A DNA stretch of 63,522 bases, filler included, from Parasitella parasitica NRRL 2501 (Eukaryota; Fungi; Mucoromycota): the NCBI GenBank assembly GCA_025201805.1. It is 14 parts of 14 records of this genome, joined end to end, with 100 filler letters (N's around TTAATTAATTAA, not from the genome) between each part and the next. Parts side by side here need not be neighbours in the genome. Positions count along the whole stretch, not along the records: positions 60,496 to 61,586 come from MU619678.1; 13 more parts are not named here. One strand, 5' to 3'. Positions 1 to 63,522 of the stretch are shown one piece after another. Within the stretch, counting starts at the first letter, position 1. Each line of letters begins with the position of its first letter. Under the pieces are notes generated by a model that was given only the letters and a program-made list of their open reading frames with translations, did no database searches and had not been told where the DNA came from. The position numbers and the translations under genes were made by a program.

Positions 1-3000
1 TGGGCGCTCTACACGATGGTAACATTTCATAATTCCCGTACGCTTATGAAAGAAATTCTGCTGAGAAAACCTCAAAACAGATCAAGAGGGAAAAGTCAAA
101 ATTTTGCTTAATCAGAGCGCATTCCCAGTCTTTCAGATCAAGGAATGATCTTTTACGATCATTTTCCTCCAATATATGCTATAGTAAAAAGTTGCATTTT
201 TGAGGTCAAAATCGAGGATAATGCATAATCGATGATTTTGGATGTGTGGATACAAGGAAAAAATTGAAAAAATCCGTCATTTTGCATCGAAAAAAAAAAT
301 CATGCTCAAATTGCACCAAAATCATATATAATATAGTTTTTTCCCAATGGATACTATTTTTCGTATTTTCAAGGTACTTTTGATAATAAAAATTAATCAA
401 AAATGGTACACAAAGTTAAATCTGTTGCTTTTAAGCGGTAAACAATATCTATCTAGAGATGATATCACGTCAATATCAATTCTAGTACATGACAAAGCTC
501 TGTAAAGTAAGTATTTTTAATGCCACAAGTATACCTTTCTTCATAGTAGTGTGGTAGAACAGGTGTGGCTCAGCGAGTTGGAAGCAGGAGAAAGTAGTTA
601 ATGAATACAATGTTTTTGCTGTAATAACCTCTTGCTATTTGTGAATAATTCATAGGTTGCTAATTGCTAGTGACAGAGAAGCCTTATCACCATTGTTGCT
701 TATACTAATGCTTAATATCAGTTCAAGAATCCTTTTTTTTTGTGATTCTAATGCTTAACATGTAAAATAGAAAATGGAATAGAGGTTGAGGGTGATTTTA
801 CTGACAAAAGTCAAGCTTCATTATAAGCTTTTGGTCGATTCCAGGTTCCAGGCACTGTTTTGTAGAGTTTTAAAATTCTGAATAGGGGATAACTTCCTAT
901 ACCAAACATATTTTTGTACACCAACCCGTCCGTTATAACGATTATTGGCTGTATATTCTTTCCTTGATATTGGATATGCTGACATAACTCCACAGATGTA
1001 ACATAAAATGATAATGCAAAGTTGTAAAAACAGAGATGATTTTTTTTTGTGTAAATACATAATTTGACGGATATGTACAAATTAATGCCTTATTGTTATA
1101 TGCAGTATGATATTTTGATACTTTGATATTTTGATGGTTTTGTGGTTTAACCATTTTTTAGTTTAAATACCTATGCAGTTCTATAGACTTGTCTAAATAT
1201 TTGGGCTTATTTAGATGTCTAATATCTAACGGATATATCTGAAATAATTTATCAATTATGAAATTCAAAAAATTTTGTATTGTGGCCCGTTTGCGATTGT
1301 TCACTTTCAGGTATCTGAAGTACATGTCGTTAAGTGTCGAAAAAGAATTTTCATTGCATTGAAAAATGGGACAATAAAAAACCCAAATAGTCATTCATTT
1401 AAAAATACCTACTGCCCCTGCACAATGGCTGTTTGATCAAAAATAAAATAATTAGGGCATCGTAATTTCACATATCATTATAAATGTTCCCTATTCTTGG
1501 GCATTGTTAATCTAAAATAGAAGTCAAAAAGTGTGATTGTATTTAATACTTCTTGTCTCTACCGTACTTAAAATGTTCTTACGAAGACATTTCTCTTCTC
1601 TCAGAAACTTCTCAGCTTTTATCAGAAACTCTAATATATCTATATCATCACAAATACCGTGACATTTATCATTTACATGAACTTTTTTTCAGGAACCATA
1701 AAAAGACTGTTTCAGTTTCTAAAGATGCAAGTGCCCAACAGTCCACTTAACTCGATTATACAACTCAACAACATGGCAAATATCCACTTTAACGACTATA
1801 AACCATTGATATATTTATGAGTTTGACAGGCTTGATGCTAAAAAAAAGCTCAAAGTTACTATAGCATAGAAAATCATGGACAAGATTACTTGTATTTGAT
1901 CGAACCTACCATTTATCTCTCGAACCAGCTTCTTTTGAGAAAACTCGAGAAGCGCACCGAAATTACTTATTTAAATAATCAAGCATCGGCTAAAGAAAGT
2001 TTGAGAGAATACTGCAGGTTAGGCGTGGTGCTGAAAATCTTGGCACTTTACGCACATTAGTAAAGACTTGCAATGAAGCATTGGTCGTTTTGGACTAGTG
2101 ACAATTGAAGTTATCTTATACTTCAAAAAGCGGTCAATACAGCTAACAAGCGCCCATTAAGTCCAAGAGAACTAACAGCCTCGTTTAAAACTAAAACAAA
2201 GTTTTTAAGTTAGAAAAGCTGATAGTTGACAACAAAGCGATCAAGGCAGGTTTTTAAATTACAACCTTTTTTTCAATGAAAGTACATTTGCTTTATGGCT
2301 CTTTTTAGCAAGTTACATGTGAATTTGTTGGCTGTTTGGTTTCAGTAGATCAGAATCTACAGCGGATTGTGAATGCTCTAGTCAATTGGCTTTTTAAGTG
2401 AGGGTAAAACTGAATTAGACAAAGGATATACTCGAATTACAGCTATATTTAAAAGAAATAAATATGCAAACTCTCTTCATAGACCAAGTACTGTATACTG
2501 TACTATTGCTCTTCCAGAATCGGGAATAGGCAATAACAATAAATTTCGACTTAAAACCATATCGTTAGGCATTCAAGTGAGATTTCTGAAGTTTATGCAT
2601 TTCATTAAGAAAACTACGTTGAAACAAGTGGTAAGCTTGGTGGAAAATTGTGATATGCATTATCTGGGCTTTCTCTCTCTCTCTTTTATTGTATTGTTCC
2701 AATAAGTATTCTATAGAGAATTAATTAATTTCTTGTAACCTCATATAATCATACCAAACCAAATCGATGCAATTGATACACGTAATACCAAAGATCTTTG
2801 AATTTCAAGAAAAGAAAGTTTAAAACACTGGTATTAACGCTATAAACTTATTTGGAAAATTAAACTGATTTATATTATATTTACGTAGACTCATCTATTC
2901 CAACTATGCTTTCCCAGTTCTGTTGATTTGCATACCCAGTGCTCATATCAACTAATGGTACAAGAAGTAATTGCTATTGTTCGGTTCCCCCGAAATATAA

Positions 3001-3457
3001 GCCAAAGTACTAAAACATATTCTTGTGTAGCTTTCCGCAATGCATGTGAAACTATATTCTAACATAATTATTAGTTTTGATGTTTTTCTAAAGAAATAAC
3101 CAGCTGCAAGATAAGCGAGTCTTTTCATCCAACAAATCAAATAACTGTCAAATTTGTCTATGTAGCTAGTGAGACAATAGCAGATTATTCATGATTCTAA
3201 GGCTTTTTTTTGCGTGATACACACCTGCGAAGACACTGTCCATAGATCTCCGGACTGTGTAAATAGTACTTGTTATGTTAGAATGTGCTGTGTGTTCATA
3301 ATTGACCCATTCAGCAACCGACATCTGACTATAATTGCGTGTGTAACTTTTTCGATTCTCGCTTGTCGAGTTTTTTTTCCGTTCAATTTAAATCAAAAAC
3401 TTCATAGACTGTACAACTGTATTCGTATCCTTTTTTCTTTTCCAATTTTCTTAGCAC

Positions 3458-5214
3458 ATGACGGATCATACACGGTTAGATGACAGTAAATCTTGGCAAG
3501 GCAACGAAGATTTAGAAGAGTTATCTTTTATTTTCAAAACCTACAAAATTCGTTTCTTTGGGTTAACTGTCATTGCACTATCCAATATTGCATCTTCCTT
3601 AAATTGGCTGGCAGTTGCACCTGTTCCGGATTATGCTAGTGAATTCTTCAACAACATTGGATTAACAGCTATCAACTGGTTCTCAAACGTATTCATGCTG
3701 ACATATCTTGTTGCTGGCCCTGCTTCCAGCTGGGTATATGAGCATTGGTCAATAAAAATGGGTGTATGTCGAATCCCAGGCTTTGATAATTTGTGCCTTA
3801 CAACTAATATCTAGAATAGATTATTATCGGCGCAGTTTTGCAGACTATTGGTGCTTGGCTGCGCTACTTTTCTTCTTTTGTCAATGACCCCACTGGTAAA
3901 CTAGCTTTAGCCATTATTGGGCAAGTAAGTTGTCTATGTGTTTGATTGATTCTTGATCTCGATACTGACAAACAACAACTTTAGACAATTTGTGCTATTG
4001 GCCAACCTTTTATTCTTAATGTTTGCACACCGGTAAATTGGCGCATACCAGGAATTAAGAATCATCAATAACACTCTATTTTCTGTGTAGTACGCTGCAT
4101 TATGGTTTAGTGCTGACGGTAGAGGTACCGCTTCCATGGTTGGTGGCATTGGTAAGTTATTTCAAACCAATAACTATGCATAATAATAACCCACAAATTT
4201 AGCAAATTCTATTGGCATGGCCATTGCATCTTTAATTATTCCAGCTATTGTTACTGATTCTGCTACTATGAACACTGGTGTAAGGTTTTTCGCTACTGTT
4301 CTTTTGTAACGACATGTTAATTTCTCTGCTTCCAGTTTCTTGTCGTTGCTTGTATCACCACGGGGTGTACTCTTCCTGTGTTCTTCATCCCCAAGAAACC
4401 CAAATCTCCTCCATCCTATAGTGCCTCTTCTAAGAACAAATTTGCACTTACATTTGCACAATCATTTTGTGAGCTATTTTCCAACTGGAATTTTCTCATC
4501 GTTATGCTATCTTTTGGTATCTTGTGTGGTCTCGCTTCGGCATTTACCTCTCTTTTAGCTCAGATTGTTGGCCCATACAGCATTGGCGTTGATGATGCTG
4601 GTTATTTAGGTGCGGCTTTTATCGTTGCTGGTCTTGTGGGCGCTATTGTCACTGGTATTTTTATTGATAAGACGGGTCGCCACAAAATTGTCATGAAAAT
4701 CTACGTTCCCATTATCGGTGCTTTGTATTTAGCCTTTTATTTTGTTGGTAAAGTATTCTGTTGCGTATGTCATTCTTGAGGTTTTCATTCTCGCTCATTT
4801 GTATTCATTACATAGTTAAAACTGGTCAATACGATGCTATTATGGCTGTTTGTGTTCTTTTAGGTTTCTTTACCTTTTCTCTGCTGCCTGTTGCTCTCGA
4901 ACTTTCGGTTGAATGTTAGTAGTAAACTGATTATCGTCGACAATGGCAATAACACTTCTATTTTTTGTTTTTGTATAGCATCTTATCCTGTGAGTGAAGC
5001 CATTTCTAGCTCCTTGTTATGGATGTGTTCTCAAGTTTTAGGCCTTGTCATGTTGGCTGTCTTGGATGCTCTTCGTAATGCTGATGGTAAAATGGACCGT
5101 GGTCTTATCTTCGTTACATGCCTTGCTTTTCCCCTTAGTATCATCACTACCATCTATAATAGCCCTAATAAGCGTTTAGAGTTTGAGGATAAAAACAAAG
5201 CTTCAAGCTCTTGA
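3458..5214 (+). CDS. Major facilitator superfamily transporter (FLVCR/MFSD7-like, SLC49 type), multi-exon
   Basis: ORF pieces 3458-3763, 3820-3924 and onward to 5214 are joined by short GT-AG introns (e.g. gtatgt 3764..aatag 3819). The product has hydrophobic TM segments and the motifs FKTYKIRFFGL, IGAWLRY, GQ-TICAIGQPF, AALWFSADGRGTA, PKKPKSPPSYSA, GIFIDKTGRHK and YPVSEAISSSLLW. Confidence 0.88.
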
Positions 5215-5329
5215 AAAAAACACCATCTTTTATGGATAATTGACGTTTATTTCGAAATTCTCAAAACATGCAATTTCAAAGAGAGTAGAATATCAATACT
5301 TCAAAAATAGTCAATAGCAGAGTTGACTA

Positions 5330-5750
5330 CGTCTTGCCACTATCATATTTGTTTCTTTCTCACTACGTCCATGGTTGCTCTGCCTTCATCGTCAAGTTGA
5401 TTAAATGATTGAACTTGAAGTAGCATAAATGGTCCCGGAGTATTTTGAAACTCGATATTCCTAGAATAGTCTATTTTTGGACTAAATCTAATAGTAAGCT
5501 TTACATATCTGCGATTATTGTAGTTACTGTCAATGAATACTCCCACTACCAGGAGCATTGATTAAATACACATAGTAGAGATAAACAGTTGAAACATGAT
5601 ACATTTACTCGTATACGAGCTGGTCACCCCACCCACTCTGGTGATTTTTGCATATTCGTAAGATTGAGCTTTGGTTTCACGGGGTCTATCTCGTTCTGGC
5701 GAGGCTGTCACTCGCCGGACTAGATGAAATTTTATTGTACTCAAGAGGAA
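5330..5750 (-). pseudogene. Possible highly decayed LTR-retrotransposon integrase remnant
   Basis: Fragmentary translations (e.g. RVGGVTSSYT) weakly resemble the integrase Zn-finger/core. There is no intact ORF. Confidence 0.25.
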
Positions 5751-6963
5751 ACAGTTTGGAACTGTGATTATTCTGCCGTTAAGGGAAAACTTTAGTCAAG
5801 ACAACAATTTTCTTGCAATCGGGATGAATTCGTCTTTATGTCTCATCCTCATATTGCTTTATAAGAATTTTTATAAGGCTAGGATTTCGGACTCACGAGA
5901 GAGCAACATATATTTGGTCATAAGAAAATACAGGCTTTAGAAGATTTATATGCATGGTTTCCAAAATTTGGCCGTGAGCCTTGTTTGCAGACATTGCAAA
6001 GGCAACCTAATAGGAAATTGGTGTCGTTGGAAGTTGATAGGAGATTCAGGACACCTTAAAGAAATTTATTGGAATAACACATTCCTCAGCCACAGGTAAA
6101 ATACTACCTCAGGGTTGACAAAGAAAATTACATTGCCTGTGAACAAATGTGTTGTACAGTAAAGAGCTATTGCGACAGTTATAATTAATCAAACACGTAT
6201 GATGCAAACCTTCCGAACTTTGAAAAATCGTAATGATAACCTATTTTCTGTTCTTCATTACCAAAGTTTCATATGACATTAATTTCTAATAAATTGATGG
6301 CAATAAAGCAGGATTTCATGCCAATACGAACTAAAGCGGTTTTCACTTCATGGCAAAACGGATTCATTGCAAGACATGTGCAATTATGCGTGCATCTTTA
6401 AATTGAAAATTGTGCTATTTAAACGAATTTGGTTATATGAAATACTACTAAAAGCATTAACGCTGCTCGTGTTGGAAATAAGCAATATTGCTGATTAAAG
6501 TAATATATAATGATTAGGATTGGATAGTATTGCCATTAGTCAGGAAAATGGTATTTATCAATAGCTAATATAGCGTGCGATTGACTTTTTTGCCGTATAC
6601 AATATAACAAAGCCCTATTACAAAACATGTGTCTTTTCCAACAACTCTGGATTCTAGATCATGAAGCTTTTTACTTGTGCAAATCAAAGGGCTGGGCCAC
6701 TAACAGAACCGCTTATGCTTCATTGTGTTTGGCTCTAATAATGCATATTAAATTTACGCGATTGTGTGGGAAGATTAATAGAGAATATGAACTGATAATT
6801 TTATTTTGATCATTTGATAAAATAAGGGGGGAAAAAAGAAGAGGAATGTGTAGTGATTTTGATTATTATAACAAATAAATTTTCCTTGTTGTTAATAGAA
6901 GCGAAAGTTATTTTTTTTCAATACATGAAAGGGAGAAGAAAAGGGATCACTGCATATTATCAT

Positions 6964-7713
<750 letters not shown>

Positions 7714-8263
7714 TTATTTATAACAAATGACGATAGAACTGCGGCATTGCCCGCTAAGATTAATTGGTTCATTTATATCAACTTGTTGCTTTTAGGCGTC
7801 GTCATTGGGTATCACACAACATGTTTCTTATGGAGGTTACTCCTTTTCTTCCGTAAGTTTCCAAGATTTTCTACCTATGAAATCAAAGCATCCCTGTTCG
7901 ATTTTACATACTTAAGGTCATGCGTAAGACTTGGGCTTTATCCTATTTATAATCGTCAAACTCAATAATAGCAATTCCCGCGTGAAATGAGAAACTACAC
8001 AGAAACCTTCTGGGATTACAATACGTATATCAGGCAACTTTGTTTTTGTGTTCAATCACACTCTATCCCTCTATTCAACCATGTGGCTTCATTTTGTTGA
8101 TGCTTTCAGATGTTTCGAGAAGCATCACATTTTCTCTCGAAGGTTCAGATGAGCAACATGATATATAAGCAAATTTTAGTGAACTTAATTTACAACAATG
8201 ATACAAAACAAAAAGTAAAACCTGCAGTGTACCAAAGTATTCGAACACCCATGNNNNNNNNNN

Positions 8264-8297
<34 letters not shown>

Positions 8298-8870
8298 CTT
8301 TTTTTACTGCAACTGTATGAATGATTAATACTATAATGTTTGACAACATTTAATGTCAATGGATATTGATGCTTAGTGATTCACGGCAATATTTAACGCG
8401 GTGAATATCAAAACAGATGCAGCACACATCGAAATCAACGATGCTGTGACCCGCAGGTAATTTTCCACACGTTCTCAAAGGTATCCTTGTCTGATAGTTG
8501 ACTACACGCATGGATGCATTCACGATACAATGCGAGAACACACGAAAGTGTTTTTAAAATCAAGCATTTGTTCGCTTGTATTTTATGAGCCCTCAAATCG
8601 ACATCATTCGAAGGAAGCAAGCGTGATATTTTATTGCTGCTTTATACATGACCAGAATATTTTATGGTGCTACTTGAGATAGGAAGCTCATAGCAGTCAG
8701 GCATCGCCGGAACAATTACGCCAAAAATAAGAGTGTAGAGATTATGATGCTGGCATGATTTGAATGGTACCGCGCTCTAAAACGTCACGAATAAAGAGTG
8801 GTACCCGTATGGCAAGAAAAGCTTCTTCCTTCTTTTCCTCTCATATTGCTTATCAAATCTATACCGAATC

Positions 8871-10318
8871 ATGGCTGTTGAAGCAGATAACAGCAATGAT
8901 ACACCTCAGGTACCATCCAGAGAAGTAGTGGTAAACACCAACATTGCCGAAAGCGATGCTGAGGAATCCGAGGTAGATGAAGAACACGAAGAAATTACTG
9001 AGCAAGGTAGATTAGTACAGAGTTTTTCAGCCCAAAAAGTGTATTTACACATTTCATAGGTCTTTTGGATGACTATCCCGATGATGCAGAGGTAGAGTAT
9101 GTGGACCAACAAAGGGGACATATTGCTAATTCAAGCCAACATTCAGGAAATCCACTGTATCCATATGAGAGTGAGCAGCATCCCTAATTTAGGGTTAGAG
9201 AGATTCAAGCAAGTTCAGGTGAGTAAGAGCGTTTAGTACATTCGTGTAATGTATTATTGATTCGGCGCCATAGAGCATATGCCTTCGTCAAAACTTCATT
9301 ATTGATATTGAAGGGCTCGATTCCTTGTCTCAACTAACCGAATTGGACTTGTACGATAACAAAATTTCTCATGTTCGAGGCTTGAACAACCTAGTCCAAC
9401 TGGAGTAAGTTACGGTTAAATAGTATGCAACGAAATGCAAGGCGATATCTGATGTCTTGTTAGAAATTTGGATCTATCGTTCAACAAAATCAAACACATC
9501 AAAAACATTGATAAGCTCACACAGCTCAAAAATTTGTATTTTGTTAGTAACAAAATCTCGAAAATTGAGAATTTGAATACATTGGTGAATGTAACAAATC
9601 TTGAGCTCGGCGCTAATCGTATCAGAGTCATTGAAAACTTGGACAATCTCATCAATTTAACACAGTTATGGCTGGGTAAAAACAAGATCACAAAGCTGCA
9701 GGTAACAGCTAGATGAAACGAGAAGAAAAAAAAAATCAACGAAATTTATGCCTTTGTTTGTACAGAACTTGAGTGGTTTGAGAAGCTTGAAGTCGTTGAG
9801 CATTCAGAGCAACCGTTTGACTAAAATCGAGGGATTGGAAGAGTTACACGACCTGGAGGAATTGTACATGAGCCATAATGCCATCGAAAAGCTCGAAGGC
9901 TTGGACAATAATGTAGGTTTTCGCATTGATTAAATTTACCTTGGTCTAAAAGGGAATATAGCTTAAATTGAGCACTTTGGACATTGCCAACAATCTGCTT
10001 GTGTCCATCGAGAATCTATCACATTTACCACACCTGGAGGAGTTCTGGGCCAACAACAATAAATTTGACAATGACGTATATGGTCAAATCGAGAAGGAAT
10101 TGGGATCTATCAAGACGTTGAAAACTGTGTATTTGGAAGGCAACCCCATGCATCTCAAAAACAGAGCCACGTATCGCAACAAGATCAAGCTTGCCTTGCC
10201 CGACATTGAGCAAATAGATGCAACGTAAGGTTTTTTTTTATTATTATTATTACTATTATTTTTGTCTGATAAATCGACCCAAAGACTAACATCAATGACT
10301 GATAGACCTGTTAAATAA
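8871..10318 (+). CDS. SDS22: Protein phosphatase 1 regulatory subunit Sds22/PPP1R7 (leucine-rich repeat), multi-exon
   Basis: Acidic N-terminus, then LRRs (LDLYDNKI, LDLSFNKIKHIKNI, LELGANRIRVIENL, LWLGKNKITKL, LSIQSNRLTKIEGL) and a C-terminal cap VYLEGNP..YRNKIKLALP.IEQIDAT|PVK*. The last intron is 10225-10305. Confidence 0.93.
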
Positions 10319-10460
10319 AACCGTTTTCTCACATACAATAATAAAGCATCTTTGCAGTAGTGGCTTGTGTAATGTCCATTTGCTCGCATTTTTTAATTCT
10401 CCTCCCTTGCTTTCGAATAATTTTGTCCTTTTCACCTTGATTACAACATTGCAAATTGTT

Positions 10461-10500
10461 ATGCTAGAAACGGATAATCCATACATGTTTGGTTCCTCAA

Positions 10501-10551
<51 letters not shown>

Positions 10552-12144
10552 CTTCTTCTTCTTCTTCTACTACTACATCCACCACTACTACTGCTACTAC
10601 TACTGCTACTACTACTGCTACTACTACATCCACGACTACAGCAAACCAGCCATCACAGCCAACGCCACCACCACCTCCATCATCAGCACTTGCTCCTTCT
10701 TTGGCGACTGGAAACGCCAGCAATAACGCCATGCAGCAAGCAAGGCTAATACAGCGCAGTACAAACTTTCATATTAGCAAAGCAGAAAAAGGCGATTACT
10801 ATCATAGCTCGCCAAAAATTAATCCAACCTTTATTCGTCACTTGGAGGAACCACCATCACAATCCATCAACTATTCAAATACATACAAACCCACCAAATC
10901 CATCAACCAGAATACCAGTAGTATAGTATATCCACATAATGACCCCGAAAGGTTCAATAATTTTATGAGATCCTCAGTGGATGCCTATCCCCATCAGCAA
11001 CGTATCAAGAGAGAAGCCTCGCCAAACTTGTTGCCCGCACCACCACTACCACTACCACCATCATCACCACCACCACCATCATCCACCTTTATGACAACTA
11101 AAAAAGCCGACGAAACTGACTGGTACGAACGTGAAAATAAATCACACAAGTCCGGCACTATCACCACTGCCTCCGCTCCCACCACTAGTACAATGCTAGC
11201 CACAAATGCTGAGGTGAGCACGCTGGAAGCTGGCGATAATAAAAAGATCAAGAGACGAAAAGAAATGACCAGTATAATGGAAGACCTTAACAAAGACTTT
11301 CTAAGGAAGAGACAGAGGTAGGTGGCGTCAAAAGTGGTAAAGACCTGTTTGGTTAAAGAGTCTTTTGTTGTAGTCTCTATACAAATAAAATGGATTCGGT
11401 TAATCAGGAATTAAACGACGCACACCAAGGTACAGTCTCGTTGTTTACATTTGGTTCGCTTTCTTATTCGTTCCTGCCAATAGATAAACACTCGAGTTAT
11501 TTAGAAGGGTTAAGGGATTTGGAAATGCTGAGAAGACAGACAATCGATAAAGGCATCTTGCTTCGAAAATATCAAAATGAAGTGACAGATAATCAATTTC
11601 AATTAGAAATATACCAGGCTGAGGAGGAATACACAGTGAGTCTGCGTATATTTTACAATCAATGTCCTACTAATATCACCAAACACAGGCTGAAATTCAG
11701 GACATTAGAGAGAAATTGTTTGCTGGTCTGGATGAGAAACGAAGAAAATTGAAGGAAGAAAAGGACAATTGCGACTTGGCCTATGGTAAAATGCACCCAC
11801 AACATGATTGCTATCGGCGCTTTGTAACCTTTTGAACATAGATGTTATCCTGGAATCTCAGGCTAGACTGCATAAGAGAAATTTACGTAAAAGAGAAAAG
11901 GAGCATCCCGAAAATAAATCGAGTAAAAAGAAGCAATTGACTGGCCCAGCCCTCGTCTTGAAGCTGAAAGACGAGGACATTTTGTCGGATATTCAAGCCA
12001 TGCGAAGCGTATGTTTATTAATCTTGAGACGTGGAGCAAGCACTCACACAGATTAAATCTATTTAGGGCTCGTCGTCCACCAGCAGCACAGCAGCAGCGT
12101 CTGCACCACTTAAAAAGACAAACTCATCCAATAAGAAAAAGTAG
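10461..12144 (+). CDS. Sds3-like subunit of the Sin3/Rpd3 deacetylase complex, multi-exon
   Basis: Low-complexity N-terminus followed by a coiled coil (KRRKEMTSIMEDLNKDFLRKRQ, LEIYQAEEEYT|AEIQDIREKLFAGLDEKRRKLKEEKDN, KRNLRKR, LKDEDILSDIQAM). GT-AG introns; stop TAG at 12142-12144. Confidence 0.75.
10500..10639 (+). repeat. Compound coding trinucleotide microsatellite (ACT)n(GCT)n(TCT)n, encoding poly-Thr/Ala/Ser
   Basis: Visible NCT-codon run in frame with the Sds3-like CDS. Confidence 0.95.
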
Positions 12145-12529
12145 TGCCAAACATTTACCCGTGGTTCCATCAACTGATGGTTCCTTCTCTTGACAATCAA
12201 GCACAACACACACCATTTAAATTATTTATAACATTACAAACACTCTACAGGTTTTACTCTTTCCTTTTCTTGACTTGTCCAGACATTAAACAACATTGTG
12301 TAAATATCGTTTTCCGTTCTTCTTTTTTTTTTTTTTTTTCCAAAGCTTCCATTGTTTGTGATCGATCCGACACCATGTTCCAGAAAAAAAAACAGCACAA
12401 AAAAGCACGTATGATTTTTGGTTTATCGATTAAGAAAACAAAAGAAAAAAAAAAGAAGAAAAAAGCTATAAATAGAGAGCAATTTCCAATGCGTAAACTA
12501 TGTAGCATTTACTTTAACAAGGCTACATA

Positions 12530-13553
12530 ATGGCAGCCAGATCTACGAAAATCAAATTAATCACGTTTGATGCCTACAATACATTATTCAAGCCCAGAGG
12601 AAATTTGACATCTCTGTACGCTCTGGAAGCATCGTATCATGGTATTGCTGTCTCTAAAGACAGTATCAACGAGCATTTTGGAAGGCTGTATAGACAGCAG
12701 CTAGATCAGAAACCATTTTACGGCACAGAACAAGGTCTATCTGTTCGAAACTGGTGGGAAGAATTAGTGTACACAACCTATGTCCATGCTGGTGTCTCCA
12801 AGAAAGGTATCGCCTGCATCACACTGAACATTACACAGAACATTGACATGTCTCTATTGATGTATATAGACCTCGACCCTAAATTTGACAAACTTTTTAC
12901 TGGGTTGTTTGATCGTTTTACACACCAAAAGTACTATGATCTGTTTCCAGATGTTACGCCTACATTGGAGTTTTTGAAAAAAACCGGATTTTGCACTGGT
13001 GTCATCAGTAACACAGATGAGCGAATTAGTATGTATTTTTATGTTGCAAAAAGTGTCTCGATGATAACCTGTCAATAGTTCCTGTGTTAAAGAACTTGAA
13101 GTTGGACAAATACTTTAATTTCATTCTTTCCAGTGTTCATGCTGGCTCTGAAAAGCCTTCAAGGCAAATTTTTGAAAAGGCTCGTAGTCTTTCTGGTAAA
13201 TCGATTCTGCCAGACGAGGTGCTTCATATTGGAGATGATGAAGAAAAGTAAAAAAAAACTCTGGTTAAACCGTTCCATCTTCCATGTTCTAACGTTCTGT
13301 TTTTTCTGCTTTTAGAGATTATCAGGGCGCACTGAATGCTGGAGAAAATGCTGTATTCTTAAATAGAGGTACTGTCAAAGCTGAGCAAGTCAATGCAATA
13401 CCTTTAACCTCTTTGTTTCACCATTCAGGGAGAATACCTTATGAAGACACTCCAGAGAATATCACAGCCTGCAAGGCAAAAAGTGCCAATTATACTAGTA
13501 TTTTATCGTTGAATGAGCTATATCCATTGATGTGTAATAACTTTAAGCCCTAA
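12530..13553 (+). CDS. HAD-superfamily hydrolase (HDHD3/REG-2-like), multi-exon
   Basis: Motif I LITFDAYNTL, motif II GVISNTDER, motif III SEKPS and motif IV LHIGDDEEKDY.GA..AG. GT-AG introns; stop at 13551-13553. Confidence 0.9.
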
Positions 13554-13936
13554 GCGTTCATTGTATTTTAGAATTATTTATTAAAAATGCGTTTTGCTAT
13601 CATGTAAAGAGATAGTTGCTGCTTATAGTTATCTGTTGGGTTATTTCAGGGGCTTTGGCAGTTGGACCATGCAGATCGTTGGCATCGCATGTCAGATAGT
13701 CGTATAAATGACTAATCATACATAAAACGAGCTTAATGTAGGTCTTTTTCCAGGAAGGTTGAATTACTATTATTCTATTTAATAGTTGATTAAAGCATTC
13801 ATGTCTTCGAATGTTTGCGCTCCCGCTCATGCCAAAGCACAACCGACTGAGAAAAAAAAACAGTATAAAAATGCATCCAAATCAAATACACAATTCTATC
13901 TTTTTCCCTCTTGTTTTTCGTAAAGACCATTTTACC

Positions 13937-15638
13937 ATGTTTTCTTTAAAAAAAAAGTGGAAAATTCTGTCGCAGAAAAACGAGGGCCATCCCACAAAGG
14001 AAGAAGCTGCCAATTCGTCTTTTGCAGAACCCAATACATCATTTGATTATGCATCATCGTCATCATCATCATCAGCATCGCAGCAGCAGCAGCAGGAGCC
14101 TTCCACAGATTACTCGTCTTCCAGAGTGTTTGAAATGGAATCTGATTATGAATTGCCAAAAATCATAACCAACATCCCATCACCCTCCGTGTCGTCTACC
14201 TCAAGCCATTCAACAGTAAGACAATCCTCTTCCAAGCCCATCGATATAAAATACTTTGTACCAAGAAATACTGAACCAGAAGGCTTGTCCCAGAGCGTCA
14301 TGATATCTGACCACGACTATATCCACCGGCAGCTGCTGAAGCGCTATCAAATGTCAAGTGCAGAAGATGAGTCTATTCTACATAACTATCTTGATGAAGA
14401 CAACACGGAGAACTCACACGACGACGAGAGCCGCTACTTTCCAGAGTATCATGCCAACAGCCCTTTTAGTGATGGTTCTTCAAACGCCAAAATGATAAAC
14501 GAACTATTCTCCAAGTCGGTTCCTTTAATATCTTCAATGTCAGGTTACCGCAAGTTTGTCTGGTCAAGCATGACACCCCCAGATCAAGAATTTCGTTCAT
14601 CTAAATCGCCATGTTTTAATAAAAAATATCAAGAGATTCATGGTGAAGCTTATGTAGTTACTATTGACGAAAACCAAAAAAGTCAAGAGGGCGGTAGTGT
14701 GGATATAGAACCAGACTCGAATAGCGTGGAAGAGTGGAAGAGTGCTGCAAATCAGCGTTACGGCAAATTTACTTTAGAAGAAAAGATGAGCCTCGACGAT
14801 CGAATTAGCGCTATATTATCGGAAACCCCATGGGATAGAGCACATGAGAATCCATGTACTCTAGAAAGATTGAAGCATAACCCATTCATCCACATCCTCT
14901 TTCAGCGGTATTCAGTTCCCATGAAGGTGACGAATGTTGCTCGCAATGCTCGGTTTAAACAGATCCAGTATCACTTTCATAACCCTAATATACTAGTAAG
15001 TAGACACTACGTATATACACAGTGCACTTTTACATCTCAAATAACTCTGTAGTATATGCGATACATTCGAAACACACAAACTGTGTTTGTCATTTACAGA
15101 TGCTACGCGGAAATGATCAAGGCATTGTGTATCATGGATTCTACAGGTATTAAAAGTACATGTATCAATATAATGAAATTTCCGCAAACTGATTGCTTTC
15201 CTTTACGAAAAGAAATCGCAAATCAAGCCATCACTTGTCGTCCTAGTAATGTAAGTGGTTTCATATATGTTTTTCATTTTATACAAACTTTTGTGGCGTC
15301 AGGTCGATGAGTTTATCAAGGAATGTTTACAAGAAAGCAAGAGAAAGCTCAAAAGAAAGAAGATTAGAGCCAAAAATTTCAGCAATCAGAGCACGAGTAA
15401 GGCCAAAAAACCAAAAACCAAAAAGCCTCAGGTGGCCATCAAGAAGCTGCCACCTCACCCAGCCAACAACGATAATAGCCAGATAGCCAGACGCCAAAAT
15501 GCTAAAAAGAGTACAAGGCAGCAGTTATCGAAAACTGAACGAAACCAGGGCTATAATGAAAGCAATCGTGTTTCTTCATTGTACTATTATCAATGCTATT
15601 GTTACCAGTGCGCCAATTCTACGTTACTACACTTTTGA
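13937..15638 (+). CDS. Hypothetical protein (Ser-rich N-terminus, globular middle domain, basic C-terminus), 3 exons
   Basis: A long ORF from ATG 13937. Introns 14996-15052 and 15251-15302 (gtaagt..ag) restore the frame to the stop at 15638. Confidence 0.7.
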
Positions 15639-16734
15639 AAAAGTAGGTCCATAAAGTACATGCACGCAACAGACAGTAAAAAAAAAAAAAACACATACAC
15701 ATACACACACACACCCTGTTACAAACAATTAGCTAAAGAGTAAACACGAATATAACAGCAAATTCCAAATTGAAATCAGCAGGAATTAATAAAATTATTT
15801 GCTTGAGCATCATGTTCTATATATACGCATACACACTGTACAACTGACCCTTCCGCTGTTTAGAAAAAACAAAAAAATAGGTAATATCCCCTTGCCACGA
15901 GCAACTAGGCATGAGGGCATCAGGCACCAGGCATAGGCATGCTCTCTTTAACCCTCTTTTTCCATGCTAATGCAATATATAAGAACTGTGTATTTGCAGG
16001 ACATTTCTGCCTGCTTTAGGAAGCTTGCCCAGAGTATTATAGAATATGATATTAGTTTTGCTACAGAAAGGCTGCAAACAAATGATTCACTGATTTCTGA
16101 GGCAAGATGCAAATGCGTTTTTATTGTTCAAATTAGATTAAAAATCGATCCTTTTTTTTTTTTTCCTTTACTTTTTTGTACGTCGTAAATATGGGTGATG
16201 ATAATACCTACAATGATTGTATGGAGGTGGCTATTGCAGGCTGTATAGACCAAGCATTTTTAAAATACGTGTATATTTCAAGTGCAGTTTGGTCGTCTGT
16301 ATTAGCACTAATAGGCAAGTGTTTTCTCGCAGCAATGCAAAGACAATAAATTAACCCTACAAGAACACAGCAAAATAAACACAATTCAGCGAGGAATAGA
16401 GTGTATAAATGCTTTGTTTGGTTTTGTAATTCTCATTCAAGTTTCGAATTTTTGAGTAGTCGGCGTTGAATCAAGTATATCTCATTTTCAAAAACTAGTT
16501 AAAAATATATGGAAGCTTCAGAAAACTATAAAAAAAATATTTGCGTATGCAACAAAGCGTGAAAAAATGGTCATGTATTTTGATTTGAAATAAGAGCTCT
16601 TTCAACAGAGTAAATCATGTTGAAAGTCGGGCGAAATAGCTTGAATCAACCAAATTAGGAGATTCGAAATCCAAAAAAGGCGATTTTTTAAGCTGTACAC
16701 TCCGTTCTAATCAAAAAAGCATCATCTTTTCCTC

Positions 16735-18399
16735 ATGGTAACAACACGAAGTAAAGGTATCAGCAACCAAGGAGCCTCTACATCCTCATCTAGAGCGCCT
16801 TCGACAACCACCTCCTCTACTACTAGTTGGGTTATGGTAGCAAAGCGAAATAAAGGCAAACAACGCCATGTTCCCTTCTCTCCAACTATTGTTCAGCCTA
16901 GTGTAGCGATCTCAGCATCCTCTCAGGCTTTGTCTAGCGACTCTCGACCATCTTCGGTTGAACTCGTCCGACCTTTCATCAAAGGTCTTGAAAGAAATTC
17001 TGTCTTGATTGATATCACTCACATCAAAGATATCGCCCTGTTGGAAGAACGTCTTAAGCAATTTAATAATGCAGACAATCAAACCGACATCTATAATGAC
17101 TTCATCGGTTATCCTGAAACGATTCGCACGTATCTTGGCCATCGTTTCCTGGAGACCATGTGGGTACATCATTCTGCTGGCCATAATACCATTCTGAATG
17201 ATGGAGTCTTTTTGTCTGATGGCACCTATGTCAAAGGATTTGAATCCTACCCCACTGATGCCAAGATTGTGCACGTGAAGCTTGAAAACCTTCCGTTTCT
17301 TCCTGCCCGCTTGGTCATGCAGGACATGAAGAGAATTCTTTCCTTTTATGGTGAAGTTCTTGATCTAGGCATCACCCAGGTCAACGGTATCTTTCATGGT
17401 AAGGGCTATGCCACCCTCAATCAGACGAAACCGAGAACTGTTGAAAATGTTTGTTTGTCCACGGATCATCCACATGGTACTTCTTCATCCAAATGCGATG
17501 GTTACCACAAGTATCAAGAATTGACCCGCGTCATTCCTTGGGAAGAGGATGACGGGTACTATCGTCATGTTTTGGCGCAATGGGATTCCATGCCAGAATT
17601 CTGTCGCATCTGCCAACAGCCTGGGCACTGCCGTGCTGATTGCCCTGAATATAAGAAGCACATAACCTGTCATCATTGTAATCTACATGGTCACATCGCG
17701 CGCAATTGTCCTCGCCTTAATGACGCCAACAAGGTGCGTATTGTTGAGAAGCCAGCGGAAAAGAAGCCCACTTCGAACACTCGCACCAGCAACAAAGGTA
17801 AGGGAAGAGACACTTCTTCAACATCTTCCAAGGGAGTTGGCAGCCGCCTTGAGCAAGCCGTTGTCACGCCTAGGGATGCTGACACGAAGATGAGTGAACG
17901 CACTTTGGCTGTTCCTCCATCTGCTGCCTCTGGCCCTGAGCAAGCCATGCAGAGATCGACTGATTCAGATACACTGATGTATGAGACTCAAACGTCTCTT
18001 CCTAAAGACACTATTGTGGCCAATTCCTCGGCTGCTGTCATTTTGACCCCTTCTCCTCCCATCCGTAACGGAGAACATGAATCTTTTGTTAATAAACCCA
18101 ATCCTCCTGGTTCTCCTACCACGGTGACCGGAGATGCACCTCCTACCACGGGGATTACCCCAGGTAGTACCTTGACCAATGCATTGCCTCCATCATCTGT
18201 TGGCAAAGAACTTACTAGACAACCATCCTTTGATGAGGACTCTCCTCTCATTAAAACCCATAAAACCTCCCTGGACGGAGACGTTAGTGTTAGTCGTAAA
18301 ATGACTGCTGAAGCACACCGCCAAGAAATGGACACACGAGCCCGAGATCTAGCCCTGAAAATCTCGGAAGCCTCCACCAATAACTCTAACAATTTATAA
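16735..18399 (+). CDS. LINE ORF1 (RRM-like region plus two CCHC zinc knuckles)
   Basis: 554 aa, with knuckles CRICQQPGHCRADC and CHHCNLHGHIARNC, an RRM-like VKLENLPF...YGEVLDLG...GKGYATL segment, and a low-complexity tail. Confidence 0.92.
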   Translation: MVTTRSKGISNQGASTSSSRAPSTTTSSTTSWVMVAKRNKGKQRHVPFSPTIVQPSVAISASSQALSSDSRPSSVELVRPFIKGLERNSVLIDITHIKDIALLEERLKQFNNADNQTDIYNDFIGYPETIRTYLGHRFLETMWVHHSAGHNTILNDGVFLSDGTYVKGFESYPTDAKIVHVKLENLPFLPARLVMQDMKRILSFYGEVLDLGITQVNGIFHGKGYATLNQTKPRTVENVCLSTDHPHGTSSSKCDGYHKYQELTRVIPWEEDDGYYRHVLAQWDSMPEFCRICQQPGHCRADCPEYKKHITCHHCNLHGHIARNCPRLNDANKVRIVEKPAEKKPTSNTRTSNKGKGRDTSSTSSKGVGSRLEQAVVTPRDADTKMSERTLAVPPSAASGPEQAMQRSTDSDTLMYETQTSLPKDTIVANSSAAVILTPSPPIRNGEHESFVNKPNPPGSPTTVTGDAPPTTGITPGSTLTNALPPSSVGKELTRQPSFDEDSPLIKTHKTSLDGDVSVSRKMTAEAHRQEMDTRARDLALKISEASTNNSNNL

Positions 18400-18401
18400 T
18401 T

Positions 18402-21400
18402 ATGATTAACAACCAACACCGTATATCCATTGCCACCCTAAACTGCCGTGGCCTAAAAAAGACATCAGATTTAAACACAAGAAAAAAATTTATCCGTTAC
18501 CTCCGTACCTTAGAATTTGACATTCTGGTATTGCAGGAAACCCACGCTGACACTCAAGACACTATCGATCAATTCAATATGCAATTCAACATCCACAACC
18601 GCCCCAATTCCAGCCATTGGACGCCTCATTGTGGCATAGTCGTCCTTAACAACAAATACTCAATTAATATTCTACAAGATGGTATCGACAGTGGTCGTTT
18701 TATCTTAGCAAACATTCAACTCACTTCAACAGTACCAACAGAGAATGATTCAACATCTACTCCACCCACCAACATTGCAACTTTACTCAATATTTATGGT
18801 CGCTCCAACACCCACTCCGAGCGTTCCGCCTTTTACTCCACACTCTTGGCCATGCCTTTAATCAACCGCACACTCCACAATCAACGGTCTCCAGTTCTCA
18901 TCATGGGCGACTTTAATTACAGCTATGAGAACCATTGTCGGCCGGATGGCACCTTAACATCTGCTCCTCCAGAATGGCTCTCTTTACTAGACAACCTCTA
19001 TGTAGATTGCTTTCGGGACCAAAAGCAGATTACTTGGAAGTCAAAAGACTCATCATCCATCCTCGATTTCATCTTTTGTAGCTCTTCTGACCATTACAAA
19101 GTCAACAATTTAAAGCAGCAGTTTCTTTCCACCAAGTGGACCGATCATGCCCTACTAGGTATCTCTTTCCAGTATACAGACCAATACAGCAGAGGGCCAG
19201 GTGCCTGGAAAGCTAATCCATTTCTTGCAAGCCGACCTGAATATCGTTCTGCCTTGGCGGCACATTTGCACTCCAACTTGGACGAATTTAACAGCATACA
19301 ATCTTTCTCCACCCCTCAACAATCCTGGGATTGGGTCAAAGCCGAAGTCAAACTGTTTACAAAAGCATTCCAGCTACAGGACAACAATTGGCGCAAACAA
19401 CAGATCAAACACCTGCAAAAGAAGCGCAATCGGATGTATCGTTTGAAGAAAACCCGTGGGTTGTATTTTGAAATACTGGATACCATTGAGACGCAACTTG
19501 GATCTTTACAAGACTCATTGGCCGAAATCGAAATCCTCAAAGCTGGTAAGCATTGGCGTGAGAACGGGGAGAAATCCGCTGGATATCTCAAACGCTCTGC
19601 TACCATACGAGAACAACAACGAAGCATTGCAGAGTTACGGGACCCAGTCACCCAAGACCTTTGCACTGATCAATCCAGGATGCAGGAGATAGCCACATCC
19701 TTTTACTCACAGCTTTTTACACCTGATCGTCTGGACTACATTGCTATCGAGTTGCTACTTAGGTCTATTCCTTCTGCACTCAAGCTGACCTCCGATGATC
19801 ATGAAGTGCTCACGACGCCGATTGATTTTGAGGACATCTTAGAGGGCTTTAAATCGTCTCCTCGGCACTCCAGCCCTGGATCTGATGGCTTACCGTACGA
19901 AGTTCTCAATCTTGTCATGCGCTTCCCTCCGTATCAAGAACTTTTGACCACTGTCTTCAATGATGCTCTTGATAAGGGCCTCTTCCCTGATTCTTGGAAT
20001 CAATCTATTATGACTTTGCTCCCAAAGAAAGGTGACCCCTCGGACATGAAGAATTATCGGCCCCTAAGTCTGGCGAATTGTGATTACAAATACTTCACTC
20101 GTATCCTCAATCGACGCATGATGGAGGTTTCTAAGAAATTGATCAACAGCAATCAAATTGGCTTCGTCCCTGGCAAGTACATTGCTGAGAATGGCCTCCG
20201 CTGTCAACTCATTATGGAAGATGCCCAACGTCAATATGACATCGCTGAACAGCAGACAGGCACTGCCACCTTGGATAAAGATATAGGCTTATTGTTAGAT
20301 CAAGAAAAAGCCTATGACCGCGTTAACCTAACATTCTTCAAGCTGGTTTTGAATCATTATGGCTTCCCCGAGACCATCATCCAGTGCATTTACAACCTAA
20401 TGGCGCTCAATACGATCAAAATCAACATCAATGGCTATTTTACTGAGGCAATACCCAAATTAAGAGGCTTCAAACAGGGCGATCCTCTATCATGTATATG
20501 TTATGATTTAGCCTTTGAACCTTTTCTTCAAGGTATTCTCACTGATACGGACTTCTCAGGATATACCTTCCATCGTCATCCCTCCACCATTGCTTCCACT
20601 TCAGTTCCGCCTATGCAAACGAAAGTGCTGGCATATGCTGACGATGCTCTTGTGTTCGTTCACGATAGAGCTGATCTCCGTCTCTTGCGGTACTACATGG
20701 GCCTGTTCTGTAGGGCATCCAACGCTAAGTTCAATTACAACAAAGTCGAAGCCTTCTCTCTGTCTGGCCGTGATACCTGGAACTACTGGCAACATCCACT
20801 GGAAGAAATGCATATTCACAAGCTCCACACGAGACACGATGAGGCTCCTATCGTCTACCTTGGCTTCCCTCTGATTCAGAGCACAGTCCAACGGACGAAT
20901 CATATTACCATGATTGTCGACAAGCTGAAGGCGGCCACCACGCTGCATACTACCCGTTCATTGTCAGTTGTAGGAAGAGCTACTGTGGTCAACACCTTGC
21001 TCCTGTCTAAATGCTGGTACATCCTTCGAGTGACCCCTCTTACACAACAGGACCTCCACAAGATCACTAGTGTCATGATTCAATTCCTCCGACGAGGCAT
21101 CTTCCCCGCTATTCCCTGGAGTACATGGACCTTGCCCAAGAACCAAGGTGGACTTGGAGTCCTAGACGTGCCTGCGCAATACATGGCGCTTTACTTTCGT
21201 TGGGGGCAGCCATTAGTCACTACTTCCTCGGCCTCGACCGATACGGATCCATTGATTAATATGCTCATTCAACACGTCCAAAACCATAATCGCACTGAAT
21301 TCCACCAAATTCCTCTGCTGTTTCCAACTACGCGTAAGACCTTTACACGCAAGAATAGAATCTCCACCATAGACATTCTGTACCGGTGCATTGATGCCCT

Positions 21401-21615
21401 TCCACGCAACTATGACTCTGTGTCCATCAACCACAACACCGGGCTAGTGTTGCCTCTCCTTGCCGTCTTCTACCCAAATAGGTCCAACTCCTTTCAAATC
21501 CCTAGTAAAATGAAGGAGATGACTGTAGCTAATGTCTTCCAATACAACCCTGATCGTAGGTTCCTTCATTGGAAAGACTGGCAGGACCCAACTCTTCGTC
21601 ACTGGAAGCAGGCAC
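18402..21615 (+). CDS. LINE ORF2: apurinic-like endonuclease plus reverse transcriptase (partial at 3')
   Basis: APE motifs TLNCRGL, LQETH, MGDFN, LDFIF and TDH. RT motifs SPGSDG, YRPLSL, DQEKAYD, GFKQGDPLS, YADD and YLGFP. The frame is open for more than 1070 codons up to the gap. Confidence 0.96.
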
Positions 21616-21715
21616 NNNNNNNNNNNNNNNNNNNNNNNNNNNNNNNNNNNNNNNNNNNNTTAATTAATTAANNNNNNNNNNNNNNNNNNNNNNNNNNNNN
21701 NNNNNNNNNNNNNNN
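21616..21715. other. Synthetic contig linker N44-TTAATTAATTAA-N44 (first of 13)
   Basis: Identical 100-bp units with stops in all six frames start at 21616, 23288, 24524, 27628, 36113, 46677, 51191, 52397, 54275, 56553, 57889, 60396 and 61587. True gaps (8254-8263, 33343-34142) lack the linker. Confidence 0.97.
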
Positions 21716-22223
21716 TTAGCTTGTAGGCATCAGTGCGATCAGCGAATAAAGATTTCTGAAAAGAAAACAAAACAGAACCAGAAGAAAGAGATTGTTGAAT
21801 AATTGACATCGCCTTGCTTGCCAAAATTTGACATTTCAGATCATCATCTTCAAATAAAACGGAGCCAACCAAAGGAATATCAGCCTTGTTGTCCACATGA
21901 CGCTTGCTAGGCTGAACAAATCGTTTCTTGCCATGACGAGAGGCCATTACAGCCCACGTCTCAGTTGGAATAGTTGTCATGGAGTGTAACTTTTGTGGTG
22001 TGTGTAGTTACGCTATCGAAAAATTTGCAAAAAAGTGAAAGAGTTGTATAAAATGGTTAAAACAACTGATCTTGAGTTGAAATTGAGATATGTTGTAGAG
22101 CAGAAACGGATGTATCGAAGGAACTATAGATGCAAGATGGATGTATCGTAGTTGTGGAGATATCGTCGTTTGAAAATGGCGTAAAACAGAACTTGTAAAA
22201 AAGTGATGTATACGCGAAAGAGC
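21716..22223 (-). mobile_element. 5' end (leader plus start of ORF1) of a second L1-like family
   Basis: The ORF MTTIPTETWAVMASRHGKKRF... starts at 21980 and has a near-identical copy at 51291-51750. The leader terminates in TACGCGAAAGAGC (22211-22223). Confidence 0.72.
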
Positions 22224-22920
22224 ACTTAATTTTTTTGTGTATGAAAATTTTGTTTGTTAAAATTTTTTCAGTTATTACCAAATATTTAAAAAGATTGTTA
22301 AATTATATAAAATGTTATAAAAAGCAAAATTTATATTTTTGTAAATAAAAAATGTTTTAAATTTAAACAAATTTAATTAAAATTGTATAAAGTTTTTACG
22401 CAATTATTATTTTTAATATTATGTTGTTAAAAAATTTTCATTCTAATTAAAATTATATTTTTAAATATTTTATATTTTACGTTTGTGTAATTAAATAATT
22501 CAAATTGTTTTTGAAGCCAAACGTTTTTTGAATAATGTATTTTTTTAAAATATAAACTTTTATAAGTAAGCAAAAGAGTTGTAAACCAAAGGTATATATA
22601 CACGCATTTAAGCACATAAAAAGCAAATGTTTGTTGCCCAGTTTTTTGATAATAAAAGTTCAATGTATAATGCTCAATTTTTTTTTATAAAGCATTGTTG
22701 CCAATTTCAAATATAAAGACAGTTAATTAAACGTATTTTTTAATTCATACAGAAAGTGGCATAGGTCATGTATAGCACGTAACTTTTTATTATTCGCACA
22801 GGTCCGGCCTAGATTCATGGAAGAATCGAATTTTTTCCATGTGCATCAGTTTTACTTTGTTTGAGTTTAATATAGGTATCGCATACGTATTTTTACTTTT
22901 GACTATATTGTCTCATAGGT
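22224..22920. other. Candidate core centromere A: AT-rich tract plus phased CATAGGT motif array
   Basis: ~540 bp at ~87-90% AT, then AGGT sites at 22763, 22800, 22874 and 22917. The motif at 22763-22812 aligns without gaps to 52347-52396 and 61194-61243. Confidence 0.7.
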
Positions 22921-23001
22921 TTAATTGTTTCTCCGCTACTACTCTAACTTGTTGAAGCAAAGAAATCTCTCCATTCGGGGAACTGGACTTGTGGCTAACT
23001 C

Positions 23002-23073
23002 GTTGCTGTTGTCCAGTTAATAAAAGATACACTTTAATACAAAAAAAAAAAAAAAAAAAGTTGCTGTTGTCCA
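23002..23073 (+). mobile_element. 44-bp 5'-truncated retroposed insertion with poly(A) and 14-bp target-site duplication
   Basis: GTTGCTGTTGTCCA (23002-23015), then gttAATAAAagatacactttaatac-A19 (23016-23059), then GTTGCTGTTGTCCA (23060-23073). Confidence 0.85.
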
Positions 23074-23101
23074 AGGTTTATCATATGTTGCGTGTTGTAG
23101 A

Positions 23102-23287
23102 GCTCTTTCGCGTAATCAATTTTTTCAAAAAAAGCTCAACTTTGAAGCACGATATCTCGACAACCAGCATACATCCATCTCGCATCCAACTTTTTTTAGA
23201 TACATCCATCTCAGCTTTACAACTTATCTGAATTTCAGAACGATTGACCTTCGTTTCGACATATTCTGAATTTTCGAACAAATAGCA
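23102..23287 (+). mobile_element. LINE-associated 5' leader, inverted relative to 22057-22223
   Basis: Begins GCTCTTTCGCGTA and contains GATATCTCGACAAC..ATACATCCATCTCGCATC. It is the reverse-complement homolog of 22057-22223 and nearly identical to the reverse complement of 60496-60582. Confidence 0.7.
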
Positions 23288-24623
23288 NNNNNNNNNNNNN
23301 NNNNNNNNNNNNNNNNNNNNNNNNNNNNNNNTTAATTAATTAANNNNNNNNNNNNNNNNNNNNNNNNNNNNNNNNNNNNNNNNNNNNTTTTTTAAATTCA
23401 GCTGCGTGTTCAATCAAAGGCTCTTGAGGTATAGCTGGTAACTTAACCGTCGTGATAAATCAGCATGGAATCATTTCTCTTTTGAGAAATCAGTACTGCA
23501 AGATAGATCAGAATCTATATCATATTTGAATACAATACCAATAAAAAACACAAAATACCTTATAACCGTAATATTTTTAAAATGATACTGCTGTATGTCG
23601 CAGATTTCTCAATTTTGGTTGCTTGTATTGAGCAGTGCAGAGACAAGAGAAACAACCCACATGTCAATTACAATACACCATTCGAATGCTAAAATGCACT
23701 CAAACTAGGCAGTCATAATTAGAAGTCTGGAGAAGAACTATGAGACTTGAAATAGCTGTGTTTCTCATTTTTTCATCTTTTCGTCAAGATTTTAAATTGA
23801 AGTAACTTTTCATCCAAGCAACCAATTTTTAAAACATAAAAAGTATCATATTCCACAACATCAAGTCTATCTTGTCATTTGGCTTTGGTTCACCAGATTA
23901 TAATTTTTAACCTAGTTTTCTCACTTAATATTGTTTATTATATTGCATGCATTTACTGCTTACGCAAAAATACGGTCACTGGCGTATTAAAAAATTGGCT
24001 ACGCCTTTTTTTTTTTTTTCTTTTTTGCTGCTTTTCTACTTCTATTACGCTATTATGTTACTATTATATACTCTTATGCTTGATCATCTACAATCCAAAC
24101 GCGTGCAATTTGTGTTCATTATTGCTGGTACTATACGTTGTACCTCTTTGATTCTGGGTAAAGTCGATTTTTTTCCTTAAAAACAGTGAATAATACATAC
24201 GTTTTCTAAAAGACCATAACTAACACTCTCATGCACATTTTTTATAGTACCTATTACAAGAAAACAATATACAAGATGGCGTGTTTCTAGTGCAATAGTT
24301 CATTCAGGTATTATCATTTATTATGATTTTGTGAGAGTTTTCTTACTAATTGAAAAGTTTACATTTGTAGTTTTAGTTCTCTCTTGATGTCAAGTGGATG
24401 GCCTATCATTGAAACTTGACATTAGATTTTTATCCGGGTCATACAGGAGCATGTAGGCTGTTTCTACTCATCGACTGTGCTTACCCTAGCAGTTTTTGAG
24501 ATGGGCCATTTTATCCGAAGCTGNNNNNNNNNNNNNNNNNNNNNNNNNNNNNNNNNNNNNNNNNNNNTTAATTAATTAANNNNNNNNNNNNNNNNNNNNN
24601 NNNNNNNNNNNNNNNNNNNNNNN

Positions 24624-24661
<38 letters not shown>

Positions 24662-25389
24662 CTTTTATGCCATCTTTTTTTTTTGACATATGAATATTTA
24701 TATGATGAGTTTATATATTTATGATATTTGTTTAATAAATCCAAGATCATGAGTCTACTGTATGATATATATTATACAATGTATGTGTAAGTTGCATGAA
24801 AATGAAAATTAATTCTTGGCAGGAAAAGCTTGAAATGCTGCTAACCAACCTTTAAAATGCCATTCTTTAATCCACATTGCCTATATTTGATAAAGTATAT
24901 CCTATAAAACAAAACTGACTAAGTAATTAATACGTAGAAAATATAATAAGTAAAATATAGATGTCACACGTTTTGGATTGATAAAGTATAACAATAAAAA
25001 TATTAAATGCATGTCATAATAAAGGAAAGATTGAATCCATTAATACAAAATTAATATTTTTAAACAGGTCATTAAACAGGCCATTAAAATCTTATCAAAG
25101 ACGAGATTTTGCATTTTTTTAATGCCTTGGAAAGAATATTTTATCATATGCACCTGAAGGAGGTCTTCTAGATTAGAAAAGTATAGTGTGTTTATGTGTG
25201 ACTATATGGAAGTTTCTTCAAAATCTCTAAAACTATTCCAGATATATAGGAAAGAAGTCGTTTTTATTTCAATACCTTTTCTAAAAAAAGTCTTGACACT
25301 TTTCGGCACTTTGTAGATTGTTTTTATGAATTTTATCACCTCTCTTCACCCTTTCTGCACAACAGTCCTCAATAAATTGGAAAAAACTG

Positions 25390-25812
25390 TATAACTTTTG
25401 ATACAGACACCGTCCTGTGGAACCCAAGTTATGCTCAAATAGCGATGAACATGCCTGATCTTATGGCCCATAAGACAGTGTTTATTTTGCTGTTTATCGA
25501 AGCCTATCATCGATTATATACAATTCTGATATGAGAATTTGTGATATCATCTGATAACTTTATAGAATCGATGAAAAAATGGATACCAACGTTGTTGCCA
25601 GATAAAGGTGGGTCAACGCTAAATAGTCCAAGTTAGATTTCGGTTCAGCGATCATTTTAGCAGAACTTATGAGCAAATTTCTGATATTCAAGATAAATAT
25701 TGAAAATTAAAACTGTTTTTGCACATAACTTTTGATAAACACATCGCGCAGTGGAAACCAAGTTATGCTCAGATAGCGATGATCATGCCTGATTTGATGG
25801 CGCATAAGACAG
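25390..25812. repeat. Two ~90-bp direct repeats with internal ATAACTT..AAGTTAT inverted arms (probable non-autonomous DNA element)
   Basis: 25390-25478 and 25723-25812 share ataacttttgata..acac..gtggaa.ccaagttatgctca.atagcgatga.catgcctgat..atggc.cataagacag. 25528-25565 is similar to 46777-46815. Confidence 0.7.
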
Positions 25813-26324
25813 GCTTTGATTTAGCTCTATGATCTATAATCTACAATATAATAAAATGTGGTGAAAAGGTTCTTCTGTTTGCCAATTTTGCCGCTTTATC
25901 ATTTAGTAATAGTATAGATATTTTTTTCTATATTGCTATGTGTAAAAAGGAGTTTCCTCAAAAATGTTAAACGTTTTTCTTAGTTTTCTTCTCCACCAAA
26001 AATCATTTTTTTGATAAAACAAAAACTTGCCAACTTCGGAATAGTGGCGGAGTTTGAGAATTAGAAAAATTAAACTCCGCTTTTTATGGAAAATGTTTTT
26101 ATTCGCTTTGAAATGTTGTAGATAAAAGCGTATTATAAGTTATAAAGTTACAGAAGATATGTCCACGGACTGTAAACAAGGGGGACTACTAAGTGTATAT
26201 AGTCTATTTGGTTATGTCTTTGTGAAATAATTTGTAACATAATAATTATAAAAAGTATCAATTAAACAAGATATTTGCATTTATTATACTACAAAGATTA
26301 CGATAATTAGTATATTACTTCACA

Positions 26325-26850
26325 TGATGTATATTTTAGATATTCCAAACAATAAAAAGAGGCTTGTAATAATTTAAAGCTTTCAACTGTATCCGAACAA
26401 TAAAAGAAGTATCTCGTTTATTATGATATAATTACAGGGTATTTATATATTCAATTATTTACTACAACTGAGATGGTAGCTGTAATAATCAATAGATCAG
26501 TGTGATAGTATGTTGTCATTGTTGATTAACGAATAGGAAATACACCCAGTTAGCATATTGTCAATTGGTTTGATATGTTTCATTGTTGAGATTGATCCAA
26601 GAATATGAGCTGATATAACACATAAGACATCAAATGGTTTGTTTGCACCTTGACATTTGAGTAAGTCCGCATATCTTGTTGCTGTCCTGGCAGCCGAGAC
26701 ATTACGATATCCAGTGACAGTCGACATATTATACTGATTCGTACTGTGTCTGATACAATCATATAATATACAGTATTTGCAGTAGTAAACCAGCAAGCAT
26801 AATACTTGTAGCAATTGATATAGTGAAAATATAGCAGTGCGTATACATCA
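26325..26850. repeat. Solo-LTR-like element with termini TGATGTATA...TATACATCA; second copy at 31634-32159
   Basis: Two ~525-bp diverged copies with TG...CA ends and a 9-bp terminal inverted repeat. Confidence 0.7.
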
Positions 26851-27103
26851 GCTTGATAATTTTTTGTATTAAAATGCACATTAATTTTGGATATATTATA
26901 CAGTATTAATGATGATTCTCTTCAAAAAAATTAAGGATCCCCTTATTTTCTGTCGTCGGATAAGTGATTGAAAAGGATGAGACTGTTAAGACTTTGTCTT
27001 CATCGTTAAAACATAAACATCTATTCCAACTAAAAAAAAATCCTTTATTTCCTTTTAATTCTTCGTTTTTTTTTGTAATTTTTCATCACGTTTAGTTCCA
27101 CAG

Positions 27104-27231
27104 TGATCTGCCATAATGTAGGTTAGGAGATCATGATAGTGTACTTCAATTAAAGATTGGAGATTGTCCAATGATGTGTTGTTATACTGGTCGAAACAGG
27201 AGAATAAAGTCTTTGTTTCAAATCAGGAAGG
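27104..27231 (+). repeat. Dispersed repeat family 'TGATCTGCCATAA' (fragment, interrupted by a CACTA end)
   Basis: Homologous copies at 27728-27807 (-), 41439-41858 (-), 48793-49241 (+) and 63427-63522 (+). Confidence 0.85.
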
Positions 27232-27627
27232 CACTATGGCCTCGCCGATGTTCTTATGAGAATATTGATGTGCATGAACGGGAACATTCTTTAAAGCCAA
27301 AAAAAGTGCTTATCGAGCTAGGTTAAGGCGATAAATGTGCTCATGCGAGAACAAAAATTGAAACATCTTATGATCACATTTTTATGCTCAAATGAGCACA
27401 TAAATTACTAGTTTCATAGGCTTAAAATTACGCTCAAAAGGCTTGGAAAAATGTGCTCATAAAGCGAAAATGTGCCCGTACACTCAAAAAAATGTGCTCA
27501 AAAAAGTAAAATTTGCGTACAAAAATGTAGCTTTAGCTTTTGTTTATTTCTCAATTTTTGTAGTATGAACCAGTAATTTATTATCGCTTTAATCTCATAT
27601 CGTCACATACAGTATTGTCTTGATTAT
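27232..27627 (+). mobile_element. CACTA (CMC) transposon terminus with subterminal repeats
   Basis: Starts CACTATGGCCTCGCCGATGTTC and carries repeated AATGTGCTCA units. A second copy at 35979-36112 starts at exactly the same CACTA. Confidence 0.72.
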
Positions 27628-29229
27628 NNNNNNNNNNNNNNNNNNNNNNNNNNNNNNNNNNNNNNNNNNNNTTAATTAATTAANNNNNNNNNNNNNNNNN
27701 NNNNNNNNNNNNNNNNNNNNNNNNNNNCACATCACATCATTGGACAATCTTCAATCTTCAATTGAAGTACATTGTCATGATCTTCTGTCTATAATTATGG
27801 CAGATCATATTTGATACTCCAAATCCTCCTGTAACGGCCCAAACAAGATAACCTACACAGTAAAGTCAGAAGCCTCAGGCAGCTGGAGCAACAATGGAAA
27901 ACCATGATCCTATTGAAAGAAGCCTTTGTTTCGAGATCAACGACGCAGTGGATTCTTGGAGCACCATAACCGTAACAGGTAAGATCTGTTTATAGTGTGA
28001 GGGAACGTGTCAATGAATGGACTGAGTTTTCAAAATTTCGTAAACGCTAGAAGGATGATTATGATAAACTATTAGACGCAGCAGTTAACAGCTGTGAGGG
28101 TAAGTGTCGCAGCATTAAACGAGATTTTAATCATTTGGTAAATCACAATCCTTTTTTTTTCTATACTCCATACTCCAACAGAGTAAGAGCCTTATTGGAT
28201 TTACGGACATCGGTAAAGAAGTCTTGCTCAAAATTAACAACTTCAACTAATAAAATCTCATTGCATCAAAACAATGATAACAACTTACTCAAATTACTGG
28301 TAAAAATAACGCAATATATAAAATTGAGCGTACTGAACAGGTCAAAGTAAGATATAGCAGCACGACATCTATGCATAGACTCGAAAGGGGTGAGTTCGAT
28401 AATAAAGATAAAAAGATGCATTCCTTAGTTGTGAAATTTGTCTAAAGCTCGGGATTTCATCGACTGGCATGTCCCATAACTCCGAAGATAATATGATCAT
28501 CGATAACTCCATCGAAAATGACTTAAGTTCCAATAATTCATCTTCTGGCACTCGTGCACAGCAGATCCGATCTATAAACAAGATATAGTTATTGGTTGAT
28601 AAAAACCAAAGAATAACCAAGCATGTTTTTGCACAGTGCCAGAGTCCGTTTATTCGCTTAAACTCAATTTAAAAGCAAACGTGTAAGCATAACGCAGCAT
28701 CCCATTCCTTACAAGCTTCAACTGAAGATCCATCCAAGGACAAATTGGGACTTCGTAGAATAATGACATCATCAAAAGAGCACCAGTCGACATTAAATGA
28801 AATTCTCCCTTAACACTCAGCAGCAAAAAAAGATAGCCAAGAAAAGAAGTCTGATGTTAATAAGCGTGTTTGTCTGGATACCAGTGCATTGAATAACATC
28901 CTGACAGATGACGATGCCGAAAATCTACCAAACGTTTCTCTATCTTTTACAAGCTTGCCGGTTACACCATTCTTTCCACTTTTGATAATTTTTCGACCTT
29001 CCACAGATTTGAAATGTTTGAACCGGGCAAAATAAAAACACCTTGGACATCTCTAATCGATGGTACAGAATCTATGTTAAAGGAATCACCTACAAGATAT
29101 AGATCATTAGCCATATTTTTAATCGAATTATGACGCATATTTTAATAAAAAATAGAATCAAAACGAGGAATCCATGGATCTAAGTGGTAAAAAAAAGCGC
29201 AAACAAAATAAAGATAATTTTGTCTGCTT

Positions 29230-29960
29230 CTCTAATTTTATGGAGTAACCTGTCCTGCACTTCAGGGAACTTATCTGAAGTTTAAACAAAATCAACTTGA
29301 TATTGATCGTTGAGGAACCTTATTTTGCAAAGAAAAATATCAATTTGCTTGGCTTTACTGTTTCTGAGCATGGTAAGAATTTCGATATCACGAAATTGTC
29401 CAACAATAAAGAATGGTCTAAACAAAAAACTGGAACTGAATTTGGCTCTTTCTGGGCCTTGTCAATTATATACAAAATCACATACCGAAAGCTGCTGTCT
29501 TATTGTCCCTAATATGTTTGATTTAAAAATTTCCTTAATGGATTCTAATTTAAACTTTATTTAGACCACTGTGTATTGACCTAGTGACATGTTTAGCGCC
29601 ATCCCAAAGAATAGCATGATGCTTGAATTAATTGGTTGGGGCATATTATGAAATTAAACTATAAAGTAATTTACCTCATTGGCATTAATCATGTTTCCGC
29701 TGATCAACTGAGCCGTTTATTCCCTCTAGACAATAAAGTGGGGGAAGACATTGTGCTCGATAAAGTCAATGAAATGGCCTAAAAACGTGAAAATATAATC
29801 AACAAAAGGATAAATGATGGTGGAGTTAAAGGAGCAGGCTATCTATGGCTGAACTTATTCACACTAGATGTTTAACTGAAACTGAATAATAAAGTGTCCA
29901 AAAGATAGAAAACGCCATGCTTCAATTTGATGTTTGCGCGCAAAGTGAATGCAGTTGTGT
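29230..29960 (+). pseudogene. Decayed Ty3/gypsy pol remnant (RT/RNase H region)
   Basis: YFAKKNINLLGFTVSEHG...W..QKTG..GSF.AL matches the gypsy RT C-terminal region. Many stops and frameshifts. Confidence 0.6.
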
Positions 29961-31633
29961 TTAATTCAGTAAAACAAAGAGTCTTATAACATTTGAGCAG
30001 CCTTTCAAAAGAGTTAATGGGATTTCTGAAGTCGTATGGTCTCCAATCATGTCTACGAAAAATTCGTATTTTGATAGCATGAACAAGAAATTTGATAAAT
30101 ATAAAAAGTTATTAGTAACCGACTTTGGAAAGGGCAGATCAAACCAGTATGCTCTTGGGTAAAGATCACACACCTTCAGAGGTAAAAGACATATGCAAGA
30201 GTAACATGTTAGAGGTATAGGAAGTAACCTACACTACGAAATAAGTTGTGAATGGTTTTCACATGACCAACATTTATGGCTTACACCTGAAACGTTAACT
30301 CATGAACACACTACTCGAAAATATTAAGATAAAGACTACGCAAACATCATATGCCATATAAGAACAGCCAACCCTGGAATTCACTGAAGCCATAAATTTT
30401 AAGACGAAGGGCAAAGTAAATCAAATCAAGAAAACCATTTTCTTGCTTATATCATCTGATGATAGATGATTTCTCACAAACAAAAAATAAATACAGGTAA
30501 AGTATATCCCCTCGTATTTTTTTTTCTCTCATTCTTTGGCTGATAGACCTCGCATGTGTATCTTTCTCCAAGGCAATTTTCGATTGTTGTCAAACTCTGC
30601 GATAAAAGACGCTGTATTAGTTAGCAGAAGTCATTCTATAGTAATAACTGATTTCAATTCAACAGGATATAATTTTTTGGTGGGTGTCTTGATGCATCCG
30701 TGAAATGTCGATGCACAACATATTTGGAATAGATGACACCAGCAGAAGCATTTAATTGGGATTCTTCAACATTGCTGAAACAGACACATGCGCTTTTTTC
30801 TGAGTGAAAGAGTTGTGATGTAATCCATGTCACACCATGATACAACACACAATGTGTGTGGAAATATTGCTAGTGAGTCTCCATTATTTCCCACAGCGCC
30901 AAAAAAGTTTATAGAAACCAGGTTTTGCTTTCTTTTTCTTTTTTTCCTTTTCCCAGCATCTTTTATAATCCAACCTGGAAAGCATAAGTTAAGTTATAGC
31001 TCATAGTACCGTATCTTTTTTACATCAAGGTAATAACGTTTCTGTTTCTTAGGCTTCCTTTGTATTTCAAGTTGCAAAGCTCCAAGTGGTGTGTGGTTAC
31101 TTCTGTCTGGTCCTTCGTTTCTGGTTCTAGACTCATATTCAGTAGTGGTTTACTGTGTGTTGCCGGCCTCGAGATCTTCTTTCTGGTGCGGTTAGAAGGT
31201 TTTTTGGTAGATGATTATGTTGCCGGCCTCGAGACCTTCTTTGTAGTACTGGTGAAAAAATCTTTTGGTAGATGATTGCATTAGTGGATCCATGATATGG
31301 GGCTAATGTCAGTATATGATAGGGTGATCATATATGTGGCAGGCATAAGCAACAGCCTGCAGTCATGACTAGTACAGCTTTGCATATATTACGTTTAAAC
31401 AGCTTGCCGCCTTATGCCTCTTCTTTTTGGGAGCTCGTATCTAGTATAGGTCCACGTCCTAGCTCCTGGGTGCTTTTTTCCTTGTAAAAAGTAGCAAAAG
31501 TACTAGATGTTTCAAATCAAAATAATAATAAAAATAAAACACATTTTAACTGAAATTTATCGGCCCATGTCTAATTTTATAACCATAATTTAATAAATTA
31601 TATAAGTATTAATTATTTTTTTTTGAAGTGGTT

Positions 31634-32159
31634 CGATGTATATTCCAGATATTTCAGATATTTCAATACAATAAAAATAGACTTGTAAGAATTCACAGCT
31701 TTCAACTGTATCCGAACAATAAAAGAAGTTTCACGTTTATTATGATTTAAATAATTTAAATACAGGGTATTTATATCATCCTCAATTATATACTACGAGT
31801 GAGATGGTAGCTGTGATAACCAATAGATTAATGTGATAGTATGTTGTCACTGTTGATGAAAGAATAGAAAATACACCGTGATAGCACTGTCAATTGGTTT
31901 GATATGTCTCATTGTTAAGATTGACCCAAGAATATAAGCTGATGTAACATATCAAATAGTTTGTTTGCACCATGACATTTGAGCAAGTCCGCATATTATG
32001 TTGATGCCATGGCAGCCGAGACATTGCAATATCTATTGACAGTTGAGATATTATACTGATTCGTATCTGATAGAATTATATAATATATTCGCAGTAAACC
32101 AGCAAGTGTATTACTTTTAGGAATTGATATAGTGAAGATGTAGCAGTGCGTAGACATCA
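31634..32159. repeat. Second copy of the solo-LTR-like element at 26325-26850
   Basis: Collinear similarity, e.g. agctttcaactgtatccgaacaataaaagaagt ... tagcagtgcgtagacatca. Confidence 0.75.
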
Positions 32160-32466
32160 CGAATAGTTTTGGTCAGTCGTCATGAGAAAACTAAAGAGGA
32201 AAAGACTTTTAGACTAGGAAACAGTTAGTGCAAGGATTACTGATGCCTTTAATAGTGTCTCACTCAGTGATATACAAGGCTTTTGCCGTTACTCTGACAA
32301 AAAGTGGGATGTGTGTCGAGATAAAAAACCAGTTTAATGTAATGGGACACTTTGTGCTAAATTTTTGTGCCATCAATAAATAGCATTTTGTGCAATATTT
32401 AAATTAGAAATGTGCTAATATGAAAAAAAAAAATTTGTGCCATTAGATTTGAAAAAAAAGGTGTGT
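32160..32466 (+). mobile_element. 3' end of a Tc1/mariner (IS630-like) element: transposase C-terminus and right TIR
   Basis: E*FWSVVMRKLKR...RITDAFNSVSLSDIQGFCRYSDKKWDVCRDKKPV* followed by a TGTGC-repeat TIR ending aaaaaaaggtgTG/TA, resembling the element at 49361-50992. Confidence 0.65.
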
Positions 32467-32744
32467 AATGATAATCATAGACGTCCTAAGATTCCACCTA
32501 AAATGTAGCACGAGTAGCCGGAGTGCCCTTAGCAGATTTTGATGGTGTGGGCCCTAAAGTGAAGTCTGGTTTAATTCCAAATACGCAGTTGCTCATCTTT
32601 TAATCCATGTCTATTCGAGAATATATATTTCTTAGACCTACTCTTTTCTTTCAACTGGCAGAGATATATTCAAGTTCAGGGAATTCAATTAATATTGTAA
32701 ATGATATGGCCGAGGTAACCTCTATGTGCGCCACCAACCATAAT

Positions 32745-32945
32745 AGATCCACCATTTATTCCCCTTCGCCGAACTGATCATATATCTGACGTTTTTGACG
32801 GTTTGAGAGAATCTCTTAAAACTCCTCACCTGTTTCAGGATTCTACCATAGAAATGTTAATTCAGAGACAACAAAACATACTTGCGAATGTGCCTTGTCA
32901 GGATGATAATTTTAAGCTAATTTTCCGTAGCCAAGTGTTTTAATA
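32745..32945 (-). pseudogene. Degenerate DnaJ/Hsp40 J-domain fragment
   Basis: The minus strand reads YGKLA*NYHPDK, then an intron-like gtatgt.., then EILSNRQKRQIYDQFGEGGINGG. The HPD motif is present but there is an in-frame stop. Confidence 0.65.
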
Positions 32946-35099
32946 TCCCTACCATTTTATCTACTTTTCACGAAGATAGTGCCAATGATAGCATGTTTCT
33001 TGTACTCTTCTAGAGCTGGAAAAATCAATGCTTGAAATGATAAACGATTCAACAATGCATGTCTACTATATTTTCTTTTCCTGGTGTTCAAGCTGCGGTT
33101 CAAGCTTTCTCATGAATCAACATATATAGGTATACTAGAATTTGTTATTTTACAAGAGTAAATTTTACAAGGGAAACTCCATGGAAATAATAATATCTTG
33201 GAGTCATTAAATACATTTCTTTTAGTTTTTCATGGATGCTGCTTATGAATCATGATAATGCACAAATTATTTAATTGACGTATGCATACATACATGCCAC
33301 TACTAAAAATACTGCTTAACGTATACTGAAATGTGAAAATTGNNNNNNNNNNNNNNNNNNNNNNNNNNNNNNNNNNNNNNNNNNNNNNNNNNNNNNNNNN
33401 NNNNNNNNNNNNNNNNNNNNNNNNNNNNNNNNNNNNNNNNNNNNNNNNNNNNNNNNNNNNNNNNNNNNNNNNNNNNNNNNNNNNNNNNNNNNNNNNNNNN
33501 NNNNNNNNNNNNNNNNNNNNNNNNNNNNNNNNNNNNNNNNNNNNNNNNNNNNNNNNNNNNNNNNNNNNNNNNNNNNNNNNNNNNNNNNNNNNNNNNNNNN
33601 NNNNNNNNNNNNNNNNNNNNNNNNNNNNNNNNNNNNNNNNNNNNNNNNNNNNNNNNNNNNNNNNNNNNNNNNNNNNNNNNNNNNNNNNNNNNNNNNNNNN
33701 NNNNNNNNNNNNNNNNNNNNNNNNNNNNNNNNNNNNNNNNNNNNNNNNNNNNNNNNNNNNNNNNNNNNNNNNNNNNNNNNNNNNNNNNNNNNNNNNNNNN
33801 NNNNNNNNNNNNNNNNNNNNNNNNNNNNNNNNNNNNNNNNNNNNNNNNNNNNNNNNNNNNNNNNNNNNNNNNNNNNNNNNNNNNNNNNNNNNNNNNNNNN
33901 NNNNNNNNNNNNNNNNNNNNNNNNNNNNNNNNNNNNNNNNNNNNNNNNNNNNNNNNNNNNNNNNNNNNNNNNNNNNNNNNNNNNNNNNNNNNNNNNNNNN
34001 NNNNNNNNNNNNNNNNNNNNNNNNNNNNNNNNNNNNNNNNNNNNNNNNNNNNNNNNNNNNNNNNNNNNNNNNNNNNNNNNNNNNNNNNNNNNNNNNNNNN
34101 NNNNNNNNNNNNNNNNNNNNNNNNNNNNNNNNNNNNNNNNNNAAAAAAAAAAAAAAAAAAAAAAAGAGGAAATAGAAACTCATGGAAAAACCACACTTTT
34201 TGATGAACGCAAAAACAAGTCTCTTTTCGCAGGAGCCTTCGGATGTGCTATCGGCGGATAGGCGAGTAACGAACATTTATACTGTCAGTTTGACTAGCAT
34301 TGTGATCTGTGTTATGTAGTAACAACAACAATGACATACATTATGGTTCCACAACTTTGATGCGTTTGGTAGAGGAAGTTTTTTCTTTCCTTTAGCTCCT
34401 ACTGAAATATCAAATTAGCAAGTGCAAATAAACTCTACTTTTTAAAAATGACCTACTGTATATAATTTTCAAATATATTTGTTTTGCGCAAAATTATCAA
34501 CATAGCAGCAATAATATCCGGCACCAGCAATTGTTGGAAAAGAATACTCCTCAGGTTTTCTTTATCATTCAATATGTACAAAAAGCAGAAGAAGCTTGAT
34601 GGTGGTAGCATTTGAGTTCAATTTAGACATTTAAAAGTGCGGAAAATTTTCTTTCTTAGGATATCTTCAAACTAAAGAGCAGTATGTTACAAAATTTCCG
34701 TGTATAACAGCTAATAAAACGGGCAACAATGAATTTTGCATTGAACACCTTAATGTCATATTGTTTGGCAACAAGACACATGCTTTATAAAACTCTGTCT
34801 TTGCGCAAGAAGGCTTTTTTTTTTTGCAGCATAAAATGTTTTACTAAGGAAAGATTACACTTTATTATCTCTAATGTATGTATTTTCCACAATTTTAGCA
34901 GAATTCATACTGATTAAAAACGTTTCAAAATCACAATAAATCGTTCCATAGAGTTTATACTTAATATCTAATACATTTCCACCAAAATTGCAGCTGATGA
35001 AGAAATCATTGGTTCTGTAAGATTTTTCATGAGGGCTCATGAGCAATGATTTTCTCTGCTAAAAAACAGAAAGCAATAGCTCTAAGGCTACGAACACAG

Positions 35100-35480
35100 T
35101 TGTTGATGCAACATGTGTCAATGTAGCTAAAGGGATCAAGCGTTCAACAATCACATTAAATCCAACGATTGCTTCAACACCAACCGCTCCTCCCTCCACA
35201 ACTAATCCATCAATTCAGTTTCTTATGATCAAAGAATCAGGAACACCTGGAAATGTCAAAATGATTCGACCCTTTTTCGAAGGCATAGAAGAGGATTCTG
35301 TCTTAATCGATATCACTGGATTACTTAACTAACAACTCCTACAAGAATCCTTGCAGGCATTCAATAAGAACGCCCATCTCTACAAAGGGTACAGTGACTA
35401 TGTGGGTAGGGTACGTCAAACTCGCAAGTATAAAAATAGGGAGATCATAGAAACAAGTTGGATTCATAACAGCCTGGTCA
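35100..35480 (+). pseudogene. Decayed LINE ORF1 homologous to 16735-18399
   Basis: IRPFFEGIEEDSVLIDIT..*..LQAFN....YSDYVG...RKYKNREIIETSWIH aligns to VRPFIKGLERNSVLIDIT...LKQFN...YNDFIG...RTYLGHRFLETMWVH. Confidence 0.75.
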
Positions 35481-35522
35481 CCGAGCAATTCTTCTAAAGT
35501 TTTACATCAATACCATGGCAAG

Positions 35523-35830
35523 TGATGTGTCAATTTCCCAACCGGAAGTCAAACTCAAGTAAACTCAATCCTGAACACAATTCAGGAACATATCCCAATG
35601 GATCATGCTCCTTATTTATAACTCGACATGACATGTTCATGGACAATAGATACAATCTATCGTTCCATTCTCTAAATCACACCATGTCTCACACTTGTAT
35701 CTTATCCTCCCATCAGTCCACTTAGATTCACTAGTATATAAACCATCATTTTTTTCATGTAATAAACGAGATCTTTACCTGATTAATTCACAACCGTTTT
35801 ATTTGAATAATTTCTCATTCTGATAAATCA
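35523..35830 (+). repeat. Solo-LTR-like element (TGATG...ATCA); inverted copy at 62456-62729
   Basis: TG..CA ends, TATAAA and AATAAA inside, and a diverged second copy. Confidence 0.7.
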
Positions 35831-35978
35831 TTTTTTAATCTGTATCTACCTATCTCGCTTATTACAAATACAAAACTATCGCAATATGGCTCCTAATAAC
35901 CAACTTAACAAGAACAAGACTGTCGCTCAACCTAATTCCAAGGCTCATTTGCATAATCCCTCTTCTCCGGTGTCCCAA

Positions 35979-36112
35979 CACTATGGCCTCGCCGATGTTC
36001 TCATAAGAATATAGATGTACATGAACGGGAACATTTTTTAGAGCCAAAAAAAGTGCTTATCGAGCTAGGTTAAGGCGATAAATGTGCTCATGCGAGAACA
36101 AAAATTGAAACA
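35979..36112 (+). mobile_element. CACTA transposon terminus (copy of 27232)
   Basis: CACTATGGCCTCGCCG..., nearly identical to 27232-27364. Confidence 0.72.
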
Positions 36113-36939
36113 NNNNNNNNNNNNNNNNNNNNNNNNNNNNNNNNNNNNNNNNNNNNTTAATTAATTAANNNNNNNNNNNNNNNNNNNNNNNNNNNNNNNN
36201 NNNNNNNNNNNNTATTTGTAGGAGTTATTTATTGTCATCGGGACACTTTTAAGCAGGAGTCCTCGGGCATGTCCTCGGCTTAATGGGGTCAGATAAGTCT
36301 TATTTAATAGGACAATAAAGGTATAAAAATGTTTCAAATGGTTGGGCTATTGTTTTTTCCTCATTGCTGTATCGCGTAGCACCAGAACAAAGAAACTATC
36401 TTTTATTAGTGTCAGATTTATCCATCATTATGCTCAGATCAACACATCGCTTCATTCAATAGATCTTAAACTAAGTTCAGGAGAATAAGGAGGAAAGTAC
36501 ACAGCTCTGCAGTCTCTAATCACGGTTTATTTCGTAGTAAACTACAAAGAATAGGTGGGCAAATTAACATCAGTTCAGGAAACTTGTCCATCTCCCAAAC
36601 GTCTTAAAAAATAAGCGAACGCTCTGCTGAATATTTTATATCGCAAAAGATGGGTAATAACTTGTGCATATATATGGAATATGCCTCACTCGTATCTTCT
36701 CTGCACTGTGTCTGGCTACTGAAGGGTAACTGTTAAAAAATCAATCATGCGATGGACCTGATTCTGCTCTTGATAAATTGCCCCCTCTCTTCCCTTTTCT
36801 TCTCATTTGTGGTGGTTTAATATTAAGTTGAATTTTTTAATACGACCTCATCACTCGTAGAGATGGCCCCTGTCTTTCCTTAAACTTGAGTGCTTTAACT
36901 TACCGTGTTACTCTTCATCTGAAAACCACAGTTTGATCT

Positions 36940-37290
36940 TGTTGTGCGACGTATCTGCTTTGAAACTTATTGCATAATAGGCCTTATCAAACTCATATGC
37001 CTTCGTGATATTCTTCAGGGTGGGTGTGGCACCCTGGAGGACCAGCATGAACCTCCTTTAAATAAACCTGATGAGGTGCCTCCTACAAGCATTCAACCGA
37101 AGACAGCAGCCGCTTGGGTGCAATCTCTTATGCTACAAGCTGGTATTTCGAGAGAATACACTGCACATTCCGTCTGAGCTACCACTACCACCAAAGCCGT
37201 CCAGCGGGGAATCTCAGTTGCCAGATTTAAACAGCATGTTAGTAGAGCTCAAGATTCAAATACATTGGAAAAATACTACTATAAACCAAT
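36940..37290 (+). pseudogene. DIRS-type tyrosine recombinase remnant
   Basis: SIQPKTAAAWVQSLMLQAGISREYTAHSV*ATTTTKAVQRGIS...SNTLEKYYYKP corresponds to the HS(x)R box and catalytic Tyr region; the Arg codon is now a stop. Confidence 0.7.
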
Positions 37291-37579
37291 TGGCCAAGAC
37301 CATGATCTTTCTTTATACGAATTAAGCTTACGGCTTTTTTTTTCAAAGTAGTAAAAGTTTATTGAAAATGCTATTTGCAATAATCACAAAGCTTATTTGA
37401 CTAATGAGTTGGTTGGTTTTTTGAATTTCTATTTCCTTGTAACTGCTTCTTTTAAATATTAGCTTTTTCGCTTGAATGGCATGTGGGATGGGTCTGGAAG
37501 GAGTCTTCCAGCTTTGTTGTGAATCCTTTATTTCGATTGACAAACGTGGCTAAACTTCATAAATATGTGAAAAATAAAA

Positions 37580-38640
37580 AATGATCACTGTAGACGAAGA
37601 GCTCAAAGATACCAATGCGAGGGAAGCAACTCCAAAGAAGGAAAAAATGGTCGTTTACAATATTTATACAGACAAGGATAGATGAAGACATCTCTTTCTT
37701 ATTCACGAAAATCTTATGTCCCTACTCAAGCTGCGAAAGCTGCCAACATCTATTTGGAAACTCTTCAAAAGTGGAAGATAGTGAACAAAAAAAAGACCCC
37801 TAAAAAAACATTTCCATTAAAAAAAGAAATTGAATATCAATTATGCTTTATAAAAGTAAGCTGAACGAGGAGCACATGGCCCATTTGATAGATTTTGTTA
37901 ATAAGAATTCATCGCCCATAATACAGGACGCAGTCGAAAACTTGACAAAAATTTTGAAGGTTTGGAGATCAAAGAATAGTAGAAATGCTGAATCTATAAA
38001 AGAGAAACACAACCTCATTATCAAAGTTGTCACTCGCCATCCTGTAGTGAGAAATAGTCGCACTAAAATTGTAGAAAAATGGGCTCAAAAGGTATACACT
38101 ATAAGCAGAACTATGTATTTCTTGATGAATCTGAATTCTACACGCCATGCGTCTCTTCAAAGCTTGGTCGCAGCGTGGCAGTTGAGCAATTATAGAATCA
38201 CCTTCTGCAAGAGTCAGACAATTATTAGTGCAGTTACAGTATTGGTATTGCCAATTTAAATATAAGGCATCCATAAAATATTATAAGGTTGTAGGCTCCA
38301 TGAAACGAAACTTGATGATGCGGCACCTGCTTTCTCAAAAGGGATCACGGCTATTCGTTATTCACAGTTAATTAGTGGCATATTAAGCAGTATGGATGAG
38401 CTTTCAATATGAAGGGATTTCGTGTTATTGTTGGCAATACTCCATTTTATGATTATCGCCATCCCCTTATTCTCTAGAACTCTAGCCTATTGAGCAGTTT
38501 TGGAAGTCTTGAAGAATACAGTCAATAGAATCAAGTTGAAAAATGTAGAGCCTCTTAGCCTAAGAGTCATTGAACGAAGTGAATATGCTCCTGTCTTCCA
38601 CTTTACAGAATTTCATTTAAAATCCTGTTTAAAAAAGAAA
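37580..38640 (+). pseudogene. Decayed Tc1/mariner (IS630-like) transposase
   Basis: KLNEEHMAHLIDFV..., ..FLDES.., PYSLEL*PIEQFW with frameshifts. The termini were not recognised. Confidence 0.7.
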
Positions 38641-39097
38641 GTTCGTGATATATCTAACCAGAAATTGGTTGACATAATTGTAAAAGCGTCTCAATTAACT
38701 TCAAACGTCTGGATAACTTGGGCTTCACTTTTTTTTTTTTGGGTAGCACTGTTATATAAAAATTAGCACATCTAAAAAAAACCACCTGTATATTTGATAT
38801 TCTCTAATAGATATAGACAGTACAGACCTATTAAAAGTGATCCGGAATGCATTTATCAACTATTATCCTATACAGTAGTTGTATCAACAGTGTCTCAATA
38901 TTGGTCCATATCGTGAATGTTCGTGACGCTAATTCTAAACGTCTCTACTAAACACACACTCTTAAACCTAATCCACCTGGAAAAGGAGGATGGAATAAAC
39001 AGAACCAAAACTTTTTTGTTTCTGTTTAAGATTTCTTTTGTTTTTTTGTTTTTTTTAAGAAAAAAAAATAATTTTGCTCTAAACTTACACATTCAAT

Positions 39098-40963
39098 ATG
39101 GCTAGGAAAACGTTTAAAACAATAGAGGCAGATGTTGATGCTGGTACTCATGATGATCGACTGTACAACAAAGCCTTTGAAGGGTTTAGAGCCAGTTTAA
39201 GAAACGCACTCCTACCACTTGTTCGCCACGAAACACCCATTTTGGCTTCTATGCAGGTAAACTATACACTTTTTGTATGAGCTCAAGATCAACGAAATCA
39301 ACGTCGATCCATAGAAAACAATTCGCACACCTGGTTTGGACCAGTACTTTGTATGGACGGCTAATTTGGGGACACATACATTTTTCATGGTTTTTCTACC
39401 GATTTTGATCTGGTTTGGTAATGCGGAACTCGGTAGAAAGTGAGCTTATGTTGTATCCATAGAGAGCATTCATGTTTATGATTTCCTATGTAGTGTTGCG
39501 TTTTTGACAGCTTCTGGTGTATTTTGGTCCGGATTTGTCAAGGCAAGTAGTCTGTTTCCATAGAAAATTGCTGTCTAGCATGTTGAATTTTAATCATATG
39601 CGTATAGGATTTTCTATGTCTGCCTCGACCTTTGTCTCCACCAGTTCATAGATTGACCATGTCACCCTCAGTTGCATTAGAATATGGATTTCCCTCAACA
39701 CATTCAACTAATTCGATCTCAGTGGCCTTGTTTCTTATTTCGATAGCATGTGAAAAGCTCGCCCCTGAATCACCTGCACGATTGATCAGCGTTGTTGCAT
39801 GTATATTGTATGCTGTGAGTGTTGTAGTAGGCAGAGTTTATTGTGGCATGCACACGGTTACAGGTATGTTTTTATAAAACAAGCGACATTTGTGTTTAAT
39901 ACTCAATTTAATTTCAATTTTAAGATTGTATTGGCGGATCCATTTTAGCTTATTTCGTTTACTTGGCTCAATGGACTTTTAAAGACCAGTTTAATGCATT
40001 GTTCACTAGTCAATCTTATTGGGGTAAACTCAGTGTCGATGTAAAGCAACAAGAATACTAATGGTCAACCGATCTTTGTAGTGTTCATGGCTATTCCTAT
40101 TTGTCTGATGCTTGTTTCGCTTCAGTAAGTAAATGCAGGGTTGCACAAAAGATATTGTAATATTCAATTTATCTACCACAGTCCTGATCCGATGGAAAGA
40201 TGTCCTTGTTTTGAAGACAGGTAAATAGCATACGAGTTTTTCTGACGGCATTGAATTGTAATAATATTTGTTAGTGTTTGTTTTATGGGTGTAGTGATTG
40301 GATTAATGCCAGGAAGTTGGCTGTGTAACCAGGCAAATTACTGTAGTACTGGGTTGTCTTCATCAGTTCTATCGACACAAATTGGTATCATGGGTGCTTT
40401 ATTCTTGCTGATTAAGCTGGTTGCTGGTGTTGCATGTTTATTTATTTGGCGCATTGTTTGTAAAAAAGTTTGCTATTACATTTTCCCACCAATTTACAGA
40501 GTTTTCAATCTTCCCCATCGTAAATTTGAGATTGGCGCCAGAACATACAAGAGTTTACGTAGAGAGAGTATTCATCCTGTCCCTTCAGTCCTGGATTTCC
40601 ATTCTATCACTGGAAATATGGAAAATAATGAACATATTGGTATACAATCTGCTATCGATTTAAAAGAAGCTCAAGATCAGCAAAGCCAACTGTCGTATCG
40701 TGGTGGCGTTCGAGAAGATGTCCCTATTTCAACATCTGCTAATGACAAGGAGCTATTTGATCCCACCTCTCTTTTAATCATTGAGGATGCTCCACTTAGA
40801 TATGATGTAGACATTGTCACAAAATTGATCGTATATGCAGGTAAGTCCGTCTTTAGGCTTTTGTCAATGCTGCTATAATAACTGATTTTCTGTAGGCATT
40901 GGGTTTATTGCTGTATATATTGTCCCCATGTTATTCCAACTAATGTCACAACTTACTGTATAA
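39098..40963 (+). CDS. PAP2-family sphingoid-base-phosphate phosphatase (Lcb3/Ysr3/SGPP-like), multi-exon
   Basis: LDQYFVWTANLGTHTFFMVFLP, K|DFLCLPRP, EYGFPSTH, GRVYCGMH..D, HPDP..CPCFEDS and RYDVDIVTKLIVYAGIG. Stop at 40961-40963. Confidence 0.93.
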
Positions 40964-41438
40964 ATAATATACAAATATTCCCCACCTTCCATCATTTTTA
41001 TATTACTAATATCTTTCCACTATCATCGCCAATGTTGATTTCTTATTATTTATGTAGACAAAAAGGAAATTCGGAGAAGGTTAATTACTAATTGTTCCTT
41101 TTCTTTCTTCCTTTATATTTATTTGGCCTTTATTAACTTCTTTTAATGGTGTTTATATCTCTGTTCGTATATTTTATTTTATTAGCATTTGTACCGTATT
41201 AAAATATATTCTTAAAACATTGTTTTATGTGTAAAAGACAAAAATACATTTCTACAAATTTGTTGAAACGAGAAGATGCTAAATTTGAATTATGAAAGAA
41301 AAATTATGATGTATGCTTTAATCATACAATGGGTTATTAATTACTTTTGACCACGAACCATAAGTCAATATAAGCTAGACTAGTGTGATACAGCTATACC
41401 TGAAATAGTACCTTCCCATCCCGTAAAATCACCATAAT

Positions 41439-41858
41439 TGTTGAGATCTGCAAGATCGAAAATAAGACAAATATAAAATAAAACGTTGAGTTAATGAGAT
41501 ACGAAAACTTGAAATTACTTTACTAAAGATTCAACTTTGCATCTACTATTTATACTATTTACAACTACATAAATTTTTGGTGACTTATATAAAATACTAG
41601 TCGATACTAATCGATAAGCAACATCATATCTTTAACAGAGTACGATGTATTATTATACTACAAGGCTATTGATCTTTGATCTGACAGTACCTTATTGTTT
41701 GTCAAGCATACAGATCTGTGTTACAGATAACTTTCTTGATTTGAAACAAAGACTTTATTCCCCTGTTTCGACAAGTATAACAACACATCATTGGACAATC
41801 TCCAATCTTTAATTGAAGTACATTATCATGATCTTCTTTCCTACGTTATGGCAGATCA
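41439..41858 (-). repeat. Full-length ~420-bp copy of the TGATCTGC family
   Basis: Reverse-complement homolog of 48793-49241, with imperfect terminal inverted repeats TGATCTGC / GCAGATCTCA. Confidence 0.8.
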
Positions 41859-42069
41859 ATAATAGTTTAATCAATAGCCGTAGTACATAGGGGGAACATG
41901 ATAATATTTGATTTATCACTTTCAAATTCCTTCAGGCGCCCAAATTTATATAAGTAGAATAGCCAGGATAATACTTATTTGGTAGTGAAAATAATATAGC
42001 CCACAATTTGCCCTATGAATAAAGAGAAAGTGCCCAAAACGCATGAAATTATCTCCTCCAATAGTGTAT

Positions 42070-42520
42070 ATTGTGCCAGTGTCAAAGGGCGCAACGTACT
42101 GTTATGTGAATATGATTTGTATAATATAATAAAGACTTTTTTGGATAAAACCAGATACAAAACTGAAGACTTTTATTGACATAAGATATGATCTCTATTT
42201 ATACTAAAATATATCCCAATCAATGTTTATCCACATGACATTTGATGTTTGACAAGAAGTGTCAAACCTTATTAAATCACAGCATTTCCAGGACAGACCT
42301 ATTCTTCTACTTTACATTAAAGAGAAGATTGGGTAGGATTTCTTTCCGACATCCCACGATCTGATCTAGATGTATTCTTTGAATAAGCCTGGAACCTTGC
42401 AAGAGGTCCAATTACAACTTACAGCTTATTCCTTATTTGTAAAAGAGTTACCAACAATTAAAATCATGATCCCTACATTGTAACTAAGTTAGATATGACA
42501 TATATAGCCTTTATATGAAT
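42070..42520 (+). repeat. Dispersed ~450-bp repeat (LTR-like); copy at ~47150-47600
   Basis: Collinear identity, e.g. aaaaccagatacaaaact.aagacttttat.gaca.aagatatgatctctatttatactaaaatatatccca. Confidence 0.8.
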
Positions 42521-43283
42521 ACAGTAATTACAATTATGTTAGATATGACATATGTACGTAGTCTGTATATGGAGAGAACAAATGTATACTGTAACTAACC
42601 GTTTATATATAGGTAACAGGTATGTATCATCAGATGAAACTGAATCCGGTATCATGATGATACGTATGTTTGGTTGTGAATAGACAATAGTGTCTTAATA
42701 AGCAGAAGTTTTGGACTAAAAACTACCTACTATTTCAGTATACCGTAATAGCGAAGAGAAGGTGTAATTAAGGTGTCGCATATTATCATTAAATAATTAT
42801 TTGTCAAAGAGGTCATCATCATCAAGCATGAGATGATGGCATCTTTGAACATCTTTACTCCGTGAAGCGAAACTGGTTTTGGGGTGCAGACGAGCTCGTA
42901 ACATTAAAAGAAATCAAGATTTTATTTAGATGTCTTGCATATATTGCAACACCATAAATGAATAATTTTATTTTGATAGAAAGGCATTATGGCATGAAAC
43001 TATTCACTAAAAAAAAGTATATCACATATATGGTGGAATCAAGTATTCAAAATAATAATGAAGATGTGCTTATAAGGCGGCCTAACGAAAAGAGTTACAT
43101 ATGAAAGTGATAATCTTGAAATGATTGAGGAGACATTTAGATTAGATTATCATTTTGAAAATCATTATCGACCAACGTGAACGCACCGATGCCAAAATCA
43201 TTGCAAGACGTAGGCGGAGGTTTGTTTATGGATTGCGATTGATGTTGAAAATCTAGAATTGAAATTTGTTGAGTTGGTTGAGG

Positions 43284-44391
43284 TCATCTATCCAGTGTAA
43301 GACTATTGTTAAATAATTGTTGATCCATGGTTATGGATGATGGAATTGATGTAATTTCAAAATAGTTATCAGCATAATCGAAAGTTGTGGATATAAAGGC
43401 GTTTGAATGCTCAGCAAAGAAATTACCGGAATTATCCATATAGCTTTGTTGCTTTTGGTATTGTGGTAATGAGGTTGACTTGGCTGAATGGAGCATATGC
43501 GTTGATGTTGAGCCCTGAGGGCTATTTTGGTGCGTTTCGCAACCAAAATCTACGCCACTATCACAATCTGAATCATATTGAAGATCCTGTACGTTTTGCT
43601 TGATATTTATCTTCTTTTTTCGGGTGATCTTGTTACGCTTGATGGCAGAAGACGAAGCTCTGGTAGTAGAATTCATTCGGAAGATGGTGAATAAAGGAGA
43701 GTTTGGCTTTTTGACAGAAGCATCGATAAGTTTACGGAATTTTTCACCATCGGATGCACAGCTAAGGAAGCTGATATTGTTTTTAACACTGATTGAGCTA
43801 CATGCAGCACCTCCCATGCCTCTTTTCATCAAGTTATCAATGAATTGCTGCTCATAACCGGGAACAATAGTCCAGAAACATCCTTTACCAGAAGCTATAC
43901 TAGTCTCACGTTCTAGCTTTGCAAATGCTTTTTTAACAGATAGATTATGTCTGATTGAGTTCTGTTGAATTCACGCAGACATAATAATACAGTAAAATCA
44001 GGCGATTCTTACCTGCCATTTGTTGTCCTTCATACTATAGCAAGGATAATGCTCAGATATCCATCGATAGATTTCATTTAGAGTTAATTTGCGATGTTCA
44101 CTAGATAAGATAGCATGTGAAATGACGGTAGCAAAAGAAAAGGGAGGTTTTTCATCTAATTTGACAGGCTTCCAGGTGGGTTTGATATGAATTACTCCAG
44201 TGGGTACTTGCTTTGTAATCCCAGGCCTTTCGGTAGAGTCTTTTACTGAGTTTCCTTGATATGCTTTTTAACACGATGTCTGCGTTGGTTTTGGGTTGTT
44301 TGTCGTGTAAGATGCGGTCAACGTAAAGCGAATGAACTAAAAATATATAAAAAGGCCAATCAACTCGTTTTTCTTGTATATCCATCCACAT
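43284..44391 (-). CDS. Forkhead (winged-helix) transcription factor; 5' exon structure uncertain
   Basis: EKPPFSFATVISHAILSSEHRKLTLNEIYRWISEHYPCY..KWQ|NSIRHNLSVKKAFAKLER..GKGCFWTI, with an intron at 43963-44012. Confidence 0.88.
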
Positions 44392-44975
44392 AATTATTTA
44401 TTTTTGGCATGTCTCGGGAGCAGCAGCAGCAACAACAGTTGTATTGTCCTTCGACAATATGCTCTCTAAATGATGGCTATAGCGTGATGCATTCTTTCCC
44501 TTTCATAAATGATGGTCCCAAGTTAAATCATGCTTATATAAGTAACCAACCTTCTACACACAACCAGGAGCAAAAAAAAAACCACCACAATCGTATGGAT
44601 TTAGAGGGCCCTTTTGATCTTTTCTGTTATGTGTCCATGCTTAATTCAATAGCTTGTTTTCATTTTATTTTTTACACAATTATGTCATTCTGTCTTAATT
44701 ACAATCCCCCAAATAAAATAGAATACAAAGCACAGCATTTTTATTTTACAATATTTTGGTGTCCTTTTCTGCGTGGATAAAACATCGTGGAAATACACAT
44801 TTCGTCGGTGATATAAAGTACATTATACCATCACTTAGTGAACATTCTGTCTTCTGCTACTCTCTAGTGGGTCTGTGATAGAGACTCATACCAAGATTCC
44901 TTTAAACATAATGTCGTTATATAATTAGAGATTAAATGTCTTGAGAAATTTTACATAAATTTTATTTCCGATAAT

Positions 44976-46020
44976 TTAAGACGGGATGGCAGATTTAGCG
45001 GTTGTTGTCGTCGTGTTTCCACTGACAGGAGAATTAATATTAAGCAGCAAGGTATCAGAATCAAGCATCACTCTGTTGCCAGAACGAGAAATCACAGCAG
45101 CAATCTCACGAGCAGCTTCAATACGCTTTAACTCCAGGAAACCTGGTTTATTTTCAATGGCCTTTCCAATAAGTTCAGCTGATTTAGCTTCACCCTGAGC
45201 ACGAACAATAACAGATTGTTTTTCTTGGCGAGCTTTATCAACGATGAATGCAGCTCTTTGAGCTTCTTGTTGAGAAATCTGCTTGGCTTCAACTGCTGCT
45301 TCAAATACAGGCGAGAAATTTAAATGTGTGATGGAAACGTCATCTAAAATAATGTTAAATCTTAATGCACGACGAACCAAGTTTTCGCGAACAAGACGAG
45401 ATACTCGCTCACGCTGAGTGATTAATTGAGATGCAGTGAATTGAGCAACAACTGATTTCAATACTTCGTTAACAATTGAAGGTAAAATACGTTCATCATA
45501 GTCTTGGCCTAATGTTCTGTAAACTGTAGCAAGCTCGTCGACACGAGGCTTCGAAAGTACACGACAAGTAATGTTGACCATCTGTAAATCTAGTGGAATC
45601 AGAGATGCAATTAACTTTTTGGTGAATTATTGTAGCTGCACGTCTAATTTACCTTTGGTTCCAGTCAAAGACGCCACATTGCGAGGCTTCGCACGAACGT
45701 CATAAATAACAGGTGTCTCGAACCAGGGGATCATAAAGTGAGTGCCTTCATTATAAACTTGGTTTTGAACACCAAATAGGCGAGTGTACTTAATGGCACG
45801 ATAACCACCATCCACTAAGAAAATAAAAAAGCGATGTCAGTATACGCATTCAAATTGATAGCATCTTTTTCTTCTTACCATTGAAAAGTGAAGCATTAAT
45901 GCCGTAGCCTAAACCACCCAAGACAGTAATTGCTCCAATGGCAGAGCTGAGACCCTTACCAGAACCTTTGGGGAACAATCCACCTAATCTTTGTGCAGCT
46001 TGTTTAGCTTGATGGGCCAT
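44976..46020 (-). CDS. PHB2: Prohibitin-2 (SPFH domain), 3 exons
   Basis: MAHQAKQAAQRLG..ASLFN|VDGGYRAIKYTRLFGV..PWFETPVIYDVRAKPRNVASLTGTK|DLQMVNITCRVLSKP..DYDERILPSIVNEVLKSVVAQF. Confidence 0.96.
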
Positions 46021-46176
46021 AATATGTAATTTTATATTGGATAAAAAAAATAGATACACCTTTTGCCAAAATGATGTCGCAAGAAGAAATCGCAATTTTA
46101 AAGAAAAACAGTATCGTTTGTTTTTAGAAAAGGGTATTACACAATTCAGGAAAGTAGTGTCGCATCTAAAAGGTAT

Positions 46177-46320
46177 AATGTGTCCGTCCAAGCTGTCCGT
46201 TCAGCCAAAATATAAAAAACCTATAATGCGTCCGTCCATTTAGGCTGTCCGTCTATTTAGGCTGTCCAAACTGTTCGTTCAGCCAAAATATAAAGAGGCA
46301 TCATGTGTCCGTCCAGTCAA
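46177..46320. repeat. Nested short tandem repeats (TGTCCGTC / GTTCAGCCAAAATATAAA) upstream of PHB2
   Basis: Several TGTCC(GTC) units, two copies of gttcagccaaaatataaa and two of atttaggctgtcc. Confidence 0.75.
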
Positions 46321-47671
46321 ACAAAAATATTGTAAAAATTCTATTATTTCTTTATTCAACATCTGTAAGCATTTGGTGATAGAAATAGGAGAACTCTTTA
46401 AAACTTGATACTTTATTCGAAAAAATGGACGTAGTAATAAAAATGGATGCAATGATATTTAACCAACATACCTGTTACACTGGAATGGCATACTAAAATA
46501 TTTGTAACTGACTGAATCTATGTCCTTTTAATTGAAATCGAAATTGATTTCATCACATTATTGTTCGCATTTGCAATGTAAGGGTTTAAAATAACTGCAA
46601 GTTTACACAATTCATCATTCAATACTTTGTTTTCAATTATCTTGATTTGTTTTGATTCATCAAACAAATCAAGTATNNNNNNNNNNNNNNNNNNNNNNNN
46701 NNNNNNNNNNNNNNNNNNNNTTAATTAATTAANNNNNNNNNNNNNNNNNNNNNNNNNNNNNNNNNNNNNNNNNNNNGATATGTTAATTTGTGATATCATA
46801 TGATAACTTTATGGATGTTATGCATAGAAAATGTATAAATATTGCATGTGTTATGCGCGGAGGATATATAATTATGATCTGCTCAAAAAAATTTATAGCT
46901 TTATAAAAATAAAATCAGACACAAAAACTAATGACTTTATTGATAAGAAAATGCCATCTTTTTATACTAGGTTATATCTATTATAACACTATTTGTCATC
47001 ATGGATAAACATTGAACTTGGTATGTAATACCAAGTTTATTACATGTTCTACTGTACATTAATAGCTATAAACAATTCCAGAAATTGTTTATTCTATAGC
47101 GCATCAATTAATATCATAGTTGTCTAATCTTATCTTTATCTACATTGTTTTGCCAGTGGAAAGGGCGCAGCGTAATTTTAGGTAAATATGATTTGTATAA
47201 AGTAATAAAGACTTATCGGAATAAAACCAGATACAAAACTAAAGACTTTTACTGACACAAGATATGATCTCTATTTATACTAAAATATATCCCATTCAAT
47301 GTTGATCCACATAACATCTGATGTTTGATAAGAAGTGTCAAACCTTATTAAATCACAGCATTTCTAGGACAGATCTATCTTTTTATTTTACATTAAAGAG
47401 AAGATTAGTAGGATATCTTCCCGACATCCCGCGATCTGATCTAGATTTATTCTTTGAATAAGCCTGTAACCTTGCAAGAGGTCCAATTACAACTTGTAGC
47501 TTATTCCTTATTTTTAAAAGAATTACCAACAATTAATATCATGATCCGTGCATTATGACTAAGTTAGATATGACATATATGTAGCCTTTATATGGATACA
47601 ACAGATAAGTTGAGCTTCGCAATTTAGAATAAGTAGAACCCAAATAGATGTTTTCTTATACAAGACATTCT

Positions 47672-48090
47672 TGCAGTAAATTTGAAACATTTACGAAATA
47701 AAAAATAAAGTTTAAAAAATAAAAGCGATATGAAATTACAATTATAATCAAGTTTGGGGTTTTTTATTATAAAAGTATACTGAGGTTTTATCTAGAGGAA
47801 AACAGCTTAGTATTTATAGAGTTTGAATCGTTGAATATCAGTTCTCATGGATAAAGCATTGATTATAGAGTCAATGTGTTAATTTATCGTTGTTTAATTT
47901 TAGGTTTTAAGGAGAACGAAGCAAATTGTGCTGAATGCTTTCACCATTGAAGGAGATTTGCGTAAGATTAGTTGGCCGTGTTAGGATGGCTATCGTCATA
48001 CTTTAGTTATTCTGTTAAAGATATCCTTATCTAGAACAATGATGGGAAAAACTTATTGAATGACGAGCTGCCATAATTGATATCTTTGTC
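47672..48090 (+). repeat. Dispersed LTR-like repeat; inverted copy at ~62035-62445
   Basis: tgcagtaaatttgaaa..tttacgaaataaaaa..aattacaattataatcaagtttgggg..gagctgccat matches the reverse complement of 62035-62445. Confidence 0.75.
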
Positions 48091-48792
48091 AAGTATTATT
48101 AGTCTTATTCTGAATGTCTATTGTGTAAGGGAAAGCACTATATACTTTGACCAGGATTGTTTTCCTTCACACGACATTCATTAATAAGGTCTTAAATTGT
48201 ATTTGTAATTCGATTTCATTTGTATGACTTTATATGTTATGCGAACTCGAATGGCATGAATTGACTATGCGTGACATTTGAGTCTTATTTTTTCAGTTTT
48301 GCGCTTTTAGTTATACCGTTCCATTGCATGTACTACTGTAATTAAGATTTATTATAGAGTATGGGGCGTAAATTCCTGTTTCAGACATGTAAATTATTGT
48401 GTTGAATACAAAACAAACAGATAATTTTTATATCAATAACATGCCATAGAGCTTGTTGTAGCAAGATCAAGGGGCTAAAGCCAATGTGCGTGGTAAATCA
48501 GGGATTTACACTGCATGCTCTGTATATAAATCTTGGTCACAGTCGTGTATGATGACGTTAGCACATAATGTTAGTTTATATAAATAATACATCCAGAGGA
48601 TGTATTTCTAATAAAAGTGTAACTCTTTGGTAGATTTATTTTACTTACTTAGTTTGACATAACAATAAGAACCAGTGGTTAACTCAAAATACAAAAACTA
48701 TATGATGATATTTTATTTAAGATCGAAATTGCATCTGTTGTTTATACCTTTTACAAATACATAAATTTGTGGTTACTGCTTAATTATCAGAT

Positions 48793-49241
48793 TGATCTGC
48801 CATAATGTAAGATAGGAGATCATGAAAATGTACTTCAATTGAAGATTGGAGATTATCCATTGATGTGCTAATACTTTGTCATGCTTGTCGAAGCAGGAGA
48901 ATAAAGTCTCTCTGTTTCAAGTCAAGAAGGTTATCTGTAGCACAGATCTCTGTATGATTAACAAACAGTAAGATACCGTCAGATCAAAGATCAATAGCCT
49001 TGTAGTATAATAGTACATCGTACCCTGTTAAGGTTATAATAATGTTGCTTGCAAATTACCCTTATCGATTAGTATCGACCAAGTATTCTAAATAAGTCCC
49101 CAAAAATTTGTGTAGTACTAAAAAGTATAAATAGCAGATGCAAATTTGAATCTCTAACAAAGTAATCTCAATTTTTTGTATCTCGTTAATTCAAAATTTT
49201 ATTTTATACTTTTGTTGTTTTCGATCTTGCAGATCTCAACA
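48793..49241 (+). repeat. Full-length copy of the TGATCTGC family
   Basis: See 41439-41858. Confidence 0.8.
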
Positions 49242-49360
49242 ACAACATAATGATTAAAAAGTGTTTCTCTTATTAATTTGTGATGAGTTGTGTTGTTGTT
49301 GATAGATTAATGACGATTTGATAATAATATCAACATAACGGAATGAAAAATTAGGGAGTA

Positions 49361-50992
49361 CGCTTTTTTCACAAATTACTGGGGCACATTTGGGAAAAAA
49401 TTTGGCGCACATTTTGAAAATAAAATGGCACACATTTGGGAAAAAACTTGGCGCTATAAATGATTTAAAATTGTCATATTTTAGGGCTTCAGTTTTACAT
49501 TTACTTCGAATATGGACAATATTGTATATGAAGACGGTCAAGGAAACCTTTACAATGACAGAAGCATGGAGGTTGCAGTCTTGGAAATGGAAGTAGATCA
49601 AGAGATGTATCCCATTGAAACCGTGACAAATTTTGCAATGTATCATGAGCTTAAACTACCTGAGAAGCCCAAGAATAAAACTCAAAAGCAACAAGACAGT
49701 GGAGACATCAAAATGAATAGAATAACAACAGAGCAGGCAACACATACAAAAACTACAAGGATTCAGAGAAGGAGCAGCTTTTTGCCTTGGTCTATGAAAG
49801 AGGCATATGAGTGTCAGACAAGCTGCCCTGAAACTTCCGATTACTCCACGCACAGCACAACCCTCAAACATTTACATCAGAAGAAAACAGGGTAGTGGAA
49901 GACCAGTCGGTAGACCAGCTCTTATGGATGATCGCCATAAAACACATTTGGTCGACCTAATCGACGAAGAGCCTTCTTCCCTAGTTTTGGAACAAATGAT
50001 GGATAGCCTGACAGCCTCGTTCATTGACCTTGAGATATCAAAAACAGCTCTCTACAACTTCGTTACCAAAGAATGCAAAATTAGTCTGAAGAGAGCTCAC
50101 TTCCATTCGGTGGATCGCAACAGCCCGGAAAAGATCAAAGCACGAAAGGAGTGGGTAGAGGAATGGATGAACACCGATATGGACTATATGAGCAATTGCG
50201 TGTTCATCGACGAAGTAGCATTTCATATCATTATGAAGCAATCTACTATTGCATGGTCAAAAGTGGGAAGTCGCGCTGTTGTCAAAGTACCAAAAACTAG
50301 GGCAAAAACAACAACAATCTTGGGAGCAACCTGTGCTTTTGGTGTTGTCAATATTAAAGTAAGACGGCCTCGAGTGATGCCCGCTTCCAAGAAGAGAAAG
50401 ACAGCAGGATCGAGTGGACCAGCTCAACCCCAGCAGAGTAAAGGCACTGTTACAGGCCATTACTTCAATTTTTTGAGCGACACGATGGACGAAATGGACA
50501 AGCATCCAGATATTTTCAAGGACAACTACTTGATCATGGACAATGCTCCAATCCACACAAACGATATGATATCAAGCTTTTCATTGAAAGTCGTGGTTAC
50601 AGATGTGTTTATCTTCCTCCTTACTCTCCAGAGCTTAAACCTATTGAGCAATTCTGGTCAGTTTGTAAGAGTAAGCTTAAACGAGAGTAGCTGTTAACGG
50701 AAGAGACACTCACATCTAGAATCAGAGACGCATGCAATCAAGTGCTTATTAGCGATCTCAAGGGATTCTGTAAATACTCTTGTGATAGATTCAATGATTG
50801 CTTGCAAGAAAGGCATCTTTAGTAATAAAGATTATTTGTCGCTTGTGTCGCATTCAAATTTTGTGTCAAATTTTAATTCATTTATGCGCCAGTTAGTGCG
50901 CCAAGTTTTTTTCCCAAATGTGTGCCATTTTATTTTCAAACTGTGCGACAAATTCTTTCCCAAATGTGCGCCAATAATTTGTGAAAAAAGTG
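49361..50992 (+). mobile_element. Tc1/mariner (IS630-like) DNA transposon with ~95-bp TIRs and TA target-site duplication; transposase frameshifted
   Basis: TA|CGCTTTTTTCACAAATTA..CACATTTGGGAAAAAACTTGGCGC on the left and its reverse complement ending AAAAAAGTG|TA on the right. DDE motifs VFIDE, LIMDNAPIH and LPPYSPELKPIEQFWS are split over different frames. Confidence 0.92.
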
Positions 50993-51115
50993 TAACAGCA
51001 GAATGAATGTCGAAATGAATAAATCTGGTCTTTCTAACTTTTATAAATTTTAATGTACGACTGAACATTATGATGTAAAAACGTCTCACGCTGGATCAAA
51101 TTTATGTAAAAGTAT

Positions 51116-51188
51116 AGCCCAACGTGGGGGTCGAACCCACAGCCTTGAGATTAAGAGTCTCACGCTCTACCGATTGAGCTAGCTAGGC
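51116..51188 (-). tRNA. tRNA-Lys(CUU)
   Basis: GCCTAGCTAGCTCAATCGGTAGAGCG-TGAGA CT CTT AA TCTCA-AGGCTGTGGGTTCGACCCCCAC-GTTGGGCT; 73-nt cloverleaf. Confidence 0.96.
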
Positions 51189-51290
51189 ATNNNNNNNNNN
51201 NNNNNNNNNNNNNNNNNNNNNNNNNNNNNNNNNNTTAATTAATTAANNNNNNNNNNNNNNNNNNNNNNNNNNNNNNNNNNNNNNNNNNNN

Positions 51291-51750
51291 AGCGAATAAA
51301 GATTTCTGAAAAGAAAACAAAACAGAACCAGAAGAAAGAGATTGTTGAATAATTGACATCGCCTTGCTTGCCAAAATTTGACATTTCAGACCATCATCTT
51401 CAAATAGAACGGAGCCAACCAAAGGAATATCAGCCTTGTTGTCCACATGACGCTTGCTAGGCTGAACAAATCGTTTCTTGCCATGACGAGAGGCCATTAC
51501 AGCCCACGTCTCAGTTGGAATAGTTGTCATGGAGTGTAACTTTTGTGGTGTGTGTAGTTACGCTATCGAAAAATTTGCAAAAAAGTGAAAGAGTTGAATA
51601 GAATGGTTAAAATAAGTGATCTTGAGTTGAAATTGAGATATGTTGTAAAACAAAAACGGATGTATCTAATAAACTATGAATGCAAGATGGGTGTGTCGTA
51701 GTTGTCGAGATATCGTCATTTGAAAATGGCGTAAAGCAGAACCTGTAAAA
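51291..51750 (-). mobile_element. 5' end of an L1-like element (copy of 21716-22200)
   Basis: Near-identical ORF1 start (ATG at 51530) and leader. Confidence 0.75.
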
Positions 51751-51829
51751 ACGTTATAGCCAGCCAGCGAAATCTAAGCATCACCTCTGCCAAGTTATAG
51801 TTAAGTGAGCGGCTTCACCCAAACCTATA

Positions 51830-52396
51830 TCAAAAAATAGATTAAGTGATCCAAAAAGGATTTGTTTTCAAAAACCAACTTTTTAAAATAAGTCTTTTGA
51901 AATGAATAATAAAAAATGTTTACTGAAATAACTAAAAACAAACTTTTGAAAAAAAATTTTTTTATAATAATTGTAAAAAGTTACGTACAAACAAATAATG
52001 CACAATTAAAAAAATTTTTTAACTTTTGTAATAAAATGGAGAACTTTGAAACAAATAAATTGAAAAAATTAAAATAATAAAAAATTATAATGCATGTTTT
52101 GTTTTATTTTATGTTTTAAGTATTATTATTTAAAACATTTTTTGCAAATTGAAAAACTTAAATATATTTTTTGTTGCAAGTGCCAAAACAAACAACAGCA
52201 TTTATAAAACTGTTTTAACAAAATTTTATTATTTTAAATAAAAAATAACATTCACTGCAATTAATTTAATTGTCTTTTACAACGCAGCTAGTCTATTTAA
52301 TAAAAAACAATTTCAATTAGACGTTTCAAAACACAGAAGCCCATAAAGGTTTTGTATAACACGTAACCTTTTACTTTTAAGATAGGTACAGCATAG
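51830..52396. other. Candidate core centromere B (truncated by the contig end)
   Basis: ~500-bp AT-rich tract, then AGGT at 52347 and 52384 (37 bp apart) within the shared 50-bp motif. Confidence 0.65.
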
Positions 52397-52496
52397 NNNN
52401 NNNNNNNNNNNNNNNNNNNNNNNNNNNNNNNNNNNNNNNNTTAATTAATTAANNNNNNNNNNNNNNNNNNNNNNNNNNNNNNNNNNNNNNNNNNNN

Positions 52497-53657
52497 TCCA
52501 TCTCAAGTCATTCTCAGCACCACCAACCCCAAACATCAGTTGATCTGACCAACATTTCAACTGATTTTGGTCTCACAACTACCTTCTCTGCCTCCTCTGA
52601 GAGCCAGCAAATTTCGGCCTTTATGATTGAGGTTCGAAATCGCTTAGCTCTCTTAGAAACTGCACATGCTGAAATTGTGCGGTTAAAAACGGCCTTGGCA
52701 GAGTCGGAGGCTGCTCGCCACGTTCTCGAAGCGCAGCTTGCAGCTTCTAATGTCACCCCTGCTAACCTGGCTCCCCAGCCATCAACATCTCGCTCTTCTC
52801 CTGCTCTTGATTTGACTACACCAACAGCACCACCAACACCTCCCAAAGGTACCGCTGCCACCTCTTTGCCTCCAGTTAATAAACCATCTTTTGCTTTCGT
52901 TGTTGCCTCCACCAAAGGTGAAAAACGAAAGAAAAGATCTGCTGCTTCTCCTCCCTCTCTCCACAAAGCTACTGCCACTGTCAGTCGCCTGTTTGGCCCT
53001 CAAACTGATACTCCCTCGGGATATCAGTTTGTGTATATGAGTATCGCCCGTCGTCGCCCTCTTCAAGAGATCCGGCGCATTTTACAAGGTATCAAGGTTA
53101 ACAATTCCCGTGTTCTCGATATCCAGTACCCTATTCCACATGTTGTCTTTTTTCTCGTACACCATGATTATGTATTTATTTTCACCAGTACAATGCATTT
53201 GAAAGGTCGTGGCTGCTCTCCTCTTGCTGACTTTGATCCTTGCGATCCCAAGAATCTCTTGGATCCAAAGTATGACTCTCTCTCTCCCTCTCTTCGTGCT
53301 GAAAAAGCTGTAGAGATGGAAAATCTCCGTTGTCTCCGTGCGCTCTCGTTTGTTCGTCGCTCTGTTCGCCTCTCTGTTGCTCGTTCCTTTCTGTTTTACG
53401 ACAGAATTACACAAAAGCAATTCGATGCTATTGTAGCAGAGGAATTGTCTTTTCGTGCCGCCGCTGCTCCTCGTCCCCCTGCTCCCTCTGCCAATGCTAT
53501 CCAAGATTGCTTGGCCAAGAAACAGCACCTCCGCTATCTGAGCAATCTGCCCTATTTTGACCCTGCCACTGCTAAAACTTTGGCATACACTGAATCTCCT
53601 GCTCTTTCTCCCTCTGCTGCTATTGACACAGAGATGCCAGAAATCTCTGGTGTCTAA
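52497..53657 (+). CDS. ORF1/gag-like protein of a non-LTR retroelement (frame open from the contig start; first Met 52623)
   Basis: Coiled coil, a P/S/T-rich linker, SFAFVVA, then GYQFVY..RRPL..IRRIL..NSRVLDIQYP..VVFFLVHHDY..FDP.DP..L.DPKY. Intronless with strongly CT-biased codons. The family assignment is from recollection only. Confidence 0.55.
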   Translation, partial: SISSHSQHHQPQTSVDLTNISTDFGLTTTFSASSESQQISAFMIEVRNRLALLETAHAEIVRLKTALAESEAARHVLEAQLAASNVTPANLAPQPSTSRSSPALDLTTPTAPPTPPKGTAATSLPPVNKPSFAFVVASTKGEKRKKRSAASPPSLHKATATVSRLFGPQTDTPSGYQFVYMSIARRRPLQEIRRILQGIKVNNSRVLDIQYPIPHVVFFLVHHDYVFIFTSTMHLKGRGCSPLADFDPCDPKNLLDPKYDSLSPSLRAEKAVEMENLRCLRALSFVRRSVRLSVARSFLFYDRITQKQFDAIVAEELSFRAAAAPRPPAPSANAIQDCLAKKQHLRYLSNLPYFDPATAKTLAYTESPALSPSAAIDTEMPEISGV

Positions 53658-54649
53658 TCGTGTCTGTCAAATGTAGTTTCTTCTGTTGCCCTCCGTTTCC
53701 GCCTGCTGTCTCCCCTTGTACTTTTGTTTTCTTCTGTCTTTTCTCCCGTCACTTGTTCTTTGGTCTCTGCTCTCCTTTCTTTTATTACATTTCTTATGTA
53801 ATAATATTTCTGCCTCTCCTTTTTTTTCTCGTTTTTTTGTGTCTTCCCTGGTTGTGTCTGTTAGTTTTGTTTGTGCTGCTGTATGCCGGTCGAGGTCTCC
53901 TCTATTGCACTGTGATCATACACGACAACTTCTCTATCAGCCTTCCTTCATCTTTTTTCCCGTACTCCTTTTTCCTGATATTACAACTTTTTTCAAATTT
54001 ATTCCGACGATCGACCATGCATTTCCTTTCTTGGTATCATCCCGATGATACCTGAATGGATCTGACATCCTAGTTATAAACTTTTTTATTGTAATAGATT
54101 CTCTTAGTATAGCAACCTATGATCATATCGATTAATGCATTAGATACTATTAATAAAATTCAATCTTAAACTGAGCTAAGCGAGCATCTCTTTCGTTTTT
54201 TCATCACTTTTTGCCAGCCTATCCTGGTAGAAACACTTTCACTTCAACAAAAAACGTATTTTCTCGACAGTCAGNNNNNNNNNNNNNNNNNNNNNNNNNN
54301 NNNNNNNNNNNNNNNNNNTTAATTAATTAANNNNNNNNNNNNNNNNNNNNNNNNNNNNNNNNNNNNNNNNNNNNACATTTGCAAGTTGATGTATACTGGT
54401 TCTCTCTAATCCTCCTTCTCTCATCAATAAGCTTTTAAATCATTTCTTTTGATAATAAATGAAAAATTTGGGTCCTAACATTTTACTTCCTTATTAAATT
54501 AAGCAAATTAGCAGTTACGCAATGCTCTCGCATTTTAGAAAAATAGAAAACCTGCCCTGCCTTGATAAAAGAATAATGTATTTCTTTCATATTTCGATAA
54601 TAAGCTTTTAAAAAACCATAACAAAAATGTACGAGTATGAGAAATCATT

Positions 54650-56552
54650 AGGTCCATACGATGTTGCTTGCTGGGACCTCCCTTCTTCTGACGAAGAATT
54701 GGATGGCGATGGTTGCACGATCAAGAACACTGAGACATTGCGGGACAAGTGCAGCGCAGTCGTAGTCTGTAGCTTTTGGAGAAACTCATCAGAGAAGATG
54801 GTTCGCTGGATCAAACTCTGCAAAAAGTGGATATCCAAGATAAATGACCGGGTCAGGATCATGCGAGTTCCACACCTTCTTGATGTCTAACGCAGTAAGG
54901 CGAGGGAGCCAATAATCATCGTGATCCTTGCCAGACAAAGACATAGCTTGGACCTTGTGGAAGTTGATATGGGCATTAGATGCAGCGATATAAAGCCGCA
55001 AATACAACACCGTACGATCCCGATCCACCGCATCCCAAAGGAAGACCAGCATGTTGTCAGCGTAACATAACAGCTTGATAGTCGGCAAAGTTTCTACCTG
55101 GGGCACAGCATGTTTGTCGTAGAACTCGTAGCCAAAAAAGAGTGGGTCATCCAAGATAGAGCAAAGCACAATGGTTCCAGAGCAAAATTGTACAAGATGC
55201 AAGAGATAAGGTCACCACCCTGCTTCAACCCACGCAGCTTCAAGACTTTACAAGTAGACACTATTCCATTGACATTGGTACGAATGCGATTGTCTTTAAA
55301 TAACGTATACAATGTCCTCACAAACCAGTTGTATGGGGTGCAGATTTGTCAACTGCAAAGGATCACCTTTCTTTGGGATCAAAGTCATTAACGAGAGAAA
55401 CCAAGTTACTGGGAAGCACGCTTCCTTCAAAGCGGCATTATAGACAGTCGTCACCAGCGGAGCAACAGCAGAGTGCTTTAAAAGGAGGCAAAGAGTGCCG
55501 TACGGCAACCCATCTATGCCAAGAGAGCTTGTGCGTCAGGCACGCCCAGAGAGCTCAATAATCTCTTCAATCTCGATTGGAGCCAAAAGTGCAATTTGCT
55601 GCTCAGGTGACAAGCGCCGGTGGGCATCGCGAGCTGTTTCGGAAGAGAGCAGAATAGTTGTAGCGTGTGGATCTGGAGCAGAAGGATAGTACAGTTGGCT
55701 GTATAGAACCGGTGGATTACCTCGACCTGTTCATCATGAAACGTTGTGAGGGTGCCAGTTTCCTCGTTGTGCAAGGAAGGAATCTCGCGCTGTGAAGCAC
55801 GGACATCAGCTAGACGCTTGAAGACTCCTGCAGACTTCTCATTGTCTTCTCTCCAAAATTTACCTGCCTTGAGCACGTCAGTCTCAGCTTGTTCTTCTTG
55901 AAGCTTCGCAAGCAGGGCCTCCAAAGAGGGCAGTAGCAGCGATAGAATCCCAGTATTCTTGTACTCTCTTACGAGTCGTTGGTGAAATCGAGTTGATAGC
56001 GAATACTGAGCAGCTCGTGGTCAGTCCAATCATACAGCATATACGTCTGCTTGACGTTCTTGACAAAGGGATGGGCGCTAGCAAAGCAGAATATGTAATC
56101 GATGGTATTGGGGAAAGTAGGCTATTGGGCGTCCTTGAAACAATCGACAAAGTGCGATCAAAGAAAGAGCAGCCAGCTAGGATACAGTCTCCGGATGGCA
56201 TCATTTGTAATATCGTAATTGAAGTCGCCTAGTATAAATGCAGAGATGTCTAAGGTTGTAACTTGTTCAGTCATGGTGGTATTAGCTTCTTGAAAGACGA
56301 AGAGATTGTTCCCGCTATTACGGAGAGAACGAGTGAAATGAGGAATGATATGGGGTTGATTTTGTTTGGCCAGACTGCGACAAATCAGCGTGGCAATGTT
56401 GATAGTATGGTGTCTATCAACCATTAACAAAATATGGGTGGCGTCAATAGCTGCTGGTTTGTCTCCTCCTAAACTACTAGCATCCAGTTCCACTTCCTTT
56501 CTCATACGGTGGACAATTATAATGTCATCAAGTTCCTGGGCATCCCCTTCAG
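54650..56552 (-). pseudogene. Decayed L1 ORF2 (APE plus RT) with the end of ORF1
   Basis: INIATLICRSL, FQE, ILGDFNY, KAGKFWREDNEKSAG, LIPKKGD, RGLKQG.D.ISCILYNFALEP, CYADN and YLGYP, with multiple frameshifts. Confidence 0.9.
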
Positions 56553-56652
56553 NNNNNNNNNNNNNNNNNNNNNNNNNNNNNNNNNNNNNNNNNNNNTTAA
56601 TTAATTAANNNNNNNNNNNNNNNNNNNNNNNNNNNNNNNNNNNNNNNNNNNN

Positions 56653-57888
56653 ATGTTCATTTTGAAAGTTGTTATTGTTCTTGAAAGCCTTGTATTCTTC
56701 ACCATCAAAAAAATCAGCAATGACGTTGGGCTCTGCATTTTCTCGATTATCGTACTCATGCCTGTATCTGAGCTCTGCACGGGTATCAGGATTTGCAAGC
56801 AATCGAGATATGATATCGCCAATCGACATTATCTTCATTGTTGACAACGACTTTCGAGGACTGTCAACCTCAAATCTCTCGCTATTACAGTACATACAAG
56901 TTGTTTGCCCATCCTCCAAGTTGTACAATTTGCAACCGTTTACACATACATCGTATGAGTGTGCTGCCAAGCTTGTTTGCCGCTTCATCATTTTTTCGAC
57001 TTGAGGGCCATGGAAAATTTTTGGATTTGTCTCTGTTACGTATGATGATGGTAAGTCTTGGATACTTTGACAGAAGATAATTTGCCAAATACACGTACCT
57101 CTCTTTAACTTCTCTGAATCCCTAATCATAGTATTCATAAGTCTCACCAATCGTCTATATGCTTCTCTGGGTATAGCAAAGTCGTTGACCAGATCATAAA
57201 GTTCAATGGAAATCAGCTCGGAAGTCGTATATGTATTTCCCCCGATTTCTTGAAGATTTGTACAATCGTAAACACAAGCGAGGTCCTCAGTGTGCTCCTC
57301 AACAATGCCCATCGTCTTGTACTTGACGTTTAAAAGATTGTCTGGAAGCTCATAAAAGTCAGGTCTAGTATCGGCGTCCTCGTCCTCATCCTCCTCAGAA
57401 AAAGTATCTATTCAAAAAAAAAAGTAAGTACATTTTAATTGAAAGCCTCAACATTGGTTGCTTGAAACTTACTATTTTCTTCAATATTTGTAGGAGGAGG
57501 CAATACATCTACGCTCATTTCCCTGTTAATGCTATGATTAGCTTCCGTCCCAACAGCATCCTGATTAGAGTCTTCTGCTTGTAGATCACCATCATCTGCA
57601 TAATCAGGCATAGCATTGTCTTGGGGATGATCCTCATCAAGCAACACACCAGCTACCTGTTGATTGTCTTGATGGTATATATCAACCATTTCGATATCTT
57701 GGTCTTCCTGTTCAGTTTGCTGCTGTGTGGCAGCATTGACAAGATTATATGGACAACTTCGATAGTGGTTTCTCAAAGCCTGGTAGCCTTCTTGAATACT
57801 TTGACAGTATTGGCAAGCACGAAGGGTTGGAGGTCTTCCCCGACCCCGACGAGGAGCAGCGGGTGAATCAATAAGCTCGTTATTGTTG
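56653..57888 (-). mobile_element. CACTA/CMC-type transposase gene fragment (N-terminal C2H2-like finger, CxxxC/CxxC, tnp2-like region), with introns
   Basis: CQYCQSIQEGYQALRNHYRSC, then YDVCVNGCKLY..CMYCNSERF..MKIMSIGDIISRLLANPDTRAELRYR..IADFFDGEEYK. Both ends are cut by linkers. Confidence 0.75.
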
Positions 57889-57988
57889 NNNNNNNNNNNN
57901 NNNNNNNNNNNNNNNNNNNNNNNNNNNNNNNNTTAATTAATTAANNNNNNNNNNNNNNNNNNNNNNNNNNNNNNNNNNNNNNNNNNNN

Positions 57989-58335
57989 CCCACACCAAGT
58001 GAAACCAACACCAATCAAGACTCACGCCAAGCAATCAATGTTACCCACGACTCTTCCCGACTGAAACCTACACCATTGAGCTCATGCCCCACGAATTATG
58101 TAACCAAACCTTACGCAGGTCCCATGTGTTTATGTAACGGAACTGCATCTAGTTCCCATGTAATTATTAGTAATCGTGTTTCATATCGAAAGATATAAAT
58201 ACGATTCACTTTCATAACTCTTTCCTTTCCTTGTCAATTATCCTAAGTCTATTATCAATATCAAGTCTTTTATAATAAACACACTCACAGAATCAATTAT
58301 CTTGCCAAGCTCACAGTTCCTGACAAATGGCACCA
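57989..58335 (+). repeat. Probable LTR 3' part ending TGACA, followed by a PBS-like TGG
   Basis: TATAAA, AATAAA (58274), then ...gttccTGACA-aa-TGGCACCA. No downstream gag was recognised. Confidence 0.35.
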
Positions 58336-59609
58336 TTAAATTAGCGCAGAATAACATAGTAGTAGATCGGAAAGAGCAAACCAAGGAAGAGCTTAAGATT
58401 AACTATGGTTTCAAGGTTGTCCATTCTCGATTTGAAGTATTTGATTTATTTGATAATGTTTATTGCGTACATTTGGCATGGATTTGCTATGCAAAGTTGG
58501 AATAACATTGGGTAATATAGCTTCAGATTGGTCTGATCGCATTGGATATGAAATTCCAAATATCGAGCCTAATCCTTATAAACCAAATGATGATCCTTAT
58601 GGATCTGATGAAGAACGTGCAACAATGATGGCAGATTTGGATCTCTTTTTTATTTTTTCTCTCAAATATCAGTTATCTTACAAATATTAGATACTATCAA
58701 CCGTCATCAACACACAAATGGGGCTCTTTTTATGAAGGTACAGCAAGTCTGATTAGTATTCCATGCGTGTTAATATGTAAAGTGCTAAATTTTACTCACT
58801 GTGGTATTTCCATCGTAGATTTCTCCTACCTTGCATAGTTTTAATAATGGTAAGCTGTTATTCTTTTTATCGTATAATGCATATAGCTAATTACCATTGT
58901 GTATAGGTATAATACTGCTGCTCTTCGTTTGTAATTTTTTCATTTTGTTGTCTTAATATTTCTGTATAAAACAGTTTACAGGCCTTTATTGCTATAATAT
59001 CGTCTTATAAAGTGTCTTATCATATACATATAGCAGATATATTACTATCTAAAAAATATAGCACCTTGTCATATGCGGACAACATCATATATGTATATAG
59101 CTGCCATAAACATTTGTCATAATAATAATATCTTTCGTGTCAGTTCCTCAATACTCCAATAACTTTTTCAGACAAAAATATATGCCTATTTTCAAATAAA
59201 ACTGATTTTTTCTATCTATAATAACAAAAAAAAAAAAAACGTAACCCAACGTGATATATAATTGCTGCTGAAAGTTTTTTGGATAATTTTGATTAAGTGT
59301 TTATTATCGTGATTTCATAGAAAAACATACCAGTACTATAATAAATTTTGTGATTAGGGTTATTTGGTTTTACCTAGTGATTATTTTATAACTAGAATCA
59401 CTTTTTTTTTTTTCCAGTGATTGATTCATCAATGCTGCTAATTGCTAATCGCAAGCGATTATCGTATTTATCACTGATCAAAAAGTTAGTCTTTGTGATA
59501 AAAGCATCACTAGTGATAAAATGCTTTATCACCAGTCATCCAGTTATACACCTAATCACTAGTCATTAGAACTGATGATAAATGTGAAAAAAAATAGCAC
59601 TGAAGTTAG

Positions 59610-60010
59610 CCATGGTGAGAGCGCTGCAGAAATTTGGATTCCCTCCAACTTTCCTTCGGTGCATTCACATCTCTTCTTTAATAATCAGATGTTTGTGAGC
59701 ATTAATAGATAACTACCTGAAGCAGTGTCTCAGCGACGAGGCTTGGGACAAGAGAATTTTATCTCGCCTCTATTCTTCAGCTTCGTCACTGAGCCCTTCT
59801 TACAATCCATTATTGTTAACAAGCAAATAAGTCGGTATTCGATACAACAAAACGCTATATAACCTATGCTATCTTTCTTACCAGCGCGAAGTTAATCTTA
59901 CGTTTATGCAGATAATGTTCTCATCTACTTCATTTCTGTTCGCGAGCTCGACGCTCTGAGGTTTCCTCAGGGTCTACAACCAAGCTCCTAAATTGCGCAT
60001 AACAAAACCC
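59610..60010 (+). pseudogene. Decayed L1 RT fragment
   Basis: LQKFGFPPTFLRCI..INR*L.E.V.Q.RGLGQE..ISPL.F.FVTEPFLQSI..YADNVLI. Confidence 0.75.
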
Positions 60011-60495
60011 TTGCAACTAATTAATATCTAGTTGAGTCTCCAGTGATAAAACTGGAAAAATAAGGACTAATACAAGCCTATAAAAGCAACCATAATTTAA
60101 GCACGTCTTAACCTATATACTCAACCCGTAGATGTACAAAAAAAAATGTTTGGAAAGTCTACTACTTGGATACTTGGATATGGTTGTACATTTAAAATGT
60201 ATTACTTATTATAGGATCATTAGCTAAAAATAAGCAAAAATTATCTCCAAAACAAAGATAAAAGTCTACGATTAGGGAACAGAGTAAGAGGCACATTGAT
60301 ACTACTATTATTATAATAAATTGTTAGTTTGGTCCCAAAATTTGTACCTAAAAATCACATCGTTGGTTGTCATAACGCTGAAAAATGAAAAACCANNNNN
60401 NNNNNNNNNNNNNNNNNNNNNNNNNNNNNNNNNNNNNNNTTAATTAATTAANNNNNNNNNNNNNNNNNNNNNNNNNNNNNNNNNNNNNNNNNNNN

Positions 60496-60692
60496 GATGC
60501 GGGATGGATGTATGCTGGTTGTCGAGATATCGTGCTTCAAAGTTGAACTTTTTTGAAAAAATTGATGGATACGCGAAAGAGCCTCTATCTTTAAAGAAAT
60601 AGAACTTTTACTTGTAAAAAAGTGATGTATACGCGAAAGAGCCTTACGCGTAAAAAAAATGGCGTAAAACAGAACTTGTAAAAAAGTGATGT
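60496..60692 (-). mobile_element. Stacked LINE 5'-leader stubs
   Basis: TACGCGAAAGAGC at 60570-60582 and 60630-60642. CTTGTAAAAAAGTGATGT at 60611-60628 and 60675-60692. These match 22170-22223 and the reverse complement of 23102-23190. Confidence 0.7.
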
Positions 60693-61360
60693 TTTTTTGT
60701 ATTAAAGCTACATAGGTAATAGTTTAGCAATTAATGTTAAACATTTAAAACATATTTTTATAATTTGTTATTAAATTTTAATTTAGGTAAAAAAAAAATT
60801 TATAATTGACTTTAATGCTATAGTTGTTGTTTTTTTAGCTTAATTAAATAAATTTAAAATAATATAATAAAAAACTAAGAATATATTAATAATTTAAAAA
60901 ATAAAAAGTAACCAAAAACAATAATCTTGTTTAAAGTTTTAAAATTATGTTCTTTTCAAAAAATTAGTTTAAAAGGTAAATTATTAACAACGCTTTATTT
61001 TATGATAAATATTGTAATTGTTAAATTTTTAAATATTGTAAAAATAACACCTAAAAAAGTTTAAAAATAAAAAATTAATATGTTGCGCCAAAAAGCTTCT
61101 GTTATTTTTAAAATTTGTAAACCAAATTACTGTTTTACTTTATAACAAATATTAGTGATGGTCTAAAAATATCAATTGTACACAAATTGACATAGGTAGT
61201 GTGTAGTACTAAATCTATTTCAACCAACATAGATATCGCATAGATGTTGTGGATTTGAGCTTCATTCAGGTAATGTATTAAGATATTTACTTTTTGAATT
61301 CGCATAGGTATTGCTAATGTTTTGCAAGATTTATCGTACTAAATAACATAGGTCGCATAT
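60693..61360. other. Candidate core centromere C: AT-rich tract plus phased CATAGGT array
   Basis: ~500 bp at ~85-95% AT, then AG(G/A)T sites at 61194, 61231, 61268, 61306 and 61350. Confidence 0.72.
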
Positions 61361-61423
61361 ACGTATCACGGATTTCTTTTCAAAAGTTACACTCCATCTG
61401 GTTATGGTAAAAAAAAAATATTA

Positions 61424-61545
61424 ATGGTTCGCTTGGTGCTCCTGTTCCTCAATTGGCAGGGCTACGACAGACTAATCCTCTGTCATCTTTGCTGTTTAAT
61501 TTGGAGTTTGAGCCACTTCTTCGTTCTCTGCTTGCTTGTCCTTTT
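61424..61545 (+). pseudogene. Short L1 RT fragment
   Basis: NGSLGAPVPQLAGLRQTNPLSSLLFNLEFEPLLRSL corresponds to the RT GLRQGDPLSPLLFNLA.EPL motif. Confidence 0.75.
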
Positions 61546-61686
61546 TTTTTTCTGTGTATTAAGGTTTTTTTTTTTTTTTTTTTTTTNNNNNNNNNNNNNN
61601 NNNNNNNNNNNNNNNNNNNNNNNNNNNNNNTTAATTAATTAANNNNNNNNNNNNNNNNNNNNNNNNNNNNNNNNNNNNNNNNNNNN

Positions 61687-61860
61687 AGGGCAAGTAATCG
61701 CTCCATTCTCTCGCATTGGACTTGCACATCTTCCGCAATGTATTCATTGTAATTTTCACACTTGCTTCAGCAATACCGTTCTCTCTTGGTGCATACGGTG
61801 TCGAATAATTTCGTTGAATCCCTAAATTTTCAGAGATTGATGTTATGTCAAAAGTCTGAT
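61687..61860 (-). pseudogene. Ty3/gypsy integrase core fragment
   Basis: ISENLGIQRNYSTPYAPRENGIAEASVK..LRK....WSDYLP. Confidence 0.8.
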
Positions 61861-62455
61861 AAAATAAATCTGCCAAAGAATTACACCTTTATTCATAATA
61901 CATCTCTCGATGTATTATATACACATTCATTACACTAGGGTTCTACTGTCTAGCTGCATAATGTAAATCATGACTACCCATGATTTACTGTAGGACCCTG
62001 GGACTGATCTGAGATCCTGATGTGAGACTTTGCCATGTTATTGATATAACAATGGCAGCTCGTCATTCAATGAGTTTTTCCCAACATTCTAGATAAGGAT
62101 ATCTTTAACAGAATAACTAAAGTATGACGATAGTCATCCTAACAAGGCCAACCAATGTTACGGAAATCTCCATCAATGGTGAAAGCATTCAGCATAATTT
62201 GCTTCTCCTTAAAACCTAAAATTAAACAACGACAAATTAACGCATTGATTCTAGGATCAAAGCTTCATTCTTGAGAATTGATATACAACAATTCAAATCC
62301 TATAAATACTAAGATGTTTTTCTCTAGATAAAACCTCAGTATACTTTTATAATAATAAAGAACCCCAAACTTGATTATAATTGTAATTTCACATCGTTTT
62401 TATTTTTACTTTTTTTTATTTCGTAAATCTTTCAAATTTACTGCACTATGCCAAG

Positions 62456-62729
62456 TGATTTATTAGAATGAGAAATTATTCAAATAAAATGGTTGTGAAT
62501 TATTAATCAAGTAAAGCTCTCGTTTATTACATGGAAAAACGATGGTTTATATTCTTAGTGAATCTGATGGGAGGATAAGATATGAGAGTGGAATGATAGA
62601 TTGTATCTATTGTTGTCTATGAATATGTCTTGTTGAGTCATGAATAAGGAGCATGATCCATTAGAATATGTTCGTTCAGGATTGAGAGTTTACTTGCGTT
62701 TGACTTCCGGTTGGGAAATTGATACATCA
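62456..62729 (-). repeat. Solo-LTR-like copy of 35523-35830
   Basis: Reverse-complement collinear similarity with TG..CA ends. Confidence 0.7.
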
Positions 62730-63082
62730 CTCAGATAGCGATGATATATACTATATGTGCTAGATTTGTGTGATTTTATGTTCTGATAAGTGTATATAAA
62801 GTATAAAGTAAGAGATAAAAGATGCTGTTTATTCTTTTTTATGTCAATTGATATGTATATTTTGTCGTACACTAGTTTTGACACTCAATTTCAAAACAAT
62901 ATAAATAGTAGATCATATGTCAAATTGAATAAACCTCATCTTTTTACTGATACATATATTTGCCTTATTGAATTTACAATTATCACAACCAAAACATATT
63001 ATATCTGCAGGCAACAACACTACAAAAATCATAAAAGAGTTGAGCAAACGTGCTGCATACATTTTATTTCGACAACAAAAAT

Positions 63083-63154
63083 TTCCCCAACGGGGAATTG
63101 AACCCCGGCCGCATCGGTGAAAGCGATGAATCCTAGCCACTAGACCATTGAGGA
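63083..63154 (-). tRNA. tRNA-Glu(UUC)
   Basis: TCCTCAATGGTCTAGTGGCTAGGATT-CATCG CT TTC AC CGATG-CGGCCGGGGTTCAATTCCCCG-TTGGGGAA; 72 nt, followed by an oligo-T terminator. Confidence 0.96.
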
Positions 63155-63426
63155 TTTTATATTGTTGATACATGCGTATTTTTTTTGGTGTCAACTTACA
63201 ATATACTATTTCTCAAAAAGGCAACTCATTTTCACGTGATGTTTATGAAGAGTCAAGTAATACGTATTTTTTAAATGGTGTTTGAATGCATGTTTATTCT
63301 GGAGTCTCAAGTGTTCTGAGGTGAAGGTCAATCTAAATTTAGCCTCTTATTTTGGATTATGTAATTGTTGCCGATGGCTAAATGTTGAAGTTCATGGTTA
63401 CATTTTGATCTGGGGCATTTATTTTT

Positions 63427-63522
63427 TGATCTGCCATAATTATAGATAGGAGATCATGGCAATGTACTTCAATTGAAGATTGAAGATTGTCCAATGATGT
63501 GATGTGATACGCTTGTGTAAAT
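63427..63522 (+). repeat. TGATCTGC family copy, truncated by the window end
   Basis: Nearly identical to the reverse complement of 27728-27807. Confidence 0.8.

Follow-up and report, generated by a model that had tools for sequence, protein, structure and literature searches.

A single-copy AT-rich segment between diverging Grem-LINE1 elements as a probable core of a Mucor-type mosaic centromere

Organisation of the contig

The locus lies on a contig of 1572 bp (positions 21716-23287) in the window, i.e. the whole stretch of 63,522 nucleotides. Two 5' ends of Grem-LINE1-type elements are placed head to head in the contig, one on the minus strand ending at 22223 and one on the plus strand starting at 23102, and a spacer of 878 bp separates them. 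The first 717 bp of this spacer (22224-22940) have a GC content of 21.6%, and for lengths between 717 and 878 bp the GC content is 21.6-24.0%. Based on depth and composition the segment 22224-22940, which has no assigned strand, is a candidate for a single-copy centromere core. In the contig, Rfam finds only a sub-threshold snoRNA match inside a LINE and the tRNA scan has no match, while the only tandem repeats are a run of 19 A and weak 15-mers.

The left LINE is transcribed leftward, away from the core. Its ORF1 starts with an ATG at 21980 on the minus strand and is cut by the contig edge, so that the first 88 codons are present (21716-21980). Using phmmer against a library of 1.8 billion proteins, these 88 residues have 56 protein matches, the best with an E-value of 4.4e-36 and approximately 77-78% identity. 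No relative on record is above about this identity, and an exact look-up of the truncated product gave no record. The full-length relatives are 450-520 aa long, have weak matches to the CCHC zinc knuckle (PF00098, PF16588), and are found in M. lusitanicus CBS 277.49, M. circinelloides PS15 and 1006PhL, M. velutinosus, M. plumbeus and Parasitella. In CBS277.49 they are encoded directly upstream of a reverse-transcriptase/zf-RVT ORF2. The ORF2 downstream of ORF1 in the related loci contains the domains Exo_endo_phos, RVT_1 and zf-RVT, i.e. the domain set published for Grem-LINE1 (10.1101/706580). All properties of Grem-LINE1, a non-LTR retrotransposon of the L1 clade in Mucoromycotina (an ORF1 with CCHC, an ORF2 with AP endonuclease, RT and zf-RVT, a poly(A) tail and no LTR) are thus found, with the ORF2 domains read in related loci and only parts of elements carried by the contig.

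The 5' UTR of the left LINE (21981-22223, minus strand) ends at 22223 with the 5' terminus GCTCTTTCGCGTA. The homology to other LINE copies stops exactly at this position in the related loci L001, L003, L008 and L009, and at 22216 in L007, and the DNA upstream of the LINE end is unrelated in these five loci. In core-proximal LINE 5' ends the terminal 25-40 nt (...GATGAATACGCGAAAGAGCC) are often present two or three times in tandem. Such LINE-end copies are located at 9047, 9089 and 9127 in L009, at 429 and 455 as well as 1129 and 1161 in L003, at 8998 and 9197 in L147, and at 22223 in the window. Joints in the public runs (see below) at which the sequence goes back indicate such tandem ends also for other LINE copies in the window's genome.

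On the right side, the core is followed by a 5'-truncated internal fragment of a Grem-LINE1 ORF2 (22948-23098, plus strand, interrupted at 23016-23059) that points away from the core. The fragment is 90-92% identical to L008 14169-14264 and L009 14118-14213, both inside ORF2. Its depth in the public runs is approximately 100 times single copy, and the ORF2 letters from these runs differ at 3 of 30 positions from the CBS277.49 copies and at 1 of 30 from the PS15 copies. The interruption on the plus strand is a 44-bp LINE 3' tail (25 nt followed by A19). It has 97.8% identity with L008 15668-15712, a LINE 3' end, and a perfect target-site duplication of 14 bp, GTTGCTGTTGTCCA, flanks it at 23002-23015 and 23060-23073. 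The uninterrupted (empty) target is present in L007, L008 and L009. The region 23002-23073 is a textbook case of an extremely 5'-truncated retrotransposition event. The poly(A) insert is masked in three of the four public runs that were compared. The 36 nt directly before the motif described below (22720-22755) and the LINE 3' tail region at 23014-23049 have a similarity of 72% (CAGTTAAT.AAA...TTTAATAC); this may reflect a LINE tail that has decayed, or coincidence between AT-rich sequences.

The second Grem-LINE1 5' end (23102-23287, plus strand) consists of 5' UTR, is transcribed rightward, away from the core, and is cut by the contig edge. It matches the LINE 5' UTRs in L008 (84%), L009 and L003. 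On alignment, GCTCTTTCGCGTA forms the start of both flanking copies (22223 on the minus strand, 23102 on the plus strand), and they contain an inverted repeat of 89 nt (22078-22166 and 23149-23237, 80% complementary). The strands (minus for the left LINE, plus for the right LINE and the ORF2 fragment) show that both flanking elements are directed outward from the centre. That the contig is an orphan is explained by short-read assembly, which breaks in the multi-copy LINEs on either side.

A chimeric contig was considered and ruled out. One unitig of the public runs spans 22195-22974, and a single-copy contig of 130 nt covers the junction at 23072-23165, so both junctions are supported.

The first-pass annotation of the window had already placed a LINE 5' end at the left, and this agrees with the ORF1 start at 21980 on the minus strand (E = 4e-36) and the terminus at 22223. 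It had overlooked the right side, i.e. the ORF2 fragment, the 44-bp tail with its target-site duplication and the inverted LINE 5' end from 23102.

AT tract and box array

The candidate core starts with a high-AT tract (22224-22560, no strand), which is 87.5% AT over 337 bp and enriched in A/T runs of at least four. The stretch directly before the motif, 22561-22762, is 74% AT (approximately 74% also for 22561-22745). The enrichment was calculated for the 299 bp from 22224 (87% AT), the longest stretch where every 50-bp segment has at least 80% AT. Here A/T runs of at least four make up 0.35 of the bases vs 0.20 in shuffled sequences (z = 3.5). A BLAST search with the AT tract against the other cores described below gave no alignment.

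The AT-rich DNA is followed by the motif block (22746-22812, plus strand). It contains the box CATACAGAAAGTGGCATAGGT (22746-22766) with the core TGGCATAGGT (22757-22766). There is also a second box in the block, CACAGGT (22797-22803), with its AGGT 37 bp downstream of the first one (start to start). Two more ATAGGT boxes are found in the distal part (22813-22940, plus strand), at 22872-22877 and 22915-22920. ATAGGT is thus present three times within 160 bp (at 22761, 22872 and 22915), always on the plus strand; 0.41 copies are expected, and none of 100 shuffled sequences reached three. The full context of the box in the core is ...ACAGAAAGTGGCATAGGT..., with the second AGGT box at +37 and the further ATAGGT boxes on the same strand.

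The description given in the first-pass annotation is partly confirmed by these data. In addition to the LINE end, its 50-mer motif stands, at 22763-22812, and the 41-bp span from AGGT to AGGT (22763-22803) matches a real spacing that is common to other cores (+36/37). Its figure of 85-95% AT was too high, as the 539-bp tract 22224-22762 is 82.6% AT overall. The motif was correctly located within the conserved block but began too late; the best-conserved block starts 17 bp upstream, at 22746, and only the last four letters of TGGCATAGGT had been included.

Copy number and paralogous contigs

Six public runs from six studies, with two organism labels and contig totals of 31-37 Mb, contain at least half of the sampled words of the contig. 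Four of them, from four studies, were compared along the contig. The region 22195-22974 is one unitig with zero differences in all four runs, and its depths of 168, 50, 26 and 40 correspond to a single copy. That the core is the same across four studies points to a strain in common use. In the LINE flanks, on the left side up to approximately 22245, the summed depth is 20-100 times single copy. Such a LINE depth is compatible with a gene-free pericentromere of 15-75 kb as in Mucor, the contig itself being only 1.57 kb.

In other single-copy contigs of these runs the match to the LINE end stops at 22219-22223, a stretch without alignment follows, and the match starts again at 22746, 22760 or 22761. 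At least three such paralogous contigs exist in run X3 and two each in X1 and X2. In one of them, with a length of 681 nt, 22761 corresponds to position 545, which puts the motif approximately 519 nt from the LINE end vs 537 nt in the window. The first-pass annotation had reported a pattern from three contigs, in which a LINE end is followed by AT DNA of comparable length that does not align between them, and then by a common motif. Of these three contigs the analysis covered the one at 21716-23287, and the pattern is reproduced in single-copy contigs of the public runs. Hundreds of dispersed copies, which it had named as an outcome that speaks against a centromere, are absent from these runs. 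A high-copy element is excluded, because the depth of the core is single-copy and only few paralogous contigs are found (at least three in X3).

Cores in other Mucor species

Pericentromeric DNA was fetched from annotated assemblies via the LINE ORF1 proteins, which gave related loci with a total of 374 kb. In these, every switch from leftward to rightward LINE orientation has a short core with this organisation. One core is from M. plumbeus (L003), three are from M. lusitanicus CBS277.49 (L008, L012 and L013), two from the telomere-to-telomere assembly of M. circinelloides PS15 (L009 and L014), and the others from M. velutinosus (L146, L147 with the same core in L148, L149, L150 and L152). 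L150 and L152 appear to be a single locus that was assembled in duplicate, and the number of distinct fetched cores is therefore 11. The seven cores that were measured (that of the window, L003, L008, L009 and L012-L014) are 590-880 bp long with 16-25% GC, and each has 273-493 bp of 85-88% AT.

The box TGG(C/A/T)ATAGGT is found at the edge of the AT tract in 10 of the 11 fetched cores, from four Mucor species; L012 has CAGCATAGGT instead, and the forward box of L013 reads CGGCATAGGT. TGGHATAGGT has 10 matches in the 374 kb of related loci, and all 10 are at the edge of a core AT tract. None is inside a LINE in these 374 kb. The tandem LINE junctions with the same orientation (L010, L015 and L151) have neither AT tract nor box. 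A metagenome scan with GTGGMATAGGT N0-3 TGTRTA gave at least 120 matches, and among the assessable ones none had 80% or more AT upstream or resembled a Mucor core.

When the cores are anchored on the box, the consensus across species is TGTA(A/T)ACAA..TGGNATAGGT, and TCATACAGAAAGTGGCATAGGT is the corresponding sequence in the window. A further AGG(G)T follows at +36 in L012 and at +37 in L013, the window and each of the M. velutinosus cores. The 220 nt after the box contain two to five AGGT and no ACCT in every core of the compared set. After the 10-nt box the window continues with CATGTATAGCACG. The continuation of the motif, CATGTATAGCACGTAAC in the window, is closest to ATGTATAACGTATAA in M. 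plumbeus, and it differs from GTTTACC.TAGGGT in M. lusitanicus, from GGTTTAT.TCGATTAGGT in PS15, and from M. velutinosus. As GTTTACC, which is specific to M. lusitanicus, is absent, the contig probably has a source other than CBS277.49. The cores L008 and L009 are located approximately 170-260 kb from the ends of sequences of 4.4-4.9 Mb, which fits the mostly acrocentric chromosomes reported for PS15.

Two of the M. lusitanicus loci show further arrangements of the box. L013 has two inverted GGCATAGGT boxes, at 9113-9122 on the minus and 9595-9604 on the plus strand, around a single AT tract. Its left box adjoins a fragment of a LINE ORF2, which is broken at most approximately 15 nt from the ORF2 position where the fragment of the window begins (approximately 22948). 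One paralogous contig in the public runs has sequence in common with the window from 22910 onward. The junction between the box and the ORF2 fragment may be old or recurrent. In L008 a partial box, CGGCATAGGTAGGTGTTTAGG, is found at 15775-15795, approximately 60 nt past the poly(A) tail of a LINE and at a distance of 6 kb from the core. This box has no AT tract and may be what is left of a core split by a LINE insertion.

Comparison with known centromeres

In 2019, nine centromere cores of M. lusitanicus (at that time M. circinelloides f. lusitanicus) were defined by ChIP of Mis12 and Dsn1 (Navarro-Mendoza et al., 10.1101/706580). These cores are 744-1132 bp long with 25-31% GC, and in each a centromere-specific MEME motif of 41 bp comes after an AT-rich stretch. 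The motif starts the major binding peak and is reported only at the nine centromeres; the Grem-LINE1 repeats point away from the core (10.1101/706580). A study from 2023 described the kinetochore-binding region as free of H3K9me and the pericentromeres as large inverted LINE repeats. In PS15, a centromere-specific motif was used to place ten centromeres, and the chromosomes are mostly acrocentric (10.64898/2026.10.23.761428).

The core in the window is similar to those of M. lusitanicus in several respects. It is a short AT-rich single-copy segment (717-878 bp with 22-24% GC, compared with 744-1132 bp and 25-31%), the AT stretch is followed by a conserved motif, and Grem-LINE1 elements point away on both sides. 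Further, the core of the box, (C/T)GGCATAGGT, is found in the window as well as in L008 and L013 (CAGCATAGGT in L012), and L012 and L013 also contain the second box at +36/37. However, in M. lusitanicus the box is followed by GTTTACC.TAGGGT and then by units of 22 bp similar to TTTGTATCGCGATWAGGT, whereas the window has CATGTATAGCACGTAAC and a wider spacing of the boxes. The AT tract of the window is also longer, approximately 540 bp vs "~100-200 bp" in 10.1101/706580. An alignment of L008, L012 and L013 contains a conserved block of approximately 40 bp starting with GCATAGGT, of which the window has the first 8-10 nt and the box at +37. A possible link to the published 41-bp motif, which is presented as a logo figure, goes via this alignment of our own of three CBS277.49 loci.

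Similarly, the centromeres of PS15 are identified by a motif beside a highly AT-rich stretch within Grem-LINE1 clusters (10.64898/2026.10.23.761428). L009 and L014 carry the exact GTGGCATAGGT of the window, and the LINEs diverge from a core of 590-660 bp. In contrast to the window, PS15 has telomere-type repeats at the far end of the AT tract ((TTAGGG)3 in L009), and the second box is located at +18 and not at +37. In L009 the (TTAGGG)3 is found at 9145-9162, and in L014 a degenerate copy, TAGGGTTGGGGTTAGTGTTAGGGTT, at approximately 9108-9135; in both, the telomere-type repeats are placed just inside the LINE terminus, opposite the motif.

By analogy, the architecture can also be compared with the point centromere of budding yeast (CDEI-CDEII-CDEIII). 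Both have an unconserved spacer rich in A/T runs beside a short conserved box, and a position that is set genetically. However, the spacer in the window is four to six times the length of CDEII and there is no sequence similarity to CDEI or CDEIII. Further, Mucorales are without a CENP-A nucleosome, and the core in the window would be embedded in retrotransposon heterochromatin, as regional centromeres are.

Interpretation and alternative explanations

We suggest that the contig very probably contains the complete core of one mosaic centromere of the Mucor type (Mucorales), and this reading is supported on the sequence-level features that could be compared. The first-pass annotation had arrived at the same reading, and it agrees with what is found, a short single-copy AT-rich segment and a conserved box between diverging Grem-LINE1 elements. 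We rate the core as a further example of the centromere type published in 2019 and not as one of the published centromeres; it would already be known if the centromeres of the source strain have been described. The architecture would not surprise a specialist, as it has been known since 2019 and was described for M. circinelloides as well in 2026. Two features fit the centromere reading less well, the 74% AT of 22561-22745 and the continuation after the 10-nt box, which is unlike the versions in M. lusitanicus, PS15 and M. velutinosus.

The segment could instead be a relic or inactive core, i.e. a copy that was displaced or duplicated within the pericentromere and is not the current kinetochore site. 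Partial boxes such as the one at L008 15775 are found outside cores, L013 has two inverted boxes around one AT tract, and LINE insertions have remodelled the right edge of the core in the window. However, the module in the window is complete (AT tract, full box, second box at +37, LINEs that diverge to the left and to the right) and does not differ between the four runs, each from another study, while the partial copies elsewhere are without the AT tract. A relic is unlikely.

It is less plausible still that the AT tract and the motif belong to a transposable element, for instance as promoter or subterminal region of a LINE or another repeat, with no role at the centromere. The module always abuts LINE 5' ends, and the 36 nt before the motif resemble the LINE 3' tail region (72%). 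Yet the depth is single-copy vs 20-100 times for the LINE, the homology of the LINE ends at most 8 nt from 22223 in five loci with unrelated DNA upstream, the same-orientation LINE junctions in L010, L015 and L151 are without AT tract and box, and across 374 kb the box is in no LINE. We give equally little weight to the idea of an AT-rich replication origin, or some other non-centromeric cis element, between inverted LINE arrays. AT-rich DNA next to a short conserved box is the logic of a yeast ARS too, and the sequence alone does not separate origin function from kinetochore function. However, the homologous segments of M. lusitanicus are bound by Mis12 and Dsn1 and the motif is reported only at its nine centromeres (10.1101/706580), and an origin should be present at a much larger number of sites than the few paralogous contigs suggest.

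Proposed mechanism

If the segment is a mosaic-centromere core, 22224-22940 would be the site of kinetochore assembly, by homology with the M. lusitanicus cores that carry the ChIP peaks of Mis12 and Dsn1. A sequence-specific DNA-binding factor could read the box array and seed a CENP-T/Mis12 kinetochore in a lineage without CENP-A and CENP-C. The AT tract with its many A/T runs might act as a flexible spacer that is unfavourable for nucleosomes, in the manner of CDEII in yeast, and the inverted LINE arrays would form a pericentromere silenced by H3K9me and RNAi. To the best of our knowledge, Mucorales are the only fungi that lack CENP-A.

On the motif side, 12 core sequences, which represent 11 distinct loci and five Mucor lineages, have a series of (A/T)TAGG(G)T on the same strand, headed by TGTA(A/T)ACAA..TGGNATAGGT. 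These boxes resemble the telomere unit TTAGGG, and true or degenerate TTAGGG repeats are present in the two PS15 cores at the opposite end of the AT tract. It can be speculated, as a long shot, that the array consists of conserved polar sites similar to telomere repeats, and that a Myb-type TTAGGG-binding protein or a paralogue of it was recruited as the identifier that replaces CENP-A and CENP-C in Mucorales.

Significance

The core bears on how the kinetochores of Mucorales find the chromosome. The window would add one complete core to the available set, with a variant of the motif that differs from those in the four species compared. Letters that survive across species are TGTA(A/T)ACAA..TGGNATAGGT, together with the box at +37 and the strand polarity, whereas sequence drift affects the AT tract and the larger part of the rest of the motif block. 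The conserved letters narrow the likely (predicted) protein-binding site for pull-down or one-hybrid screens. Further, orphan contigs with the order LINE, AT tract, box and LINE in short-read Mucor assemblies become recognisable as probable centromere cores. Finally, if the telomere-like reading of the boxes is true, it would make the factor that specifies the centromere directly searchable.

Follow-up and report, generated by a model that had tools for sequence, protein, structure and literature searches.

The Mucorales are an order reported without CENP-A. Their mosaic core centromere, which carries a 41-bp centromere-specific motif, was described by Navarro-Mendoza et al. (2019; 10.1101/706580), and this motif was later used for the annotation of core centromeres in seven more Mucoromycota, i.e., eight species in all (PMC12925627). 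An AT-rich stretch is a defining feature of the core (10.1101/706580; PMC12925627), and the annotated cores are frequently located on very short contigs (PMC12925627). Further traits of this centromere type are a single core on each chromosome and an extensive pericentromere that lacks genes and carries H3K9me2. Kinetochore-protein ChIP (Mis12, Dsn1) exists for M. lusitanicus only, in which the major Mis12/Dsn1 peak begins at the motif (10.1101/706580). In the published centromere table, the string ACCTATG occurs 320 times versus 0 for its complement (PMC12925627). Four of the listed cores belong to Parasitella parasitica, whose assembly is fragmented (PMC12925627).

One of these four cores lies within the window analyzed here (the whole stretch of 63,522 nucleotides, along which all positions are counted unless another locus is named). 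Positions 60496-61586 correspond to the predicted CEN 4 of Parasitella parasitica (Mucoraceae), a Mucorales “mosaic” core centromere. The box block described below probably represents the half of this core on the side of the motif, in which a conserved composite of the motif core and a second copy 37 bp further on is accompanied by extra copies specific to this core. [quoted passage not shown]

Identity and anatomy of the CEN 4 contig

The piece derived from MU619678.1 (GCA_025201805.1; 60496-61586) is a contig of 1091 bp with repeats at both ends. Reverse-complemented and read from its last base onward, it corresponds to the row “Parasitella parasitica, GCA_025201805.1, MU619678.1, CEN 4”, and the 41-bp motif listed for CEN 4 in the Motif column is the reverse complement of positions 61182-61222 (Supplementary Data 3, PMC12925627). 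The centromere call for CEN 4 is a prediction made from motif and AT content. An earlier note on this DNA had read the region as a centromere core; this reading is supported, the exact locus being a predicted core centromere in PMC12925627. Because the locus and its 41-bp motif are already known and catalogued, the finding as a whole is not new, and the first box described below is the core of the known motif.

The piece displays the mosaic layout, with a LINE 5′ UTR, about 460 bp of AT-rich DNA, the motif and then a fragment of LINE reverse transcriptase (RT). The LINE 5′ UTR (60496-60689, minus strand) is Grem-LINE1-like, directed away from the core and high-copy in the genome, contains the direct repeats D1/D6, and shares 74-79% identity with the 5′ UTRs of LINE copies of M. 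velutinosus and M. circinelloides. It is composed of monomers of about 60-64 bp, each with a terminal CGCGAAAGAGCC, and 2.5 copies are found at positions 60556-60690. In M. velutinosus and M. circinelloides, the LINE 5′ UTR copies contain one or two monomers, each with the CGCGAAAGAGCC end. The UTR is followed by a short LINE 3′-end-like string on the minus strand (60690-60710), made of a T-run and then GTATTAAAG; the same 16-nt string ends LINE copies in loci L008 and L019, and the one in CEN 4 is probably the remnant of an insertion. The AT-rich core stretch (60718-61181), identified from its composition, has a GC content of 9-22% in 100-bp windows (78-91% AT). Such a stretch adjoins the motif in every Mucor core that was fetched, and in CEN 4 the motif starts at position 61182.

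On the other side of the motif, translation revealed a decayed, 5′-truncated fragment of LINE reverse transcriptase (GLRQ.NPLS...LLFNL; 61417-61542, plus strand), directed away from the core, 83% identical to a Grem-LINE1-type ORF2 of M. velutinosus and high-copy in the genome. After position 61542, other copies of this RT repeat run on differently, and the contig ends with T-runs around TGTATTAAGG (61543-61586, minus strand), which on reading the sequence resemble a LINE 3′ end. With the LINE 5′ UTR on the minus strand at the left and the RT fragment on the plus strand at the right, both flanks are LINE pieces directed away from the centre. Besides, the core is bordered at 60690-60710 and at 61543-61586 by short strings that reproduce the LINE 3′ terminus (T-run plus GTATTAAAG/G) exactly or nearly so, suggesting that the core borders carry very short, 5′-truncated LINE insertions.

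The box block located between these elements (61182-61385) was single-copy at ≥80% identity (run X1), whereas the LINE parts were high-copy. No diverged or paralogous copy of the motif block was found in the contigs of four runs at 80% identity, the LINE flanks alone being present several times. In runs X9, X10 and X12, which bear the same species label as the runs that contain the core, no contig matched the core (60718-61383) at ≥80%, and only LINE parts and short AT-rich bits were recovered; either the core is strongly different between strains or the labels span different taxa. An Rfam search of the piece gave no match at E values up to 1 and the 56-aa ORF that crosses the box block had no recorded product by exact look-up, so that neither a structured RNA gene nor a protein-coding gene is supported.

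Same-strand copies of the motif core

On the plus strand, CATAGGT was found at positions 60711, 61191, 61303 and 61347, and CATAGAT at positions 61228 and 61239; neither string occurs on the minus strand of the piece. For CATAGGT, about 0.03 occurrences are expected in the whole piece. When both variants were considered (CATAGRT), six sites were observed vs. 0.04 expected from dinucleotide shuffles of the piece, and none of 5000 shuffles reached six.

The first of the boxes that follow the AT-rich stretch (box 1, CATAGGT, 61191-61197, plus strand) constitutes the invariant core of the 41-bp motif published for P. parasitica CEN 4 (61182-61222, minus strand), with the AT-rich stretch downstream of this motif on the listed strand (PMC12925627). 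Box 1 has the conserved left flank TTGTAnACAnATTGnn, and ATAGGT was invariant across an alignment of six cores from three species, including M. velutinosus and M. circinelloides. On the listed strand, the motif core ACCTATGCCAATTTGT is present in CEN 4. Box 2 (CATAGAT, 61228-61234, plus strand) is located at +37, 6 nt beyond the 41-mer, and box 2b ((TCG)CATAGAT, 61239-61245, plus strand), located at +48, forms with it an 11-bp direct duplication. The box at +112 (AATTCGCATAGGT, 61303-61309, plus strand) reproduces the motif core well over an extended length, aligning with box 1 at 82% identity across 17 nt (D11), and has the 13-mer ACCTATGCGAATT (minus strand) in common with the primary motif of CEN1. 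The box at +156 (AAATAACATAGGT, 61347-61353, plus strand) is likewise a good extended copy, with 81% identity to box 1 in a 16-nt alignment (D12), and after it comes TCGCATA, a string of family D4. Finally, a lone CATAGGT (60711-60717) bounds the AT-rich stretch at its far end and, like the other boxes, is on the plus strand. All these additional CATAG(G/A)T sites represent further same-strand copies of the motif core.

The earlier note had placed five AGRT cores at positions 61194, 61231, 61268, 61306 and 61350, i.e., at steps of 37, 37, 38 and 44, and these coordinates and steps are correct. Four of the five sites are indeed CATAGGT or CATAGAT, but the third (TTCAGGT, 61265-61271, plus strand) is weak, having AGGT alone in common with the boxes and no match to CATAGRT, while the corresponding offset of CEN1 already falls within LINE sequence, and the perfect CATAGAT at 61239 (+48) had been omitted.

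Such a group of sites might have arisen as a chance cluster in AT-rich DNA or belong to the promoter or UTR of the flanking retrotransposons. The GC content of the box block is 29-34%, LINE sequences lie on both sides, and a motif-agnostic test was weaker than the targeted one, since some 7-mer using four letters with at least four occurrences appeared in 2.5% of the shuffles. This origin is nonetheless highly improbable in view of six sites, all on a single strand, where 0.04 were expected. Moreover, the LINE 5′ end is precise, being sharply defined in L008 and L018 (AGGCTCTTTCGC...), and upstream of it the outer LINE copies are devoid of boxes; hence, the boxes are not LINE sequence. The contrast between the single-copy block and the high-copy LINE parts also argues against a retrotransposon origin, as does the fact that the motif had been independently catalogued. 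The same-strand reiteration of the motif core in CEN 4 is therefore real.

Conservation and spacing of the boxes among cores

The other cores used for comparison came from pericentric DNA of annotated genomes, which was fetched with LINE proteins as anchors. Five cores of M. velutinosus were obtained (L014, L015, L016, L008 and L020), with 41-mers matching the CEN3, 6, 2, 9 and 5 rows, respectively (PMC12925627). Among the loci fetched with the same anchors, L005-L007, L009-L012, L017-L019 and L023 contained no core. In each of the five M. velutinosus cores, diverging LINEs flank an AT-rich stretch of some 400 bp, and the core contains a box 1 of the form YATAGGT with the flank TTGTAAACAAATTGG (5/5), and a second box exactly at +37 (AATAGGT, once AAGAGGT), just beyond the 41-mer (5/5). 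In these five cores, no third box was found between the +37 box and the LINE 5′ end, and there was no box at +48.

The other cores of P. parasitica show a comparable arrangement. According to hand counts on the published table, CEN1 contains CATAGGT, then TAGAGGT at +37 and CATACGT at +48, the LINE starting from +77, while CEN3 contains TAAAGGT, then GATAGGT at +37 and CATAG at +48, followed by the contig end. CEN2 (MU619621.1) was left out at the motif, the clusters of P. parasitica LINE proteins having yielded no further members; at least one further ACCTATG is present in this core, far from its motif. The +37 box is hence present in the three readable cores of P. parasitica and in the five cores of M. 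velutinosus, i.e., in 8/8 cores from two genera. The +48 box is common to CEN 4, CEN1 and CEN3 of P. parasitica, and the boxes at +112 and +156 were seen, among the cores compared, in CEN 4 only. In the one M. circinelloides core that was read (L013), CATAGGT is accompanied by AGGT-containing strings at +18 and +23 and by AATAGGT at +70, with no clear +37 box, and the 41-mers of M. circinelloides and M. lusitanicus contain a box-like ACCTTAT 17-18 nt from ACCTATG.

When the whole block was aligned locally with the cores of M. velutinosus and M. circinelloides, nothing significant was obtained outside the box regions. Between Parasitella and M. velutinosus, the spacer separating box 1 from box 2 is almost unalignable while the distance is identical. 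From these sequence comparisons, box 1 and the box located exactly 37 bp further on appear to constitute a conserved composite element, the second box of which the published 41-mer does not reach. The texts of 10.1101/706580 and PMC12925627 mention neither a +37 box nor any repetition of the motif core. The earlier note knew of no description of the reiterated phasing; the motif itself is published. A conserved second box at +37 beyond the 41-mer, with core-specific extra copies beyond it, may thus be a new detail.

One may object that the published 41-mer, i.e., box 1 and its flanks, alone matters, and that the +37 box and the following ones are neutral and look conserved through recent paralogy and decayed local duplication. 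The 30-bp spacer is itself about 70-80% conserved among the M. velutinosus cores and, because cores within a species are paralogues, part of the constant +37 step in this species is simple homology. The sequence of box 2 varies (CATAGAT, TAGAGGT, GATAGGT, AATAGGT, AAGAGGT), and the M. lusitanicus/M. circinelloides lineage has no clear +37 box. In addition, the +37 and +48 boxes of CEN 4 look like an 11-bp local duplication, so that duplication is part of the history of the block; the earlier view that the spacing had been kept by selection and did not reflect duplication is thereby weakened, although the identical distance across diverged spacers in two genera agrees with it. We regard a role restricted to the 41-mer as unlikely, since AGRT is found at the same offset in all eight cores of the two genera despite the almost unalignable spacer, since the orientation of the boxes is constant, and since the LINE insertions of all the cores that were seen stop past box 2, none nearer than +77.

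Whether the spacing extends into a regular array is a separate matter. The earlier note had proposed that five same-strand sites with a selected period of about 37 bp (3.5 helical turns) provide a multimeric binder with a platform of fixed geometry, the spacers being free to drift, and that this platform is general to the cores of the genome. The chain of five AGRT cores is the starting point of this proposal; such a chain was obtained in no dinucleotide shuffle of the block, which speaks for it, but the shuffles also have fewer AGRT sites. The conservation of the first step, with identical distance and different spacers in Parasitella and M. velutinosus, and the additional ACCTATG of CEN2 are also in line with it.

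The statistics within the piece are less favorable. The block contains eight AGRT tetramers, five of which had been used for the array. With the strict CATAGRT offsets (0, 37, 48, 112 and 156), the best Rayleigh R was 0.76, corresponding to P = 0.24 versus random placement for any period between 20 and 60, whereas the hand-picked set of five sites gave P = 0.012, a value obtained post hoc. Site 3 is not a box, and the true box at +48 breaks the phase. Measurement of autocorrelation had been suggested as a check; at lag 37, the base-by-base autocorrelation over 61180-61385 was not above that of shuffles. Tandem Repeats Finder detected no array at 61180-61390. A tandem repeat or satellite with a 37-bp unit is not supported, given the lack of such an array, the background level of lag-37 autocorrelation and the recurrence of only the boxes and a few flanking bases. 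A metagenome scan for the four-box pattern with the proposed spacing gave no other copies either, as its four contigs were all unrelated tandem repeats. These JGI metagenome contigs (L001-L004) contain long arrays of the 9-bp GCCATAGGT and its variants and a perfect 37-bp tandem repeat, and are chance matches to the pattern, unrelated to the centromere.

Nor was the 37/37/37/44 geometry seen in the other cores that were read: in CEN1 the LINE begins at +77, the M. velutinosus cores have two boxes only, and in L013 the next box lies at +70. Besides, as 37 bp correspond to about 3.5 helical turns, neighboring sites such as boxes 1 and 2 are on opposite faces of the DNA, so that a multimer bound on one face is not obviously favored. 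A phased platform of five sites is consequently decidedly unlikely. The five-site array is only partly real and is probably not a general five-site phased platform: its first step recurs in 8/8 readable cores, but regular phasing within the piece is not borne out by the strict sites.

The reading that we prefer is that of a conserved two-box composite to which individual cores have added further copies. The boxes are putative recognition sites for one or several sequence-specific centromere proteins, and such a factor would nucleate the kinetochore lacking CENP-A and CENP-C at the motif side of the AT-rich stretch. Box 1 and the +37 and +48 boxes would act as a functional composite, whereas the distal boxes at +112 and +156 would most likely be local duplications of the motif. 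These extra boxes may add binding capacity but, being absent from other cores, would not be required. That proteins bind here, and that boxes 2 to 5 play any role, is what we infer from an observed anatomy. A stronger version is possible but should be held as tentative, namely that the determinant of Mucoraceae centromeres lacking CENP-A would be, in place of a single 41-bp motif, a direct array of (H)ATAGGT boxes in which the second must stand exactly at +37, as it does in Parasitella and Mucor velutinosus, and that variable further boxes would tune the loading of a DNA-binding protein. If true, eukaryotic chromosomes would here possess an equivalent of the iteron-type centromeres of plasmids.

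Several other features were noticed in the cores or near them. In CEN9 (L008:7865-7905) and CEN5 (L020:8136-8167) of M. velutinosus, an inverted and degenerate two-box copy is present on the far side of the AT-rich stretch, with CATATAGAT or CATAGCT, then GCGAATAGGT 25-32 bp further on, beside the 5′ end of the other LINE. These two cores are therefore quasi-palindromic, and the inverted copy may correspond to the “minor” kinetochore peak of M. lusitanicus. Parasitella CEN 4 instead has the single direct CATAGGT at 60711 on its far side. In M. circinelloides PS15(-), three CCCTAA telomere-type repeats lie in the part of the core that separates the AT-rich stretch from the LINE 5′ end (L013:1775-1795; JBOZQX010000007.1, at about 490.6 kb). 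Lastly, a gene of 405 aa with a Pfam NDC10_II match (L020:22702-23991) is located about 15 kb from the CEN5 core of M. velutinosus, on the margin of the LINE cluster. In budding yeast, the DNA-binding subunit of CBF3 is Ndc10, and the NDC10_II domain also occurs in Crypton-type elements. This gene could be either a transposon relic or a lead to a centromere-binding protein.

The addition made here to the known motif is small but concrete, as the conserved element extends beyond the 41-mer to +37 (to +48 in Parasitella), with more copies in some cores. Scans with the 41-mer only capture just part of this element. The element also provides a better-defined bait of about 60 bp, as well as a simple test by spacing changes and mutation in tractable Mucor species.

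Comparison with known centromeres and partition sites

The closest system is the mosaic core of the Mucorales, with which CEN 4 shares an AT-rich stretch beside the motif, short unique core DNA and Grem-LINE1-type elements directed away from it (10.1101/706580; PMC12925627). CEN 4 differs from the published motif by its box 2, located 6 nt past the end of the 41-mer. In M. lusitanicus, the only species in which kinetochore binding has been shown, the second box is a different one and lies within the 41-mer, at +17/18.

CEN 4 also resembles the point centromere of budding yeast (CDEI, AT-rich CDEII and CDEIII, with Cbf1 and CBF3), in that a short, genetically defined centromere combines an AT-rich spacer of species-typical length with a neighboring conserved protein-binding motif, a parallel drawn in part in PMC12925627. 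However, the two have no sequence homology, and the AT-rich stretch of CEN 4 is about 460 bp long vs. about 80 bp in yeast. In CEN 4, unlike the point centromere, the motif core is reiterated on one side and the core lies within a retrotransposon-rich pericentromere.

Iteron-type partition sites include R1 parC, F sopC with its 43-bp repeats and the STB of the yeast 2-micron plasmid with repeats of about 62 bp. By analogy with these sites, the short same-strand boxes of CEN 4, set tens of bp apart, could assemble a segregation complex from several copies of a single DNA-binding protein. Iteron-type sites are nevertheless made of regular tandem units that can be aligned, whereas the spacing in CEN 4 is irregular (37, 11, 64 and 44) and its units are unalignable outside the box; the number of box copies, moreover, varies between Mucoraceae centromeres.

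Finally, the CENP-B boxes of mammalian alpha satellite have been cited as a parallel to the Mucorales motif (PMC12925627). As in CEN 4, a short sequence-specific box recurs in centromeric DNA, and the CENP-B box is bound by a non-histone protein. CENP-B boxes, however, are carried by satellite monomers over megabases, alongside CENP-A, whereas the few boxes of CEN 4 occupy about 170 bp of unique DNA and belong to a lineage from which CENP-A is reportedly absent.
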